DNA of 64,000 bases from the NCBI RefSeq assembly GCF_018977255.1, contig NW_024704742.1, positions 9,240,001-9,304,000 of the forward strand, in the 5' to 3' direction. Within the stretch, counting starts at the first letter, position 1. Each line of letters opens with the position of its first letter. Below the pieces are notes generated by a model. It saw only the letters and a program-made list of their open reading frames with translations, was not told the origin of the DNA and did not search any database. This document shows positions 1 through 64,000 of this stretch, one piece after another. Both the position numbers and the translations under genes were made by a program. The stretch comes from Callorhinchus milii (lineage: Eukaryota).

Positions 1-293
1 GCTCCAGGTCCCCTGCACTTGCCGCCCCACCATTGGTGGTCAGGCATTCAGCATCGCCTCCACACTCTGGAACTCTATCCTGCAATCTCTCTGCCTCACC
101 CCCTCTCTTGCCTCCTTCAAGTCCTGTCTGAAGACCTTCCTGTTCAACCGTGCCTTCAGCCACCCTCCCACCCTCACTGCCCTACCCTCTTGACCCCAAC
201 TCCCAGCTCGGGTCAAAAAACCCTGATTGTCCAGTGCCCTGGTACTTCTTTCAGACGTGATGGATGCTATACAAGTGTAATTTGTTGTTGTCG
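1..293 (+). mobile_element. L2 3' fragment
   Basis: Similar to the 3' end of the 45.2-49.0 kb element; stem-loop and (GTT)n tail. Confidence 0.8.
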
Positions 294-930
294 TTGTGCA
301 GTGTTAAGGGTGACCGTCTCGATTGTGGAATGTTTTGTGCCCCCACCCCACTCCTCCATATTGTGCAATGACTTTCCAGACACTGTTCACGGTAACAATG
401 CTGCAGAAAAACACAGGTCTGTCTTTTGTGGGCAGTTCATAGCATTTAGTCGTTGTCTAAAAGGTTACAATCATTGTTTGAAATGTTAAAATGCACTGCG
501 CTTGAAAATTGTGTTTTATTATAACCTTTAGCAGAGCAGATGGGGTTGGGGGGAGAACATTTTTCCTCAGGGTGGGGGTGAATGATTCCGGTTGTGTACC
601 TTGTGAGCAGATTCCTTACTGTCCAATGCCTTGGGATGTCCTCCTGACATGAAAGTCGCTAAACTAATGTAATTTGTTGTTGTGTGGCATTTACAATGCT
701 GTAGTTGATTTTGTATTGGCTGCTGCATTGGTTACTCACTGATCCTTCCAAAGCAACACTATTTAGTGAAACAACAGAAAAACTATTTTAAAGCATGATT
801 TGGAAGAAATCCCATCTGATCTAGGTGAGCATGTATCGAATTTCAGTGTCCAGAATTTTTAACCAGTCTTAATTTTAAAGCTGGTTCTCTGTAAGTTTCT
901 TCTAAAAACTTCAGAAAACTGGCTTTGAAA

Positions 931-1247
931 TAATAATAATAATAATCCTTGCATTTGATACAGCACTTTTCACATCTTCTCAATGTCTCAAAACGCTTCA
1001 CATAATAGACTGTAAAGTGAATTGACCGCATATTTGTGGGCGAAACGCGGCAGCCAATTGCACACAGCAGTGTCCCACAAACAGTCGTGGATTGAAAATG
1101 ACCGATTTATTATTGTTTTGTTTTGGAGGGATTATTATTAGGTGTGTGGAGTAAGGAAACTTGCCCAAGGTTTCGCCCTGACTGGAAATGAACCCAGGTG
1201 TCTCGCTTGCCAGGCGAGTGCTCTAACCACTGAGCTACAGGGCTCCA
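931..1247 (-). mobile_element. tRNA-derived SINE, short variant
   Basis: A/B-box head near 1247, Deu-like TGCTGTGTGCAATTGGCTGCC, hairpin and (ATT)n tail. Confidence 0.9.
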
Positions 1248-1379
1248 GAAGTCTGAATTCACCAATTTACTACTATTCAGTGCGATTCATGTCAGGAGAA
1301 CGTCTCAAAGCACTTCGCAGGATATACTGTAAAGTGGACTGTTTTGTGGGTGAACATGGCAGCCAAATTGCACACAGTA

Positions 1380-1935
1380 ATAATACTAATAATCCTTGCA
1401 TTTGATATAGCACCTTATTACATCATCGACATGTCTCAAATCACTTCACAGGATATACTGTAAAGTGGATTGAAGTTGCATTTTGCGGGCAAGCAGTGTC
1501 CCAAAACAATCGTGGAATAAGTGACCAATTTTATTTGGAGGATTTGTTAGCCAGGAAACTGAGAGAAACTTCCTTCTCTTTTTGAATAGTGGAATATCCT
1601 ACAAGTTGTCAGTTTGCACACAGTGATGACTCACAAACAACCGTGGATTGAGTGACCAATTTTATTTGGGGGATTTGTTGGTCAGGAGACTGGGAGAAAT
1701 GCTCTGCTGTTTTTGAATAGAGCCATGAGATCTTTGGGATCTTTGACATCTATATGAACAGTCAAACAGGACCTTGGTTTAATATCTTACCTGAAGGACA
1801 GCACCTAAAACAATGCAGAACATCCCCAGCACTGCATTGGAGTGTCTGTGTTGACTCTATGCATTCCATGTCTCAATGTGGGGCTTTAACCCACAACCTT
1901 TTGGCTCAGAGGGGAGAGTGCCACCAACTGAGCTC
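1380..1935 (-). mobile_element. Deu-SINE (SacSINE1/AmnSINE1-like) with an internally duplicated Deu segment
   Basis: Reverse strand reads GCTCAGTTGGTGGCACTCTC...GGTGCTGTCCTTCAG...TTAAACCAAGG. The segment near 1495-1590 recurs, diverged, near 1628-1720. Confidence 0.75.
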
Positions 1936-2611
1936 ACTGAAAAGTTGTTATAAAATCTGAATTTGGAAATTTAGGTTTCAGACTGTGATTTATGGTCATA
2001 TGAAATTACCCCTGTACCAGTGAAAGGCGCTAAACAAATATAATTTTGTATTGTATTATATTTTACACACTCCAAAAACACTGAAGGCAGTTCATTTGTT
2101 TACTCTTAGTGTTTTGTACAAGTTTGTTGCAAGTCCAGTGGTAATTTATTGGTAAGTACCTAAAATTATCAAGGGTGCAAAGCCTTCCTGCTTCACTGTG
2201 CTTCATTTCCACCTCATTTATTCTCTCTGTATTTCACACTTTAAATAAGTTTACAAGATAATTTGGTTTCCTCACGAAGTTGCAGGTGAATTATTCATTG
2301 AAATATTGCTGATGGTTTGCATATAGGAGTTCTCCCGACAATGTTGGTGCAATTTACTGAAAGAAAATAAATCATTTAATAAAACCAAAGCTTAACAGTA
2401 ACTGGAAAATTTCTAATTACTGACTAACCCATGAGAATATTTAATAAGATTTAAAATGATATTTTGCACACACAATTAAACTTCTCTGCTCATATTTAAC
2501 ATCAGGGTCTAATTTGCAGTGATTTCTCAATGGGTTTGTTCATGTGAGACTTAAGTAGTGACCCCTGATGTTAACTGGAGGTGCATTGTTCTAACTTTGG
2601 AGAGTAAATAT

Positions 2612-3050
2612 AATATTAATTCTTGCATTTGATATAGCACCTTATTTTGCAGTGACATCTCAAAGTGCTTCATAGGCTTCACTCTCAAGTGAAGTTGACT
2701 TTGTATTTATAATAATATTAATAATCCTTGCATTTGATATAGCGCCTTGGCAATTGGCACAAGGCAAAGTCTCACAAAGAGTCAAGAAGTGAATGACCAG
2801 TTTTATTTGGCAGTTGGTTGGCCAGGAAACCAAAAGAAAATCCCATTTCTTTTCGAATTGTGCCACAGGATCTTTAACGTCCACCTGAACCAGCAGACAG
2901 GGCCTCGGTTTAAGGTTTCACCCAAAAGGATCAACCTCCGATAATGCAGCACTCACCCAGAATGATATAGGGGTGACAGCCTGGACTGTGAGTTCAAAAT
3001 TCCACCATGTACCATGACCTGCAAACTGAGAGAGCTACCAACTGAGCCAG
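2612..3050 (-). mobile_element. Deu-SINE (SacSINE1-like)
   Basis: Reverse strand TTAAACCGAGGCCCTGTCTGC...GGTGGACGTTAAAGATCC; tRNA-like head near 3048. Confidence 0.75.
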
Positions 3051-3594
3051 GTTTTCTTCCAGGAGATGAGAGAAATCCACTGATAACTAAGAGTAAGTTA
3101 GTCTAGTCAAATGGCCTCCTATTTTTCCAGCAATATCAGGTACTCGCCAGCAATTTTAAACCAAATTGACCAACGTTATTTTTGATCAAGGTCAACACCT
3201 AGAAAGGAATTAGTGGCTTGACTATCCAGTCTGCTTGTCTCCAGCCTGGTCCATCAAGAAAATACGAAAAGCACGGTGTCTGAGGGGGTTTCAGCACACC
3301 AAGGTGTCGAGTCAACGATATTATGCATCTAGATTCTACATATTTATGCATTCATTAACCTGAGAGTTATGGCATGCAATTGATGGACTCCAGCAAATGG
3401 TACAGAGTGGCATTGTGCCAGAGATGAAGAATTTTGGCTGAGGATGTGTCAGTTGTGAAAATCACTTTGCCAGAGTTGTTAAAACATCAGATCAATATCT
3501 CCCACAGAAGCAAGTTTGCTGTGTGTGCACACTGTCATAGCTGCTGTATTTCCGTTGGGAAATCATAATTTTAAGAATCAAAATCTATCATATT

Positions 3595-3872
3595 GTGGAG
3601 TCCTGTAACTCAGGGGTTAGATCACTCCCAATTACAAGCGAGGACCTGGGTTTGATTCCCAGAGGGAGAAGGTTTTCTTACTCCACAAGCCTCTATTTAC
3701 CTAGTAGTCAATAGGAACCTGGTTTTAGTTGATTGGTGGATCGCTTTTCTGGGGATAATAATTCTTTTAAAAAAATGGTCACTCAATCCACGACTGTTTG
3801 TGGGACACTGCTGTGCGCAATTGGCTGCCGCATTTCGCCCACAAAATATACAGTTGACTTTACAGCATATTC
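3595..3872 (+). mobile_element. tRNA-CORE-Deu SINE, 3' truncated
   Basis: GTGGAGTCCTGTA head plus CORE-like and Deu-like blocks. Confidence 0.85.
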
Positions 3873-3929
3873 AGATTATTATAACTTGCCATTGTGATTA
3901 AATTGCTATTAGAAAGTAAATCCAGAATA

Positions 3930-4190
3930 CTATTTTAGGGATGCCCAAGACAGTAGAACAAGAGGATATAGGTTTAGAGTTGCAAAGGGTAATTTCAGGA
4001 AAGAAACCAGGAAGTGTTTCTTTAACCATAGCTTGATTACAGACTGCAACAGGTTGTAAGGATGGGTGGTTGAAGCCAGTACATTGGGCTCATTTTAATA
4101 GAAAGTTTGATACTGTGATGCAAACACAATGAGGTGCGAATTGAGGAAGGATGAGATCAAAAGGGTCGAAGAGCTTACTTCATCTTGGGA
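3930..4190 (+). mobile_element. CR1 LINE 3' fragment, degraded
   Basis: Remnant of the TRG-x-x-L...FR...FF C-terminus; similar to 30720-31080. Confidence 0.55.
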
Positions 4191-4807
4191 CCTAACGAAC
4201 GGTATATGAACAAATCCATTAAAGGTGGTGACCTACATCATTGGGACTAAGCTCCCTGCAATTCTCCATCGAATGAAATAATAATTATTACATTGTTAGC
4301 GTTTTGCAAATACCTCGAAAATAATGGAAATTGAAGAAAACATTTTTAAGACATATTTTATAAAAACACACACCAAATTCCATAGTGATTTGGGCATAAA
4401 ATGCCAAAACATTACTAGAGTTGAATCTAGGTCTGCCTTCTTGATTTTACCTGAGAGTGATGGGGGTTTGGAGCTCACGCCAAATTTGCCTGGTTCGAGA
4501 GGCTTCTCTGCATGTTATCAATTTTCAACGACCTGGCCAGAAAGCATCCATTCAGAAATATTTGGTCAGCGGCAGAAATTAGCCACTTATTTTGAACCAA
4601 AAAACCTCAAAGATGTGCTCCCCAGCAGTGTGAGCCCAGATTCCAGCGATGGAATCCCCATCTCTCTGTCACATCATCTCATCCATGTTTTCTCTGGATT
4701 CACTTGTGGAAGCCTCATGAGCAATGGTATCAGTTGTGTGCATAATACTCCTACATACAGGTTTGACATTAGTGCACACAATCCCTGGCTGGAGATGGGA
4801 AATATTA

Positions 4808-4988
4808 GCGATAGCTTTTCCGGGGGTAATAATCCCTTAAAAAAATAATAATTTGGTCACTCAATTCACGACTGTTTGCGGGACACTGCTGTGCGCAGTT
4901 GGCTGCTGTGTTTTGCTCACAAAATATACAGTGAATTCACTTTACAGTATGTTCTGTGAAATGCTTTGAAAAGTCTTGAAGACGTGAA
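4808..4988 (+). mobile_element. SINE 3' half
   Basis: GCTTTTCCGGGGGTAATAATCC, Deu block and hairpin. Confidence 0.85.
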
Positions 4989-5365
4989 TGACTTGACTCA
5001 GTCATAAATTGCATTCTTCTGTGGCTGAAGGAGAATACTCTTGAAAAAACAACAGTCAGCACTAGAAGCTCACTCAGACCCAACTATGCTAATAAATACA
5101 AAGACTGCTTAATGTATGTTCTGGTCTAATATGAAGAAACTGTTATTGATTGCTTTTCTTAATAAGGAAACCAAAAGAGAACTCTTCCTGTTAACTTATT
5201 TGTCATTTATGGGATCTCTGCTAGGAATATAGGTGAGTTCCCACAAGTCTGCTTCTGGTTTCCTTGAAAGAATTGGAAATAGTTGCATATTTAGGAATAT
5301 TAATGTGGATCAGAGACTCAAAACACTGGGTTATGGATAATGACACCCTTTTCCTTGATGTTAAT

Positions 5366-5540
5366 AATAAATTGGTCACTTCAATCCACGACTGTTTGTG
5401 GGACGCTGCTGTGTGCAATTGGCTGCCGCATTTCATCCACTAAATATACCGTCTGTTCACTTTACCGTATATTGTGTGAAGTGCTTAGAGACGTCTCGAA
5501 GAAGTGATAAAGCACTATATCAAATGCAAGGATTATTACC
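5366..5540 (+). mobile_element. SINE 3' half
   Basis: Deu block and CAAATGCAAGGATTATT tail. Confidence 0.85.
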
Positions 5541-5769
5541 ATTATCTTCAATTTTAAGATTTCATTAAACTACTTCTGGAATGAAGTGCTGCCTTGCATC
5601 TGGCTGCCAATATTCTAGTGAACAAAAGCCTAAATATGTTAAAAAACGATAACCTATTCAGACTGTATCCAGTTGTTAAAAATACCATGTATGGATGTGA
5701 ACTATTCTCTAATCTCCAGAAGCTCAAAATTCGATCTATAAGACTATTTTGCACTAAAAAATATAAAAA

Positions 5770-6300
5770 TTGCACAGAATTCATAGAATCATAGAATTAC
5801 ACAGCATAGAAGTAGGCAATTGGGCCCATCGTGTCTGTGCCGGCTCTTTGAAAAGAGCTATCCAATTCAATCCCACTCCCCCGCTCTTTCCCCATAGCCC
5901 TACTTGTCCTCCCCAAATAATTATCTACTTCTCTCTTAAAAGTTGTTATCGAATCGGCTTCCATCACCCTTTCAGGCAATGCATTCCAGATCCGAACAAC
6001 TCACTGTGTGAAAAAATTTCTCCTCACCTCCCCTCTGCTTCTTTTACCAACTATTTTAAATCAGTGCCCTTGCCTTACTGACCCACCCGCCAGTGGAAAT
6101 AGTTTCTGCTTGTTCACACTATCGAATCCCCTCATCATTTTGAAAACTTCTAGTAAGTCTCCTCTTAACCATCTCTGCTCCAAGGAGAATAATCCTAGCT
6201 TCTCTAGCCTCTCCTGATAACTGAAATTTCTCATTCCTGGTACCAAACTGGTAAATCTCCTTTGCACCCTCTCCAGTGCCTTGACATCCTTCCTAAAATG
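5770..6300 (-). mobile_element. CR1 LINE 3' fragment
   Basis: Translates YQERLEKLGLFSLEQRWLRGDLLEVFKMMRG; (ATTCTATG)n-type tail near 5775-5797. Confidence 0.9.
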
Positions 6301-6429
6301 TGATGCTCAAGTTCTTAAATCCAATCACAGTTTGGAAGCCGGTTCCTTATAGAAGCTGTGCAAAACCAGCTTCAAAAATAATATTTTTTAAAAAACCTTA
6401 CAATGATCTTACATCTGTCTCATATTGTC

Positions 6430-6625
6430 CAGCATCATACTGCAGTGCAGTGCTGCATTGTCAGAGGTGCTGTCCTTCAGATGAAATGTTAAACCGAGGC
6501 CTTATCTGTCTCTTCATGTGGATGTTAAGGATCCTATGGAACTATTCGAAAAGAAGAAGGGAGTTTCTTATGTTACCCTGGCCAACAATCCCACAGATTA
6601 AATTGGTCACTCACTTCATGGCTAT
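6430..6625 (+). mobile_element. Deu-SINE fragment
   Basis: GCATTGTCAGAGGTGCTGTCCTTCAGATGAAATGTTAAACCGAGGCC. Confidence 0.75.
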
Positions 6626-6874
6626 TTTTACCAAAGTGAGACGTGTATTTTTCTTACTGATCATTCTCTGTGGGGTGACTGTACTTATATCTCTGACTTT
6701 CTCAGAACTTCCTGATAACCTGTTCTAGTCATTAATTACACACTTGGTAAAGACATAATTCCTAATGTCTGTCCTGAAATTGCCATTTACAACCCTAAAT
6801 CTTTGACCCTCTACTATCTCAATGCATCTAAAACTGTTGTTTAATTTTTATATACTTCAATAAGATCCCCTTGT

Positions 6875-7210
6875 TCAGCAAGCAAGAACCCGGGTTGAAT
6901 TCCCTGGCAGGGCAAAACTTTAAGCAAGTTTGCTTACTGCGCACACCTCTGTTTACCTAGCAATAAATAGGAACTTGGTTATTAATCGATTGTCGGATTG
7001 CTTTCTGGGGGTAATAATCCCCTAAAAAAAATTGGTGAATCAATCCACGACTGTTTGTGGGGTATTCCTGTGTGCAATTGGCTGCCGTGTTTCTCCCCGA
7101 AAGCACACAGTCATTACACTTTGCAAAATATTCTGTGAAGCGCTTTGAGAAGTCTCGACGACGTGATAAGGCGCTATATCAAATGCAAGGATTATTATAT
7201 TATTATTATT
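6875..7210 (+). mobile_element. tRNA-CORE-Deu SINE, 5' clipped
   Basis: B box, CORE-like, Deu-like and tail modules. Confidence 0.85.
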
Positions 7211-7937
7211 AATGCCTGTGAGTCTATCAAGACAAAATTACAAATGTACATTTTTAAAGCCGTATGTATTGAAGCGAGAATTCAAAGTTTTCTGCATTGT
7301 GGAACTGCAGTCGGTGCTGACCTGTCCATTACATATCGGTAAGCACGTGCACTTGATAGAGCGGGGTTTCCGGAGGTCACGTCATGCATGTCACCCCATG
7401 GCTCACACTCCATTAAATACGTGATGTCTGAACATGTAGAGCAATGTTACTTCCCCAACCCAGAACAAAAGTAAGGAGATAATCTATCTGGAAAGCCTGG
7501 AGGCCCCTGTGGAATGCAGTCATCCTGCAGTGATTTACAGCAGCTGTTTCTGTGCTGTAAAACCTGGCAGCTGCTCGCAGTGTTTCCAAACAGTGTATTC
7601 TCAGGGCTCATCAGATAGAAGCAAGAATTATGGGCTCATATACAATCCAGAAAGCAACTGAAACTGATCACTCGTCTTTGAAGTTGAGCCTTCTTGTGAT
7701 TTTAGAGCACAATTGTTTTGCCTGTCGGACGGGATCTTGAAAGCTGCTGGAAATGTTGAGTTTTACAAATGGAATTTCATTCAGAGGTTTGTGGGAATCA
7801 CCGGCTTTGACGTACAAGAGGTTGCTGAATCCAGTCTGTGTGCTTTATTTGGTCTTGAATATATGAGGCATTTGAATAGGTTAGAATTTGTACATTTCTC
7901 TGAACTCTTGTCAATGTTGTTAACCTTTAAACCTTAT

Positions 7938-8254
7938 AATAATAATCCTTGCATTTGATATAGCGCTTTTCACGTCGGGAGGACGTCCCAAAGCGCTTCA
8001 CAGAACACACTGTAAGGTGAATTGACTATATATTTGTGGGCGAACGCGGCAGCCAATTGCGCACAGCAATGTCCCACAAACAGTCGTAGATTGAAAATGA
8101 CCAATTTATTATTGTTTTTGGTTTTGGAGGGATTATTGTTAGGCTCTGTGTGGAGTAAGGAAACTTGCCCAAGGTTTCGCCCTCTGCCTGGAATTGAACT
8201 CAGGTCTCTCGCTTGCAAAGCGAATGCTCTAACCACTGAGCTACAGGACTCCAC
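7938..8254 (-). mobile_element. tRNA-derived SINE, young short subfamily with L2-type hairpin
   Basis: Near-identical reverse complement of 15940-16262. Confidence 0.93.
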
Positions 8255-8899
8255 CTTCTCACATTTGTCATATTATTAATGCTGCTTTCTTTTAAAGCTG
8301 CTGCGGTTACTAATCACCGTTGCACCAATCTGTCTGGCTGTTTTTTATCGTCTCCCAAAATTGGTCACGTATTTCACGGCTGTTTGTGAGGCATTCCCGC
8401 ATATAAATTGATCGCCACGATTCTCTACAAATACACATGATCAATTTTACAAATGCTCAAGCAAAAAATTCAATGGCTCCTCCTAACTGAATACTGCATA
8501 TGATCAAATTGGGCCAAAAAAACAGGGAGTTACAACCTGGATTCACTGATGACTTGTAAATAATGTCCAGTAACAGGCCATGAGTGTACGTCAGAGTGGA
8601 AGTCCCATGGGATGCCTTATCCTGTTACCTTTAGGGTTCAACATTCTGGATCATTTACAAATTGAGGTTGTGAATGAAAGATTTGCTAACCACAGTGTGT
8701 CAGTCAGTGCATCTGCAATTTGATCACAAGATTGGTTCGTCTGGCTCATCTGATTTCATCCCTCCAGAACATCTATCGTGAGTGAACCTCTTAAAGTAAG
8801 AACTGTTGATGTGTTAGCCTTAAGCTTTGGTCCTGGACTTGGGTATAGGGAGTACAACTTCCAAGTTTGCAGATGAAGTAAATAGTGTAGTAGTAGTAG

Positions 8900-9762
8900 C
8901 AGACTACAAGTTGACATAGACAGACTGGTAAAATGGGCCGACACGTGGCAGATGAAGTTTAATGTGGAGAAATGCGAAGTGATGCATTTGGGGAGGAAGA
9001 ATGAGAAGAGGCCATATAATGATGGTACAATCTTAAAGGGGGGAAGGAACAGAGAGACCTGGGGGTCATATAAGTAAATCTTTGAAGGTGGCAGTACAGG
9101 TAGATAAAGCTGTTAAAAAAGCACACAGGATACCAGGCTTTATAAATAGGGGCACAGAATACAAAAGTCAGGAAGTTATGATAAACCTTTATAAAACATT
9201 GGTTAGACCTCAGCTAGAGACTGTGTTCAGTTCTGGGCACCACACTTTGGGAAGGATGTCAAGGCATTGGAGAGGGAGCAAAGGAGATTTACCGGGATGG
9301 TACCAGGAATGAGGGATTTCAGTTATCAGCAGAGGCTAGAGAAGCCAGGATTATTCTCCTTGGAGCAGAAGAAGATTAAGAGGAGACTTGATAGAAGTTT
9401 TCAAAATTATGAGGAGATTTGATAGGGTGAACAAGGAGAAACTATTTCCACTGGCGCATAGGTTGGTAACACGAGGACTGATTTAAAATGGTTGTAAAAA
9501 GAAACAGAGGGGAGGTGAGGAGAAATTTTCCACACAGTGAGTTGTTCGGAACTGGAATGAATTGCTTGAAAGGGTGGTGGAAGCCGATTCGATAACAACT
9601 TTTAAGAGAAAAGTAGATAATTATTTGGGGAGGACAAGTTTGCAGGGCTATGAGGAGAGAGCGGGGGAGTGGGATTGAATTGGATAGCTCTTTTCAAAGA
9701 TCGGCACAGACACGATGGGCCAAATGGTCTCCTTCTGTGCTGTTTAATTCGATGATTCTATG
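8900..9762 (+). mobile_element. CR1 LINE 3' fragment
   Basis: WADTWQMKFNVEKCEVMH, YKSQEVMINLYKTLVRPQLE; ATTCTATG tail. Confidence 0.9.
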
Positions 9763-9797
9763 ATGCATAACCATCCAACACTGGAACCAACGGATGA

Positions 9798-10125
9798 TAA
9801 TAATAATAATCCTTGCATTTGATATAGTGCCTTATCGCATCACATCTTTGAGACGCCTCACAGCACTTCACAGAATATACTGTAAAGTGAATTGACTGTA
9901 TATTTTGTGAGCGAAATGCAGCAGCCAATTGCAACCAGCAGTGTCCCACAAACAGTCGTGGATTGAGTGACCAATTTTTTTTAACGAATTATTACCCCTG
10001 GAAAAGCGATCCATCAATCGACTAACAACCAGATTCCTACTTACTACTAGGTAAACAGAGACGTGTAGAGTAAGGAAACTCCCTGCCAGGAATCAAACCC
10101 AGGTCTCTCGCTACAAGACTCTACA
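9798..10125 (-). mobile_element. tRNA-CORE-Deu SINE
   Basis: All modules present; head partly deleted. Confidence 0.85.
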
Positions 10126-10736
10126 TTGTAAAATTTACAGGATAGAATGCACTGAAAAGATACGGTGTGTAAATGAAGATGGACGAGCATTTTGTTTTGC
10201 ATTATCTTAACTTGGCACAGATAGCCATTGTTACTATGCAGGTAGACGGGATGCCTGCTGTCATATATACATCACGGCAGCTAAGTAGGCAATGAACACA
10301 GACATGTGCCTGACCTTTCTGCAATGGATAATGCTGTACTCCTCTCTAGAGGTTTATTTTCAGTCAGTGGCATTTTGCTGATTGCCCCAAGTATGAGGGA
10401 AAAAAAATACGTAGGTTATAGAGGAAGTCATTATCTGTTGAGAAAAAGTTCAACCTGCACGAACAGTTTTTTAAAACCTATTGTGTTTAAGATGTATTAA
10501 CGTAAATGAAAGGCGTAAAGGAGATATTTGGGTGTGGAGAGACAAAAGAGCCCCACACCTTTGCTTTCATTACAGTTGGATTGAAAATACAATGCTCACT
10601 AAGAGCTACTGACACCTGCAAATACTGTCGTAACTCTCACCAGTGAGTGAGTGGATGTGCGTCACCAGACATGTAGCCCGTGAGCACAGAATTCCTTTGC
10701 TCAGCATGACAGACCTCTAGTCACTCTTGAGTCACT

Positions 10737-10935
10737 ATAATAATTATAATAATAATAATCCTTGCATTTGATATAGCACCTTAACAAGTCTTCGAGACAT
10801 CTCAAAGCATTTCACAGAATAGACTGTAAAGTTTATTGACTGTATGTTTTGTGGGCGAAACACGGCAGCCAATTGCGCACAACAGCGTCCCACAAACAGT
10901 CGTGGATCGAGTGAGCAAATTATTATTATTTTACT
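10737..10935 (-). mobile_element. SINE 3' half
   Basis: Tail, hairpin and Deu block. Confidence 0.85.
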
Positions 10936-11649
10936 CATTTTGGGGTGGCGTGGGAGGGCCAGAGACGGAGGGAGGAAAAAAAGAGGCTCTTTCTAAATTT
11001 TGGTTGCTAATTTACTACTAGTAAATCCGGGAGGCAAATAGAGAACTGCATTTTCACCCGCTATAACAGTGAGATGAGCCACAGCTATGTCCCACAAACA
11101 GCTATGGAGTGAATGACCAATTTTATAAGAATAATAATCCTTGCATTGATATAGCACCTTATCACATCGTTGAGAGGCCTCAAAGCGCTTCACAAGATAT
11201 AAAGTATTGTGAAGTGATTGACTGTGTATTTTGTGTATTACCTGTTGGCCAGAACACCAAGAGAACCCCCACCCCTTCATTCCAGAGCTTTTCTGTAGAA
11301 AGTTGTAGTTTATTTATAGTCATCTTGAAGCTTACTATCCAGATCTTTATCTGCATTCACGCTCCATTATTCTTAGCATGTGATCTCACACCAGATGCAG
11401 GCTCTTCCCTGTTGCTCACGACTGCTGTGGGCAGCAGGGGACACAGAACCGAATCCTGCACAGTTCCAGCTCTCGCTGTCCTACAGTCAAATACCTGCTC
11501 ATTTGTCATCACCTTCTGTTTCCCCCAAGTAAACTTACCCTTCATTCCATCAGCATTTGTTTCAAAAGTCCTCACATGCAGATTTTCAAATTCTACAACA
11601 AAAGAAGCATTGAGTTGTGTCCGCTGGATTCGTTTGTCATAGAATCATC

Positions 11650-11920
11650 ATAATAATAATAATCCTTGCATTCGATATATAGCGTCTTATCATGTCTTCG
11701 AGACGTCTCAAAGCGCTTCACAAAATATACTGTAAAATGGATTGACTGTATATTTTGTGGGCAAAACGCGGCAGCCAATTTACCCACAGCAGTGTCCCAC
11801 AAACAGTGAATGACCAATTTTATTTGGGGGATTGTTAGCCTGGACACCAAGAGAAACTCTCTTCACTTTCAAATATTGCCATGGGACCTTTAACATTCCC
11901 CTGAACAGGCCGATGGGTAC
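11650..11920 (-). mobile_element. Deu-SINE 3' part
   Basis: Tail and Deu block followed by a SacSINE1-like GCCATGGGA..CTTTAAC..CCTGAACAGGC segment. Confidence 0.75.
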
Positions 11921-12079
11921 TGTGGGGTGTGAGACAACACCAGCTTGGTAACTTCTTGTAGCTTCTGTGCATTTCAGATTAACCGAGGTAGAACGCTACG
12001 ACAACAACAGCTTACATTTATATAGTATCCTTCATGTAGATTAACATCTTGATGAGGTGCTTACACATGCTAACGGTAC

Positions 12080-12282
12080 CAGGAGCGGATTGGGGATATG
12101 AGAAATCGGGAAATTTCACGAGTGCCTGAAGAATGGCTCCCGATGCTCATCTTCATGCGCAACCGAGTTCAGAAGTTCCATTTAAACCGGACAAAGTTTT
12201 TAAATGCACAGATGTTTCAGGCTTTTTAGTGCCCCCCAATGAATTAGTGCCTCCATTTTACATCACAATCCCAAGCCCTCTC
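12080..12282. mobile_element. Possible hAT-type MITE relic
   Basis: Starts CAGGAGCGGATTG...AAATCGGGAAATTTC and has a degenerate CAATCC...CCCT end; resembles hAT termini from memory. Confidence 0.3.
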
Positions 12283-12414
12283 AGGAAGGAAATCCACCAC
12301 TGAATCTCACACAGTCTAATGTCAAGTCATTTCAAACCAATTGAGACAGAAACCTACTGACAGCAATGGGAACATTCAGAACGAAACAAGTTAGCCACTG
12401 AGGCATCCAAAAGA

Positions 12415-12720
12415 GAATTTAAAAGAATCTACACAGAGTAGCAAAACTGTGGAACTCGCTGCCAGAATTGGTGTTTGAATCAGATAGTATATATTATGCA
12501 TTCAAGAGAAACCTAGACCTTTACATAGGGGTAGTGTAATGCTGTGTGCAATTGGCAAATGCAAGGATTATTATTATTAGTAGTAGTAGTAGTATTATTA
12601 TAAGAGGGGAACAGAAGGTTCTGGTTTGAAGTGAGACGGGGTGGAGACTCGTGTAGAATATAAACATCCTGCATGGACTGGTTAAGCTGGCTGGTTGACT
12701 GTTTGTGTGCGGTAAAGTCT
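12415..12720 (+). mobile_element. CR1 3' relic interrupted by a SINE tail fragment (12539-12600)
   Basis: QRVAKLWNSLP..VFESDS remnant and a CR1-like 3' UTR. Confidence 0.55.
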
Positions 12721-13223
12721 TTTTAAATCTTTGTAAAGGTGTTCTTGTGCAGTGATTGTATTTTATAGGTGGACATGTAAAGTTTGTAAAGTTCTTAAAG
12801 AAGGGGCAGCCCTTACATCAATATCGATTCCAATCTCAAAACTAATAACACTAATTGATGATGTTATAGAATCAGAAAGAGGATTTGGTAAGTTTGTATT
12901 ACATCTCTTAAACTAACCAAATAACCAGCAGAAAGTAAACATTCAGCCAGACAGCATTCTCAGTATTGATGGAGCTGATATACGTTTAAAGTTAAGTGAT
13001 GCTTCATTGGTCCCCATAACAACAAGGATACTTTGCATTCAGCCTCAATATTTCTCAAACCTCTTGTTGTTCATTTCAAGTTTCGCCCACAAATACACAC
13101 TTTGCAGTATATCGTATCAAGCACTTTGAGACGTCTCGACGACACGATAAGGCACTATATCAAATGCAAGGATTATTATTTATTTTAAAAGAACTTAGGG
13201 ACAACAGAACACGTTTTTAATGA

Positions 13224-13358
13224 AGCTCAAAATACTGCAGATGCTGGAAATCCAGTTCTGGCGAAGGGTCGTGGACCGAAACGTTGACTCACTTTCCTTT
13301 CTACATAGATGCTGTCTGACCTGCTGAGTGTTCCCAGCGACTTCTCTTTTTGTTTCAG
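13224..13358 (+). mobile_element. Small non-autonomous Penelope-like/retrozyme-like element with hammerhead motif, copy 1
   Basis: Flanked by a perfect 11-bp direct repeat GTTTTTAATGA (13213-13223 and 13359-13369). Homologous to 51831-52002. Confidence 0.75.
13254..13289 (+). ncRNA. Minimal type-I hammerhead ribozyme motif, degenerate
   Basis: Layout: AGTT, core CTGGCGA (canonical CTGANGA), AG, stem II GGTC-GTG-GACC, GAAAC GTT, then GACT pairing with AGTT. Confidence 0.6.
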
Positions 13359-14019
13359 GTTTTTAATGATGATCTCTTTGACGGATCATTTTTCGTATAA
13401 GAACTTTCCTTTCTTCCTTCAGTCTGTAAAATCAGGAAGGAGACAAAAATAAAATCAATCGTTTTACTTTTTGAATGAAGCAGCAATGTATTTTCAAAGG
13501 ATTTTAAATTATTCAGATGAACCGAGCATCTTATCTCTGGGCTCAGTGTATTAGGTGTCGCGTGTTATGGCAGTTTTGATGTGCAGGCTATTAATAGCTG
13601 ACTCTGTCTCAAGACAAACCAAGCAGTAAATGTGTTTCAGCTCCCAAAGGATTCCTCCACAGGAAGAAAATATAAGTAAACGTGACTAAAGTAGCCACAA
13701 AACATAAATCTAGATTTACTGTTTGATATTTCCTTTTACTGCCTTATGGGATAACAGTGCAGTCATTCAGGCTTGGTTTGAGAGGGGGGGGGATATAGGA
13801 TAGATAAGTGTTTTTAAGGCTACAAATCTGCTTTAATGATGTGGGGGGGAGGGGGAGACGATGGGAAAAGCACATTGAACCACAGCAAAAAACTAATCAT
13901 TGCTATTGAAAAAACCTCCGTAACAGGCAATGGGAGGAAAGCCGCCCTCCATAGATTCCAGAGTACTGTAGATATCTACCAATCATGTTCCAGTAGATCA
14001 ATTTTATGTGGATGACGAT

Positions 14020-14085
14020 CAGGGTTGACTCTAGACTCGAGACAAACTAGGCGGCTGCCGAGGGTGGCAGATTTCTGGGCGGGAT
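14020..14085 (+). mobile_element. Possible hAT (Tip100-like) terminal fragment
   Basis: CAGGGTTGACTCTAG...AACTAGGCGGCTGCCGAGGGTGGCAGATTT resembles non-autonomous hAT ends from memory. Confidence 0.3.
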
Positions 14086-14869
14086 GGGTTGCAGTGAGTG
14101 CCTCATGCTGTATATGTAAATTCATCTTTTTAAAGTTGTAGCTAAAGCTATCGAACTTCTAAGGGATACGAGGCGGGCGGCACACTGATGTTTTCAAACG
14201 ATACGGGACGTTACCTCGCGTGGATGTTTGATGAAGTCGTTCACTTTGCAGGTCGCAATGAACCTCGGATTCCCTTGCTTAAAGTTTACAGACTCTAAAG
14301 ATCACTTGGTGCTTTATCACGCAACACCGTGCAAAGGTCACTATCTTAATACAAGTTAGTTTTTATTGAAGCATGCATTGCCCTGTCTTTTGAGCCAGTT
14401 GCGCTTTTTAAAATGATTTTTTTTTGTTATTTAATTGTTTTAATTGTTTTGCATTTTCTTTGATCTCTGTACTTCAGGACAGTTTGTTCAGTATGTTATA
14501 TTAATAAGTACACCATGTCCTCTGGGGATACCATAAGTACTTTTTTTAAAAAAAATTCTTACACAGCTTCTTTTCAAACATTTCTCCCATTGGAGACTAG
14601 ATTGGTTTGCATTTATAGAGTTAAAAATTCTTAAACAGTGACAGAACTTAACAAACTGCACTCAAAAAGTGTTTTAAAAAGTTAAGTTTTAAAGTCTATT
14701 TACTGAATATTAGGCTGAAAGTGTTCACGAGTCCAGGACTATTCTTGGCTAAAAGACTTTGAGCAGATTTTTAACTGAGCACCAGACTGCAGAGTTTTTT
14801 TCTGATATCTGTTCTGAACAGCGACAGGTTACAGACTGATCCAGTTAGAGACTGGATATCATATACAAG

Positions 14870-15055
14870 TAGCTTGGCCAATGCCAGGGCACCAGTGGAA
14901 ACTCCCTTCTGTTTTCCAATAGAGCCATGGGATCTTTAACTTCCACCTGAACAGGCAAATGGGACCTCGGTTTAACATCTCATCCATAGAATGTCACCTC
15001 TGACAATGCACCGCTTCCCCAGTAATGTGTTGGACGTGTCAGCCTAGACTGTGAG
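14870..15055 (-). mobile_element. Deu-SINE fragment
   Basis: GCCATGGGATCTTTAAC..CACCTGAACAGGC..CCTCGGTTTAACATCTCATCC. Confidence 0.75.
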
Positions 15056-15550
15056 TTAATTCTCCTGGTTCACTTTATTGGCACCCAGTTCTCCAAAGCA
15101 AAGCAATGTAAAATGGGCTATTTTATGACCAATTCAATGATTTGTCACATTGAATCTGTTATGAAATGTTGCAACGTGAAAGGCACTATACAAATGTAAT
15201 TTTGTCAATTTTCAATGACTGTCATGGATTCTGTAGGTTAAACCCACCAGCTCATGCAACCTCCTAACAGTCATAATAGCATTTAGTTATCCTACTCTGT
15301 GGTGAATATGAATTCAGACCTCTGAGTGTGAAATTAATCTAAATTGTTTGTGGTAACAAGTGTCACGTTGAGAAGCAATTGATTTGAGGTTTCATGGATA
15401 TTGTTGTTCAGTGGTGTGGAATGTGCAGAATTACTTTGTGTTTTTGAAAAAAACACTTTGAGATTAAAAATCATAATTGAACTTCAGTCAATTATAATTA
15501 GTCACTTAGTTTGAGTGTTAAAAAATGCTGCAAGTGTATAGTGAATAAAC

Positions 15551-15805
15551 ATGCCTCTGCTTATCTAACAGTAAGTGGGAACCCAGTTGTTATTCGATTG
15601 GTGGATCGCTTTTCCGGGGGTAATAATCCCTCAAAAAAAATTGGTCACTCAATCTATGGCTATTTGTGGGATGCTGCTGTGCGCAATTGGCTGCCTCGTT
15701 TCGCCCACAAAATACACAGTCACTCCACTTTACAGTATATTCTGTGAAGTGCTTTGAGACGTGTCAATGACGCGATAAGGCGCTATGTCAAATGCAAGGA
15801 TTATT
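15551..15805 (+). mobile_element. SINE, headless (CORE-Deu-tail)
   Basis: Matches the other long-form copies. Confidence 0.85.
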
Positions 15806-15939
15806 AAAAGGATTATTATTTACTGCAGCGAATAACCTTCCCTACATGAGGGTGGGCTCCATTTAGTATTTGACTGAAACAGATGGAAGAACTACATATA
15901 AAGTGGAAGTAGTACAAGGCAACTTGCCAGATCAGTGAT

Positions 15940-16262
15940 GTGGAGTCCTGTAGCTCAGTGGTTAGAGCGCTCGCTTTGCAAGTGAGAGACCTGAGTTCAA
16001 TTCCAGGCAGAGGGCAAAACCTTGGGCAAGTTTCCTTACTCCACACAGAGCCTAATAATAATCCCTCCAAAACCAAATCAATAATAAATTGGTCATTTTC
16101 AATCCACGACTGTTTGTGGGACACTGCTGTGCGCAATTGGCTGCCGCGTTGCGCCCACAAATATACAGTCAATTCACTTTACAGTGTGTTCTGTGAAGCG
16201 CTTTGGGTCGTCCTCCCGACGTGAAAAGCGCTATATCAAATGCAAGGATTATTATTATTATT
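15940..16262 (+). mobile_element. Full-length tRNA(Ala)-derived SINE, young short subfamily
   Basis: A box TAGCTCAGTGG, B box GTTCAATTCC, Deu block, hairpin and (ATT)n tail. Confidence 0.95.
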
Positions 16263-17035
16263 AGGTGCCATGCTTTTCTGTCTCTTCCCCCACTTTCTTT
16301 TCTGCCGCATGCGCCTGTCTGTGCGGTGCTGGAGCTCTTCCCTATGCTAATCAGATTCTTCCCTAGTGGATGGACAAGTAACAGTGAGCTGATAAGTAAT
16401 ACTGGGGATAGTTTCATTTGAAGATTTAGACTCTACTGCAGTGATCACCATTTTTGAATGAGTATTGAAGTCGACTTCAAACTCTCCTGCACCAGAGCTG
16501 GTCAGCACAGTTGGCATCATTTATGGTCATTTCTCCAATGAGTCGCTTACACCTAAACAATACATATGAGTAAAAGGGTTATCCTCGCCTATTTCTACCT
16601 AGGTGATGCTTGCTGGAAAATTTCAGAACATAATAATAAATAATATACAGTCTATACAGGCTGTTCATCGTTTGCCAACAATCTCCCAGGCCCAAATAAT
16701 TATACAGCGCACAGCCACTATGCTAGGCCATCCAAACAATTAGCCATTAAAGTAAGAACATCGGTCAGTCATGCTTCTGACAACAGCAATTTTATGTCAG
16801 AAGAGGCAATGGGTTCTATGCTGTAAGCGATGATGGGGGAAATTTTATATAATTTCTTAATTAAGAAATCTAAGCCTCTTTCCATTAACCAGATGTCACT
16901 CCAATTTGAAGGTACCGTGCTCTAACCGACTGGAGTGGCATTCCTACCAGTCAGGGTCACGGACTACCAGGATCTCCTAATTAAGAAACACTGTGCAAAT
17001 CAATTCCAATATTACTACATTGTAAAGAACACTTA

Positions 17036-17362
17036 ACTCGCAGGCGAGAGGACCTGGGTTCGATTCATGGGCAGGGCGAAACGTTAGGCAAGTTTCCTTA
17101 CTCCACAGACATGCCTCTGTTTACCTAGCAGTAAGTAGAATCCCAGTTGTTAGTCGATTGGCAGATCACTTTTCCGGGTCTAACAATACCTTGAAAAGAA
17201 AATAAATAAAACTAAAAAATAATAATAATTTGGTCACCAATGCATGACTGTTTGTGGGACACTGCTGTGTGCAATTGGCTGCCGCGTTTCGGCTACAAAA
17301 TATAAAGTCAATTGACTTTCTAATATATTCTGTAAGTGCTTTGAGGTGTCTTGAAGATATGA
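17036..17362 (+). mobile_element. tRNA-CORE-Deu SINE
   Basis: Long form, 5' clipped. Confidence 0.85.
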
Positions 17363-17367
17363 TGATA

Positions 17368-17661
17368 CTAATAATAATCCTTGCATTTGATATAGCGCCT
17401 TATCATGTCTTTGAGACATCTCAAAGTGCTTCACAGAATATACTGTAAAGTGAATTGACTATATTCTGTGGGGAATTTTTTTTTGAGGTATTATTACCCC
17501 AGGAAAAGCAATCCGCCAATTGACTAATAACTGTGTTCCAGCTTACTGCTAAGTAAACAGAGGTGTGTAGAGTAAGGAAACTTGCCTTACTTTCACCTTG
17601 CCCGGGAATCAAACCCAGGTTCTCTTGTTTGCGAGGCAAATACTGAAGCCACTGAGCTACA
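17368..17661 (-). mobile_element. tRNA-CORE SINE with internal deletion, tail-to-tail with the previous copy
   Basis: Tail, CORE-like block and head on the reverse strand. Confidence 0.85.
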
Positions 17662-18274
17662 CTGAGTCCTGTAGCTCAGTGTTATTACAGAAATAACACA
17701 ATAATCAACATAGCCATCACAAAATGGGCTGCTTCAAGATTACATAGGATAGTGCTAGCTTCAACTTAACATTATATAAATGAGTTTCAATGTTACTGTA
17801 GCTGGATTTAATTTAGCGTTGAAAAATCGTAATGATTCGATTCAAAGCAAGGGTACATGCTTGGCAATGTTAGCATTTGCAGTCTGTAGGAAGATAGCGA
17901 TCATATGCATTCAGCATGAAGTCTGCATTGGATAAATTCAGTGTAAAAACAAATGATCTCTTTAATCAGGAGTCAGATTAACCCGTATGGAAATGATTCC
18001 ACCTTTCTCCTCCTGCAGGTGCTGAGTCAGGTCTCTGGAGCACTCTTTGGCAGTCATTTATTGTCTTCTCTCTGCCTGCTTTGGTTGAAAATCTTTCCCC
18101 AGTTTCCGGGTAAAATCTTTCACTCACTTGGATGTTTATGGGTGTAAAATTTGTGGTGTTTGATGATGTATTCATGTGATGATTGATTATCACAAGGAAA
18201 TACATTTTGAAACTCTGCAAATTCCACCTCTATATTTCTCAGATTTTTGCTACATCTTTATTGTTAATGATAAC

Positions 18275-18555
18275 AAATCCTTGCATTTGACGTAATGCCT
18301 TATTACTGTCATTGAAACATCTCAAAGTGCTTCACAAGATTTTCTGTAAATTGCAGTGACTGCATACTTTTAGGAAAATGAAACAATTTGCGCTCAGCAA
18401 TAACCCACAAATAACCTTGAGGTGAATGATCAATGATAGCTGGGGGATCATTAGCCAGGACGTCAAGAGAACTTCCCTTCTCTTGATGTATGGCTTCATA
18501 GTCCACCTGAACAGGTAGACAGAACCTTGGCTTAAACGTCTCTTCCAAAGGACAA
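18275..18555 (-). mobile_element. Deu-SINE
   Basis: Tail plus GTCCACCTGAACAGG..CCTTGGCTTAAACGTC. Confidence 0.65.
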
Positions 18556-18654
18556 AGAAGTGCTCTCCTGGATCATGAACTCAAAGTCTTGACAAAATTT
18601 CCATGTGTTGGTGGCATATGTCTGTGGAATTCTGTCTGTTTTAATACTCTTAAG

Positions 18655-19300
18655 CATGGTCAAATATTAAAAGGAGTGAAAGAGCAGTCGGATTTGGGGG
18701 TTAAAGTACATCCATCCATAAAGACGGGAAGGGAGGTGGACAAAGCTCTCATGAAAACGTCAACAACAACAAATTACATTTGTATATTACCTTTCACGTC
18801 AGGAGGACGGCCCAAGATACTGAATGGTCAGGCATCTGGATGAGAGCTGGGGTTTGGGATCAGTAGGAGTGGAGGACAGATGTGTGTCTGTTTAACATAT
18901 ATATTACTGGGCCTTTTTCTGTTGTAGCAAAGAAGATTGAAGGGTGATCTGATGGAGGTCTTTAAAATTATGGGAGGTTTTGATGGAGTCAATAGGGAAA
19001 AATTATTACTCTTGTTGATTTTGTGACTAGAGGATATCAAATTAAGATAGATAGCAAATGGGGAGGATAGAAGACATTTTTTCACAAACGGAATAGTTTG
19101 GGTATGGAATTTCCTGCCAGGAGCGATGACTGAGGCAGAATTCATATTAGGGAACTAGATAATTACCTAAAAAGGAGTAAGCTACAATGATTTGGGGAAA
19201 GACAAAGTAAATGGGACTGAAAGGATTGCTCTAAAAAGAGCCAGCACAGACATGAAAGGCCAAATGGCCTTCTTCTGCGCTGTAAATTTCTATGGTTTCT
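18655..19300 (+). mobile_element. CR1 3' fragment interrupted by an L2 tail (about 18760-18875, minus strand)
   Basis: GVKEQSDLGV, RLKGDLMEVFKIM and WNFLP remnants; CR1 3' UTR. Confidence 0.75.
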
Positions 19301-19332
19301 CTGGTCCTTCAAAAAACAAACAAAAAAAGCAA

Positions 19333-19522
19333 CAATTTGGTCACTCAATCCACGACTGTTTGTGGGACACTGCTCGCACAATTGACTGCTGTGTTTCACC
19401 CACAAAATATAGTCAATTCACTTTATAGTGTATTCTGTGAAATGCTTTGAGACGTCTCAACAATGGTGTGATAAGGCGCTGTATCAAATGCAAGGATTAT
19501 TATTATTAATTATTATTATTAT
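19333..19522 (+). mobile_element. SINE 3' half
   Basis: Deu block and tail. Confidence 0.85.
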
Positions 19523-20142
19523 GGTTCTGTGGTAATGGGTTCCTGGGTGTCAGACAGGCGAACCAAAAAAAAGGAAACTTTAATATCCTATGTACATACG
19601 TTAATACGTGGATTATAATAGACCTTGGCAACGATTCATTACCTATTTGGCAATGATTCATTATATTTTGGGAGTAATCCATGGCTTTTGGGGACTGTGA
19701 ATCGTGCTCTTAAAGGAGATGGTTTCAGCAAACTGAGTTTCTCATGGTGTCCTGACCAACAATTCCCCATAAATAAAATTGCTTACTCTCTCCATGGATA
19801 TTTGTAGGATATTGCTGTGTGCAAATTGTCTGGCACACTCACCCCCAAAATGCACACAATCAGACTACACTATAGGTTATTCTGTGAAGCTGTTTGAGAC
19901 ATCTCAACAACATGATAAGGTGCTATACCAAATGGAAGGATTTGTAGTGATGTGTAATTGTACTCGTGGAGCAAGTGCCCACAGATTATTTTCAATATAT
20001 GATCAGCCTCAGGGGGTGGAGGCTGGGACTATCCTGCTCTATGTGGGTCACTCACACAGTGACGGAGTTACTATAATTTACAGTATATCCTTTGAGACTT
20101 GCTCCCAATATGAAAGCCGTTATTCAAAATTTCGAAGATTTC

Positions 20143-20585
20143 GAATTCAAGATCCTCATCCTCACCTACAAGGCCATTCACGGCCTTGCTCCCTCCTACC
20201 TCTCTGACCTACTATCCCCCTACTTACCTGCCCGTACCCTCCGTTCCTCTGGCTCCGGTCTGCTCCACCCCCCCCCGCCCTAACCGCCCTACCATCGGTG
20301 GACGGGCTTTCAGCCTCTCAGCCCCTAGGCTCTGGAACTCCATCCCCCAGTGCCTTCGCCGCTTCCTCCCTTTCCTCCTTCGAGGCCGGTCTCAAGACCT
20401 TTCTCTTTGACCGTGCTTCAGCTCCCCTCTCGACTCTCTACCCCCCTCCTCGCTCCCTCCCTCCCTTCCCTCCCCTCATCCTGACCATTTCCCCCCTTGC
20501 TCGGGTCCCGACCCAACTGTCCAGCACCTTGGGACATCCTCCCGATGTGAAAGGCGCTCTATAAATGCAATCTTGTTGTTGTTGT
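20143..20585 (+). mobile_element. Young 5'-truncated L2, same subfamily as the full-length copy
   Basis: [20 protein letters not shown]; highly similar to 48466-48950. Confidence 0.92.
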
Positions 20586-20659
20586 TCTTATAACAATAAT
20601 TCTTGCATTTGATATAGCGCCTTATCACCTCTTCGAGACATCTCAAAATGCTTGGCACA

Positions 20660-21243
20660 ATAACAACAACAACAACAAAATTACATTTGTATAGCCCCTT
20701 TCATGTTGGGAGGATGTCCCAAGGCGCTGGATGGACAGAGTTTCGTACCCGAGCTGAGGATCGATGTGGGGGAAGGGGGAAAGCAGGGGGGAAGCAGGGA
20801 GATCGAAAGCACGATCTAAGAGGAGGGTCTTGAGGTGGGTCTTGAAGGTGGCAAGGGAGGGGGCGAGACGGAGGTCCAGGGGATGGAGTTCCAGAGGGTG
20901 GTTGCAGAGTGGTGGAAGGCCCACCCGCCGATAATGGGGCGAGTAAGGCAGGGGACGTGAAGCAGGCCAGAGTCCACTGAGCAGAGGGAGCAAACCGTAT
21001 GGTAGGGGTTTAGGAGGTCGGAGAGGTAGGGGGAGCAAGACCATGGAGGGCTTTGAAGGTGAGGACCAGGATCTTGAACTGTATCCTCTGTGTGATGGGA
21101 GACCAGTGGAGTTGGGCAAGGATGGAGGTGATAGGGTCGCAGAGCCTAGTGCGGGAGAGGACATGGGCTGCAGAGTTCTGGATGATCTGTAGCCTGTGGA
21201 GGGAGGAGTTGGGGAGGCTGACAAGCAGTGAGTTTGCGTAGTA
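20660..21243 (-). mobile_element. 5'-truncated L2 nested in a SINE
   Basis: YANSLLVSLPNSSLHRLQIIQNSAA...LHW; the tail reads (AAC)n on the plus strand. Confidence 0.9.
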
Positions 21244-21338
21244 ACTGTGAAGTGAATTACTGTATATTTTGTGGGTGAAACGCGGCAGCCAATTGCACAC
21301 AGCAGTGTCCTACAAACAGTTGTGGATTGAGTGACCAA

Positions 21339-21353
21339 GTCTGTGTGTCTGTG

Positions 21354-21386
<33 letters not shown>

Positions 21387-21450
21387 TTATTTATGTATGT
21401 GTGTCATTTTGTATTTATTTATTTGTTTGTTTATTTATTTTATTTATCTA
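21339..21450. repeat. (TCTG)n and (TTTA)n microsatellites
   Basis: Seen directly in the sequence. Confidence 0.9.
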
Positions 21451-22259
21451 TTTTGGAGGGATAATTGCCCCGGGAAAGCGATCCACCAATCGACTAACAA
21501 CTGGGTTCCTACTTACTACTTGGTAAACAGAAACATGTGGAGTAAGGAAACTTGCCCAACGTTTCGCCCTGCCAGGAATTGAACCCAGGTGTCTCGCTTG
21601 CGAGGCGAGTACTCTAACCACTGAGCTACAGGACTCCACATACCAAATGGAAGGATTATTTAATTTTTATTATCAGCTCTTTGATAACGTTGACACATGC
21701 TCATTTTTGATACTTGTGTAGAGCAGGATAAAAACAGATGATAATGTTCTTTCTTGGCTGATTGCTTTGATTGCAGTACAAAGATGGTATAAGATGACCA
21801 CAAATGCAGTCGACGAAAGTGGGGAGAGAGATGGGCTTATCAGAACATCAGAGATGCATATGGGGAGAAGAATAAGAAAAAATAATTGGACGTACTAAAC
21901 TTTTTTTAAAAAAATCTTTGTTTCTCAACTGTCTCTTGGCACCAGTGTTGTGCGGAGGAGTTAGTTCCATAGAGTTTGCATTTGCTAGTGCTTCTCCCAC
22001 ATCTACTTAGCGGAATCCATCCTGGCATACCCTGAAAAGTGCATTCCAATAAAATCTGTCGTCTTCTGTTCATCTCTGTGCTGCACGGAGTTGTGTGGTT
22101 GTATCCTTAATGCAGATGTTCTATCAAGTATTGCATTCATTGTTGTCTCTCCATTTTGATACTCTGTTTTGAGATCTGTATCTACACTGCTCTATTGATC
22201 AAGCGCTCCGGGACACTACCTCGTGTGAAGTGTGCTATAGAAGCTGTTGTTGCTGATAC

Positions 22260-22510
22260 AGATCTCAAATTCAAGATCCTCCTTCTCACCTTCAGATCCC
22301 TCCCTGGCCTCGCTCACCCTATCTCTGCCTACCCAACCTGTCCACTCCCTTCACTCAATGGGCACCAGCCTGCTTCATATCCTCCTCTCCACCATTGGCG
22401 GTTAAACTTTCAGCTATTCTGGCCCCATTCTCTGGAACTCCTTACCAGAGTGCCTCTGACTCGACCCATCCTTCCCCATGTTCAAAACCGTACCTCTTTG
22501 ACCGCGCTTT
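22260..22510 (+). mobile_element. L2 3' fragment
   Basis: FKILLLTFRSL...YLFDRAF. Confidence 0.8.
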
Positions 22511-22519
22511 CTGTCTTCT

Positions 22520-23248
22520 TTCGCTTTCGCCCACAAAACACACAGCCACTACACTTTACAGTTTATTCTATGAAGCACTTTGAGACATCTCGAAGACATG
22601 ATAAGGTGTTATATCAAATGCAAGGATTATTATTATTGTTATTATTACCTTCCCCCTCCCCAGTCCCGTGGCTCAGCGGTTAGAGCACTTGCCTTGCAAG
22701 CGAGACACCTGGGTTCAATTCCCGGCAGGGCGAAACCTTGGGCAAGTTTCCTTACTCCACACAGAGCCTAATAATAATCCCTCCAAAAAATAAAACAATA
22801 ATAAGTTGCTCATTTTCAATCCACGACTGTTTGTGAGACAGTGCTGTGCGCAATTGGCTGCCGCGTTTTGCCCACAAATATACAGTCAATTCATTTTACA
22901 GTCTGTTCTGTGAAGGGCTTTAAGACGTCTAGAAGATGTGAAAAGCGCTATATCAAATGCAAGGATTATTATTATCATTTTCAGCTTCCATTCCCCAAGC
23001 TTGCTTGCCCAGCCAGCAGAGTGAAGAGCTTTGACTTGAGTGGCAGTATATACAGTGATAATAATAATCATAATAATAATAAATTGATCACTCAATCCAT
23101 AACTGTTTGTGGGACACTGCTGTGCCCAATTGCCACATTTCGCTCACAAAATATACGGTCAATTCACTTTACAGTATTCCGTGAAGCATTTTGAGACATC
23201 TCGGAGACGTGATAAGCCGCTATATCAAATACAAGGATTATTATTATT
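22520..23248 (+). mobile_element. Three tandem SINE pieces: 22520-22645, full short-type copy 22662-22975, and 23080-23248
   Basis: Repeated Deu/tail modules and one intact head. Confidence 0.85.
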
Positions 23249-24419
23249 ACAGTAAATGTATGTTGCTTTGTATAGATCTTTACTGACCCCCAGTATTTGC
23301 GAATCAAGCATACATGTATGACATCTGCAACATTCATGGAATTAAAAAGTTTTTTCTTGTTAGATGAATGAATCAGTTTAATTGCATCTTTGCTGCAATT
23401 CACAAGTCGCACAATTATTATTCTATTATAATGGCACGGACTGAGTCCAAGATTCAAAAAGAGCTGAATCCAGCCTAAATGGGATTTCTAAATTACTTTA
23501 CGTTTGGTAGTACATGCCAACTGGAAATCAGGTTTATACTTTATTGATTCAATTATCTGGATTAATTTTAGCTGGAACTGGGTTATCTGTGAGTGCCTGC
23601 CAGTTCTGCAATACTTACTGTCAAAATACATCTAGTTACGGCCCCAGTTTATTGGTTACAGATCGGATCTGTTTGATTTCATTGCCTGAGATTGTGGCGG
23701 ATTACTGCAGAAAAATGATACTGGAAAACGCTGGGTATTGTTGAACAAAATGAATTATTCCATTAGGACTGCGATGGTTGCAAAATTTGGTGAAAATACC
23801 AAAATAGATTGCGACAAGTCAAACTTGATAAAGATATGAAAGAAATGAAGTTCCTTGTACTGGCATTTGTAAGTGTTTTTCACTCTCTTGTGCTTACTTA
23901 GGTTAGGCTAGGCACTTGAGCAATGAGAGTAGGTGGGGTCTATCTTGGAAGTTGTGTTTTTTTGTTTATCCTATCCCGCTGGGGGGGTTGTGGGTAGTGG
24001 GTGGGTGGTGGTTGTGGGGTGGGGGAATGACATCTCCTTGAAGCTGAATTGGCTCCAAGGTGACATGCCTGGCATGGAGTGTCGGAATTGAGCCACAGCC
24101 CTCTGTGCGGTCTCAAAATTTCGGTTCCTGAGCCAGACAAGTCCGCAGTATTCCAAGGCACTGCTGATGACAGCACATTGGCAGGACCTGGAAGCGCAGA
24201 CCAGTCACTGGGGGCAGGGAGTCATCTCACTCAGCTTCTGTTAACCCTGAAAGCCAAAGCCCTAACGGGTGGAGGGTATTCCAGGACTAGCAGTGGGAAA
24301 GCTCACCAGACAGCAATATCGATGGCAAGTTATGTGGTTTTAGTTGGTTAAACTCTAATGCACACTCTGGGGTCCCCAGAGTGATAAGCCGCTCTGGGGT
24401 CCCCAAGCCTTGGCTCTTG

Positions 24420-24590
24420 CCAACCTGTGCATATTTTCTGGAATTAGGTAAGCAGGATGTGTCCCTCCAGAGAGAGAGTGCGCATTCCAACAATCTATCT
24501 CTGGAATTTCCATATGTAGGTGGGATGCATGGAATTCTCAGCTTGGCTTGGAATCTCTTATTCGTAGTGATGGGTTCCCACATGCTGATG
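24420..24590. repeat. Unclassified interspersed repeat; other copies at about 32212-32358 and 51300-51350
   Basis: Shared blocks GGAATTAGGTAAGCAGG and GCGCATTCCA..CAATCTAT.TCTGG.ATTTCCAT...TAGGTGGGATGCATGGAA. Confidence 0.75.
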
Positions 24591-24732
24591 CCCTCCCAAA
24601 AGTGTACTTTTTGTATACACTGGGGGGTCTATTACGTGAGTTATGTAAGTCATGTGTACGAAGGGAAAACTAGGTGAATGTTACAATTAAATCATGAAAC
24701 TCTTACACATGGTTTGCACAACGTGCATTGCC

Positions 24733-25092
24733 AGTCCTGTAGATCAGTGGTTAAAGCACTCGTCTTGCAAGCGAGAGAACCTGGGTTCGATTCCCGGGAA
24801 GGACAAAATGTTGGGCAGGTTTCCCTACTCTACATGCCTTTGTTTACCTAGCAGTAAGTGGAACTGGTTGTTAGTCGATTGGCAAATTGCTTTTCCGGGG
24901 GTAATAATATCTTTAATTTTTTTTATTTGGTCACTCAATCCGTGACTGTTTGTAGGACTCTGCTGTGTGCAATTGGCTGCCACGAGTCGTCCACAAAATA
25001 TACAGTCAATTCACTTTACAGTGCATTCTGTGAAGTGCTTTGAGACGTCTCGAAGACATGATTAGGTGCTATATCAAATCCAAGGATTATTA
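24733..25092 (+). mobile_element. Full-length tRNA-CORE-Deu SINE
   Basis: All modules present. Confidence 0.9.
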
Positions 25093-25301
25093 TCAGTATT
25101 ATTGAAGACCCTAGTGTTTTTCACTTGGTTTACACAATCCACATTTAGACCTCACTGTTCCTTGCACCATTTCTATCTGCACATAGCAAGGGACATGACA
25201 CACTGATCGAAAGTGTTGGCAGGTTCATCCACTTTCTGAAATCTGAGGAGGAAGCATTAACCACCCAGCAATGGTTCCATGTCATCGATAAATTAAAAAA
25301 T

Positions 25302-25600
25302 CAACAATAACAACAACTTGCACTTATATAGTGGTTTTCATGCAGTCTCTCGGAACATTTAACAGCGGCGGAGTCCGATGCCGAGCCAGGGGGAGGGGGA
25401 AGACGACTGTAGGCACGGTTGAAGAGGAAGGTCTTCAAGCGCAAACTGAAAATGGGGAGAGAGGGAGCAAAGCGAAGGGATTGAGGGAGAGAATTCCACA
25501 GCTTCGGGGCGTAGTGGCTGAAAGCACGGCTGCCGATTGTGGGGTGGAGAGTCCGGGGGACGAGGAGACTGGAGTCAGTCGAGCAGAGGCAGTGGGACAG
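25302..25600 (-). mobile_element. L2 3' fragment, second family
   Basis: PTIGSRAFSHYAPKLWNSLP..LKTFLFNRAY; tail TATATAAGTGCAAGTTGTTG. Confidence 0.85.
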
Positions 25601-25844
25601 GTATCTACAATGAGGTATTGCTTCAGTCAAAATATCTAGTGGCCTCATCAATCCCAAGACTTTTGTGTACAGATGGTTTGTGACACACAGATCTTAGCCT
25701 GTGGATGAGTGCAAAGAACCCAGGTAGAAAATGAATAATTGAGCTAATGCCTTGGCCGTCTGAGGTTTCAGAAGGCGGCTGTTGGAAAGCATTGGAATCG
25801 GGATTGTGAACACAAGTTCACATATATCCAGGGTTTAATCATCA

Positions 25845-26238
25845 TAATAATGATAATAATAATCCTTGCATTTATTATTGTGCCTTATCACATGGGGAGA
25901 ACATCTCAAAGCGCTTCACAGGAATCACTGTGAAATCGGCTGATTGTAGGCAAATGCGGAAACACAATTGCTCAGAGCAATGTCCCACAACAGTCAAGAA
26001 ATGAGGGACCAATTTTATTATGGGGATTGTTGGCCAGGACACTGGGAAAAACTCCTTCTCTTTTCGAATAGTGCCATGGGATCTTTAACATCCACCTCAA
26101 CAGGCAGCCGGGACCTCAGTTTACATCTTATCTGAAGGACAGCACCTCCGACAATGGATTTGTCCCGACATGGGATTTGAACCGTCAACTTTTTGATTCA
26201 GAGGTGAAAGCGTTACCACTGAGTCATGCTGACACACT
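25845..26238 (-). mobile_element. Deu-SINE (SacSINE1-like)
   Basis: Tail, Deu block and tRNA-like head. Confidence 0.8.
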
Positions 26239-26524
26239 TGGTATCCATCTTGAATGGTTGCTGAGAGAAAAGCAGCTGCTGCTCAAGTTCAACACCTCCA
26301 ACTGGTGGAATCGTCCCTCAATGGGTCGAGATGTGTGTTAGAGCTGTGGGCAAGAGGATGGTAGGACTGTCCCCATGCATTTCATGTGGGGTGTATTTCC
26401 CACTCCGAAGCTTGAAGAGAATTATTAGTTCCTTCTAGCAATCCTAGTGAGGGCTCAAACCTGCGCATTTTAGACCAAGGAAATTAAAATTAAAATTTTA
26501 CGTTATACATGTGTTAATAATATA

Positions 26525-26873
26525 GGAGTCCTATGGCTTAGTGGTTAGAGCACTTGCCTTGCATGCGAGAGACCTGGGTTCGAAACCTTGGGTAAGTTTC
26601 CTTACTCCACACGCCTCTGTTTACCTAGAAGTAAATAGGAAACCAGTTGTTAGTCGATTGGCGGATCGCTTTTCCAGGGGTAACAATTCTTTTTTAAAAA
26701 AATAATAGGTCACTCAATCCACGACTGTTTGTGGGATTCTACTGTGTGCAATTGGCTACTGCATTTCGCCCACAAGATATACAGTCAAGTCACTTTACAG
26801 TATATTCTGTGATGCTTTTTGAGATGTCTCAAAGACGCGATAAGGCGCTATATCAAATGCAAGGATTATTATT
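26525..26873 (+). mobile_element. tRNA-CORE-Deu SINE
   Basis: All modules present. Confidence 0.9.
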
Positions 26874-27691
26874 AATTATATATACATATAGATATACGTG
26901 TGCTATACAGTAAGTCTAGATCCAGGTGGAATTTCTACCCAGAGGAGTTCCACTAACATGACTGTGGCTGTTTGCGGGGCACTGCTGTGCACAGATTAAC
27001 TGGCATGTTCACACACAAAATACACACGTAATAAGGCTTTATATCAAATACAAGCAATATCATTATTATTATTATATCCTATTCTTTGAAACGCACTCCC
27101 GGCATGAAAGGCGCTATATCAAATGTAAGGTTTATTATTATTATTATTATTATTACTATTATTATTATCAACATGATTTGGGAAGAGATGTCAAGACAAT
27201 AAATAGCATTCCCAGCTTCTTATTTGGTTTCTTATCAAAACGGTTGTGTTTTCTTGTCACCTCTAAACCTTTTCCTGTGTTTTGTCAAGAGTTTAATGCA
27301 GTGACAAACAGTGTGAACATTACAATTCTGGCACCATTCTGTTCAGTTGCAAATAGTGTTTGTTTTCTGCTTCAGTGTTAGTTATTATTCACTTGCAATA
27401 AAACATTAGTCAAGTCTGAAAGACTCATAACACCTAGAAATCAGTATGAAAGTTCACAAATTGAATTTTCAACTGTGTTACTAAAATGGATTATAGGTTT
27501 ATATGTAGTGTTTCAGTATAAATAAACTTTGAATGATAAATGCTTAACATTTAAGGTAGCGCCACAATTGCTGTTCATCCTGCCTAGCTATGGGACAGAT
27601 ATAACTGGAAAGCTGTCATGTCTAACACTCCAACCGGGAATAGTTTAGGAAAGTACCAGAGCAATTCAAATAGCTTGAGATAGCGATAACT

Positions 27692-28320
27692 ATAATAATA
27701 ATAATTCTTGCTTTTGATTTTGCGTCTTATCACACTGTTGACATGTTCCAGAGTGCTTCACAGAATATACTATAAAGTGAATTGACTGTATATTTTGTGG
27801 GCAAAATACAACAGTGAATTGTGCACATCAGTGTCCCACAAACAATCATGGATTGAATGACCAATTTTCTTTTTTGAGAGAGATTATTATCCCTGAAAAG
27901 CAATCCGCCTTCTATTTGTCCCCTCTGTTACACCATCGGATGTGCCTTCAGCCACTATGTGCCGAAACTCTGGAACTCTCTCCCTCAATCCCTCTGCCTT
28001 AACCCCTTCCTCCCCACCTTCAAATTATGATAAAGACCTGCCTTTTTGATTGTGCTCATGGTCACCTTACCCTCCCTCTCTCCCTGGCTTGCTGTTGGAC
28101 TCCGCCACTATGAAGCTCTTCGGGACGCTACTCCACATGAAGGACGCTATATAAATGCAAGTTGCTATTGTTGTTATAACTGGGTTCCTACTTACTGCTA
28201 GATAAACAGAGACATGTGGAGTAAGGAACCTTGTCTAAGGTTTTGCCCCACCCGGGAATCAAACCCAGGTCCTCTCACTTGTGGGGCGAGTGCACAAACC
28301 ACTTCACTTATAGAACTCCA
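27692..28320 (-). mobile_element. tRNA-CORE-Deu SINE interrupted by an L2 fragment (about 27910-28176, plus strand)
   Basis: The SINE halves are collinear around the L2 tail. Confidence 0.85.
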
Positions 28321-28505
28321 ATAGTAGCCCTTACATGTTCGATATCATGTTTTTCATGCCTCAAAGCACTTTACATGATTTACTGTGACTGTATTTTGTA
28401 GGCAAACACACGGTCACCAAAAAGCATGGCAACTACCCTATTATCTAAAAATATATGTCATAATTTCTTTAAGACCTATAATAATAAGAGGAATAAGAAT
28501 AAGAT

Positions 28506-28577
28506 TGTTGAAACATCTTATTAGACGTTATAATAGTATGGTATGTTGAAACATCTTATTAGACGTTGTAATAGTAT
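28506..28577. repeat. Tandem duplication, period 38
   Basis: TGTTGAAACATCTTATTAGACGTT(A/G)TAATAGTAT twice. Confidence 0.95.
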
Positions 28578-29574
28578 CACAACTTTTTGGTCATGCTGTA
28601 TAAAAACAGAGTATACCACTGTTTAAAATGACTTCAATACTATCCTCTGTATCCCCAGTCTTCCCAGCATTCTGGTCTTGTATTCTCCAGTCTGCCCCCG
28701 TTGCCTATCAGAACCTAACCTTCTCTGATGATAACAATAATAATAATCCTTGCATTTGATATAGCGCCTTATCACATCCTTGAGAAGTCTCAAAGCACTT
28801 CATAGAATACACTGCAAAGTGGATTAACTATTTCTTTGACCTCGTCTGTTAAGCATAGAAATTACAGCACAGAGAAAGACCATTTGGACCATCAAGCTTA
28901 TGCTGGTTCCGTCTTTCCTCAATTGGAACTGTAATCCTAGTGACTCACACTTTCTCTATCATTGTATATTGTTGCTATCTGCTCATGGCATCTTGTTAGC
29001 ATCTAACACTGTGTGTAAATGTGCATCAATATATTTATATATGTGTGTGTGTGTGCATGGATATACATATACACACACACTCCCCATTATCAAACAGCAG
29101 CACTGTGTACCTCAGCAAGCAATCTGATTTATCTAGTCTTCAGTACATTGCAGAAGGTGTTTTTATCATGGCAGGCAATAACGTCTGCTCTGCATCAGTC
29201 AGCCTGCTCTCCGTAAGGATGAGCACATCAGGTAGCGAGTAACAACCTATGCGGAGCCCAGAGGGGCTTTCCTTTTGGTTAAGTCCCATGGCATAATTGG
29301 GGATTCCCTCCACAGCCTGTTTTAGAGGTTTTGGCAACATCTCATTAAAAGGCTGAAGCTGCAGCCAGTACATTCCCTATTTCCCAACAGAGGAATTTCG
29401 TTTTAAAAGTATAAGCCAACTAAAAAATACACTTGGGACAAAGAATATGTGAATACTTATTTTAATCAGCACTGTGTGTTCTTGCCGCTGATGGCGCCTT
29501 TGAATTTAAATCCTGAGTCACATCCGGTCCCTCACCCAGACCACCTTCCCTTCTTCACCTCTGTCTCTGCCACA

Positions 29575-29975
29575 TTGCTTGCCTCCAACCCTATCTCACA
29601 TCCAATGTCACTGAAACACTGACTCACACTGTTGTCTGTATTAACCTGTCCTCTTCCTCCGCTCAGCAGGCTCCGGCCTGCTCCATGTCCCCTGCCCGGC
29701 CAACCCCACCATCGGTAGTCAGGCCTTCAGCTTCTCTGCCTTCACCCTTTGGAACCCCACCCCATAGTCTCTCTGCCTTGTTCCCTACTTGCCTCCTTCA
29801 AGGCAAGTTTAAAGACCTTCCTTTTGGACCGCAGTCGGTCACTCTCCTACCCCTACTCACCCTGTCCTCCACCTCTCCTGATTCCAGCCACCAGCTTGGG
29901 TCCAAGTCCCTGACAATCCAGCACCTTGGGACATCCTCCTGATGTGAAGGGAGCTATACAAATGTAATTTGTTGT
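29575..29975 (+). mobile_element. L2 3' fragment with internal deletion
   Basis: Similar to the L2 C-terminus and tail. Confidence 0.8.
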
Positions 29976-29984
29976 TTTTTTTTG

Positions 29985-30188
29985 TAATAATCCCTTTATA
30001 AATTAAAACAAACTTGGTTACACAATCCACGACTGTTTGTGGGACACTGCTGTGTGCGATTGGCTGGTGCATTTTGCCCTCAAAATATACAGTCAATTCA
30101 CTTTACAGTGTATCTTGTGAAGTGCTTTAAGATGTCTCGAAGACGTGATAAGGCGCTAAATCAAATGCAAGGATTATTATTATTATTA
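29985..30188 (+). mobile_element. SINE 3' half
   Basis: Deu block and tail. Confidence 0.85.
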
Positions 30189-30719
30189 TCCCACTGCTCT
30201 CTGAGATGTTATCATGTTTGATGGGTTTATTCAGTTGCAAGTTGGCGTTTTACCTCTCTCCTGTGCTCGCCTGCTCTGCTCAGTTAACGCAGGCTTGCTG
30301 GGCATCTCCTGCCCTCTGCGCGCCACCATCAGTGACCAAGCTTTCCTCCTAATGCATGTAAATCCCTTCCACTACCATTCTGTCTCACTCCCTCTATCCA
30401 TCTTTAAGTCTCACCTCAAATCTATTTCTTCAAACCGCCTCCACCTGCCCCCTTTCCCTCTCCTTTGCTGAGTATCCAACCCCATCCTGTACAGCCTCCA
30501 TTGCATTACCCTATATATATATAATTGCAAGTTGTTGTAATTGTTCTCTTCCCCACAGGCAACCCTCCATCCTTTGGCACCGATGGCAGCTTTTGCGATG
30601 AAGTTACTATGCATCATTTCTTATGCTGGTGCTGATGGTGGCTGTACTGGTGCGGAGCCAGTTTGAGCTCTCTTGTTAATATCTTGTGTTGGTGGAAGGA
30701 GTTTGGAATATGAGCAAAG

Positions 30720-31080
30720 TAAGGTTAGACAAGCTAGGGTTCTTCATTCTTGAAAAGAGATATTCTTAGAGGGTTTCTTATAGAGGTACATAAGATTTTA
30801 AATGGGATTGAAGAAGTAAACTTAAAACAATACTTTCATGTGCACCAAGACAGTGCAAAGCACAGGTTTAGAGTTTCAAAGGGCAGGGTTCTAAGCAAGA
30901 ACAGGAAATATTCTATATCCCCAAAGTAATTAATGCCTGGAACATATTACCAAAAAGGATAATTGAGGCTAGGACTAAAGTCTGATTTTTTTAAAATAAA
31001 GCTTGGTGCTGTGTTGGGAGGCTGTGTATTTTGGAAGGATGAGATCAGATGGGCCGAATGGCATTTTTATTTGAACCTCT
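30720..31080 (+). mobile_element. CR1 3' fragment
   Basis: RLDKLGFFILEKR..LIEVHKILNG..VINAWNILP. Confidence 0.75.
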
Positions 31081-31797
31081 CTGTTAATATTTTACAAGCC
31101 TGGTTTATTGTCCAGTAGTTGGGAGGGCACAATAATGACTTAATTGGCACAATCATTTAATTGGCATATTTCCAAGCACATAATTAAAATGTATTGTGCA
31201 TTGTGTTGGCATTTTGCCCTTAAGCTTACAGAATTTCTGCTTTCAACCACAAAACATGTATAGCCACAGAAGAGGAACTGTGCTTCGAAGCAATTTCAGT
31301 AAATCACAATATCCTACAAACAACAAAATAAGCAGCCAAATCATGTAGCACCTTTCATGTAAAAGAAACATCTTGAAATGTTTCATAGAATGAGATGAAA
31401 ATATGTGATTTAGGCCAATTATGGTCAATAATGATGTGTTGAGAGGAAAAAACAGCAGAAATGAATGTAAGATTTAGGAAGGTCATTAAGTTATGAATGG
31501 AAGCTTGCAGAGCTGAACACGATTTGCTGCTGAAATTAAGATGGAAAGGGATACGTGATCATTTAATTTGTTTTTGATGCAGAACCTTTTGCATTGATGC
31601 GACAGTCTAGGTAAATGAATTGAAATGAACAAATTGTGTTCAATACAGGCAAATGCAATGTCTGATTGTCTGAAGATTACATTGAATAGAGCGTTTTACA
31701 TTGATTTACATCAGTACAGTATAAATGCACGATCTTTGCTCAGAAATAATCCATTAAAGTCCAATGGAACATTTTAAGGGATCATTTTCTGTGATGA

Positions 31798-32176
31798 TAA
31801 TATTAATAATCTTTGCATTTGATATAATGCCTTGTCACATCTTCGAGACGTCTCAAAGCGCTTCACAGATTATAGTGTAAGCGAATTGACTGTATATTTC
31901 TGGGTGAATCGCGTCAGTCAATTATTGGGCACATCAGTGTCCCATAAACGGTCATGCATTGATTGACCAAGTTTGTTTGTTTGTTTGTTTATTTATTTAC
32001 TTTTGAGAAGATTATTAGCTTCAAAAAAGCGATCTGTCAATCATCTAACAACCGGATGCCTAGTTACTGTTAGGTAAAATGAAGTGGCTGGAGTAAGGCA
32101 ACTTGGCCCACATTTCGCCCTGCCGGGAATCAAACCCAGGTCCTCTCGCCTGCGAGATGAGTGCTTTAACCACTAA
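31798..32176 (-). mobile_element. tRNA-CORE-Deu SINE
   Basis: All modules present. Confidence 0.85.
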
Positions 32177-32211
32177 GTGGTGGTGCAACTGGTACAGTAA
32201 ATAGCCATCCT

Positions 32212-32358
32212 TCGTGATGCATCCCACCAGGGAGGGAGAGCGCATTCCATTCCATCAATCTATGTCTGGGATTTCCATGCATAGGTGGGATGCATGGAAA
32301 TGTCAACTTGGTTTGGATACTCCTAAGCACAGTGATGAGTTTCCGCACGTAGCTGACC
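32212..32358. repeat. Unclassified repeat copy with a perfect 12-bp hairpin
   Basis: ATTTCCATGCAT-AGGTGGG-ATGCATGGAAAT at 32271-32301. Confidence 0.75.
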
Positions 32359-34113
32359 AAAAAAAATAAATTAATTGCGAGAGAGAGAGAAAGAGAGAGA
32401 TAACAACACAGACGTAATGGAGACCCCAAAGGGTTTGGGACATTACACAAAATTTTGTTTTGCCCTCCCCATCTCACCCCCCAACATTGAAGGCTATTTC
32501 TGCTCCAAATAGTGTTAGCGCTGAAGCTATTATGGATTCGTTTCCATCATTATAAACGGAGCATTGGTTGCAGAGTATTGCTGTTACCGTGGATGTACTG
32601 GGAGTGCAGAGCTAGAAGGCACAGATTTGAAATGAACAAATCTCAAGCAAGATGACACGAGTGATGTAAAGTTGTTTCTTTCCACAGGGAAGAGAATATT
32701 TTATATAAAATCTCAGAATTCACAATGTCTCAGCATTTCATACAGGCAGAACTCCTGAGAGTAGATGTGATTAGCTTGTGACCTTTGGTATAAAACTCCC
32801 ACTGCTCATTTTTTGGTGGCAGAAGGCATGGTCGAAGAGAATGGTCTTTAGACGGGACTTGACATCAGAGCACAATGCAAATGGAAAATTCTTCCAGTAA
32901 CCGGGACTGTGGGAACTGTGCTCTGATGTGATTTACGTCTGGAACAGAATTCCTGCAATCATGACATAAATTCCAATGGGATTCCTTATGAAGAAATCTG
33001 CTTATTGGGAAAATACATTTCCACGTGTTACTTCCTGGTTGCTGACCTGCAATTGCATTTTCCAAACCAAACCCCATCATTGTAAAGCTCTCTGAGACCT
33101 TATCATACATGAAGGGTGCTAGACAAAAGCAAAGTTTTGTTGGCTATATTTATTCAACATGTAAACGTACACAATGAATATTTTTATAAATCCTGTTAGA
33201 GAACAAGATGATATCGCAGTCTAGTATGACATGAAAATGATCGCATTTTGATAACATTGAGATTGATAATATTATGCTTTCATCTCTGACTACTGCACAA
33301 AGCTGCCATAAACAGGTAAACCACAGCTGGACATTTGTACTTTGTGTATTGCGCTACTTATGGAACTGACAAAGAAAGATTATTTCTGCTGCTAACAAAT
33401 TTGGCAAAATGTTCTTGTTTTGTTATCTTAGTATTGAGTCAATAATTCACAGGAAGTCCACCATTTATTCACAAAAGCAACACATCGATTTTTGGTCCAA
33501 AATAGCTTCGCAAATGTATTGCATCATCGTTGCTCAAGGAAATCACATTTAGAATATTCTGTCTAATTCTGGCAAGCACTGTCCTCTGAAGCTGTTGGAG
33601 AAGGTTCAAAGATGAGAATCTTGGGACTTAATGTAATGAAGATAGAGTCACAAAACTGAACTTGTTCCTTTTTAGGGAAGCAAAAGGCAGAAAGAGGAGA
33701 GATATGATCCAATTATTTAAAATGTTGAGAAAAGAATGGTTACTGCAGGAATTGTAGCTAATGGACCTATAAATACGGTCACTACAGTCAGTTAATTGTC
33801 TAATATGATTTGAGACATTTCAATTTTATATGCCCTATATCAAAGGCATGGCTTATTTTTCTTAATTTATTACCTCCCACATTATTTGTAATAATATAAA
33901 TTATGATTAATTATTAATTATAATTATTGATTATAAATTATAATTATTAATGATAAAAATATTGCCTGCATTTGATGTAATGCCTCATTACGTCGCCAAG
34001 GCATCTCAAAGCCCTTCACAGGATCTAATGTAAAGTGGTGTGACCGTGTGTGTACTGAGGGTGAGTGATGTCCCATGAACAGCCGTGGAATTAGAGGGAG
34101 GGAGGCCAATAAT

Positions 34114-34205
34114 GACAGCTTCACCAAACAAAATAAAATCAGAGTTAAGCTGCAATCCCGACAGCTTCACCAAACAAAATAAAATCAGAGTTAAGCTGCA
34201 ATCCC
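34114..34205. repeat. Perfect 46-bp tandem duplication
   Basis: GACAGCTTCACCAAACAAAATAAAATCAGAGTTAAGCTGCAATCCC twice. Confidence 0.97.
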
Positions 34206-34319
34206 AACAACTAGTGATATAAAAGTTGAATGTAGACCTGCACAAAGGTGGCTATTAAAACCAGCATTGGGGAGTGTGGGGAGCTGCCTTTTGCACACTC
34301 TGAGAACGTATGGTGTGAT

Positions 34320-34435
34320 ATCATAGAATCATAGAAATAGAATCATAGAATCATAGAGTCATTGTACAGCACAAAAAGAGGCCATGTAACATCAATCCCA
34401 CTTCCCAGCCCTTTCCCCATAACCCTGTATATATT
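34320..34435 (-). mobile_element. CR1 3' tail with (CATAGAAT)n
   Basis: Octamer tail repeat plus a 3' UTR remnant. Confidence 0.7.
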
Positions 34436-34614
34436 CAATATATATTGAACGGATCATTAAATTAAGCCCAAGAGCAAACTATTTCACTTGGACTCTGATT
34501 GCTGAAAGAGAGCACCCACGTACAAAATCAATCAGCCTTAGGCAAGACCAGAGTGTCTCTCCAGTGAACTAATAAAGAAGACTCCCCTTAATCTCCTGAG
34601 TAAAAAAGAGTTAT

Positions 34615-34895
34615 ACAATACAAAATTACATTTGTAAAGCGCCTTTCACGTTGGGAGGGCATCCCAAGGCACTGAACAGTCAGGGATATGGACTCGAGCA
34701 GGGGGTTGGGGTCAAGAAAGGGTCGAGGGTAGGGAGGTAGGGGTAGGAGGGTGGCCGAAAGCGTGGTTGAAGAGGAGGGTCTTGAAACTTGCCTTGAAGG
34801 AGGCAAGCGAGGGAGCAAGGCGAAGGGACTGTGGAATGGAGTTCCAGAGGGTGGGGTCAGAGAAGCTGACGGTCTGACCGCTGATGGAGCGGACA
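34615..34895 (-). mobile_element. L2 3' fragment
   Basis: Hairpin tail and LWNSIP remnant. Confidence 0.85.
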
Positions 34896-35750
34896 GGTTG
34901 ATATGAGGTTAGTTGGTAAGAAAAGGGACTGAAGGTGGTAAAGGGTAAGTAGAGATTGTCAAATATTGCATGGAACCCTGTGATTCCTGAGCTGCTGGGA
35001 TGATAACAATTTCATTCTGTGGAAAGTAGCTCGTCAAGGAAGAACAAGCTATTCAATCATTCAATCAATAGATATTCTAACGTTTTGGTTGGTTAAACAG
35101 ATATTCCAAAGTTTCCCTTGATTGTTTTTAGGAGGTTTTGTAGAATCTTCACTCATGAGATTAGACAAGTCGGGGATGATCTAATATGAGACGCATTGTT
35201 TGCATAGATAATGGACTTGATGAGTCAAATGGCCTGTTTTGTTCCATGCTCTATTTTCAAAGAGATTTCAGCAAAGTGCTCGCAATCTCATTACATCTAA
35301 ACAAATTTAATGAAAATCATTCTTGCACGGGCTGTTTATTGAAGGTACAAGGCGGAACGGTGTATGACTCCGTGCACGATTCAAACTGTAATTCATTGAC
35401 GATTCAATCAATTCTGAGTTTGCAGCAAGCTACTCTATTGCTCTCTGCGTGCTATGCTTCGATTTCTATTGCCACTTAGTAATACTGAAGTGTTCTGAGA
35501 TGCTACCCAGGTGAAGAGCATCATATAAATGCAAGTTGTTGTTTTTGTTGGTATGTCAAGGACTCTGACCATAACCATTCAGATATGTTTGGATATTAAT
35601 GTTGTACTGGAAGTCTGGAGGGTTACCAAATGTAATCCCTCTTCTAGAGGGGAGAGAGGAAAAAGTTGGATAAATATAGATCAATCAGTCTAACATCTGC
35701 AGTGGGTAATCATTTGGAAGCCATAATATTATGTACAGAATTAATGATTT

Positions 35751-35787
<37 letters not shown>
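35751..35787. repeat. (AG)n microsatellite
   Basis: Seen directly in the sequence. Confidence 0.95.
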
Positions 35788-35788
<1 letters not shown>

Positions 35789-36185
35789 GCGAGGAATAGT
35801 TGATTAACGACAGTACAGATTTGTAAAAGACGCGTTTTAGCTGGATCAATGTCAGCCACGTTCTCAGCATTACCTGCTCAAACCCATATTTGTTCGCCTA
35901 CAAATACACAGTCACTACACTTACAGTCTTGACACTACAGTTTACAGTAACTATTGTTAAGTGCTTTGAGCATTAAATGATGTGATGAGGCATTATGTTA
36001 TATGTATGTTTATAATTTATGTTAGATTATAATACAACTTTCCTCCCCAGAGGGAAATCTGCCTCCCTCCAAAAGCAACTTTTAAAGTAAAGTGGTGAGT
36101 GTTCCTGGTACCAGATTCTCTAAAATTCTTCTCAAGTCAGATGTCTTACTGCCCTGGCACAAAGGAGCTGTAAATAGGAACCCGT

Positions 36186-36340
36186 AATAATAATTTGGTC
36201 ACTCAATCCATGACTGTTTGTGGGACACTGCTGTGAGCAATTGGTCGCTGCGTTTCACCCACAAATATACAGTCAATTGACTTTACAGTGAAGCGAAGAT
36301 GTGAAAAGCGCTATATCAATGCATGGATTATTATTTTATT
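36186..36340 (+). mobile_element. SINE 3' half
   Basis: Deu block and tail. Confidence 0.8.
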
Positions 36341-36729
36341 TATTATTAAATACACAATTAGAAATATAGTCTTGCACTTTCCGAAACAACAAGAAAATAA
36401 GTAGTTAGGAGACGTCTACTGCATGAAGGACTCTTACTCTGGGACACTAACCCACGTGAAAGCCTAAGCCATATAAATGCAAGTTGTTGCTGTTGTTGAC
36501 TTGGAGCAATCACGTCAGATATCCAGTCACAGGTCCCTAACTTCACCGGTGCTTTATAGCGATTTAGAGATCACAAAATGAATGTGTAATGGTGGGTGGT
36601 GGCATGCACCATATTTGCAGAGTGAGATCCAGACGCACAAGTGCTCTCTGGGGGTCCAGAGGCCATTGGCCTCCAGTTTGTCCCTCAATTTTTAAACCTT
36701 GGAGCTGCAATATATACAGTCACAAAGTC

Positions 36730-37035
36730 ACTGTGAAGTGAATTGGACTGTATATTTTGCGGCCGAAACGTGGCAGCCAATTGTGGCCAGCAGTGTCCCA
36801 CAAACAGTCGTGGATTGAGTGAACAAATTAATATTATAAGTTTTTTTGAAAGGATTATTATCCCTGGAAAAGCAATCTACTAATCGACTAACAACCAGGT
36901 TCCTACTTACTGTCAGGTAGACAAAAGGTGTGTGGAGTAAGGAAACCTGCCCAACATTTCACCCGCCCAATATTCAAACCCAGGTCATCTCGCTTCTGAG
37001 GCGAGTGCTCTAATCACTGAGCTACAGGACTCCAC
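36730..37035 (-). mobile_element. tRNA-CORE-Deu SINE lacking the tail
   Basis: Head ends at 37035. Confidence 0.88.
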
Positions 37036-38284
37036 TAGACGGGAGACAAGACACCCAAAGGATGGTACCCGAATGGTAGGCTGATCTCAGCTGGGCCAGC
37101 AGCAATGGAAAGTTTATTGAAATGTTCCAGGATAAACCATTTTTTGATAGTGCTCAAGACTTTTTTTTTAAACATTTTACTTGTCAGTATAATAATGTTG
37201 ATGAATATCGTTCATAAATCTGATGCCTGATGAAAAAAAACATCAAAGCTCTGTAAGTGGATGTTCAGCCAGCCACAGGATTCTTAGTTAAATGTTGATG
37301 TTAGTTTCTAAAATAATATGGAAAAAATATCCCAATAGGTTGAAAAGTCACAATGGGAATTGCGATGCTGCGCAGAGGGCAACTGAAAACTTCTACCATG
37401 CCTCTGGTCAACCTCGCTACCCTCCACCCCTCCTGAATCCGACCCCACCAGCTTGGGTGTACATCCTTGACTACCCAGCTCTTTGGGACGTCCTCCAGAC
37501 GTGAAAGATGCTGTGTAAATGTAATCTGTTGTTGTTGTTGTTGCCAGGTAGTTAGACACTGTGCATATTTAACATTGAAACGCAACCAAATGATTCTCCT
37601 TTGGCTGTACACAAATCTTATTGCTAGGATGAACAAAATGGAGAAAATATTGATTTGACTGTGTTTTGAAACCACTGAAAGGACAGTGAATACACTACAG
37701 CTAAAAAACTCTGTTTTTATTTTATTTTCCCCTATGCAGCCAGTCAACTTGTGCATTAATTTCAGTTTCAGATTGTGTTTCCTTTAATTAAAAGACCACA
37801 AGCTATATCCAGTTTTAATGCCATGAATCACAAATTGACTAAGTTGGCTGGTGTTAAATAAAGAAATTATTGTTAATATTTGATTTTTTTGGCCTGCAGC
37901 TGATTTTTTTTTGCCAGTAACTTCAGAAAGAAACCTTGATTTCCTTTTTTGTTTTTTTCTCCTCTCTCTTTTTCTCTCTCCCCTCTTTCTGGGTCATCAG
38001 TCAAACCTCTGGCCTTTTCTTGTAACTGACAAGAGTAATTGCAAAATTGATATTTAAGTCAATTCAGGAAGAAATGTCAGGGAATTTATACTGAGGAGAT
38101 TTGATTCCACATGACTGAGTACATGGAATTACACCAGAACATTACAGTGCAGTAACAGACCATTCGCTGGTCAATGTAGGTGTTTATACTCCACACACGT
38201 TTCCACCCTCTTTTAATCCCTCTGTTCCCTTTTCCCTTCTGTGTGGATCAAGTTTCTCTTAAATACATATAACAATATAGTATA

Positions 38285-38700
38285 TAATAATCCTTGCATT
38301 TGATATAGTGCTTTATCACGTCTTTGAGACGTCTCAAAGCGCTTCACAGAACATACTGTAAAGTGAATTCGCTGTATATTTTGTGGGAGAAACGCGGAAG
38401 CCAATTGTGCACAGCAGTGTCCCACAAGCAGTCATGGACCAATTTATTATTATTAATTTTTTTAAGGAATTATTACCCCCGGAAAAGCGATCCACTTTAC
38501 ATTGATACATTGATGATTTCCGTTCAACCTGTGCTTCTCACATTATTACTGTTCTCTATGCAACAAAGTTCCTCCTAAACTCCGTTTTTTCACCCACAAA
38601 ATATACTGTCATTCCTTTGCAATATATTCTGTGAAATGTTCTGCAACATCTCGAAGACGTGATAAGCTGCTATATCAAATGCAAGGATTATTATTATTAT
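38285..38700. mobile_element. Two oppositely oriented SINE 3' parts (38285-38495 minus; 38590-38700 plus)
   Basis: Tails point outward. Confidence 0.8.
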
Positions 38701-40627
38701 TTTAGATCTGCTACATGCTATCTTATATTTATGCCCCCTTGTTCTGGACTCGCCAGAATGAAGGCTCTTTGCTTTTGTTATGATCTTATCTAGCTGTGCT
38801 GCTACTTTTGGAGTCCAGTGAATCTGAAACTTCTTTGTTCCTCTACCCATCACAGATTTCTACCATTCGGGGAGCGTTGGCTTCTCTACATCATAATACA
38901 TCTCAATGTTAAACTTCATCTGCCAACTATACCCCCATTCTGCAAGCATAAAAATCTCTTCCCCACACCCGCCCCCACCATCCCCCCAATCCCTGTTTGG
39001 GTGTCATCTGTGATTTGTGACACCTCACCTTCTGTATCTGAGCAAATCATTTGTATGCCTGGTACAGTTTGGGTCCTAAAAGAGAGCCCCGCAGAGCAAC
39101 TCAAACAATGCAATGCTTCCCCCAACACTGCAATGAAGTTGTAGCTCCCTCCTTCCTCGACTATGATCTCAAAATCCCGACATTTATCTTGAACTCATAA
39201 TACAATCCAATTTACATTCAAATAATAATAATAATCCTTACATTTGATATAGCGCTTTATCACATCTTCGAGACGTCTCAAAGCACTTCACAGAATATAC
39301 TGTAAAGTGAATTGACTGTGTATCTTGGGGGCGAAATATAGAAACTTTCAAATCTGGAGGAAGTTTCAAAGCACTTATGCAATGCTGGCTCGGCGCCTTA
39401 GCTTGGTGGTGGGAGCTGAGATGGGAGTGGGATGGCCAGGGGAAAGATGACCGAAAGGTCAAAAGAGTATGTTTTAAGAAGAGCCTTGTAAAATTTCTTC
39501 ACCAGCGAATGGTGACAGTCTGTTATTTCAGTCCGTCATATCACAGTCATTAATAGTCTGGGTTTGATATTGTGGACTGAGGTGAGATTTGTAACAACAA
39601 CCACAGATAGTTTCATATTATGTCAAATTAGTCCCATATATACAAACTGCCTGCTACAAGTGACTTCAATGTGGGAATCTAATCACCCACAAATACACAC
39701 TATCACATCACTTTACACTGTATCCTGTGAATCGCTTTGAAATGTCTCAATGAGGTGATAACGTGCTTTATCAAGTGCAAGGATTACTATTATTATTATT
39801 ATCTCAAATTGTTCTTGAAATGGTTCAGCTGAAGCATTCCGTTAAAATGGTGCTATAACATACACGACGGAATATGTCCCAGTAACCTCATCTTATCAAA
39901 TTGAACTAATCTTACTGTGACACTACTGTGAATATCAGAAATACAACTGTTATTTGTATAATAAATGCCTGCTGGGTGAGAATTATTATAATTTTGTGTA
40001 AGGATTCAGAGAGCAACACATAGCAACAAATCAGAATCTCTGAATGAAATTATTATCTTGCAATCTCCTCATTGTTATTATTTACATAATCGCTCCTTTC
40101 TACCTGGTAATCTCAATTTAATAGTTTGTTGTATTGAATTATTCAACAATTTGATTGTTTTAGTGATTGCTGCTGATTTGTAATCCGAGCAAATACATGT
40201 CTGATTCAGATCCTATCAACCAAACCGTCATTACATAAATATCGCACCATTAGAAAAGGCATTTGGGGTCTATTTTGCAGGTTGGGTTAACAATATGTAA
40301 ATGCTTGTCCACCGGAGGGAATTATAAGTGCCCTGAGTTCCATAATCAACACCCAGTAAAAAGGATCGTATGAGTGCAATGATATGATCAGTGGCATAGC
40401 AATCAATCATGTATCACAGAATCATTTCACACATCACAGAATTATAACACAAACCTCATGAATTTCCTTGTGGTAGATGGAGCCCTCGCAGCACTCTGAG
40501 ATGCTATCCTGTGTAGAGGGTACTATATAAATGCAAGTTGTTGTTGTCATCAAATTGTGGACTTGGCAAGTAAACTGCTCGGGGAGCCTTAACCTAACAT
40601 AATGTAGTTTTCTAGACCTTGGAATTC

Positions 40628-41200
40628 AAACAACAACTTGCCTTTACACGACGACCTTCATATGGGTAGCGTTTCATAGCACTTAACAGTGGCTGAGCTT
40701 GACACACAGCCGGAGAGATGGGAGGTGATCACAGGCATGATCGAAGAAGAAGGTCTTCAGGTATGATCTGAAGAAGGTGGTAAGGCAGAGGGATTGACCA
40801 AAGAGTTCCAGAGTTTTGTGGTGTGCTGGCTGAAAGCAGTCCTGCTGATGGTGAAGCGGAGGGGATGAAGGATGTGTAGAAGGCCGGAGCTAGCTCAGCA
40901 ACGGAGACAGGTCTTGGAGTTGAGTATAAGGAGGTCATAGAGGTAGGGAAATGATTGGGCGTGAATTGTAAGAATCTTGCAATTGATGCTTTCTGAAATA
41001 CAGAGCCAATGGAGTCTCATAAGGACTGGGGTGATGAGGGTATGGAGTTTGGGATGAGTGAGAATACGAGCAGCGGACTTTTGGTCAGTTGGATTTTGTG
41101 AGGGGTGGAGTTGGCAAGGAGGGCACTGGAAAAATCAAGGTGGGAGGTGATGAATGCATGAATGAGGGTTTCAGTTTATTTGTGGGTGAAGTCTGGTAAG
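40628..41200 (-). mobile_element. Older L2 3' fragment, second family
   Basis: HAFITSHLDFS...LHWL remnants and a (GTT)n tail. Confidence 0.8.
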
Positions 41201-41911
41201 GCGTGATGAAGTGAGGTAAGACAGGGTCAGACCCCAAGTGAGGGGGTAGGAGGAAGGAGGAGGTGGCCTTAGGTGCCAGTGAAAAGCTAAGTTGTAATAA
41301 TTAATAAGCAATTCTTACATTTGATGCAGCGCCTTTCACGTCAGAAGGATGTCTCAAACAGCTTTATAGGATTTTACTGTGAGTTGTAGTGACTGGGTGT
41401 GTTGTCAGTGAACACTGCAGCTAATTTGCGCACAGCAATGTCTGACAACAAACCTAAAATAAGTGACCAATTATTCAGGACACCGGGAGATATGTTCTTC
41501 TCGTACGTTACTCTGAAACTCAGTGGGAGAGAGGGGCTCAGGCCCGTTTCAGGGCCAGAAGGATACAACGAAACCACTGACTCAAATTCAAATCCATTTT
41601 CCCCTCCATTGTGTTTCATGGCCGAGGAATTATATTGAGTTGGGGAGATTGACTTGGAGGTTGTAATGTTAATGAAAACATCTTGGTTTGTGATTGGAAT
41701 AGGAGCTGAGGCTTCACCACTTTCACCACCACAGCGATTGCCTGTGAAATACACTTTGTTCCATCAGGCTTTAATTGTAGAAATCGCGCTTTTTGTAAAA
41801 CTCTCTCCCTCCGTCGAGATATTTTTCATATTTCACAGCTTGCAGTGTTATCTGTCTTGAGGAGGCTGATGATAGCAAACACTGTCCTGTTATCTTGGAG
41901 TTTAAAATCAC

Positions 41912-42040
41912 CAACTCACCCACACCTCCTCACCCTCACCACCTCACCCTCACCACCTCACCCTCACTCACACCACCTCAGCTACACCACCTCACCCATG
42001 CAACCTCGCCCACACCACCTCATTCTCGCCAACACCACAA
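41912..42040. repeat. Degenerate (CACCACCTCACC)-type minisatellite
   Basis: Seen directly in the sequence. Confidence 0.8.
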
Positions 42041-42420
42041 ACCTTGCCCCGAAAACAATTTCAAACCAACTATTGATAAATGTTAGTAACAGAATACAGC
42101 ACATCAAAATGGGGGATGCAATTTTCTTAAAAAGGATCGGCATCATTCAGTACACGGTTGTTGATAAGCCCGACCTTCTGCCACTCTGCTCCCACCCTCT
42201 GGAACTCCATCCCGCAGTCCCTCCACCTTGCCTGCTCCCTTGCCTCCTTCAAGACCTATGAAGGATGCAGGGAAGGGAGCGGGGAGGGCTACAAAACACA
42301 CTAAACTGGGCGAATAAAAACACTCCTCGTATGAGCTTTAGGTTTTAGATGAGATTTCTACTCTTTCTAACTAAGTTACAACTGAAAAAAGTTGAAACGC
42401 CTACCAGTCCTGAACGTGAA

Positions 42421-42972
42421 AGTGGAGACCTGTAACTTAATGGTTAGAGCGCTCGCCTCGCAAGTGAAAGGACCTGGGTTCAATTCCCGGCAGGGTGAAA
42501 CATTAGGCAAGCTTCCTTACTCCACACTCCTCTGTTTACCTAGCAGTAAGTAGGAACCCGACCTTCTGCCACTCTGCTCCCACCATCTGGAACTCCGTCC
42601 CACAGTCCCTCCGTCCCGCAGTCCCTCCACCTTGCCTGCTCCCTTGTCTACTTCAAGACCCATCTCAAGACCCTCCTCTTTGACTGTGCTTTTGATTTCC
42701 CTGCTTCCTCCCTGCTCTCCATCCTTGCCAATCCTGATCCCCAGCTCAGGTCTGACACACTGACTGTCCCGCGCCTTGGGATATCTTGCCGACGTGAAAG
42801 GCGCTATACACATGTCATTTTGTTATTGTTGTTAGTCGATTAGCGGTTCGCTTTTTTGGAGGTAATAATTCCTTCAAAAAAATAAATGAATAATTTGGTC
42901 ACTTGATCCATGACTGTTAGTGGGACAGTTACATCAAAGGCACTATATCAAATGCAAGGATTATTATTATTA
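42421..42972 (+). mobile_element. tRNA-CORE SINE interrupted by an L2 fragment (about 42560-42830)
   Basis: The SINE breaks at AGGAACCCG and resumes at TTGTTAGTCGATT. Confidence 0.85.
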
Positions 42973-43451
42973 TTTTAAAGTGTCAGCCAATTTGCTGAGT
43001 TATTCGTGTGCTGTCAGCAGATAGGTCACTGCAATGAGACGCCAGGAACTTCAAAGGAACTTCAAATAACTGGAGAAATAAAAGGGCTTGTCTCCTTATG
43101 CAAAAGTCCCTGGCAAATCTTTGATCCGAGAAGGGGGGTAAAGAGTAAAAAGAGAGTGTGGCAACATCACAAGGTTGGCCTGAATGAAAAAGACCCTTCA
43201 GCCCATCTGATCTCATCTCTCCAGAACACCCACCCTACCATACTCCTATTGAGCTGCTTTTTAAATGGTTCCAGTGTCCTGGCCTCAACTACCCTCCCTG
43301 GCATGTGGTCTGAAACTGTGATCTCAAAGTCCCAAACTGGTGCACAACCTCTGCCAGAGGCGAGCATCCTCCCAACTGAACCAGACACCAAACTGGTTGT
43401 AGAATGGTCTGTAGTTCTGGGAATCCCCAGCCAAAACCCCTCCACCTCTAC

Positions 43452-44063
43452 CAGCTCTGTGGTTAAAACACTCGCAAGCGAGAAACCTGGATTGAATTCC
43501 CAGCGGGGCCAAATGTTAGGCGAGTTTCCTTACTCCCACAACTCTGTTTATCAGCCTCTCTGCCTCCACTCTCTGGGACTCCATCCCACAATCCTGTCGC
43601 CTCCTCTCTCCCTTGCCTCCTTCAAGGCACGACTCAAGACCCTCCTTTTTGACTGTGTCTTCAGTTGTCCTCCGAACCCCTCTGTGCTCCCTCATCCCAA
43701 ACCAGCCCCCCACGCTCGGGTCCTGATCCCTGACTGTTCAGCGCCTTGGGATATCTTCCCGACGTGAAAGGCGCTTTACAAATTTCGTTGTTGTTGCTAT
43801 TGTTTATCTAGCAGTAAATAGAAACCTGGTTATTAGTCGATTGGTGAATCATTTGTCCGGGAGTAACAATTCCTTCAAAAAAAAAAAAATTGGTCACTTC
43901 AATTCACGACTGTTTGTGGAACATGTTCTGTGCACAATTGGCTGCTGCTTTTTGCCCACAAAACATACAGTCAATTCACTTTACAGTATATTCTATGAAG
44001 CGCTTTGAGACATCTTGAAGATGTGATAAGGCACTACATCAAATACAAGGATTATTATTATTA
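43452..44063 (+). mobile_element. tRNA-CORE-Deu SINE interrupted by an L2 fragment (43553-43800)
   Basis: 8-bp TSD TGTTTATC at 43545-43552 and 43801-43808. Confidence 0.88.
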
Positions 44064-44261
44064 TCACATGCAAGTGACCTGAACATGACTCCACATCTTA
44101 TAGTTTACAGTGCATGGAAACAATAAAACATGATATTATTTTCATTTATTTACTTCATTTTTGAAATAACAGGTAATGTACTTTATTGGTACAATTTGAT
44201 GTCAGCTTGTTAAAAAAATAGCCACGTCCCATAACTTCTAAATGTTTGACAAAAGCTTAGT

Positions 44262-44900
44262 GTCGGCTTAGCTCAGTCAGTAGCAGTTTGACCTCCAGGT
44301 TGTCATCTCAAGCCCCACATTGGAACCTAAACTCAAATTCTATGCCAACACTCCTGGGTGGAGCTACAACATTGGGAGCATTAATTTTGGATGAGATATT
44401 AAACCAAGGTTCTGTCCTGCCTGTTCAGGTGAACGTTAAAATCTCATAATTATTTATACATAAATGGGAGTTTTTCCTTGTGTCCCAGCTAACAGCTTGA
44501 CACGTTAAAGTGGCTGTTGGCTGGCGGACGTGTTGCTTACCGGAACAGTCAACACACTTGTCAGCAATTGCTTGTGAGGTGCGTTTGAAATGTTCCAATA
44601 TTGGTCTATGAAATCCATGTTCTTTCTTACACTTCTTACTATTTGATTGTTGAATTTGAACTGGAATAGTCCAGGCTCACACTGCAATACAGTGGTTCAG
44701 GAACGTTGCCAAATCAGTGGTGCTGTCCTTCGGATGAGACATTAACCTGACCTCCAGCCTGCCTGCTTGAGTGGACATTAAAGATCTCAAAGCACATTGT
44801 TTGTGCGATATTGGGTACACAAATTAATTGCCACATATGCCTATGAATACACAATCAAGGCACTTCACAGTAAAAATCTCTGAAGCACTTTGAGACACCT
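44262..44900 (+). mobile_element. Two Deu-SINE relics (44262-44490 and 44675-44900)
   Basis: GGATGAGA.ATTAA..C and G.ACRTTAAA.ATCTC blocks. Confidence 0.65.
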
Positions 44901-45235
44901 CCACTGATACATCCATATCCTGATATTCACTAAAGGAGAGAGGGATAAAAGAGAGTTGAACCTCTGAATAATTTAATAATTATTATATGATTATTATGGT
45001 GGTGGTGATGGTGGGTGTTTGCGGGGCGGGGGGGGGGGGGGGGGGCGGTGTGAGGGGGGGTTGCGGTGGGATATTAACGTGAACAGAAACTTGATGTGAG
45101 TGAAAGAAGTGCCTTGAATCTTTTTCTGTTGGAGAAGCTTTTCAAAAGTGGAAGCTTTGCCAGAAAGGCCAATTCCAGTCCTTCTTTACTCATGCATGTA
45201 TTTGATAGCCTCCTAACTTTGGAGATATCAGGTAT

Positions 45236-48200
45236 CCAGTCGGGGAGCGGCAGCAGGACAGCGCGGGGAGGAGCCTGGGCCTACTGACCCAGGTACTTAA
45301 ACTCGACGCCGGAGCGAGTGCAGCCCCGGGGGGGGAGGGGACGGAGCGGGGGAACTGCGACGTCATAGATTAGTTTTCAGGTGAGTGCGCGCGCACAAAA
45401 AAAAAAAAAAAAAAAAAAAACCCTCCGCGCCCCCCCCCCCAGGGCTCACATCAGAGCCCACTATGGTCCTGTTGGGTTCGATGCCCCAATCTGCGGGATA
45501 ATGCCATCCACCTGACCGCTCGCTCCCGGTCCCCGCGTGCGCACTATGGCTGCCGCTTTGACCCGAGCCCCCTCACCCCCCCCCTCCCCCCCCTCCTCTC
45601 TCCCCCAAACCCTCCCCCTCTCCATCTCTCCCGCTCTCTCCTCCTCTCTCTCCGTCCCTCTCGTCTTCTATCCCCACTTGACCCTCCCACAACCTCCCTC
45701 TGTTCCAGTCTGGGAATCCTCCGCCGGGCTCACCGTGGCACTCGGCGTTGGCTGTCCAGCAGCAGCCACACCGACTGCCCCATTCCCCACCACACTCGCC
45801 ACCCACCCCGGACACAGACCCGGGGAGTCAACCTCTCCTCCCTCATCCCCATCTCCCCCACCCCTGCCTCACAACCTGGACCCCCCTCCCCTCCCACACA
45901 CCCTTCTGTCAACCGCTCCCTCCACATCGGACTGCAAAATGTCCGCTCCCTCTGCAACAAGGCCCTGGTCATCAACGATCTCATCCTTGATGAGAACGTT
46001 GATATCATGGCCTTGACAGAAACCTGGCTCACCCCAGGCGACACCTTCCCCCTCACGGAGGCCACGCCACCCGGCTACACCTCCCACCACATCCCCCGCC
46101 CCAACCGCCGTGGCGGTGGTGTTGCCCTTATCTCAAGGACACCACTTGCCCTATCCCCCTACTCCTCTGGCTCTTTCCCCTCCTTTGAGCACCTCACCCT
46201 CTCCCACCCCTCATTCCTCTCCCTTAAAATCCTCCTCCTCTACCGGCCCCCTAAAACCTCTCCCACCTTCATCTCTGACATTTCAACACTCCTCACATCT
46301 CTTTGCCTCTCCTCTGATCGCCTCATCATCCTGGGCGACTTTAACCTACACTTCACCCCCTCCTGCTCCATCTCCACAGACTTCTCTTCCCTGCTCTCCT
46401 CACTCAACCTCTCCCTACACATAAACTCCCCCACTCACAGTCACGGCCACCCACTCGATTTGGTGATCACCCGGGGCCTCAGTGTCTCGGATGTCACTAT
46501 TACCGACAAGGCCATCTCCGACCACTACTTCATCTCCTTCACCACCTCCACCCCCCTCCCCACCTCCACCAGACCCACCACCATCTTCTACCGCCCTTGG
46601 AAGAAGTTACCCCCACAATCCCTAACCGATGCCTTGGAGTCCTCTGAACTCCTCTCCCTCTGGCCTTCAACCCTCACCGACCCCTCTTCTCCTCTCTCCC
46701 TCCTCCACAATATCCTCTCCTCCACACTCGATACTCTTGCCCCCATCACTTCCCGCACTGTCTCCTACTCCCGCTCCTCCCCCTGGTACACCACCCACCT
46801 CCGCTCACTGAAATGCCAGGTGCGGGCTGCTGAGCGCACCTTTGTCAAATCCGGCTTAACGGTCCACCGACAAATCTGGCTGGACCTCCTCAAAATTTAC
46901 CGCTCCACTCTAGCCTCGGCCAAGTCGTCCTTCTACTCCAGGATAATCCTGGAGGCGAAGAACAACCCCAGGCTACTGTTTTCCACCACATCCCGACTCC
47001 TCCGTCCCCCCCGCCACCCCGCGCAGGTCATCTCCTCCAACCTTCACTGCGAGGAGATGCTGGATTTCCTTGAATCCAAGATCAAGGGAATCCGCTCCGC
47101 GGTCACTTCCCCTCCAACTTCCACCCACCACCCACCCCTTCCCTCCCACACTCCGACTCCTACCCATCCTCCCCTACACACCTTCGTACCCGTTTCCCCA
47201 CCCTCTGTCACTGAACTCATCCTATCCCTAAAACCAACCACCTGCTCCCTTGACCCCATCCCCACTCCACTCCTTATCTCCCAGCTCCATTTTCTTGCCC
47301 CACACATCACTGACATCATAAACCTGTCCCTCTCCTCTGGCTCTGTCCCCATTCCATTAAAAACTGCCATCATCACGCCCACCCTGAAAAAACCCTCCCT
47401 TGATGCGTCGCAGCTATCAAGCTACCGGCCCATCTCCAACCTCCCCTTTCTCTCCAAGGTCTTGGAAAGAGTTGTCGCCTCCCAACTGCGCTCTTTCCTC
47501 TCCACCCATTCTCTTTTTGAACCCCTTCAGTCAGGTTTCCGTGCTGCTCATAGCACAGAAACTGCCCTGGTCAAGGTCACCAATGATATCCTGACTATCT
47601 GTGACCAGGGCTCCCTCTGTCTCCTCGTCCTCCTCGACCTATCGGCAGCATTCGATACGGTCGACCACGCTATCCTACTCCACCGCTTGTCCTCCCACCT
47701 CAACCTTCAAGGCACTGTCCTTGAATGGTTTAGCTCTTACCTTTCCCACCGTCTTCACTTCGTCTCAACGAATGGCTTCTCCTCCACCCCCCGTACTGTC
47801 TCATGTGGTGTCCCTCAGGGCTCTGTCCTCGGTCCCCTCCTCTTCACCCTCTATATGCTCCCCCTCGGTGACATCATCCGCAAACATGGGGTTAACTTCC
47901 ACATGTATGCGGATGACACCCAACTCTACCTTTCCTCCTCTACTCTCAACTCCACGACCACCGATGTCCTGACAGCCTGCCTGTCCGACATCGAGTCCTG
48001 GACGAGAGACAACTTTCTTCAGCTCAACGTGCGAAAAACCGAGGCCCTCCTGATTGGCTCACGTCAGCGCCTCCGCACCTCAGGCGCTGACACCATCAGC
48101 ATCCAAGGCTGCACTCTCCACCTCTCAAAGCCAGTCAGGAACCTCGGCGTTTTGTTCGACCCTGAGCTGTCCTTTCTCCCTCACATCCGCACCACAACTG

Positions 48201-48957
48201 GCACCGCCTTCCATCACCTCCGGAATATCGCCAGATTACGGCACTACCTCACCCCTCACGCTGCTGAAACCCTGGTTCACGCCTTTGTCACCTCAAGGCT
48301 GGACTATGGGAACTCTCTCCTCGCCGGCCTTCCCGGCACCTCCCTCCACAAGCTGCAGGTCATTCAGAACTCTGCAGCTCGTGTACTGTCCCGCACCAGG
48401 CTTCGGGACCACATCACTCCCACCCTCGCTCGCCTCCACTGGCTCCCCATCCCCCAGAGGATTGATTTCAAGATCCTCATCCTCACCTACAAGGCCATTC
48501 ACGGCCTTGCTCCCTCCTACCTCTCCAACCTACTATCCCCCTACCTACCTGCCCGTACCCTCCGTTCCTCTGGCTCCGGTCTGCTCCACGTCCCCCGCCC
48601 CAACCGCCCTACTATCGGTGGTCGGGCCTTCAGCCTCTCAGCCCCGAGGCTCTGGAACTCCATCCCCCAGTGCCTTCGCCTTGCTTCCTCCCTTTCCTCC
48701 TTCAAGGCCGGTCTCAAAACCTTTCTCTTTGACCGTGCCTTCAGCTCCCCTCTCGACTCTCTTCCTCCTCCTCGCTCCCTCCCTTCCCTCCCCTCACCCT
48801 GACCATTTCCCCCCTCCTCTCTCCCTCCCTTCCCTCCCCTCACCCTGACCATTTCCCCCCTGCTCGGGTCATGACCCAACTGTGCAGCGCCTTGGGACGT
48901 CCTCCTGACGTGAAAGGCGCTCTATAAATGGAATCTTGTTGTTGTTGTTGTTGTTGT
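45236..48957 (+). mobile_element. Near full-length young L2-clade LINE, single-ORF type
   Basis: It has a CpG-rich 5' region, an uninterrupted APE-RT frame, a 3' stem-loop (GCGCCTT-GGG-ACGTC-CTCCT-GACGT-GA-AAGGCGC) and a (GTT)n tail ending near 48957. The 5' boundary is approximate; a possible 4-bp TSD GTAT lies at 45232-45235 and 48956-48959. Confidence 0.93.
46007..48802 (+). CDS. L2 ORF2-type protein: apurinic-like endonuclease plus reverse transcriptase (931 aa from the first in-frame ATG; frame open from 45374)
   Basis: APE motifs: [37 protein letters not shown] motifs: [52 protein letters not shown]2-type C-terminus: [19 protein letters not shown]. Confidence 0.96.
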
Positions 48958-48959
48958 AT

Positions 48960-50640
48960 AACTGAGTAAATCTCAGAGGCCGGATAAATTGGATCTGAGG
49001 ATCCTTAAGGAACTAAGGGAGGAAGTCGCTGGCACAAATCTTTCAGAAATCACTGAATACTGGAGAGGTGCTGGGGGAATAGAGAAGGGCAGATGCTACT
49101 CCTATTTTTAAGAAAGGTAACAAAGAGGTTATGATTAATCTATATAAAACACTGGTTAGGCCTCAGTTAGAATGCTGTGCCCAGTTCTGGAAGGATGTTA
49201 AGGCATTGGAAAGGATGCAGAGGAGATTTACGAGGATGGTACCAGGAATGAGGGACCTTGATTATGAGGAAAGGCTGGAGAGGTTAAGATTATTCTCATT
49301 GGAGCAGAGAAGGTTACAAAGAGACCTAATAGAGGTCTTCAAAATCATGAGGGGATTTGATAGGTTAGAAAGGGAAAAACTGTTTCCACTGGTGGGTGTA
49401 TCGGTGACTCGAGGTCACAGATTCAAAATAGTATCTAAAAGAAGCAGAGGGGAGGAGAGAAGAAATTTTTTCATGCAGCGAGTTGTTCAAATCTGGAATG
49501 CATTACCTGAAAGGGTGGTCGAGGCTGATTCGATAACTATTTTTAAAAACACGGTGGACGGGTATTTGAGGAGGGTTTGCAGGGTTATGGGGAAAGGGCT
49601 GGGAAGTGGGATTGACATTAATTGCTCTATTCAAAGAGCCGGCACAAACTCAATGGGCCCAATGGCCTCTTTTTGTGCTGTACAATTCTATGATATGATT
49701 CTATGAAAAGTGACCAATGAAACTACAGACCAGTAAGTTTGACGTCCATTGTGAGTAAAATTATGGAGACTCTTATTAAGCATGCAGCATCTGGACAGAT
49801 CGGGCAGATCGGTGGCAGATGAAATTCAATGTGGAGAAATCTTAAGTACTTCACATGGGGACAAACAATCCTGGAAGGGATTATTATTTGAATGGGATGA
49901 AAATAAAATGTATTGAAAATGAAAAAGACCTGGGCATCTTGATTGACAATAAATTGAAGCTCTCCCAACAATGCTCTATGGCAGTGAGTAAAGCAAACCA
50001 GATGTTGGGATGTATCAAAAGATCAATAGCAAGTCAAAATAGTGGGGTAATCCTGCCACTGTATAAATCATTAGCGAGACCATACTCAGAGTACCGTTTA
50101 CAGTTCTGGTCAGGCAGTACAAAAAGGATATGGGAGAAATCGAGAGGATACAGAGGAGGGCAACCAAAATGATTGAGGGAATGGAAGGATTGGTCTATGA
50201 GGAGCAACTAGGTAAATTGAGCATGTTCATGCTGAAAAGAGAAGCTCGAGAGGCTACATGATTGCTATCTTTAAGATTCTAAATGGGCAGGACGATATAG
50301 ATTATGACAGGCTGTTTCAACTTGTCCAGAATAGTAAAACCAGAGGACATGGTCTGCGATTGAAGGGGGGGGAATTCAGAATGAATCTACGCAAACACTA
50401 TTTCAGTGAGCGAATAATGAACCTGTGGAACAGGCTCCCTAGAGAGATGGTTGAAGCAGGAAATGTCGATTCTTTCAAACACAGGCTAGATAGTTTTCTT
50501 TTAGGAAATAACATTATGGGATACAGTGCAATGGGTAGTTCAGGACATATGTGCAATGCGACTGCCAGGAAGGTGGAAGGAAAACAAAATAGATCTTGGT
50601 CTTTTTACATCTAGCGTTTGTTATGTTCTCATATTCTTAA
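48960..50640 (+). mobile_element. Older CR1 fragment, internally deleted and split by a younger CR1
   Basis: KSQRPD..RILKELREE..FKKGNK, then NYRPVSLTSIVSKIME, a jump to WQMKFN, EKDLGIL, ANQMLGCIKR, TRGHGLRL, WNRLP. Confidence 0.88.
49122..49705 (+). mobile_element. Younger CR1 3' fragment nested in the older CR1
   Basis: ORF 49131-49706 LYKTLVRPQLE..ERLERLRLFSLEQRRL; ATTCTATG tail. Confidence 0.9.
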
Positions 50641-51830
50641 TATGCATCTGCTTGTCCCACTACTTTATGTTGGTTTGCTGCTGTTCTTCATTCCTTTTTT
50701 TGGATGTCTGCTTTCAACCAGCCCCTGTATACCCCACCCACCACTTAAGAAAAAGAATGGAAAGTAACCAATGAGTCACTGTATTCAATGCCTTCCTTTC
50801 TCTATGAAAAGATTGTTCCCTTTCCTACATGGCAGAACAGGAAAAGCCAACTTTAGTTACATCAAAGCATATCCACTTAGATATCCACTTAGAGGGGAGT
50901 CAACGAACTAGCGAAACACTACCACCACATGGAAAATACTGCAGAGCTACTTTCTTTGATGAGCAATTCTCCAATGTAAGGGACAACTCCTTCCAAACAA
51001 ACAAGACTAGCACAGCACCCCTCACAAGCAGACCTCAGCCTGATGTCCAGCACCCTCAGAATCACTTGAAGAAACGTTGACATGAGATGATTGACAGCGA
51101 CCAGATACATTAATTCTTCCACATGGGCTTGTTGCTGGTTGAGCAATTGCAGTGTGTAGAATTCTGCCTCAACAGCTCAGTTGGCTGGATCAATGCACTG
51201 GGTTCAGCTAAAGTGGTGGAACAAATTTATACATGAATTAAACAAAAATGCTGTGTGCTTTTGCACTTTTTCCCAGAGAGATCGATATCAGTTGTGCCCA
51301 CTTGTGCCGAATACTCTTTGGAATTAGGTAAGCAGGGTGTGTCCATCCAGGCATTTCATTTTAAATGCAGGTAACTTTCGATTTGAAGGTAGAATATATA
51401 TGTGGAACTCTCTGTCTCGTTCGGCTATTCTTGAGCATGGTCATGGATGTGCCAAAAACCAATTTGAACACAAAAAAAGGACTGCACTTGAATTAACTAT
51501 TATCTCTTTTCATTTTGTTTTTCTATCTTTGATTGTGTTTTTCTGCTCACCAAGTGGATAGTATATTTTTCTCGATTTGTTGGAATTCAATTTCCCACAG
51601 GTCAGCTAAATAGCAAAGCTTCCTCTATCTTGTCTTTCAGTAATACAACTTAATCCCAACCTGAGTAGAAACCATCCCTAAAACAGAATGATTTTTTAAA
51701 ATCTTTATCTTCACATCACCCAGTTGTGTTAAGTTGTAAAGAGTTTTGTTTGTGTAGAGTTAACTTGACTGACTGAACCTGATTCATTTCAGGCTGATCC
51801 AGTCAATAGGGACTAGACTCCATCAACCTT

Positions 51831-52002
51831 AAAGGAAAATGCTGCAGATGCTGGAAATCTAAAATAAAAACAGAAGTTGCTGGGAACACTCGGCAGGTCA
51901 GAGTTCTGATGAAAGGTCATTAACCTGAAACCTTAACTCACTTTCATCTCTCCATAGATGCTGCCTGACCTGCTGAGTGTTCCCAGAGACACCTGTTGTT
52001 AT
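51831..52002 (+). mobile_element. Small non-autonomous Penelope-like/retrozyme-like element with hammerhead motif, copy 2
   Basis: Flanked by a perfect 12-bp direct repeat TCCATCAACCTT (51819-51830 and 52003-52014). Internal 22-bp inverted repeat at 51880-51901 and 51965-51986. Confidence 0.78.
51901..51939 (+). ncRNA. Minimal type-I hammerhead ribozyme motif, degenerate
   Basis: Layout: GAGTT, core CTGATGA, A, stem II AGGT-CATTA-ACCT, GAAAC CTT, then AACTC pairing with GAGTT. Confidence 0.65.
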
Positions 52003-52314
52003 TCCATCAACCTTGGTCTGTTGTAAAATCCAGGTCTCCGAACTGAAAGGACTGTTCGGAGTCTAATCTCCTTTATCCACTCTTCTCTTTGCTTAATATA
52101 GTCTTTTAATTATTTCAGCAGCACTTGCCCTTAAAGCAATTATTTTGTAATGCAGTGGAACAGTGGCATTTCACACTTCTCATATTTGGAACTTGTCTTT
52201 TTTAAGTAAACTATACTGATAAGCGTTAATAACAATAAATGAAAGAATCATATTTAATATTCTGCTTTTTGTATGTAACACATGAGGGATTGGAAATAAT
52301 ATTGGGATGCAAAC

Positions 52315-52700
52315 CACAGTTCAGCTGGTAGCACTCTCACGTCTGTGTCAAAAGGTTAGGACTTTGAGCTCATAATCCAGGCTGGGGGAAGACCGGCATT
52401 GTCTGAAGTGCTGCGATTCAGATGAGGTGTTAAACCAATTTATTAGAAATAATAAAAAATATTGCATTTGATACAGTGCCTTTAATGCCAATGTCTCAAG
52501 CCCTTTTCAGTAATTACGTGAAGTGTAGTGACTGTGTATTCGCAGGCAAATGTGGCAGCCAGTTTGAACACAGTAATGTCCCTAAAAACAGACACAAAGT
52601 GATTGATCAATTTACCTCAAGGATTGTTGGCCAGAATACTGGGAGAAAGAAATTCCCTTTCTTCTTCCAATATAGTGTCTCGGATTCTTTGTATCTGTTA
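52315..52700. mobile_element. Deu-SINE relics (52315-52440 plus; 52455-52700 minus)
   Basis: tRNA-like head; Deu block and tail. Confidence 0.6.
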
Positions 52701-53869
52701 TAGAATTATTGTCTTTCCGAGCCACAAATGACAAGTACTGCAAAGTAATTAAGAGGCTGCTTTAAGCTAAGCCTCCAAAAGAAAGTGATAAAGACAGAAA
52801 GAAAGCAGATCATTGAAAGGTATACAGGGCTAAAAATAGAAGCCATTATCAACAGCAACCAGGAAAATGTACAAAACAGGAAAAGACAAGTTGAGACTAA
52901 TACAGACTGAAACTTTCATATCAATGAATTGTAGGTTAAACCTCCGCTTTGAGGAGGAAAGGAAAGAGTAAGCTATTGTTATTGTATGAATGCTAGTTCA
53001 AGTCCACAATAGATCATCGTCTGTTTAGTGTTCCAGTTACGTATACTGGATTTATCCAAACGTTTGGAGTGAATTTCCTCATGTTTCTAATTTTAGTGAC
53101 TTTGATGACTTGTAATGGGAAAATTCCAGTGGAGCCAGGCAATGCAGCAAATGTATGGGTGAAATTTTCATTAAAAGAAGTGAGTTGAGAATATAAAAGA
53201 CAGGATATGATATGTACGGTATGTGTCAAACGATGTTGTAGAGGTGGGGGAAGGCAGAGCGGGTCATGGTGCAGATGTGAGGTAGAAAGGATAGTTGAAG
53301 GGTAGTTGAGCATAATATCAAAGAACTTCCGAGCACAGATGTGGTGAATGGAATTGTAAAATAATGGAATGAAACAGAATAATAAAGCAGAACACTCCGC
53401 AAAGCAGGTTTGCAACAGAAGGAAATTAATGAACTAATATATCTGAAGTTATTTAGATGATAGATGCTAATAATAATTCAACCCTTCAACAACCTGAGAT
53501 CCACACAGAGAGATGCTCAAATTGAACCAAAGTGAATTTACTTTTTTATTTTGATGTCATTACTCCGCATATAAATCGTATGTAAAGTTACATAGAATGA
53601 TATGACATGGAAATAGGCCATTCAGCCCAACTAGTCTGGGCTGGTGTTTACATTCCACAGGATCTTCCATTCATCCTATTCCGCTCATCTATACATCCCT
53701 CTGTTGCTTTCTCTCTCAGGTAGGCATCACATTTTCTCTTAAATACATTGATACTTTTGGCTTCTATCACAGCTTCCAATATTGAGTTCCATAACATACT
53801 ATTGAAAGTTTTAGCCCATTTTTCCGTTATCTCTTCTCTACTGGAGGCAATGTCTCAAGTTGGGATGAT

Positions 53870-54195
53870 GGGCACACAGTGGCACATCCCTACCTCTCCG
53901 ACCTGTTTACCCCCCAACCCACAATCCACTGCCTCTGCTCGACTGGCTCCAGCCTTCTGCATGTCCCTCGTGCCCTCTGCTATTAGTAGCTAGCCACTAA
54001 GCCCCGAAGCCTGGAACACTTTTCCTCTATCCCTCCACCTTGCTCCTTCCTTCCCCATTTTCAGGTCGTGGCTGAAGACCTTTCTCTTCGACCATGCCTT
54101 CAGTCACCTCCCCCTCTCCCTGGCTGGGCACTGTGCTCCGTCACTGTCAAGTGCTCTGGGATGCTACCCTGCATGAGGGCACTATATAAATGCAA

Positions 54196-54226
<31 letters not shown>
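53870..54226 (+). mobile_element. L2 3' fragment, second family
   Basis: Tail CTCTGGGATGCTACCCTGCATGAGGGCACTATATAAATGCAA(GTT)n. Confidence 0.82.
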
Positions 54227-54491
54227 CCCTCCAGTACCTCACCCAAGTTCTTAATACATGAGTTGGAGTGATGTACTTTGGGTTTGTATGTTAAGTAATC
54301 CCTCCCTTGATCTTACCTTTACCCTTGCCCTTGCCTTGTGAGAACTAGACTGGGACAAACTATCAGGTCAGAATTGAGTTTGCACCAGTCAGGGTGTGTT
54401 GCATGGGGTTCCCTGCAGGAGTAAATCTGAGGTGTGTTTTTCTACTCTGTCGTTTTACACCATCATAACATGTTCTTTATTTTCTGGCCAT

Positions 54492-54695
54492 ATAATCCCT
54501 CAAGAAAAAAAATAATAATAAATTGGTCACTTCAATCCACGACTGTTTGTGGGACACTGCTGTGTGCAATTGGCTGCCCCGTTTCGCCCACAAATATACA
54601 GTCAATTTACTTTACAGTTTATTTTGTGAAGTGCTTTGAGATGTCTAGAAGACGTGAAAAGCGCTATATCAAATGCAAGGATTATTATTATTATT
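54492..54695 (+). mobile_element. SINE 3' half, short subfamily
   Basis: Deu block and tail. Confidence 0.88.
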
Positions 54696-55544
54696 GTTTG
54701 TTTTCTGGCCATCTCAACCCCTCCACTGCGAGTGATTCACGAGCCAATGGAACAAATGAAGAATGCTGAAAAGACCAAGATAGAAATTGACACATTTAGA
54801 AAATAATGTTCCTTTAGTAGGCGTTCCTTTAGTTGGAGAAAATTGGCATTTATTTTCTCCGTGAAGTAAATGGATTCCTAATAAATCCTTTCCTAAAATA
54901 ACTCAGCGCATAAGCACTGATTTCCTTCCAGAGAACGGTCCATGACACCAGACTAATAGAACTAATTTTAGACTTTTTTAAAACAATCAATAGCTAGATT
55001 ATTGAGCTGTTGTTTTGTCTCCTCTATAAATAATTGAACTCAAAATCAGTCTCTCAGAGGCATAGGCAGCTCGTGATAGACATCCGTTGATTTCCAGCCC
55101 AATAAAAGGCACCAGTGAATGTGGATGGAATTAAAAGTCTGATAGTGCTTGAACAGCACATTGCACTGTTGGTTAGGGGGGAAGCTGTGCTGAGGAGTTC
55201 AAAGGGAGAGTCCTTTAAACCTCACAGACAGCGGTGATGTTCTCTGAGGTATAACAAGGAAATCAAGATTAAAACTAAACCAATAACTTGTTCTTCATTT
55301 ACAAAGGGCTCTATTGCCTCGCACACAATTTACACAATTTATAAGCAGCAGATTTTGCAGTAAACTGACCCACGGATTAAACAGATGCCACAAGCAGAAT
55401 CTGGTTTTTCAATGAAAGTAAGTTCATAAGAATGCAAAGCGAGTGTAGGATTATTTGTTATTTATTTCATTTCAGTTGTTTTTATCGTTGGGATTGGCTG
55501 GATGGAATACAGATGTTTTTGTTTTGCTTATATGTTCCTGTGTC

Positions 55545-55740
55545 AAGGTGCTGGACAGTCAGGGATTTGGACCAGAGCAAGGGTTTGGGATCAGGGGAGA
55601 AGGAGGGTAGAGATATGGGAGTGGCTGAAGGTGTGGTCGAAGAGGAGGGTCTTGAGATATGCTTTGAAGGAAGCAAGACGATGGGAATGGGGGATGGAGT
55701 TCCAAAGGGTGGGGTCAGAGAGGGTGAAGGCCCGACAGCA
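55545..55740 (-). mobile_element. L2 3' fragment
   Basis: RAFTLSDPTLWNSIP..FKAYLKTLLFD. Confidence 0.82.
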
Positions 55741-57764
55741 GGTCAGACTGAAACTCATCCATGTTCCTGTTGGATTCCCTTTCTGCAAATTATTTTGTGA
55801 AGCTCACATTTTAGATCCCAGTATTACAGACTTGTGTAGCGGTTTATGAGGTTTTGCTAAAAGTCTTTGGCGTGCATTCAGTGCAGTACAATACTGCAGC
55901 ATGAAGAAGCACCAATAGACATGGTCCAGTAAAGACCACGGATGGCGAGAGAACCGTGAGCCATGGTACATTTCCAAGACATACAGTACAGTAACCGGAG
56001 TAATCAACCAATACCATCATTCCTCAGACATCCACATTTGAAACAACAGAGGAGAAAAATTATGCCATAACCATGACTTGCAGTTTTTCAGTTATGTGAA
56101 TTTCTGAGGGTTTGCTTGCACACAGCCTGGGTTTACAAATAACCCAAGCACTTGCACTGCTTCAGTTTACATAATGAACAATTGTTTTTATATCGTGGCA
56201 ATGCATCATTATACGACACTCTTCAAACCTATCATCATTCAAATCTACCGTGTGACCAGCTGCTTGTTTGCAATGCTGCAATTCAGCTCCTTGTGGAGCA
56301 CAGAGTGCACACTGGGTGACTGTGGTTACTATCAGACTACTCTTGTGTTAAGGCAATCCCGGTAACAGGAGTTTGAGGTTCTCATTAAGCGAAAGCATTT
56401 TACTTTCCTAATCCAGGAGATGAAATGACTAATACCTCAGAACTTGAAAGAAAATTGAGCCTTTCTGTGACGATAAGTAAAATTAGCACCCAGAGCAATT
56501 TCAAACAAGAATAATGCCGAAGCTTCAAGATCTTTAAATTATCGTAACAAATGATGTGTTGGCTAAATTGAATGAACACCTGCGATGCAGCAATAAAACA
56601 ATCTGGGAGGGTATTATGTTTGCTTCCCCATTTTGATCTATCTTGACTTTCAGAATTAGGAGAGAAAACGATTGTATATTTGTTCTTGTATCTATAATTG
56701 CTCCAAATGTAATAAAAAGGCTTTAATGTTACAAAAAGCCTGTAGAATCCAGCAAGGGCTTTGGCTGTCATGTAACACTCTCTACTTCAGAGTGAAGGGC
56801 ATTCTCGGTGTCAGAGATAGCCCCCCTACTGAAACAGTAATCATTCTTTCTCGGAGGGCATTCATGGTTGAAGTCATTCGAGTGTCTTGCTGGGATTACC
56901 ACTGGGAAGTTAATAAGTTACCTCTTCATACTTTACGGTGAAAATTATAAAGCTTGAATTAATTCAAAGCAGCTTTTTTTAACCATTTAGCTAATACAAT
57001 CTAATACAGCCAGAGCCACTTATGTCTCAGCAATTCTATTTATAGGCAGCCCAGCTGTGGGTTTTCCACCAAACTGTAGTTTATTCCTCTATCCGCTCCT
57101 TTTCTTCCTTCCCAGTAAGAAAGCAGGGAATGTTATTCGGAGTTGGGCCTTTGCCAGCAACCGTAAAACAGTGGCAGGGGTTCCTATAAGATTATACGAA
57201 CATAAGAATTTGTTAGGCAAAAGAAGACCAAGGTCCATCTAGTTCGTCTTCCACCATCCTGGCACTCGCATAACATGTCATGTACCAAACAATCTATTCT
57301 GAGATATTATTTTCTAGCAGAAATCTATCTTGAAACAATGATATTTTCTGCTTCCACTGTCTCCCTGTGGAGCCTGTTCCATAAGTTTACTACTCGCTCA
57401 CTGTATTATGTTATAGATCAACTATCAGTCCTACAGATTCCTTCCTCTGTGGAAGTACTTGTTTTTCACTCAGCGACTGCTCACCATATGGGGAAATGCA
57501 GATGAGACATGTTAATCTCACAGTATATTACATGGTTATTACAATGAATATGCTGGAGGTAGAACCCTAACACCATCTGAATGGTGATGCTGGTGAAATT
57601 GGGGGCCATGATGTGGCTTCTGGATCATACCTTCCGAAGACTGGATTAGTGAGACACAATTGAACAAAAACACAGACCTCATAGTCAGTGCTGACACTAC
57701 GAACAGTGCTGGGGGAACGCTTATTGTCGGAGGTCCCATCCTTTGGATGAAACGTTAAACCGAG

Positions 57765-57945
57765 GGATTATTAACCCAGTAAAAGCAATCCACTAATCGA
57801 CTAACAACCGAGTTCCTACGTACTGCCAGTTAAACAGAGGCGTGTGGAGTAAGGAAACTTGGCCAACATTTTGCCCATTCCAGGAATCGAACTCAGGTCC
57901 TCTGGCTTGCGAGGTGAGTGCTCTAACCACTAAACTACAGGACTC
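57765..57945 (-). mobile_element. SINE 5' half (tRNA plus CORE)
   Basis: Head on the reverse strand; abuts a Deu-SINE piece at 57690-57765. Confidence 0.85.
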
Positions 57946-58109
57946 TGTGTAGTCCTATGAATTGAGACAACAGTGTCTCTCCAAGACTTACTTGGGCTCA
58001 GCTGTACTGCTCACAATTGTCTCAGTTGGCCGGTTCAATAAAAGGCACTGTAATATATATTGTGATGGGACTCTTCAAACAGAAATTTGTAGTGTGTTTT
58101 TTTTTGTAA

Positions 58110-58470
58110 TGCAATATAAAACATTCATCATGCGCAAGCCTGAAAGTAAATGTGATATTGAGAGAGTTAACCTGCCCATCATAGTTGCCATATTTTGCGA
58201 GTATTGAACATATTAAGTGATAATGCCATAAGGGGAGTGCTGCTAACTGATTTATTTGTGACAAAATGCTATTTGTTGGATGGAAATCTCTCTGAATGTT
58301 TTAACTGCAGGAGACAAGCCAATGCTGTCTGTCAGCATTTTGCCGCTTCCCTATGAATTATCACATTGCAGTTACACAGATAAATAAACACAATGATTAA
58401 AATTGAATAGTGTGAGGTCGGCCAAACGTTTTCCTATTTGCTGTCATCATATATCTAATTTCCTGTATAT
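58110..58470. promoter_or_regulatory. Candidate conserved enhancer (Pbx-Hox, Meis and Maf motif cluster)
   Basis: TGATTTAT 58248-58255, TGACAA 58259-58264, CTGTCA at 58329 and 58441, GTCAGCATTTT 58331-58341, all in repeat-free sequence. Confidence 0.3.
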
Positions 58471-59004
58471 TTATGGAAAACGTTTCACCGTAATGCATAT
58501 TCCATATATTCTGCTGGCTTTTTGTCTCTCCATTATTTGTGGCTTCGCTAAAAGAATAGGTTTTTTTAAAAATAGGTTCTATAATTCTTTGTTTTTGCTA
58601 TATTTTTATTTACTTTGTTAGCTTTATCCACCTGCTTCCAACACCACCTTCCATTCACTTACATTGGGGAAATTATAATTATTATTAATAATAATCCATA
58701 TTTTATACCAATGCATGTTGAAACATTACACGGTGATCTCTGGGTAATAATAATAATCCTTACATTTGATATAGAGCCTTATCACGTCATTTGCAATGAT
58801 TGTGTATTCCTAGACCTTGCTAACTTGCTCACCAACATGTACACAGCTGGGTCTCACAAACAGCTGTGAAATGAATGACCAAATGTATTTGAGGGATTAT
58901 TGACAACAGCTCCTTTCTCCAGACAGGTACACACCACTGGTGATCAGCAAATTTCATTGCAGTGATGCTCAATCTCAATGGGCTACTCCACTTTATGGTA
59001 TCAG

Positions 59005-59780
59005 GCTGGCTCAGTTAGTTGCACTCTCACCTCTATGTCAGAAAATTATGGGTTCAAGCCCTACGGCAGGACCTGGAACTCAAATAGTCTAAACTGACAC
59101 TCCAATATGGTGCTGGGGGTATGCTACATTGTTGGAGGTGCTGTTCTTCGGATGAGATTTGAAATTGTCTGCCTTGTCAGATGGATGTTAAAGATCCCAT
59201 GGTACTATTCAAAATTTGAAGGTAGTTTCTTCCCATTGGAGTCCTGTAGCATACTGGTAAGAGCACTCGCCTCGAAAGGGTTCGATTCCCAGGCAGGGCG
59301 AATCTTTAGGCAAATTTCCTTACTCCATATGCCGCTGTTTACCTAGCAGTAAGTAAGAACTCGGTTGTTAGTCGATTGGCGGAGCAATTTTCCGGGGGTA
59401 ATAATATCTTCAAAAAATTAAAAAATAATAATTTGGTCACTCAATCCACGACTGTTTGTGGGACAATGCTGGCTTCGGGTTTCGCCCACAAAGTATACAG
59501 TCTACAGTATATTGTGAAGCATTTTGAGATGTCTCTAAGATGTAATACAGCGCTATATCAAATGTAAGTTATTATTATTATAAACCCCCCAACAATAATC
59601 TGTCAAATAATATTGCCATTCAGTTCATAGTTTGTTTATGGGGCAATGTTTTGTGCAAATTGGCTGCCATGTTTGCCTACAAGCACATAGTTAGTGTTTA
59701 TTGTTATTCCTGTGAATCACTTTGAGATGTCTCGACAACATAATTAGTCACAATATCAAATTCAAAGATTATTATAATTA
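59005..59780 (+). mobile_element. Deu-SINE split by a tRNA-CORE-Deu SINE (59238-59581)
   Basis: SacSINE1-like 5' part 59005-59235; the Deu block and tail resume near 59585. Confidence 0.78.
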
Positions 59781-59959
59781 TCATTTACATAACACTTTGG
59801 AGAATTGGGCAAATTGGATGACTTGTTCACTCACAAAACACAGTGACTGCACATTACAATATAATGTTGTAAATCTCTTTGAGATACCCTCCTAATGGTG
59901 AAAGGTGCTACATCAACTGTAAGGATTATTATTACAAATAGCAAATATTACAAATAGGT

Positions 59960-60225
59960 GCAGTCCTTTAGCTCAGTGATTAGAGCACTTGCCTCACAAG
60001 CGAGAGACCTGTGTTCGATTCCTGGCAGGACGAAACCTTGGGCAAGTTTCCTTGCTCCACATGCCTGATAATAATCCCTCAAGAAAAAAAATCCCAATAA
60101 CAATTTGGTCACTCAATCCACGACTGTTTGTGAGACACTGCTGTGTGCAATTGGCAGCCGTGTTTGACACGTCTATAAGATGTGAAAAACGCTATATCAA
60201 ATGCAAGGATTGTTATTATTATATT
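59960..60225 (+). mobile_element. tRNA-derived SINE, short subfamily with internal deletion
   Basis: Head, GCCTGATAATAATCCC junction and tail. Confidence 0.85.
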
Positions 60226-60244
60226 ATTAAATAACGTATTGTTG

Positions 60245-60940
60245 CATAGGAATTTACAGTACAGGAGAAGTGAATTTGATCCATCATATCTGTACTAGTT
60301 CCTTAAAAAGAGGAATCCATTCTCCAATTTCCTTATCTTTTCCCCATACCTCTGCAAATCATTCTCTTTAGATATCATTCTATTTCCCACTTGAAAGCTA
60401 TTATGGATCCTAGTTTCATCACTGCACTTGCAGGGCATTCCACATCCTAACAGTTTACTTTCCCAATCTTTCCCTTTGCTTCCTTATGATCTATCTTAAA
60501 TTGATGTCACTGACTGACTGACCAGTGGAAATGATTTCTCCCTATCTACTCTCAAAACTCTTCATCATTTTAAAGTCTTCTAATGAGGTCACCCTCAGCC
60601 TCCTGTGTTTCAACGGAAATCCTTCCTCTTATCTTTGCACAAAGCGGCAAACACTCATCCCTGATATAATTATTCTAAATCTCCCATCTCCCCTCATTAT
60701 AGCTCAGGCATCCATCCTAAAGTGGTTTGACCAAAACTGGACACTCTAGGATGCTACCCTGTGTGAGGGGTGCTATACAAATGCAAGTTGTTGTTGTTGG
60801 ACATAATACTCTAACTGCAATTAAATTAACGATTTATATAGGATAAACATAATCTCTTTGGTTTATAAATTCTACCCCTATTTGTAAAACCTGGATCCCA
60901 TGAGCTGTCTTGACAGTTTTGTCCACTTGCCTCCTGTCTG
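60245..60940 (-). mobile_element. Degraded CR1 3' fragment with an inserted L2 tail (60745-60800)
   Basis: Similar to 5770-6300. Confidence 0.7.
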
Positions 60941-61091
60941 GTAGTTACTGATTATTTGTTTTGTATTTGTTTGACAGTGTAAAGTTTAAAATTTTTAAAG
61001 CATTCGTTGTGCTAATTTCCGCTGGTGAATATGACCATATTCATGAAACAACAACAGCATTAAACAACAGCAACAATGAGATGGCTCATTA

Positions 61092-61548
61092 AACAACAAC
61101 AGCAACAACAGCTTGCATTTATATAGTGCCCCTCACGCAGAGTAGTGTCCCAGAGTGGCGGACTGTATATTTGTGGGCGAAACGCGGCTGTCAATCGCGC
61201 TTGATAGTGGCGGAGCATGACACCGAGCTGGGGGGAAGGGGAGGTGACCGTAGGCACGGTTGAATAGGAAGGTCTTCAGGTGCAATCTGAGGATGGGGAA
61301 GGAAAGGGGGCAAGGCAAAGGGATAGAGGAAGAGTGTTCCAGAGTTTTGGGGTAATAGTGGCTAAAAGCGCAGCTACCAATGGTGGAATGGAGGGCAGGA
61401 GGGACCTGCAGGAAGCCAGTTGAGTTGAGGTAGCAGGTTGTGGGTTTGGTGAGTGAGCAGGTTGGAGAGTTAGGGAGGTGCCAGGGCATGAGGGGATTTG
61501 AAAATGAGTATGAGGATCATGAAATCGATCTGTTTGGCGACAGGGAGC
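61092..61548 (-). mobile_element. L2 3' fragment, second family
   Basis: STIGSCAFSHY..LKTFLFNRAY; a SINE-derived patch lies at about 61160-61200. Confidence 0.82.
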
Positions 61549-61898
61549 AATTACTCACCCAAAGTCTTGCTTCTGGATAACTAAATCCAACACCGAATTT
61601 GAAGCGTGGATCAGTACTGTTGTAAACTATACCTTCTAGACTTGTTTTGAACTATTTGGTTTGCTTAACATTTACTTTCTGGGTAGTGTTGTCAAAGAGG
61701 GGCCAAATCTGTTCTCTCCACTGCCCAAAAGTTGTTTTTTGCCGATCAGCCCTGAGGTTTGAGGAAATACAATCCCAGAAAATCAATATTAAGCAAAATA
61801 AATAATTGAATAGCGGCTTTAGGGGTTACAGTTTACTTTTATACTCACATACGATTCAATATTTAAAAAAATTATATTGATCAAAATCTGAAAGGAAG

Positions 61899-62525
61899 CA
61901 ACAACAACAACAAGATTACATATGTATAGCGCCTTTCACGTCGGGAGAATGTCCCAAGGAGCTGGACAGTGTATACAGCATTTTGGACCCAAGCTGGGGT
62001 TAGGGGGGAGAAGGGAGGGGAGGGGAAGGGGGGTGACCAATGGCATAGTCGAAGAGGAGGGTTTTGAGGCAGGATTTGAAGGAGTCTAAGGACGGGGCAA
62101 GGGTGAGTGATTGGGGGATGGAGTTCCAGAGGTTGGGGGCACAGTGGCTGAAGGCTTTCCTGCCAATGGTGGGGCGGGTGAGTCGGGGGACGTGGAGTAG
62201 GCCAGAGCCGGCTGAGCGGAGGGAGCGGGTGGGTTGGTAGGGGGTTAGGAAGTCACAGAGATAGGGTGGGGCGAGGCCATGGAGGGCTTTGTATGTGAGG
62301 ACCAGAAGTTTGAACTGGAACCTCTGAAGGATAGGGAGCCAATGGGGTCGGGCAAGAATGGGGAGATGGGGTCACAGAGTTTGGTGTGGGAGAGGACACG
62401 GGCTGCAGAGTACTGGATTATCTGCAGCCTGTGGAGGGAGGAGTTGGGAAGGCCGACAAGCAGGGCGTTTGCATAGTCGAGCCTGGAGGTGAGGAAGGCA
62501 TGAACCAGAGTTTCAGCGGCCATCA
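61899..62525 (-). mobile_element. L2 3' fragment
   Basis: [21 protein letters not shown]..; hairpin and tail. Confidence 0.9.
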
Positions 62526-62566
62526 ACTTACTGAGAGATGTGTGCTGCAACAAAGTGGTTATTGTT

Positions 62567-62915
62567 ATAATAATAATAATAAAAATCCTTGCATTTGGAT
62601 ATAGTGCCTTATCAAGTTTTGAGACGTCGGAAAGCACTTCACAGAACACACTGTAAAGTGAATTAACTGTATATTTTGTGGGCGAAATGCAGCAGCCAAT
62701 TGAGCATAGCAGTGTCCCACAAATTTTTAAAGAAATTATTACCCCAGCAAAAGCAATCTGCCAATCGACTAACAACTGGGTTCCTACTTACTGCTAGGTA
62801 AACAGAGACTTGTGGAGTAAGGAAACTTACCCAACATTTCGCCCTACCTGGGAATCAAACACAGGTCTCTCGCTTTCGACGCGAGTGCTCTAACCACTAA
62901 GCTACAGGAGTCCAC
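62567..62915 (-). mobile_element. tRNA-CORE-Deu SINE
   Basis: All modules present. Confidence 0.9.
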
Positions 62916-63769
62916 ATTGTTGCCAGGTTAAATTAACATAAGGAATACTTGAAAAAAATCACAAACGTTACTCCTATAATTATTATGGAATTGTACCTTA
63001 TTAGGTTATAAGGCTGACAGAAACATGGGTCACTGCCAACTGGACATTGTTCTGCCAGGAATCCCTGTATACTGGAGAATACTAGCAGTTAATAATACAA
63101 TCTATCTTGTATCTTACTTCTAAGAATGACCCCCACATTCCTTGATATTACAGAGATAGCCTATGCTATCCAGCATGTATTGACTTTGCCTACAATCATT
63201 TTTTCTGCTTTGATTAATTTTGATAATAATTTTAGCAAACTATTTAATATTGTGGGTGTGAAGTTAATTCTGTATTGGTCATAAAATATACAGCCAATTC
63301 ACTTTACAATGTATTCTGTGAAGCACTTTGAGATGTCTCGAAGACGTGATAAGGCGCTATATCAAATGCAAGGATTCTTCCTATTATTATTATTGCTGGA
63401 TTAGCATTCATTTCAGTCGCTGTGTTGCTTCCCGACCAACACATCCATCAACCTTCAGGAGACGAATGAGAAACGTGAAGCTGAGAAAAATATGTAACAA
63501 TCCAGTTAGCTCAAGTCCTATTTGTGCTTTTCTTTGTGGCATTCTACTATATTTTGCTATAAGCTACTTAGTTCCAGAAATGAGAAGTATTTTTCAAATG
63601 TCAGCAAATCTTTTACAAAATCTCTTAACGCCACTTTTTCCATTCTGAAATGAGGGACTTTGTGTATCCTGATTGTTCATGTTCGAGTGACTAAATAAAG
63701 TAGGCATTGATTGCGTAAGTTTAAAATGTTCCTTTGGTGGAACAAGTACCGAGGCAGCCTTTCTCTTGT

Positions 63770-64000
63770 CTCACATTGGCGGGCGGGCCTTCAGCCTCTC
63801 TGTCCTCACCATCTGGAACTCCATCCCACAGCCACTCCGCCTCGTCCCTTCCCTTGCCTCCTTCAACACCTGTCTCAAGTACCCCTTCTTCAACCTTCGG
63901 TTACCCTCCCACTACCCTCCCCGCCCTCTACCCCTCTTGATCCCAACCACCAGCTCAGGTGCGAATCTCTGACTGTTCAGCACCTTGGGACGTCCTCCTG
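63770..64000 (+). mobile_element. L2 3' fragment running off the window
   Basis: [14 protein letters not shown] and the start of the hairpin. Confidence 0.85.

Follow-up and report, generated by a model that had tools for sequence, protein, structure and literature searches.

Penelope-like elements (PLEs) of metazoans carry minimal hammerhead motifs, for which Cervera and De la Pena (2014, PMC4209133) give the consensus CUGANGAH GNNNNN..NNNNNC GAAAN palindrome NU H. The same account reports structure-preserving, compensatory variation across PLE hammerhead families and describes the minimal motifs as not cleaving when they are present as monomers. The insertions of these elements are described as heavily 5'-truncated, often with an adjacent inverted truncated pLTR, a one-sided tail of 30-40 bp and target duplications of 8-10 bp (Arkhipova et al. 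2013, PMC3846280; Craig et al. 2021, PMC8557442). As reported for a PLE of Anolis (Frangieh et al. 2024, PMC11167929), the element protein nicks and extends both target strands, two adjacent start sites on the RNA delimit the tail, and the RNA that serves as template is uncleaved; the hammerhead of this element cleaved only together with its protein and was dispensable for insertion in vitro. PLEs and retrozymes of vertebrates, including one chondrichthyan, are treated in a recent preprint (bioRxiv 10.64898/2026.07.22.740005). The literature that we covered, with most subscription papers, Repbase and Dfam lying outside it, held no description of the hammerhead-bearing PLE family considered here in cartilaginous fish, nor of twin priming in PLEs in connection with it.

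The present analysis concerns a 64-kb stretch of DNA from Callorhinchus milii, called the window throughout. The insert at 13224-13358 of this window is a 135-base dead stub of a very common Penelope-like element with a small hammerhead motif of a known kind. Very probably, its parent was a Penelope-like retrotransposon bearing an endonuclease, and the insert, in which the 5' truncation is extreme, was produced by priming on two strands and is no longer active. The locus itself is minor, being one decayed stub among very many. What is curious in this otherwise ordinary insert is its 5' edge at helix I of the hammerhead, together with the fact that the two pieces of which it consists abut exactly.

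Results

Genomic context of the insert

The window is made of vertebrate-type, repeat-rich DNA with tRNA-headed SINEs. Eleven sites (e.g. 21564-21635, 22662-22733 and 1173-1244) hold tRNA-like SINE heads that score above the Rfam tRNA threshold, and several of these heads are followed by GAAACGTT, which is at these places a chance look-alike of the hammerhead box. An uninterrupted frame of 1142 residues with endonuclease and reverse-transcriptase domains occupies 45374-48799 (+) and is apparently an intact LINE ORF; we take this LINE to be L2/CR1-like, and it is possibly the driver of the abundant SINEs. Two other frames (49083-49703 and 50216-50611) presumably resemble the C-terminal part of LINE proteins of the CR1 type, and neither gave a Pfam match. 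The stretch 13080-13180 is the 3' tail of a SINE or LINE ending in (ATT)n, with about 45 look-alikes in the window, and the insert follows after a further 32 nt. A target preference for the (ATT)n tails of SINEs was considered, as many paralogue ends join them, yet 0.7% of the sites of the window lie within 10 nt of the approximately 45 tails and no preference can be claimed.

Two-piece anatomy and target-site duplications

The features of the insert and of its relative in the window are collected in Table 1. The insert is composed of two pieces, an inverted tail followed by a forward pLTR end, a division that had escaped the sequence-only reading of the locus. The inverted arm starts at the exact base where the forward arm stops, with zero overlap. 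A second copy, the sole other one in the window, lies 38 kb away, and its two arms overlap by about 42 nt; its inverted arm holds, in one run, the end of the forward piece and the 29-nt stretch that makes up the whole inverted arm of the insert. In both copies, the duplication is followed by the inverted arm, then by the forward arm, which begins at helix I, and then by the duplication again. Both carry on their left end the 29-nt tail, which is slightly below the published 30-40 bp, and both start about 32 nt upstream of the predicted cleavage site and end at least 70 nt downstream of it. A splice acceptor may account for their 5' edge at helix I, as an analogy with D. virilis would suggest. 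Within the second copy, the arms 51831-51902 and 51960-52002 differ at 7 of 39 aligned positions, which exceeds what a single template and equal ageing would give; two templates or error-prone joining could be involved.

Table 1. Features of the insert and of the second copy of the family (positions in the window)
Feature	Position	Strand	Remarks
Target-site duplication, left copy	13213..13223	+	GTTTTTAATGA; exact repeat; imperfect extension possible to 13210-13228
Inverted 29-nt tail	13224..13252	-	continues the element beyond the point where the forward piece stops; 23/24 match to the distal part of the inverted piece of the second copy
Forward 106-nt pLTR end	13253..13358	+	opens with the 5' strand of helix I of the hammerhead; 81% identity over 105 nt to 51902-52006
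Helix I, 5' strand	13254..13257	+	AGTT; pairs with GACT at 13286-13289, closing U-G pair
Core box and extra A	13258..13265	+	CTGGCGA at 13258-13264; G13261 is a private A6-to-G lesion
Helix II	13266..13277	+	family GGGTC-loop-GACCC, 5 bp; insert lacks one C and keeps 4 bp, GGTC/GACC
Core box and palindromic, loop-less helix III	13278..13285	+	GAAACGTT; predicted cut after T13285; fits the published GAAAN-palindrome-NU-H
ATG and short frame	13309..13358	+	open to the end of the piece; runs through the tail in the second copy
Target-site duplication, right copy	13359..13369	+	GTTTTTAATGA; exact repeat
Second copy	51819..52014	+	12-bp duplication; inverted piece of 72 nt at 51831-51902; forward piece from helix I at 51902-52002
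Duplication of the second copy	51819-51830 and 52003-52014		TCCATCAACCTT; 12 bp, unlike GTTTTTAATGA

When 135-nt intervals were drawn at random, 2 of 5000 had an exact repeat of at least 11 nt close to their two ends. The stretches 13210-13228 and 13356-13374 are identical at 16 of 19 positions, so that the duplication is perhaps longer than 11 bp and its boundaries are uncertain by 3-5 nt. The left duplication is preceded by CAC (13210-13212) and the right one by CAG (13356-13358), a pair that is possibly a short primer-template match between the target and the element RNA or the remnant of a longer, decayed duplication. The flanks of the two copies gave no alignment and, as their duplications differ as well, the two copies are separate insertions. 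Both the 11-bp duplication and the independence of the two insertions had already been proposed by the sequence-only reading, and our data bear them out.

Candidate coding sequence

The ATG at 13309 possibly opens the ORF of the element and the frame behind it would then hold its first codons, as judged from the arrangement described for other PLEs (PMC3846280). None of the 147 of 163 frames of the window that were scanned against protein domains is an RT/GIY-YIG ORF linked to the insert. The protein and DNA collections gave chance matches only and no RT/GIY-YIG coding sequence linked to the repeat. The 29-residue frame that runs into the tail matched no Pfam family, and the one protein match of a 39-residue frame, an unrelated tandem-repeat peptide, was set aside as chance. 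As no such ORF could be linked to the repeat, membership in the PLEs rests on the RNA motif together with the anatomy, from which we infer a parent PLE with RT and GIY-YIG domains.

A very high-copy family with recurrent end points

Relatives of the insert were sampled among the contigs of four public runs from one study, placed on 12990-13589 at 80% likeness; the tables are pooled over contigs and do not describe whole copies, the contigs reaching the 5' part were pre-selected for likeness to the insert, and contigs drop rare variants. The summed contig depth over the forward arm exceeds that over the left flank by a factor of about 48,000-67,000 (four to five orders of magnitude above the flanks), a ratio that is not a copy number, and the family is a very high-copy one. 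Its majority letters, CTGACGAA GGGTC..GACCC GAAACGTT, agree with the minimal hammerhead that has been published for PLEs. The A at 13261 accounts for 91-96% of the summed paralogue depth (70-80 contigs per run) and the extra C behind 13275, in helix II, for 63-67% of it, and the paralogues differ from the insert at 13303 and at 13315 in 96-98% of the depth. Four changes are hence private to the insert: A6G, the loss of the helix II C, and those at 13303 and 13315. Furthermore, the paralogues show a C-to-T change at 13282 and a G-to-A change at 13283, each with 10-12% of the depth (about a fifth when combined), and these represent CpG decay within the palindrome. At 13286, no variant is listed among the paralogues, for which reason the family as such may have the U-G pair in helix I.

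The end points 13228, 13355 and 13254 recur at other loci. Among the 15 of 154 joints listed, a neighbouring SINE tail is joined to 13228 in 38, 50, 35 and 35 contigs of the four runs, to 13355 on the opposite strand in 8, 12, 5 and 9 contigs, and to 13254 in 4, 5, 3 and 5 contigs. Other loci also yield pieces that span 13254-13355, and pieces from other loci cross the junction between tail and hammerhead with 4-10 gap letters. No empty site occurs among the same 15 of 154 joints, and at least one filled junction of the present locus is listed in each of the four runs. Extra copies were also sought in viral contigs (0 and 0 matches), genome contigs (0 and 1) and metagenome contigs (6); all 7 matches are GC-rich, bacterial-type DNA in which only the pattern matches, and they were rejected.

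The hammerhead motif and its lesions

A minimal-hammerhead descriptor with at most one core mismatch retrieved just 2 sites in the window, those of the two copies, neither of them core-perfect, and 0 sites in each of 10 shuffles. No hammerhead family reached the gathering score of Rfam in the window, where the only matches are the 11 tRNA-like ones, and a search of region 13000-13600 at E up to 10 returned 8 chance matches, none of them to a hammerhead; minimal hammerhead motifs escape the Rfam models. Helix I of the insert has four pairs, helix III is palindromic and devoid of loop 3, and the NUH triplet is present. The core CUGANGA...GAAA is not intact in the insert (CTGGCGA) and is intact in the majority of the family, in which A + GGGTC/GACCC provides both the G10.1-C11.1 pair and the one extra base that separates A9 from helix II. 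At the helix II base pair, the insert has kept G-C despite its lost C, and the other copy has A-U.

Most of what the sequence-only reading had stated on the motif agrees with this picture: the core box with A6 changed to G (base 13261), the AGTT/GACT stem with its G-U pair, the 4-bp GGTC/GACC stem and the intact palindromic box are all present. The lost C of stem II, which is the second lesion of the insert, had been overlooked. The lesions of the other copy are at 51922 (stem II) and 51932 (palindrome), so the notion that the two copies carry complementary lesions is correct for the core but not for stem II, which is damaged in each copy. Likewise, the intact letters from which a functional ancestor was to be reconstructed do exist, but they are simply the majority letters of the paralogues, and no rebuilding from two copies is needed.

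The probability of the hammerhead fold is 0.0014 in the insert versus 0.22 in the other copy, the value of the insert being low because the new G lets 13260-13263 pair with the 3' core. The pairs of helices I and II have probabilities of 0.55-0.89 in the insert, and the palindrome permits dimer pairing in silico. Free folding gives neither the motif nor the whole insert a greater stability than that of shuffles (z +1.11 and +0.93). A6 is required for hammerhead cleavage, and the insert copy most likely neither cleaves nor does anything else. A single repaired motif would likely give a negative result in a cleavage assay as a monomer, since the minimal hammerheads of PLEs are described as not cleaving in this form and that of Anolis as depending on its protein.

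Two copies do not inform on selection

The two copies were aligned in register, and 10 pairs were scored. Helix II then reads GGGTC/GACC- in the insert versus AGGTC/AACCT in the other copy. Six of the 10 pairs are standard pairs with identical letters in the two copies, one has changed on one side (U-A/U-G), two are unpaired in one copy, one faces a gap, and none has changed on both sides. The covarying stems previously proposed, GGTC/GACC versus AGGT/ACCT, are therefore one and the same stem read one base apart (0 of 10 double changes), and the selection on RNA structure deduced from them is not supported, the two copies in register being free of double-sided changes. With the extra C of the family restored, one compensatory pair appears (G-C in the family versus A-U in the other copy), and half of this change is a CpG-type C-to-T, the C standing before a G; the A-U form may mark a true subfamily. 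Neutral simulation of nine pairs with uniform rates gave at least one compensatory pair in 16% of the trials at 19% divergence and in 23% at 23% divergence. Moreover, the columns conserved between the copies amount to 29 of 38 in the motif versus 53 of 63 in the downstream sequence. Because there are 0 double changes, a single compensatory pair is at chance level and the motif is less conserved than the downstream sequence, the two copies carry no information on selection. Selection in the active lineages of PLE hammerheads is plausible by analogy with the published families, and the idea is not new. A word of caution follows: 'covariation' between two copies must be judged on an in-register alignment, with CpG decay taken into account.

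Discussion

Origin of the insert

The anatomy of the insert is best explained by an insertion primed on two strands. The PLE protein would nick both target strands about 11 nt apart, and each nick would prime reverse transcription at one of two start sites, which lie close to the end of the element RNA and about 29 nt from each other. The first cDNA, begun at the distal start site, would copy the 29-nt tail only, and the second, begun at the proximal site, would run back over 106 nt, crossing the hammerhead in its uncleaved state and reaching the 5' strand of helix I. Head-to-head joining of the two cDNAs and filling of the gaps would produce the succession of duplication, inverted tail, forward pLTR end and duplication, the stagger between the nicks leaving the target duplication. 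The hammerhead would have travelled as cargo of the pLTR, and neutral decay after insertion would account for A6G, the lost helix II C and the two further private changes.

Possible, if unlikely, is true twin priming by the PLE protein on one single RNA, the distal cDNA stopping at the proximal primer and the proximal cDNA ending at the foot of helix I, where the RNA would have a defined 5' end, instead of at the ribozyme cut. The template would be an RNA of about 135 nt whose 5' end is provided by a transcription start or a splice junction, and the hammerhead would serve as a folded handle or a stop, not as a nuclease. If this were true, the tens of thousands of stubs would constitute a natural data set on the second-strand step, which is still unsolved for the insertion of PLEs.

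Alternatively, the unit of 135 nt (or an RNA of this length with its start at helix I) could itself be a non-autonomous mini-element or a retrozyme-like monomer, transcribed and mobilised in trans by a PLE protein, which we regard as quite improbable. The start of both window copies at the 5' strand of helix I is in keeping with such a unit, as are the pieces 13254-13355 from other loci and, among the 15 of 154 joints listed, those that lead to 13254 in 3-5 contigs of each run, and animal retrozymes have been proposed, in the sources consulted, to derive from PLE pLTRs. However, the junctions vary between copies, with 0, 4-10 or about 42 extra letters, so that inheritance as a unit does not apply to the inverted arm. 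Identity as a non-LTR retrozyme was rejected, given that tandem units are lacking (no tandem repeat or array in 12000-15000, and two copies 38 kb apart in the window) and that, unlike in a retrozyme monomer, no end lies at the predicted cleavage site; in addition, the loop-less helix III is of the PLE type and not of the canonical retrozyme type.

Inverted repeats are deletion-prone, and a longer PLE insertion might have lost its middle by deletion between inverted arms; alternatively, a cDNA patch might have been captured at a DNA break. The ambiguity of the boundaries by 3-5 nt, with letters shared with the target, would suit these scenarios, but an inverted arm that stops exactly at the end of the forward arm is not expected from a later deletion, nor are repeated stops at helix I, and the duplication is clean, which makes either of them very improbable. 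Scarcely credible is a ribozyme selected and working at 13213-13369, as the strong form of the sequence-only reading would have it: helices I and II can still pair and the palindrome allows dimers in silico, but this solitary copy without a tandem partner has two private lesions in a motif of 38 nt that is less conserved than its downstream sequence, folds no better than shuffles and shows no double-sided pair change.

Comparison with known systems

Animal non-LTR retrozymes (PMC7229834; bioRxiv 10.64898/2026.07.22.740005), as they are described there, share with the insert a short, non-coding sequence, a type I hammerhead and a relation to the pLTRs of PLEs. They differ from it in that they form head-to-tail tandem units that are cut into circles, whereas the insert is a single, partly inverted piece with no end at the cleavage site.

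The minimal type I hammerheads of PLEs (PMC4209133) are closer. As reported, they have in common with the family majority the CUGANGA core, the G10.1-C11.1 pair and the extra base before helix II, as well as a palindromic C-G helix III without loop 3, a short helix I and thousands of solitary, dispersed copies; the GUU cleavage triplet is shared too, and occurs in the Tetraodon and Nasonia rows of the published alignment. The insert departs from them by A6G and its lost C, and the motifs of that paper are tied to ORFs, a tie that is not seen here. The rows of the alignment that were compared include no cartilaginous fish.

The Poseidon element PAc of Anolis (Frangieh et al. 2024, PMC11167929) resembles the insert by its two adjacent reverse-transcription start sites downstream of the hammerhead and its AT-rich target, according to the data reported for it. 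The nicking and extension of both target strands and the use of an uncleaved RNA template, described for PAc, would also apply to the insert, as its anatomy leads us to infer. The start sites of the insert are about 70 and 101 nt past the predicted cut, in contrast to 85-92 nt for the main site of PAc, and the candidate ATG of the insert comes after the hammerhead and not at helix II.

Finally, compared with the endonuclease-bearing PLE units described by Arkhipova et al. (2013, PMC3846280) and Craig et al. (2021, PMC8557442), the insert is of minimum size, since its inverted arm is the tail alone and the arms do not overlap, so that no palindrome is formed, and its duplication is at least 11 bp long versus 8-10 bp in the rotifer examples. 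It shares with them the head-to-head inverted truncated pLTR, the short duplication and the one-sided extension of about 30 nt, and the first codons of a frame would lie inside the pLTR and tail, as in the PLEs of rotifers. Junctions and 5' ends examined across the family could bear on second-strand priming and on the cutting of the template by the hammerhead. The insert exemplifies the smallest PLE insertion unit, and it matches the mechanism with two start sites that has been shown in vitro for the Anolis element.

Follow-up and report, generated by a model that had tools for sequence, protein, structure and literature searches.

Here, we describe a 172-bp insert (positions 51831–52002) in a window of Callorhinchus milii DNA, the window being the whole 64,000-nucleotide stretch that was analyzed. 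The insert is a leftover of 3′ ends of a Penelope-like element (PLE) joined head to head, an arrangement that has already been described in other animals. In our reading, to which we give a probability of about 0.75, it was a dead-on-arrival insertion, produced by the reverse transcriptase (RT) and endonuclease of a PLE acting on the 3′ end of PLE RNA. The original prediction had proposed a non-coding, ribozyme-bearing retroelement mobilised in trans; the retroelement-derived, non-coding insert with its target-site duplication (TSD) holds up, whereas a self-standing element is less well supported, since variable junctions and the recurrence of one architecture in two subfamilies point elsewhere.

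The 12-bp TSD, TCCATCAACCTT, was correctly located: it occupies 51819–51830 and 52003–52014, the two direct repeats being identical at 12/12 positions. Between them, an inverted arm of 71 nt and a direct arm of 101 nt meet head to head at 51901/51902. The outer piece of the inverted arm (51831–51862, minus strand) is the reverse complement of a ~33-nt PLE "tail", an optional terminal extension of the 3′ end, and corresponds to the sequence found after ...TTTTTGTTT in the PLE-linked copies L064–L066; in the window copy, a fuzzy match to the tail was found at the left side but not at the right. The inner piece (51863–51901, minus strand) is the reverse complement of the PLE 3′-terminal region, with BLAST matches to PLE 3′ ends on the opposite strand, and forms the left arm of the inverted repeat. 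The right part (51902–52002, plus strand) is a direct, 5′-truncated PLE 3′ end, running from the 5′ edge of the hammerhead to an internal end point and lacking the tail. It is 88% identical, over 101–105 nt, to the module that stands behind the open reading frame (ORF) and untranslated region (UTR) of the PLE locus L063, and it diverges by 7.0% from the majority sequence of its subfamily (type a), with no sign of constraint. The 22-nt inverted repeat noticed earlier (51880–51901 and 51965–51986) is real, with 21/22 positions complementary, but its length was understated: it is the core of a 39-nt repeat (51863–51901 and 51965–52003) that is 85% complementary. The predicted RNA fold of the insert has an energy of −64.1 kcal/mol (z = −6.1), which none of 200 shuffled sequences equalled.

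By sequence comparison, the family to which the insert belongs can be traced to the 3′ end of a degenerate PLE, from which it probably derives. A PLE that encodes RT and GIY-YIG and shares this terminus, a check that had been suggested earlier, was looked for and found in the genome. Its 3′ end comprises the RT + GIY-YIG ORF, a ~300-nt UTR, a minimal hammerhead of ~38 nt, a further ~65 nt, and the optional ~33-nt tail. The module is present in 4/30 loci retrieved with a PLE protein; at L063, L064, and L066 it follows the end of the ORF (...GLNIDF.HFR*) and a common ~300-nt UTR, and these three loci place the hammerhead at the 3′ end of an RT + GIY-YIG element. The ORFs at these three loci align at 29–34% identity to an RVT_1-positive 825-aa PLE protein, and their VYCIRC..LLYIEETK.RLGDRFAEH stretch aligns to the Pfam GIY-YIG stretch of that protein, while neither Pfam GIY-YIG nor RVT_1 was called on the decayed ORF pieces of the family itself. 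Among the 138 candidates scored out of 1511, none carried an intact ORF of this PLE family, and the longest open frame measured 470 aa; a 913-aa frame at L109 proved to be a chimera, in which the PLE C-terminus is fused to an inserted LINE. At L065, coding sequence runs straight into the final ~21 nt of the UTR, and the junction ...CCCCAG/TTCTGA could be taken for a splice acceptor; a GT donor is absent at the break, which indicates a deletion rather than splicing. L065 and L066 both display, at kilobase scale, the same head-to-head layout as the insert.

Two other candidates for the parent were set aside. L031 and L032, retrieved by a genome search for Pfam GIY-YIG, belong to a different PLE family, and nothing in their 3′ flank matches the insert. 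L067, whose ~3-kb tandem arrays belong to an intact PLE family of 825 aa, likewise does not match the insert, so that on sequence grounds it is not the parent. A second, intact PLE family in the genome has the same hammerhead layout with different helices.

The motif carried by the window copy is a damaged minimal (dimer-type) hammerhead at 51902–51939 (plus strand), recognized from its boxes, its helices, and the family alignment. Every box and stem originally named is in place on the plus strand: the core CTGATGA (51906–51912), GAAAC (51927–51931, with GAAA at 51927–51930), stem I GAGTT/AACTC (51901–51905/51935–51939), and stem II AGGT/ACCT (51914–51917/51923–51926). The boxes CUGANGA and GAAA thus stand in type I order, and the 64-kb window contains a single instance of the spaced pattern CTGATGA-N14-GAAAC, where 0.03 would be expected; at least one match was present in 3/100 shuffles. 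The fifth pair of stem I is supplied by G 51901, the end of the left arm, and lies outside the family motif, in which helix I has 4 bp; in the window copy these are AGTT/AACT. An unpaired A (51913, plus strand) follows A9, and the cut would be expected after T 51934 (plus strand). Two lesions damage the motif: ACCT replaces the ACGT of the family at 51930–51933 (plus strand), so that the palindrome is broken (AACCTT), as had been suspected, and helix II, written as AGGTC/(A)ACCT, contains a C/A mismatch. No promoter-like sequence was found in the window copy, which is therefore very probably inert, and probably ordinary.

Covariance searches, also suggested earlier, were run with the Rfam hammerhead models and returned no match, either in the window at the gathering score or at the locus at E ≤ 10. 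Five family copies with intact motifs and the motif of the second PLE were likewise without a match at E ≤ 10; the blank therefore reflects the models, which are blind to this class of hammerhead, and says nothing about the window copy. Folds and cofolds of natural hammerhead segments computed with ViennaRNA predict helices I and II in intact copies; as the energy model can represent neither the catalytic fold nor a 4-bp intermolecular helix III, they carry no weight in our reading.

The insert is a member of a large dispersed family. Searching the ~0.99-Gb genome with the 172-bp sequence gave 2413 first-look candidates, of which 40 were scored; the full-length matches among them are 80–87% identical. 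Two module subfamilies, a and b, can be distinguished, the window copy belonging to a. In three samples, CTGANGA is intact in 17/30, 19/20, and 15/19 copies and GAAA in 25/30, 18/20, and 19/19, and the core, GAAA, and ACGT are jointly intact in 17/20 of the top subfamily-b copies. The family consensus retains CTGAYGA, GAAA, and ACGT, so that the finding named in advance as fatal to the hammerhead claim—a consensus without the boxes—did not materialize. The unpaired A after A9 is found in all 74 aligned copies, the window copy included. The ACGT palindrome is present in both majority sequences and in 51/75 copies; most other copies show forms expected from CpG decay (ACAT in nine, ATGT in five), and the ACCT variant of the window copy recurs in 4/75. 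ACCT could mark a sublineage, although the selection of copies by similarity to the query explains the sharing equally well. Helix I of the family is 4 bp and open, helix II is 5 bp, and helix III has no loop; the family thus supports the earlier assignment to the minimal type I hammerheads of PLEs, with a palindrome in place of a closed helix III. Pair 10.1–11.1 is A-T in 19/19 subfamily-a copies and G-C in nine, G-T in ten, and A-T in one of subfamily b; the pair is kept by two-sided change, so the helix holds and the usual G-C does not.

These features fit the minimal hammerheads (min-HHR) that have been described in the pseudo-LTRs (pLTRs) of metazoan PLEs (Cervera and de la Peña, 2014, PMC4209133), a comparison made at the level of sequence. 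Common to both are CUGANGA and GAAA, a nucleotide left unpaired between A9 and 10.1, a helix I of 4–5 bp, a loopless helix III with palindromic 15.2–16.2 (ACGU), a position beside an RT + GIY-YIG ORF, and an abundance of thousands of mostly solitary copies, with some opposite-strand pairs. A palindrome at 15.2–16.2 without a helix III loop implies action as a dimer (PMC4209133). The family differs in its helix II, which is 5 bp as against 7–8 bp in the schistosome families, and subfamily a, including the window copy, has A-U at 10.1–11.1 where G10.1-C11.1 is conserved in PLE min-HHR (PMC4209133); the palindrome found there and in the family is lost in the window copy.

Where two family members lie next to each other on opposite strands, they are arranged head to head (13/13 pairs), and this architecture is found with both module subfamilies. 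Copies differ in where the inverted arm ends on its inner side and in the filler at the junction; in subfamily a, the inverted arm is absent from 11/19 copies, and short inverted pieces anchored at the center occur in 6/19. Among 30 copies with a left (inverted) tail, none has a right tail, while 20 of the other 39 do, and no copy has a tail at both ends; in the four hairpin copies whose inverted arm is tailless (L016, L028, L071, and L073), the tail is on the direct arm (4/4). TSDs range from 9 to 16 nt, and an exact repeat of at least 11 nt flanks 18/68 copies, compared with 1/600 mismatched-pair controls. The direct arm starts within ~10 nt of the hammerhead 5′ edge in 19/19 subfamily-a and 10/20 subfamily-b copies, both samples having been drawn irrespective of upstream sequence. 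None of the 19 subfamily-a copies has the upstream UTR, and in that subfamily modules with a UTR are greatly outnumbered by short ones. The 29 best relatives of the window copy have the same overall layout; they are not independent events and could owe it to descent from hairpin-shaped source copies.

Such a pattern matches what is known of PLE integration. The available part of Craig et al. (2021, PMC8557442) describes a PLE insertion signature that consists of 5′-truncation, an adjacent inverted and 5′-truncated copy, and a 30–40-bp tail at one end only, and the window copy has head-to-head truncated arms, a tail at one end, and a TSD of a length that varies (12 bp here, 10 bp in a second copy in the window). 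The hammerhead had been described as lying inside an inverted repeat. That this is a designed structure is not supported: the left arm is a second copy of the same 3′ end, inverted and 5′-truncated, and, going by that part of the paper, a known by-product of PLE integration. In vitro, according to the available portion of the PAc study (PMC11167929), a PLE protein from a lizard cleaves each strand of the target and extends it, and reverse transcription starts at two sites that bracket the tail. The insert could have arisen in the same way: endonuclease cuts in the target, staggered by 12 bp, would yield the TSD; a first cDNA would start at the internal site, before the tail, and extend back to the hammerhead 5′ edge, giving the direct arm (51902–52002); a second, inverted cDNA would start at the outer site, and hence include the tail, and stop after 71 nt (51831–51901); and the two would meet head to head, with their junction at 51901/51902. 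In the source RNA, the hammerhead is of the PLE minimal type, which is thought to be active only when two copies pair via the ACGT palindrome.

Both-strand priming is documented by one in vitro study, at least in its available portion, and for another PLE (PMC11167929). Fold-back of a cDNA would also give head-to-head arms, and the center-anchored short inverted pieces of subfamily a fit it better. Both-strand priming has a parallel in LINE-1 5′ inversion, or twin priming, which Ostertag and Kazazian are said to have described in 2001 and in which two cDNAs primed off both strands of one staggered break reportedly leave an inverted 5′ part and a direct 3′ part within one TSD. In L1 twin priming, the inverted sequence derives from farther toward the 5′ end of the RNA, whereas both arms of the insert copy the same 3′ end and differ only in start site. 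With complex PLE insertions, as covered by the available parts of PMC8557442 and PMC11167929, the insert shares head-to-head arms, a ~33-nt tail on exactly one arm, a variable TSD, and two alternative 3′ end points ~33 nt apart, being itself a miniature (71 + 101 nt) with no ORF. A preferred 5′ end of the direct arm, here the hammerhead 5′ edge, is not mentioned in those parts of the two papers.

This preferred start sits uneasily with the dead-on-arrival reading, under which a random truncation point would be expected, and it suggests a dedicated short RNA. The copy might then belong to a self-standing, non-autonomous retroposon (a SINE-like "solo pLTR", or retrozyme-like) with its own hammerhead-led transcript, moved by PLE enzymes in trans, the hairpin being a propagating variant. 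The discrete 5′ end of the module in both subfamilies, the scarcity of UTR-bearing copies in subfamily a, and the layout common to the 29 relatives favor such an element, and a preprint (10.64898/2026.07.22.740005) derives animal retrozymes from PLE pLTRs, with monomers being common, in the part of it available. Against it, the short copies lack the upstream UTR, the sole place in which promoter-like motifs were seen by eye; junctions vary by copy, and the layout recurs in both subfamilies; tandem arrays were found neither at the locus nor among the scored matches of three genome searches (40 candidates scored in each), which contained no full tandem copies and one partial head-to-tail duplication (C3:20056522-20056671); and most hairpin copies are tailless at the 3′ end, so that a top-strand transcript would lack the terminal sequence of PLE copies. 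We consider this retroposon unlikely, since variable junctions, and one architecture that recurs in both subfamilies, speak for dead-on-arrival insertion having happened many times over rather than for one master, although some form of non-autonomous amplification may also have occurred. The available text of PMC7229834 defines non-LTR retrozymes as tandem repeats that carry canonical type I hammerheads; like them (PMC7229834; Li, Clavereau and Pollet, 2026, as far as the available text goes), the insert is short, non-coding, AT-rich, hammerhead-bearing, akin to a PLE terminus, and flanked by a TSD of more than 4 bp. Theirs are tandem, with canonical type I hammerheads and circular RNAs, whereas the insert is single and carries a minimal hammerhead. 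As the locus has no tandem repeat and the hammerhead, which lacks a closed helix III with loop 1–loop 2 contacts, is not canonical, the earlier retrozyme reading was dropped.

A strong predicted hairpin could also denote a host hairpin-RNA gene (a microRNA or siRNA precursor) exapted from a repeat, and plant miRNA precursor models do give sub-threshold matches (MIR2118 at 21.5 bits and E = 0.069, where the gathering score is 85). Scores so far under the gathering score, on both strands, are expected of any long inverted repeat, and a copy that is 7% diverged from its family without a sign of constraint makes a host gene very improbable. Less credible still is a miniature inverted-repeat transposable element (MITE), that is, a DNA transposon with hammerhead-like boxes by chance: the insert does have an inverted repeat and a TSD, but the repeat is not terminal, leaving 32 nt on the left unpartnered, TSDs of different copies measure anything between 9 and 16 bp, each arm has its homolog in the 3′ end of an element that encodes RT, and many copies (11/19 of subfamily a) miss the inverted arm altogether.

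More tentatively, and with some doubt on our part, the PLE-integration reading could be extended to the source RNA. The ~100–135 nt between the hammerhead 5′ edge and the PLE 3′ end may form a unit of transcription and retroposition in their own right, with a start set by a TATA-like box ~29 nt upstream (TTAAAA/TATAAA) and by an initiator-like sequence, CCAGTTC, at the end of the PLE 3′ UTR, and with the hammerhead at the 5′ end of the RNA; twin copies with the tail on one arm would then be in vivo footprints of both-strand priming from two start sites.

For annotation, these results mean that thousands of short hairpin-like repeats in the genome should be labelled as fragments of PLEs and not as MITEs, retrozymes, or precursors of microRNAs. 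The family also gives PLE research a large collection of natural integration products, with head-to-head twins, a tail strictly at one end, two 3′ end points, and a sharp 5′ boundary at the hammerhead. The sample could serve to test the model of two-strand priming from two start sites, which now rests on one in vitro system, and could help to ask what purpose the hammerhead serves.

Subfamily-b modules are 96–98% identical and lie at a distance of 2% from their majority sequence, which might suggest youth; the high identity is largely a top-match selection effect, as the same copies are less alike in the UTR (90.5% pairwise identity) and in coding DNA (76–91%). Two modules 3 kb apart at L068 reflect an inverted segmental duplication and not a PLE. 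Contigs of four runs, the RNA origin of which is a guess and from which starts, ends, and strand cannot be read, were compared with L070; their depth tracks module copy number, with many loose ends at module borders. The second copy in the window (copy 1, ~13224–13359, plus strand) consists of a 29-nt inverted tail followed by the direct module from the hammerhead edge, with a 10-bp TSD, TTTTTAATGA, at 13214–13223 and 13360–13369. As noted earlier, it exists and carries AACGTT where the 172-bp insert has AACCTT; its motif is also broken, with CTGGCGA as the core and one helix II base missing, and its tail is on the left only.

The 172-bp insert at 51831-52002 of the window is bracketed by a perfect 12-bp direct repeat (TCCATCAACCTT; 51819-51830 and 52003-52014) and carries on the forward strand the hammerhead boxes CTGATGA (51906-51912) and GAAAC (51927-51931), with stem I formed by GAGTT/AACTC and stem II by AGGT/ACCT; all features listed in the original prediction (TSD, 172-bp insert, boxes, stems) are present in the sequence. 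One occurrence of the box pattern was counted in the 64-kb window, versus 0.03 expected, and as RNA the insert is much more stably folded than its shuffled versions (-64.1 kcal/mol, z = -6.1). The inverted repeat, previously put at 22 bp, is real and longer than proposed, extending over 39 nt at 85% (51863-51901 vs 51965-52003). Both of its sides belong to the 3′ end of a Penelope-like element (PLE): the direct arm (51902-52002, forward strand) copies this end directly, from the 5′ edge of the hammerhead to just before a terminal extension of ~33 nt, and the inverted arm (51831-51901, reverse strand) is the same end reverse-complemented, which opens with the ~33-nt extension (51831-51862) and is 71 nt long in all. 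The ribozyme-enclosing "inverted repeat" thus consists of two 5′-truncated copies of one terminus, arranged head to head. Judged by its sequence, the insert is to be classed as a PLE fragment with a putative minimal hammerhead of the dimer type, and works like one.

The insert is one member of a dispersed family. As a query against the host genome (~0.99 Gb in 1762 contigs, rich in LINEs and tRNA-derived SINEs), it returned 2413 first-look candidates, and among the 40 that were scored are full-length copies with 80-87% identity. Alignment of 30 fetched copies (the window's own being L001, with L018 and L020 as duplicates) revealed clear element ends, with flanking DNA and flank repeats that differ in most. 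Exact flank repeats of at least 11 nt border 18 of 68 copies (L020 and L095 left out as duplicates) versus 1 of 600 mismatched upstream/downstream pairs, and TSD length ranges from 9 to 16 bp across family copies. TSDs this variable speak for retroposition and against a DNA transposon, and a MITE was rejected. The insert does not qualify as a non-LTR retrozyme either, a class marked by tandem repeats, a canonical hammerhead, and circular RNA (PMC7229834; 2026 preprint by Li, Clavereau & Pollet, 10.64898/2026.07.22.740005). No tandem repeat was found at the insert locus, and Rfam hammerhead models gave no match to the insert at gathering score or at E ≤ 10, nor any to intact family copies; a blank even in intact copies shows only that the motif is not a canonical hammerhead. 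The observation behind the original prediction was correct, and "retrozyme" over-read it. Among the papers found on hammerheads, Penelope, and Chondrichthyes, retrozymes of vertebrate genomes are treated by the 2026 preprint alone, with one cartilaginous fish sampled.

The PLE itself was recognized through its relatives. A genome-wide Pfam GIY-YIG search yielded one PLE family, unrelated to the insert, whose protein as query led to other PLE families, with the right-hand part of the insert in 4 of 30 fetched loci. In L063, L064, and L066, the end of the PLE ORF (...GLNIDF.HFR, stop) is followed by a common UTR of ~300 nt, the hammerhead motif, and ~65 nt; a further ~33 nt closes the element in L064-L066, of which L065 is a PLE copy with an internal deletion that leaves the GIY-YIG region directly next to the final ~21 nt of UTR. 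The decayed ORFs that precede the module (the stretch from the hammerhead 5′ edge to the PLE 3′ end) are 29-34% identical to an intact 825-aa protein of another PLE family in the same genome, which is RVT_1-positive and has a C-terminus above the Pfam GIY-YIG cut-off. Their segment VYCIRC..LLYIEETK.RLGDRFAEH aligns to the GIY-YIG stretch of that protein (E = 4e-4), and Pfam made no domain call on the decayed ORF pieces themselves. Among the 138 scored of 1511 coding candidates, no intact parent PLE was seen and the longest open frame is 470 aa; the single 913-aa frame is a LINE chimera. The second PLE family, with the intact 825-aa ORF (RVT_1, GIY-YIG), lies at L067 (G000:C1063:2000-11000) and on C888, C235, and C1308, in head-to-tail arrays of ~2994 bp with a CAG/CAA-rich microsatellite between ORFs. 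A third family gave about a dozen matches within ~100 kb (G000:C1:120031410-120126942; L031, L033, L038-L044, L057, and L060).

The hammerhead motif was aligned and counted in 75 copies, which include two module types (subfamilies a and b, the window copy being of type a). CTGANGA, GAAA, and ACGT are intact in 19, 18, and 20 of the top 20 subfamily-b copies (all three in 17), in 15, 19, and 10 of 19 subfamily-a copies (all three in 9), and in 17, 25, and 15 of a set of 30 biased to the window copy (all three in 10); the majority sequences of both subfamilies keep every box. Replacements of ACGT are mostly CpG-decay forms (ACAT 9, ATGT 5), and the unpaired A after A9 is found in 74 of 74 copies. 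Helix I has 4 bp and helix II 5 bp with a 3-nt loop, and positions 10.1 and 11.1 pair as G-C or G-T in subfamily b but as A-T in subfamily a, so that both sides have changed and the pairing is kept. As known here from sequence, the motif shares traits of metazoan PLE minimal hammerheads, in which helix I is short, a nucleotide separates 9 from 10.1, 15.2-16.2 is palindromic, and helix III lacks a loop, and which cleave weakly and only as dimers (PMC4209133). At the start of its ORF, the L067 family has a minimal hammerhead of its own, with the same layout, an unpaired C and GAAACGTC, and different helices. In the window copy, whose divergence from the majority sequence of subfamily a is 7.0%, the core and GAAA are intact, the palindrome reads ACCT, and helix II has a C/A mismatch; its hammerhead is very probably inactive, as had been suspected. 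The second family copy in the window (~13224-13359, forward strand), once offered as the better one, has a broken core (CTGGCGA) and a variant layout, with a 29-nt inverted tail only plus the direct module between 10-bp TSDs (TTTTTAATGA).

The layout of the insert, with head-to-head 5′-truncated copies and a tail at one end, matches published PLE insertions, for which PMC8557442 describes strong 5′-truncation, often an adjacent inverted 5′-truncated copy, and a "tail" of 30-40 bp that is often confined to one end. In a genome search with the module, adjacent opposite-strand pairs were head to head in 13 of 13 cases, two of which look like one segmental duplicate. By fuzzy matching, no copy bears the tail at both ends: none of the 30 copies with a left-arm (inverted) tail also has one on the direct arm, where it is present in 20 of the 39 remaining copies. 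Decayed tails were added by eye for L017 and L018 (left) and L069, L093, and L108 (right), and in each of the four hairpin copies whose inverted arm has no tail (L016, L028, L071, and L073), the direct arm carries one. For a lizard PLE in vitro, PMC11167929 reports that the protein cuts and extends both target strands and that reverse transcription has two start sites, set apart by the length of the tail; we infer that together these activities could provide a ready mechanism for the insert. The value of the family lies in the wealth of natural PLE integration products that it records.

A single hairpin master and repeated formation at integration were weighed on two samples chosen regardless of upstream sequence, each made up of the 20 best-ranking places of a search in which only the direct module served as query. 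Of 20 subfamily-b copies, 10 run upstream into the PLE UTR, 5 have an adjoining inverted arm of differing length, and 5 begin at the hammerhead edge beside unrelated DNA, one of them (L075) within an older PLE and with a 14-bp TSD. None of the 19 subfamily-a copies (duplicate L095 removed) continues into the UTR: 11 lack inverted sequence, 2 have long inverted arms, and 6 (L092, L097, L100, L101, L106, and L108) have only a short inverted hammerhead copy of 8-40 nt, anchored at the central junction, for which fold-back of the cDNA end fits better than a second priming from the tail. Copies differ in their junction filler and in the inner end of the inverted arm, and the hairpin occurs with both subfamilies, which favours repeated formation over one master. 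The direct arm starts at the hammerhead 5′ edge in 10/20 subfamily-b and 19/19 subfamily-a copies, a sharp preference that counts against simple "random truncation". Our favoured guess is that transcription starting at this edge would explain it: a TATA-like box lies ~29 nt upstream of the hammerhead (by eye, TTAAAA in 8 of the 10 subfamily-b copies that have the UTR, and TATAAA in L063), an initiator-like CCAGTTC sits exactly at the boundary where short copies begin (by eye; L069-L087, L063), and the regulatory region of Drosophila virilis Penelope is reported to contain an internal promoter (PMC2377424).

Subfamily-b modules are 96-98% identical, with the adjoining UTR of the same copies at 90.5% pairwise and their coding DNA at 76-91%; the high module identity for the most part reflects how the copies were selected. 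Among the scored matches of the module search, a single same-strand adjacency came up, a 47-nt partial hammerhead piece directly before a full module (G000:C3:20056522-20056671), a partial head-to-tail duplication. Four independent copies from both subfamilies (L088 and L089 direct, L008 and L022 reverse) occupy one position of one SINE, with TTCACTTTACAG or its complement as TSD, a hint that the PLE endonuclease may prefer certain targets. In the window, 11 tRNA-model matches (e.g., 21564-21635, 22662-22733, and 1173-1244) are heads of a tRNA-derived SINE; SINE-body fragments number dozens more, and the SINE inserted in L066 matched ~60 window places. A frame of 1142 aa, open throughout (45374-48802, forward strand) and apparently an intact LINE ORF2 with Exo_endo_phos and RVT_1 domains, explains why the sequence at 46-48 kb is GC-rich and strongly C-skewed.
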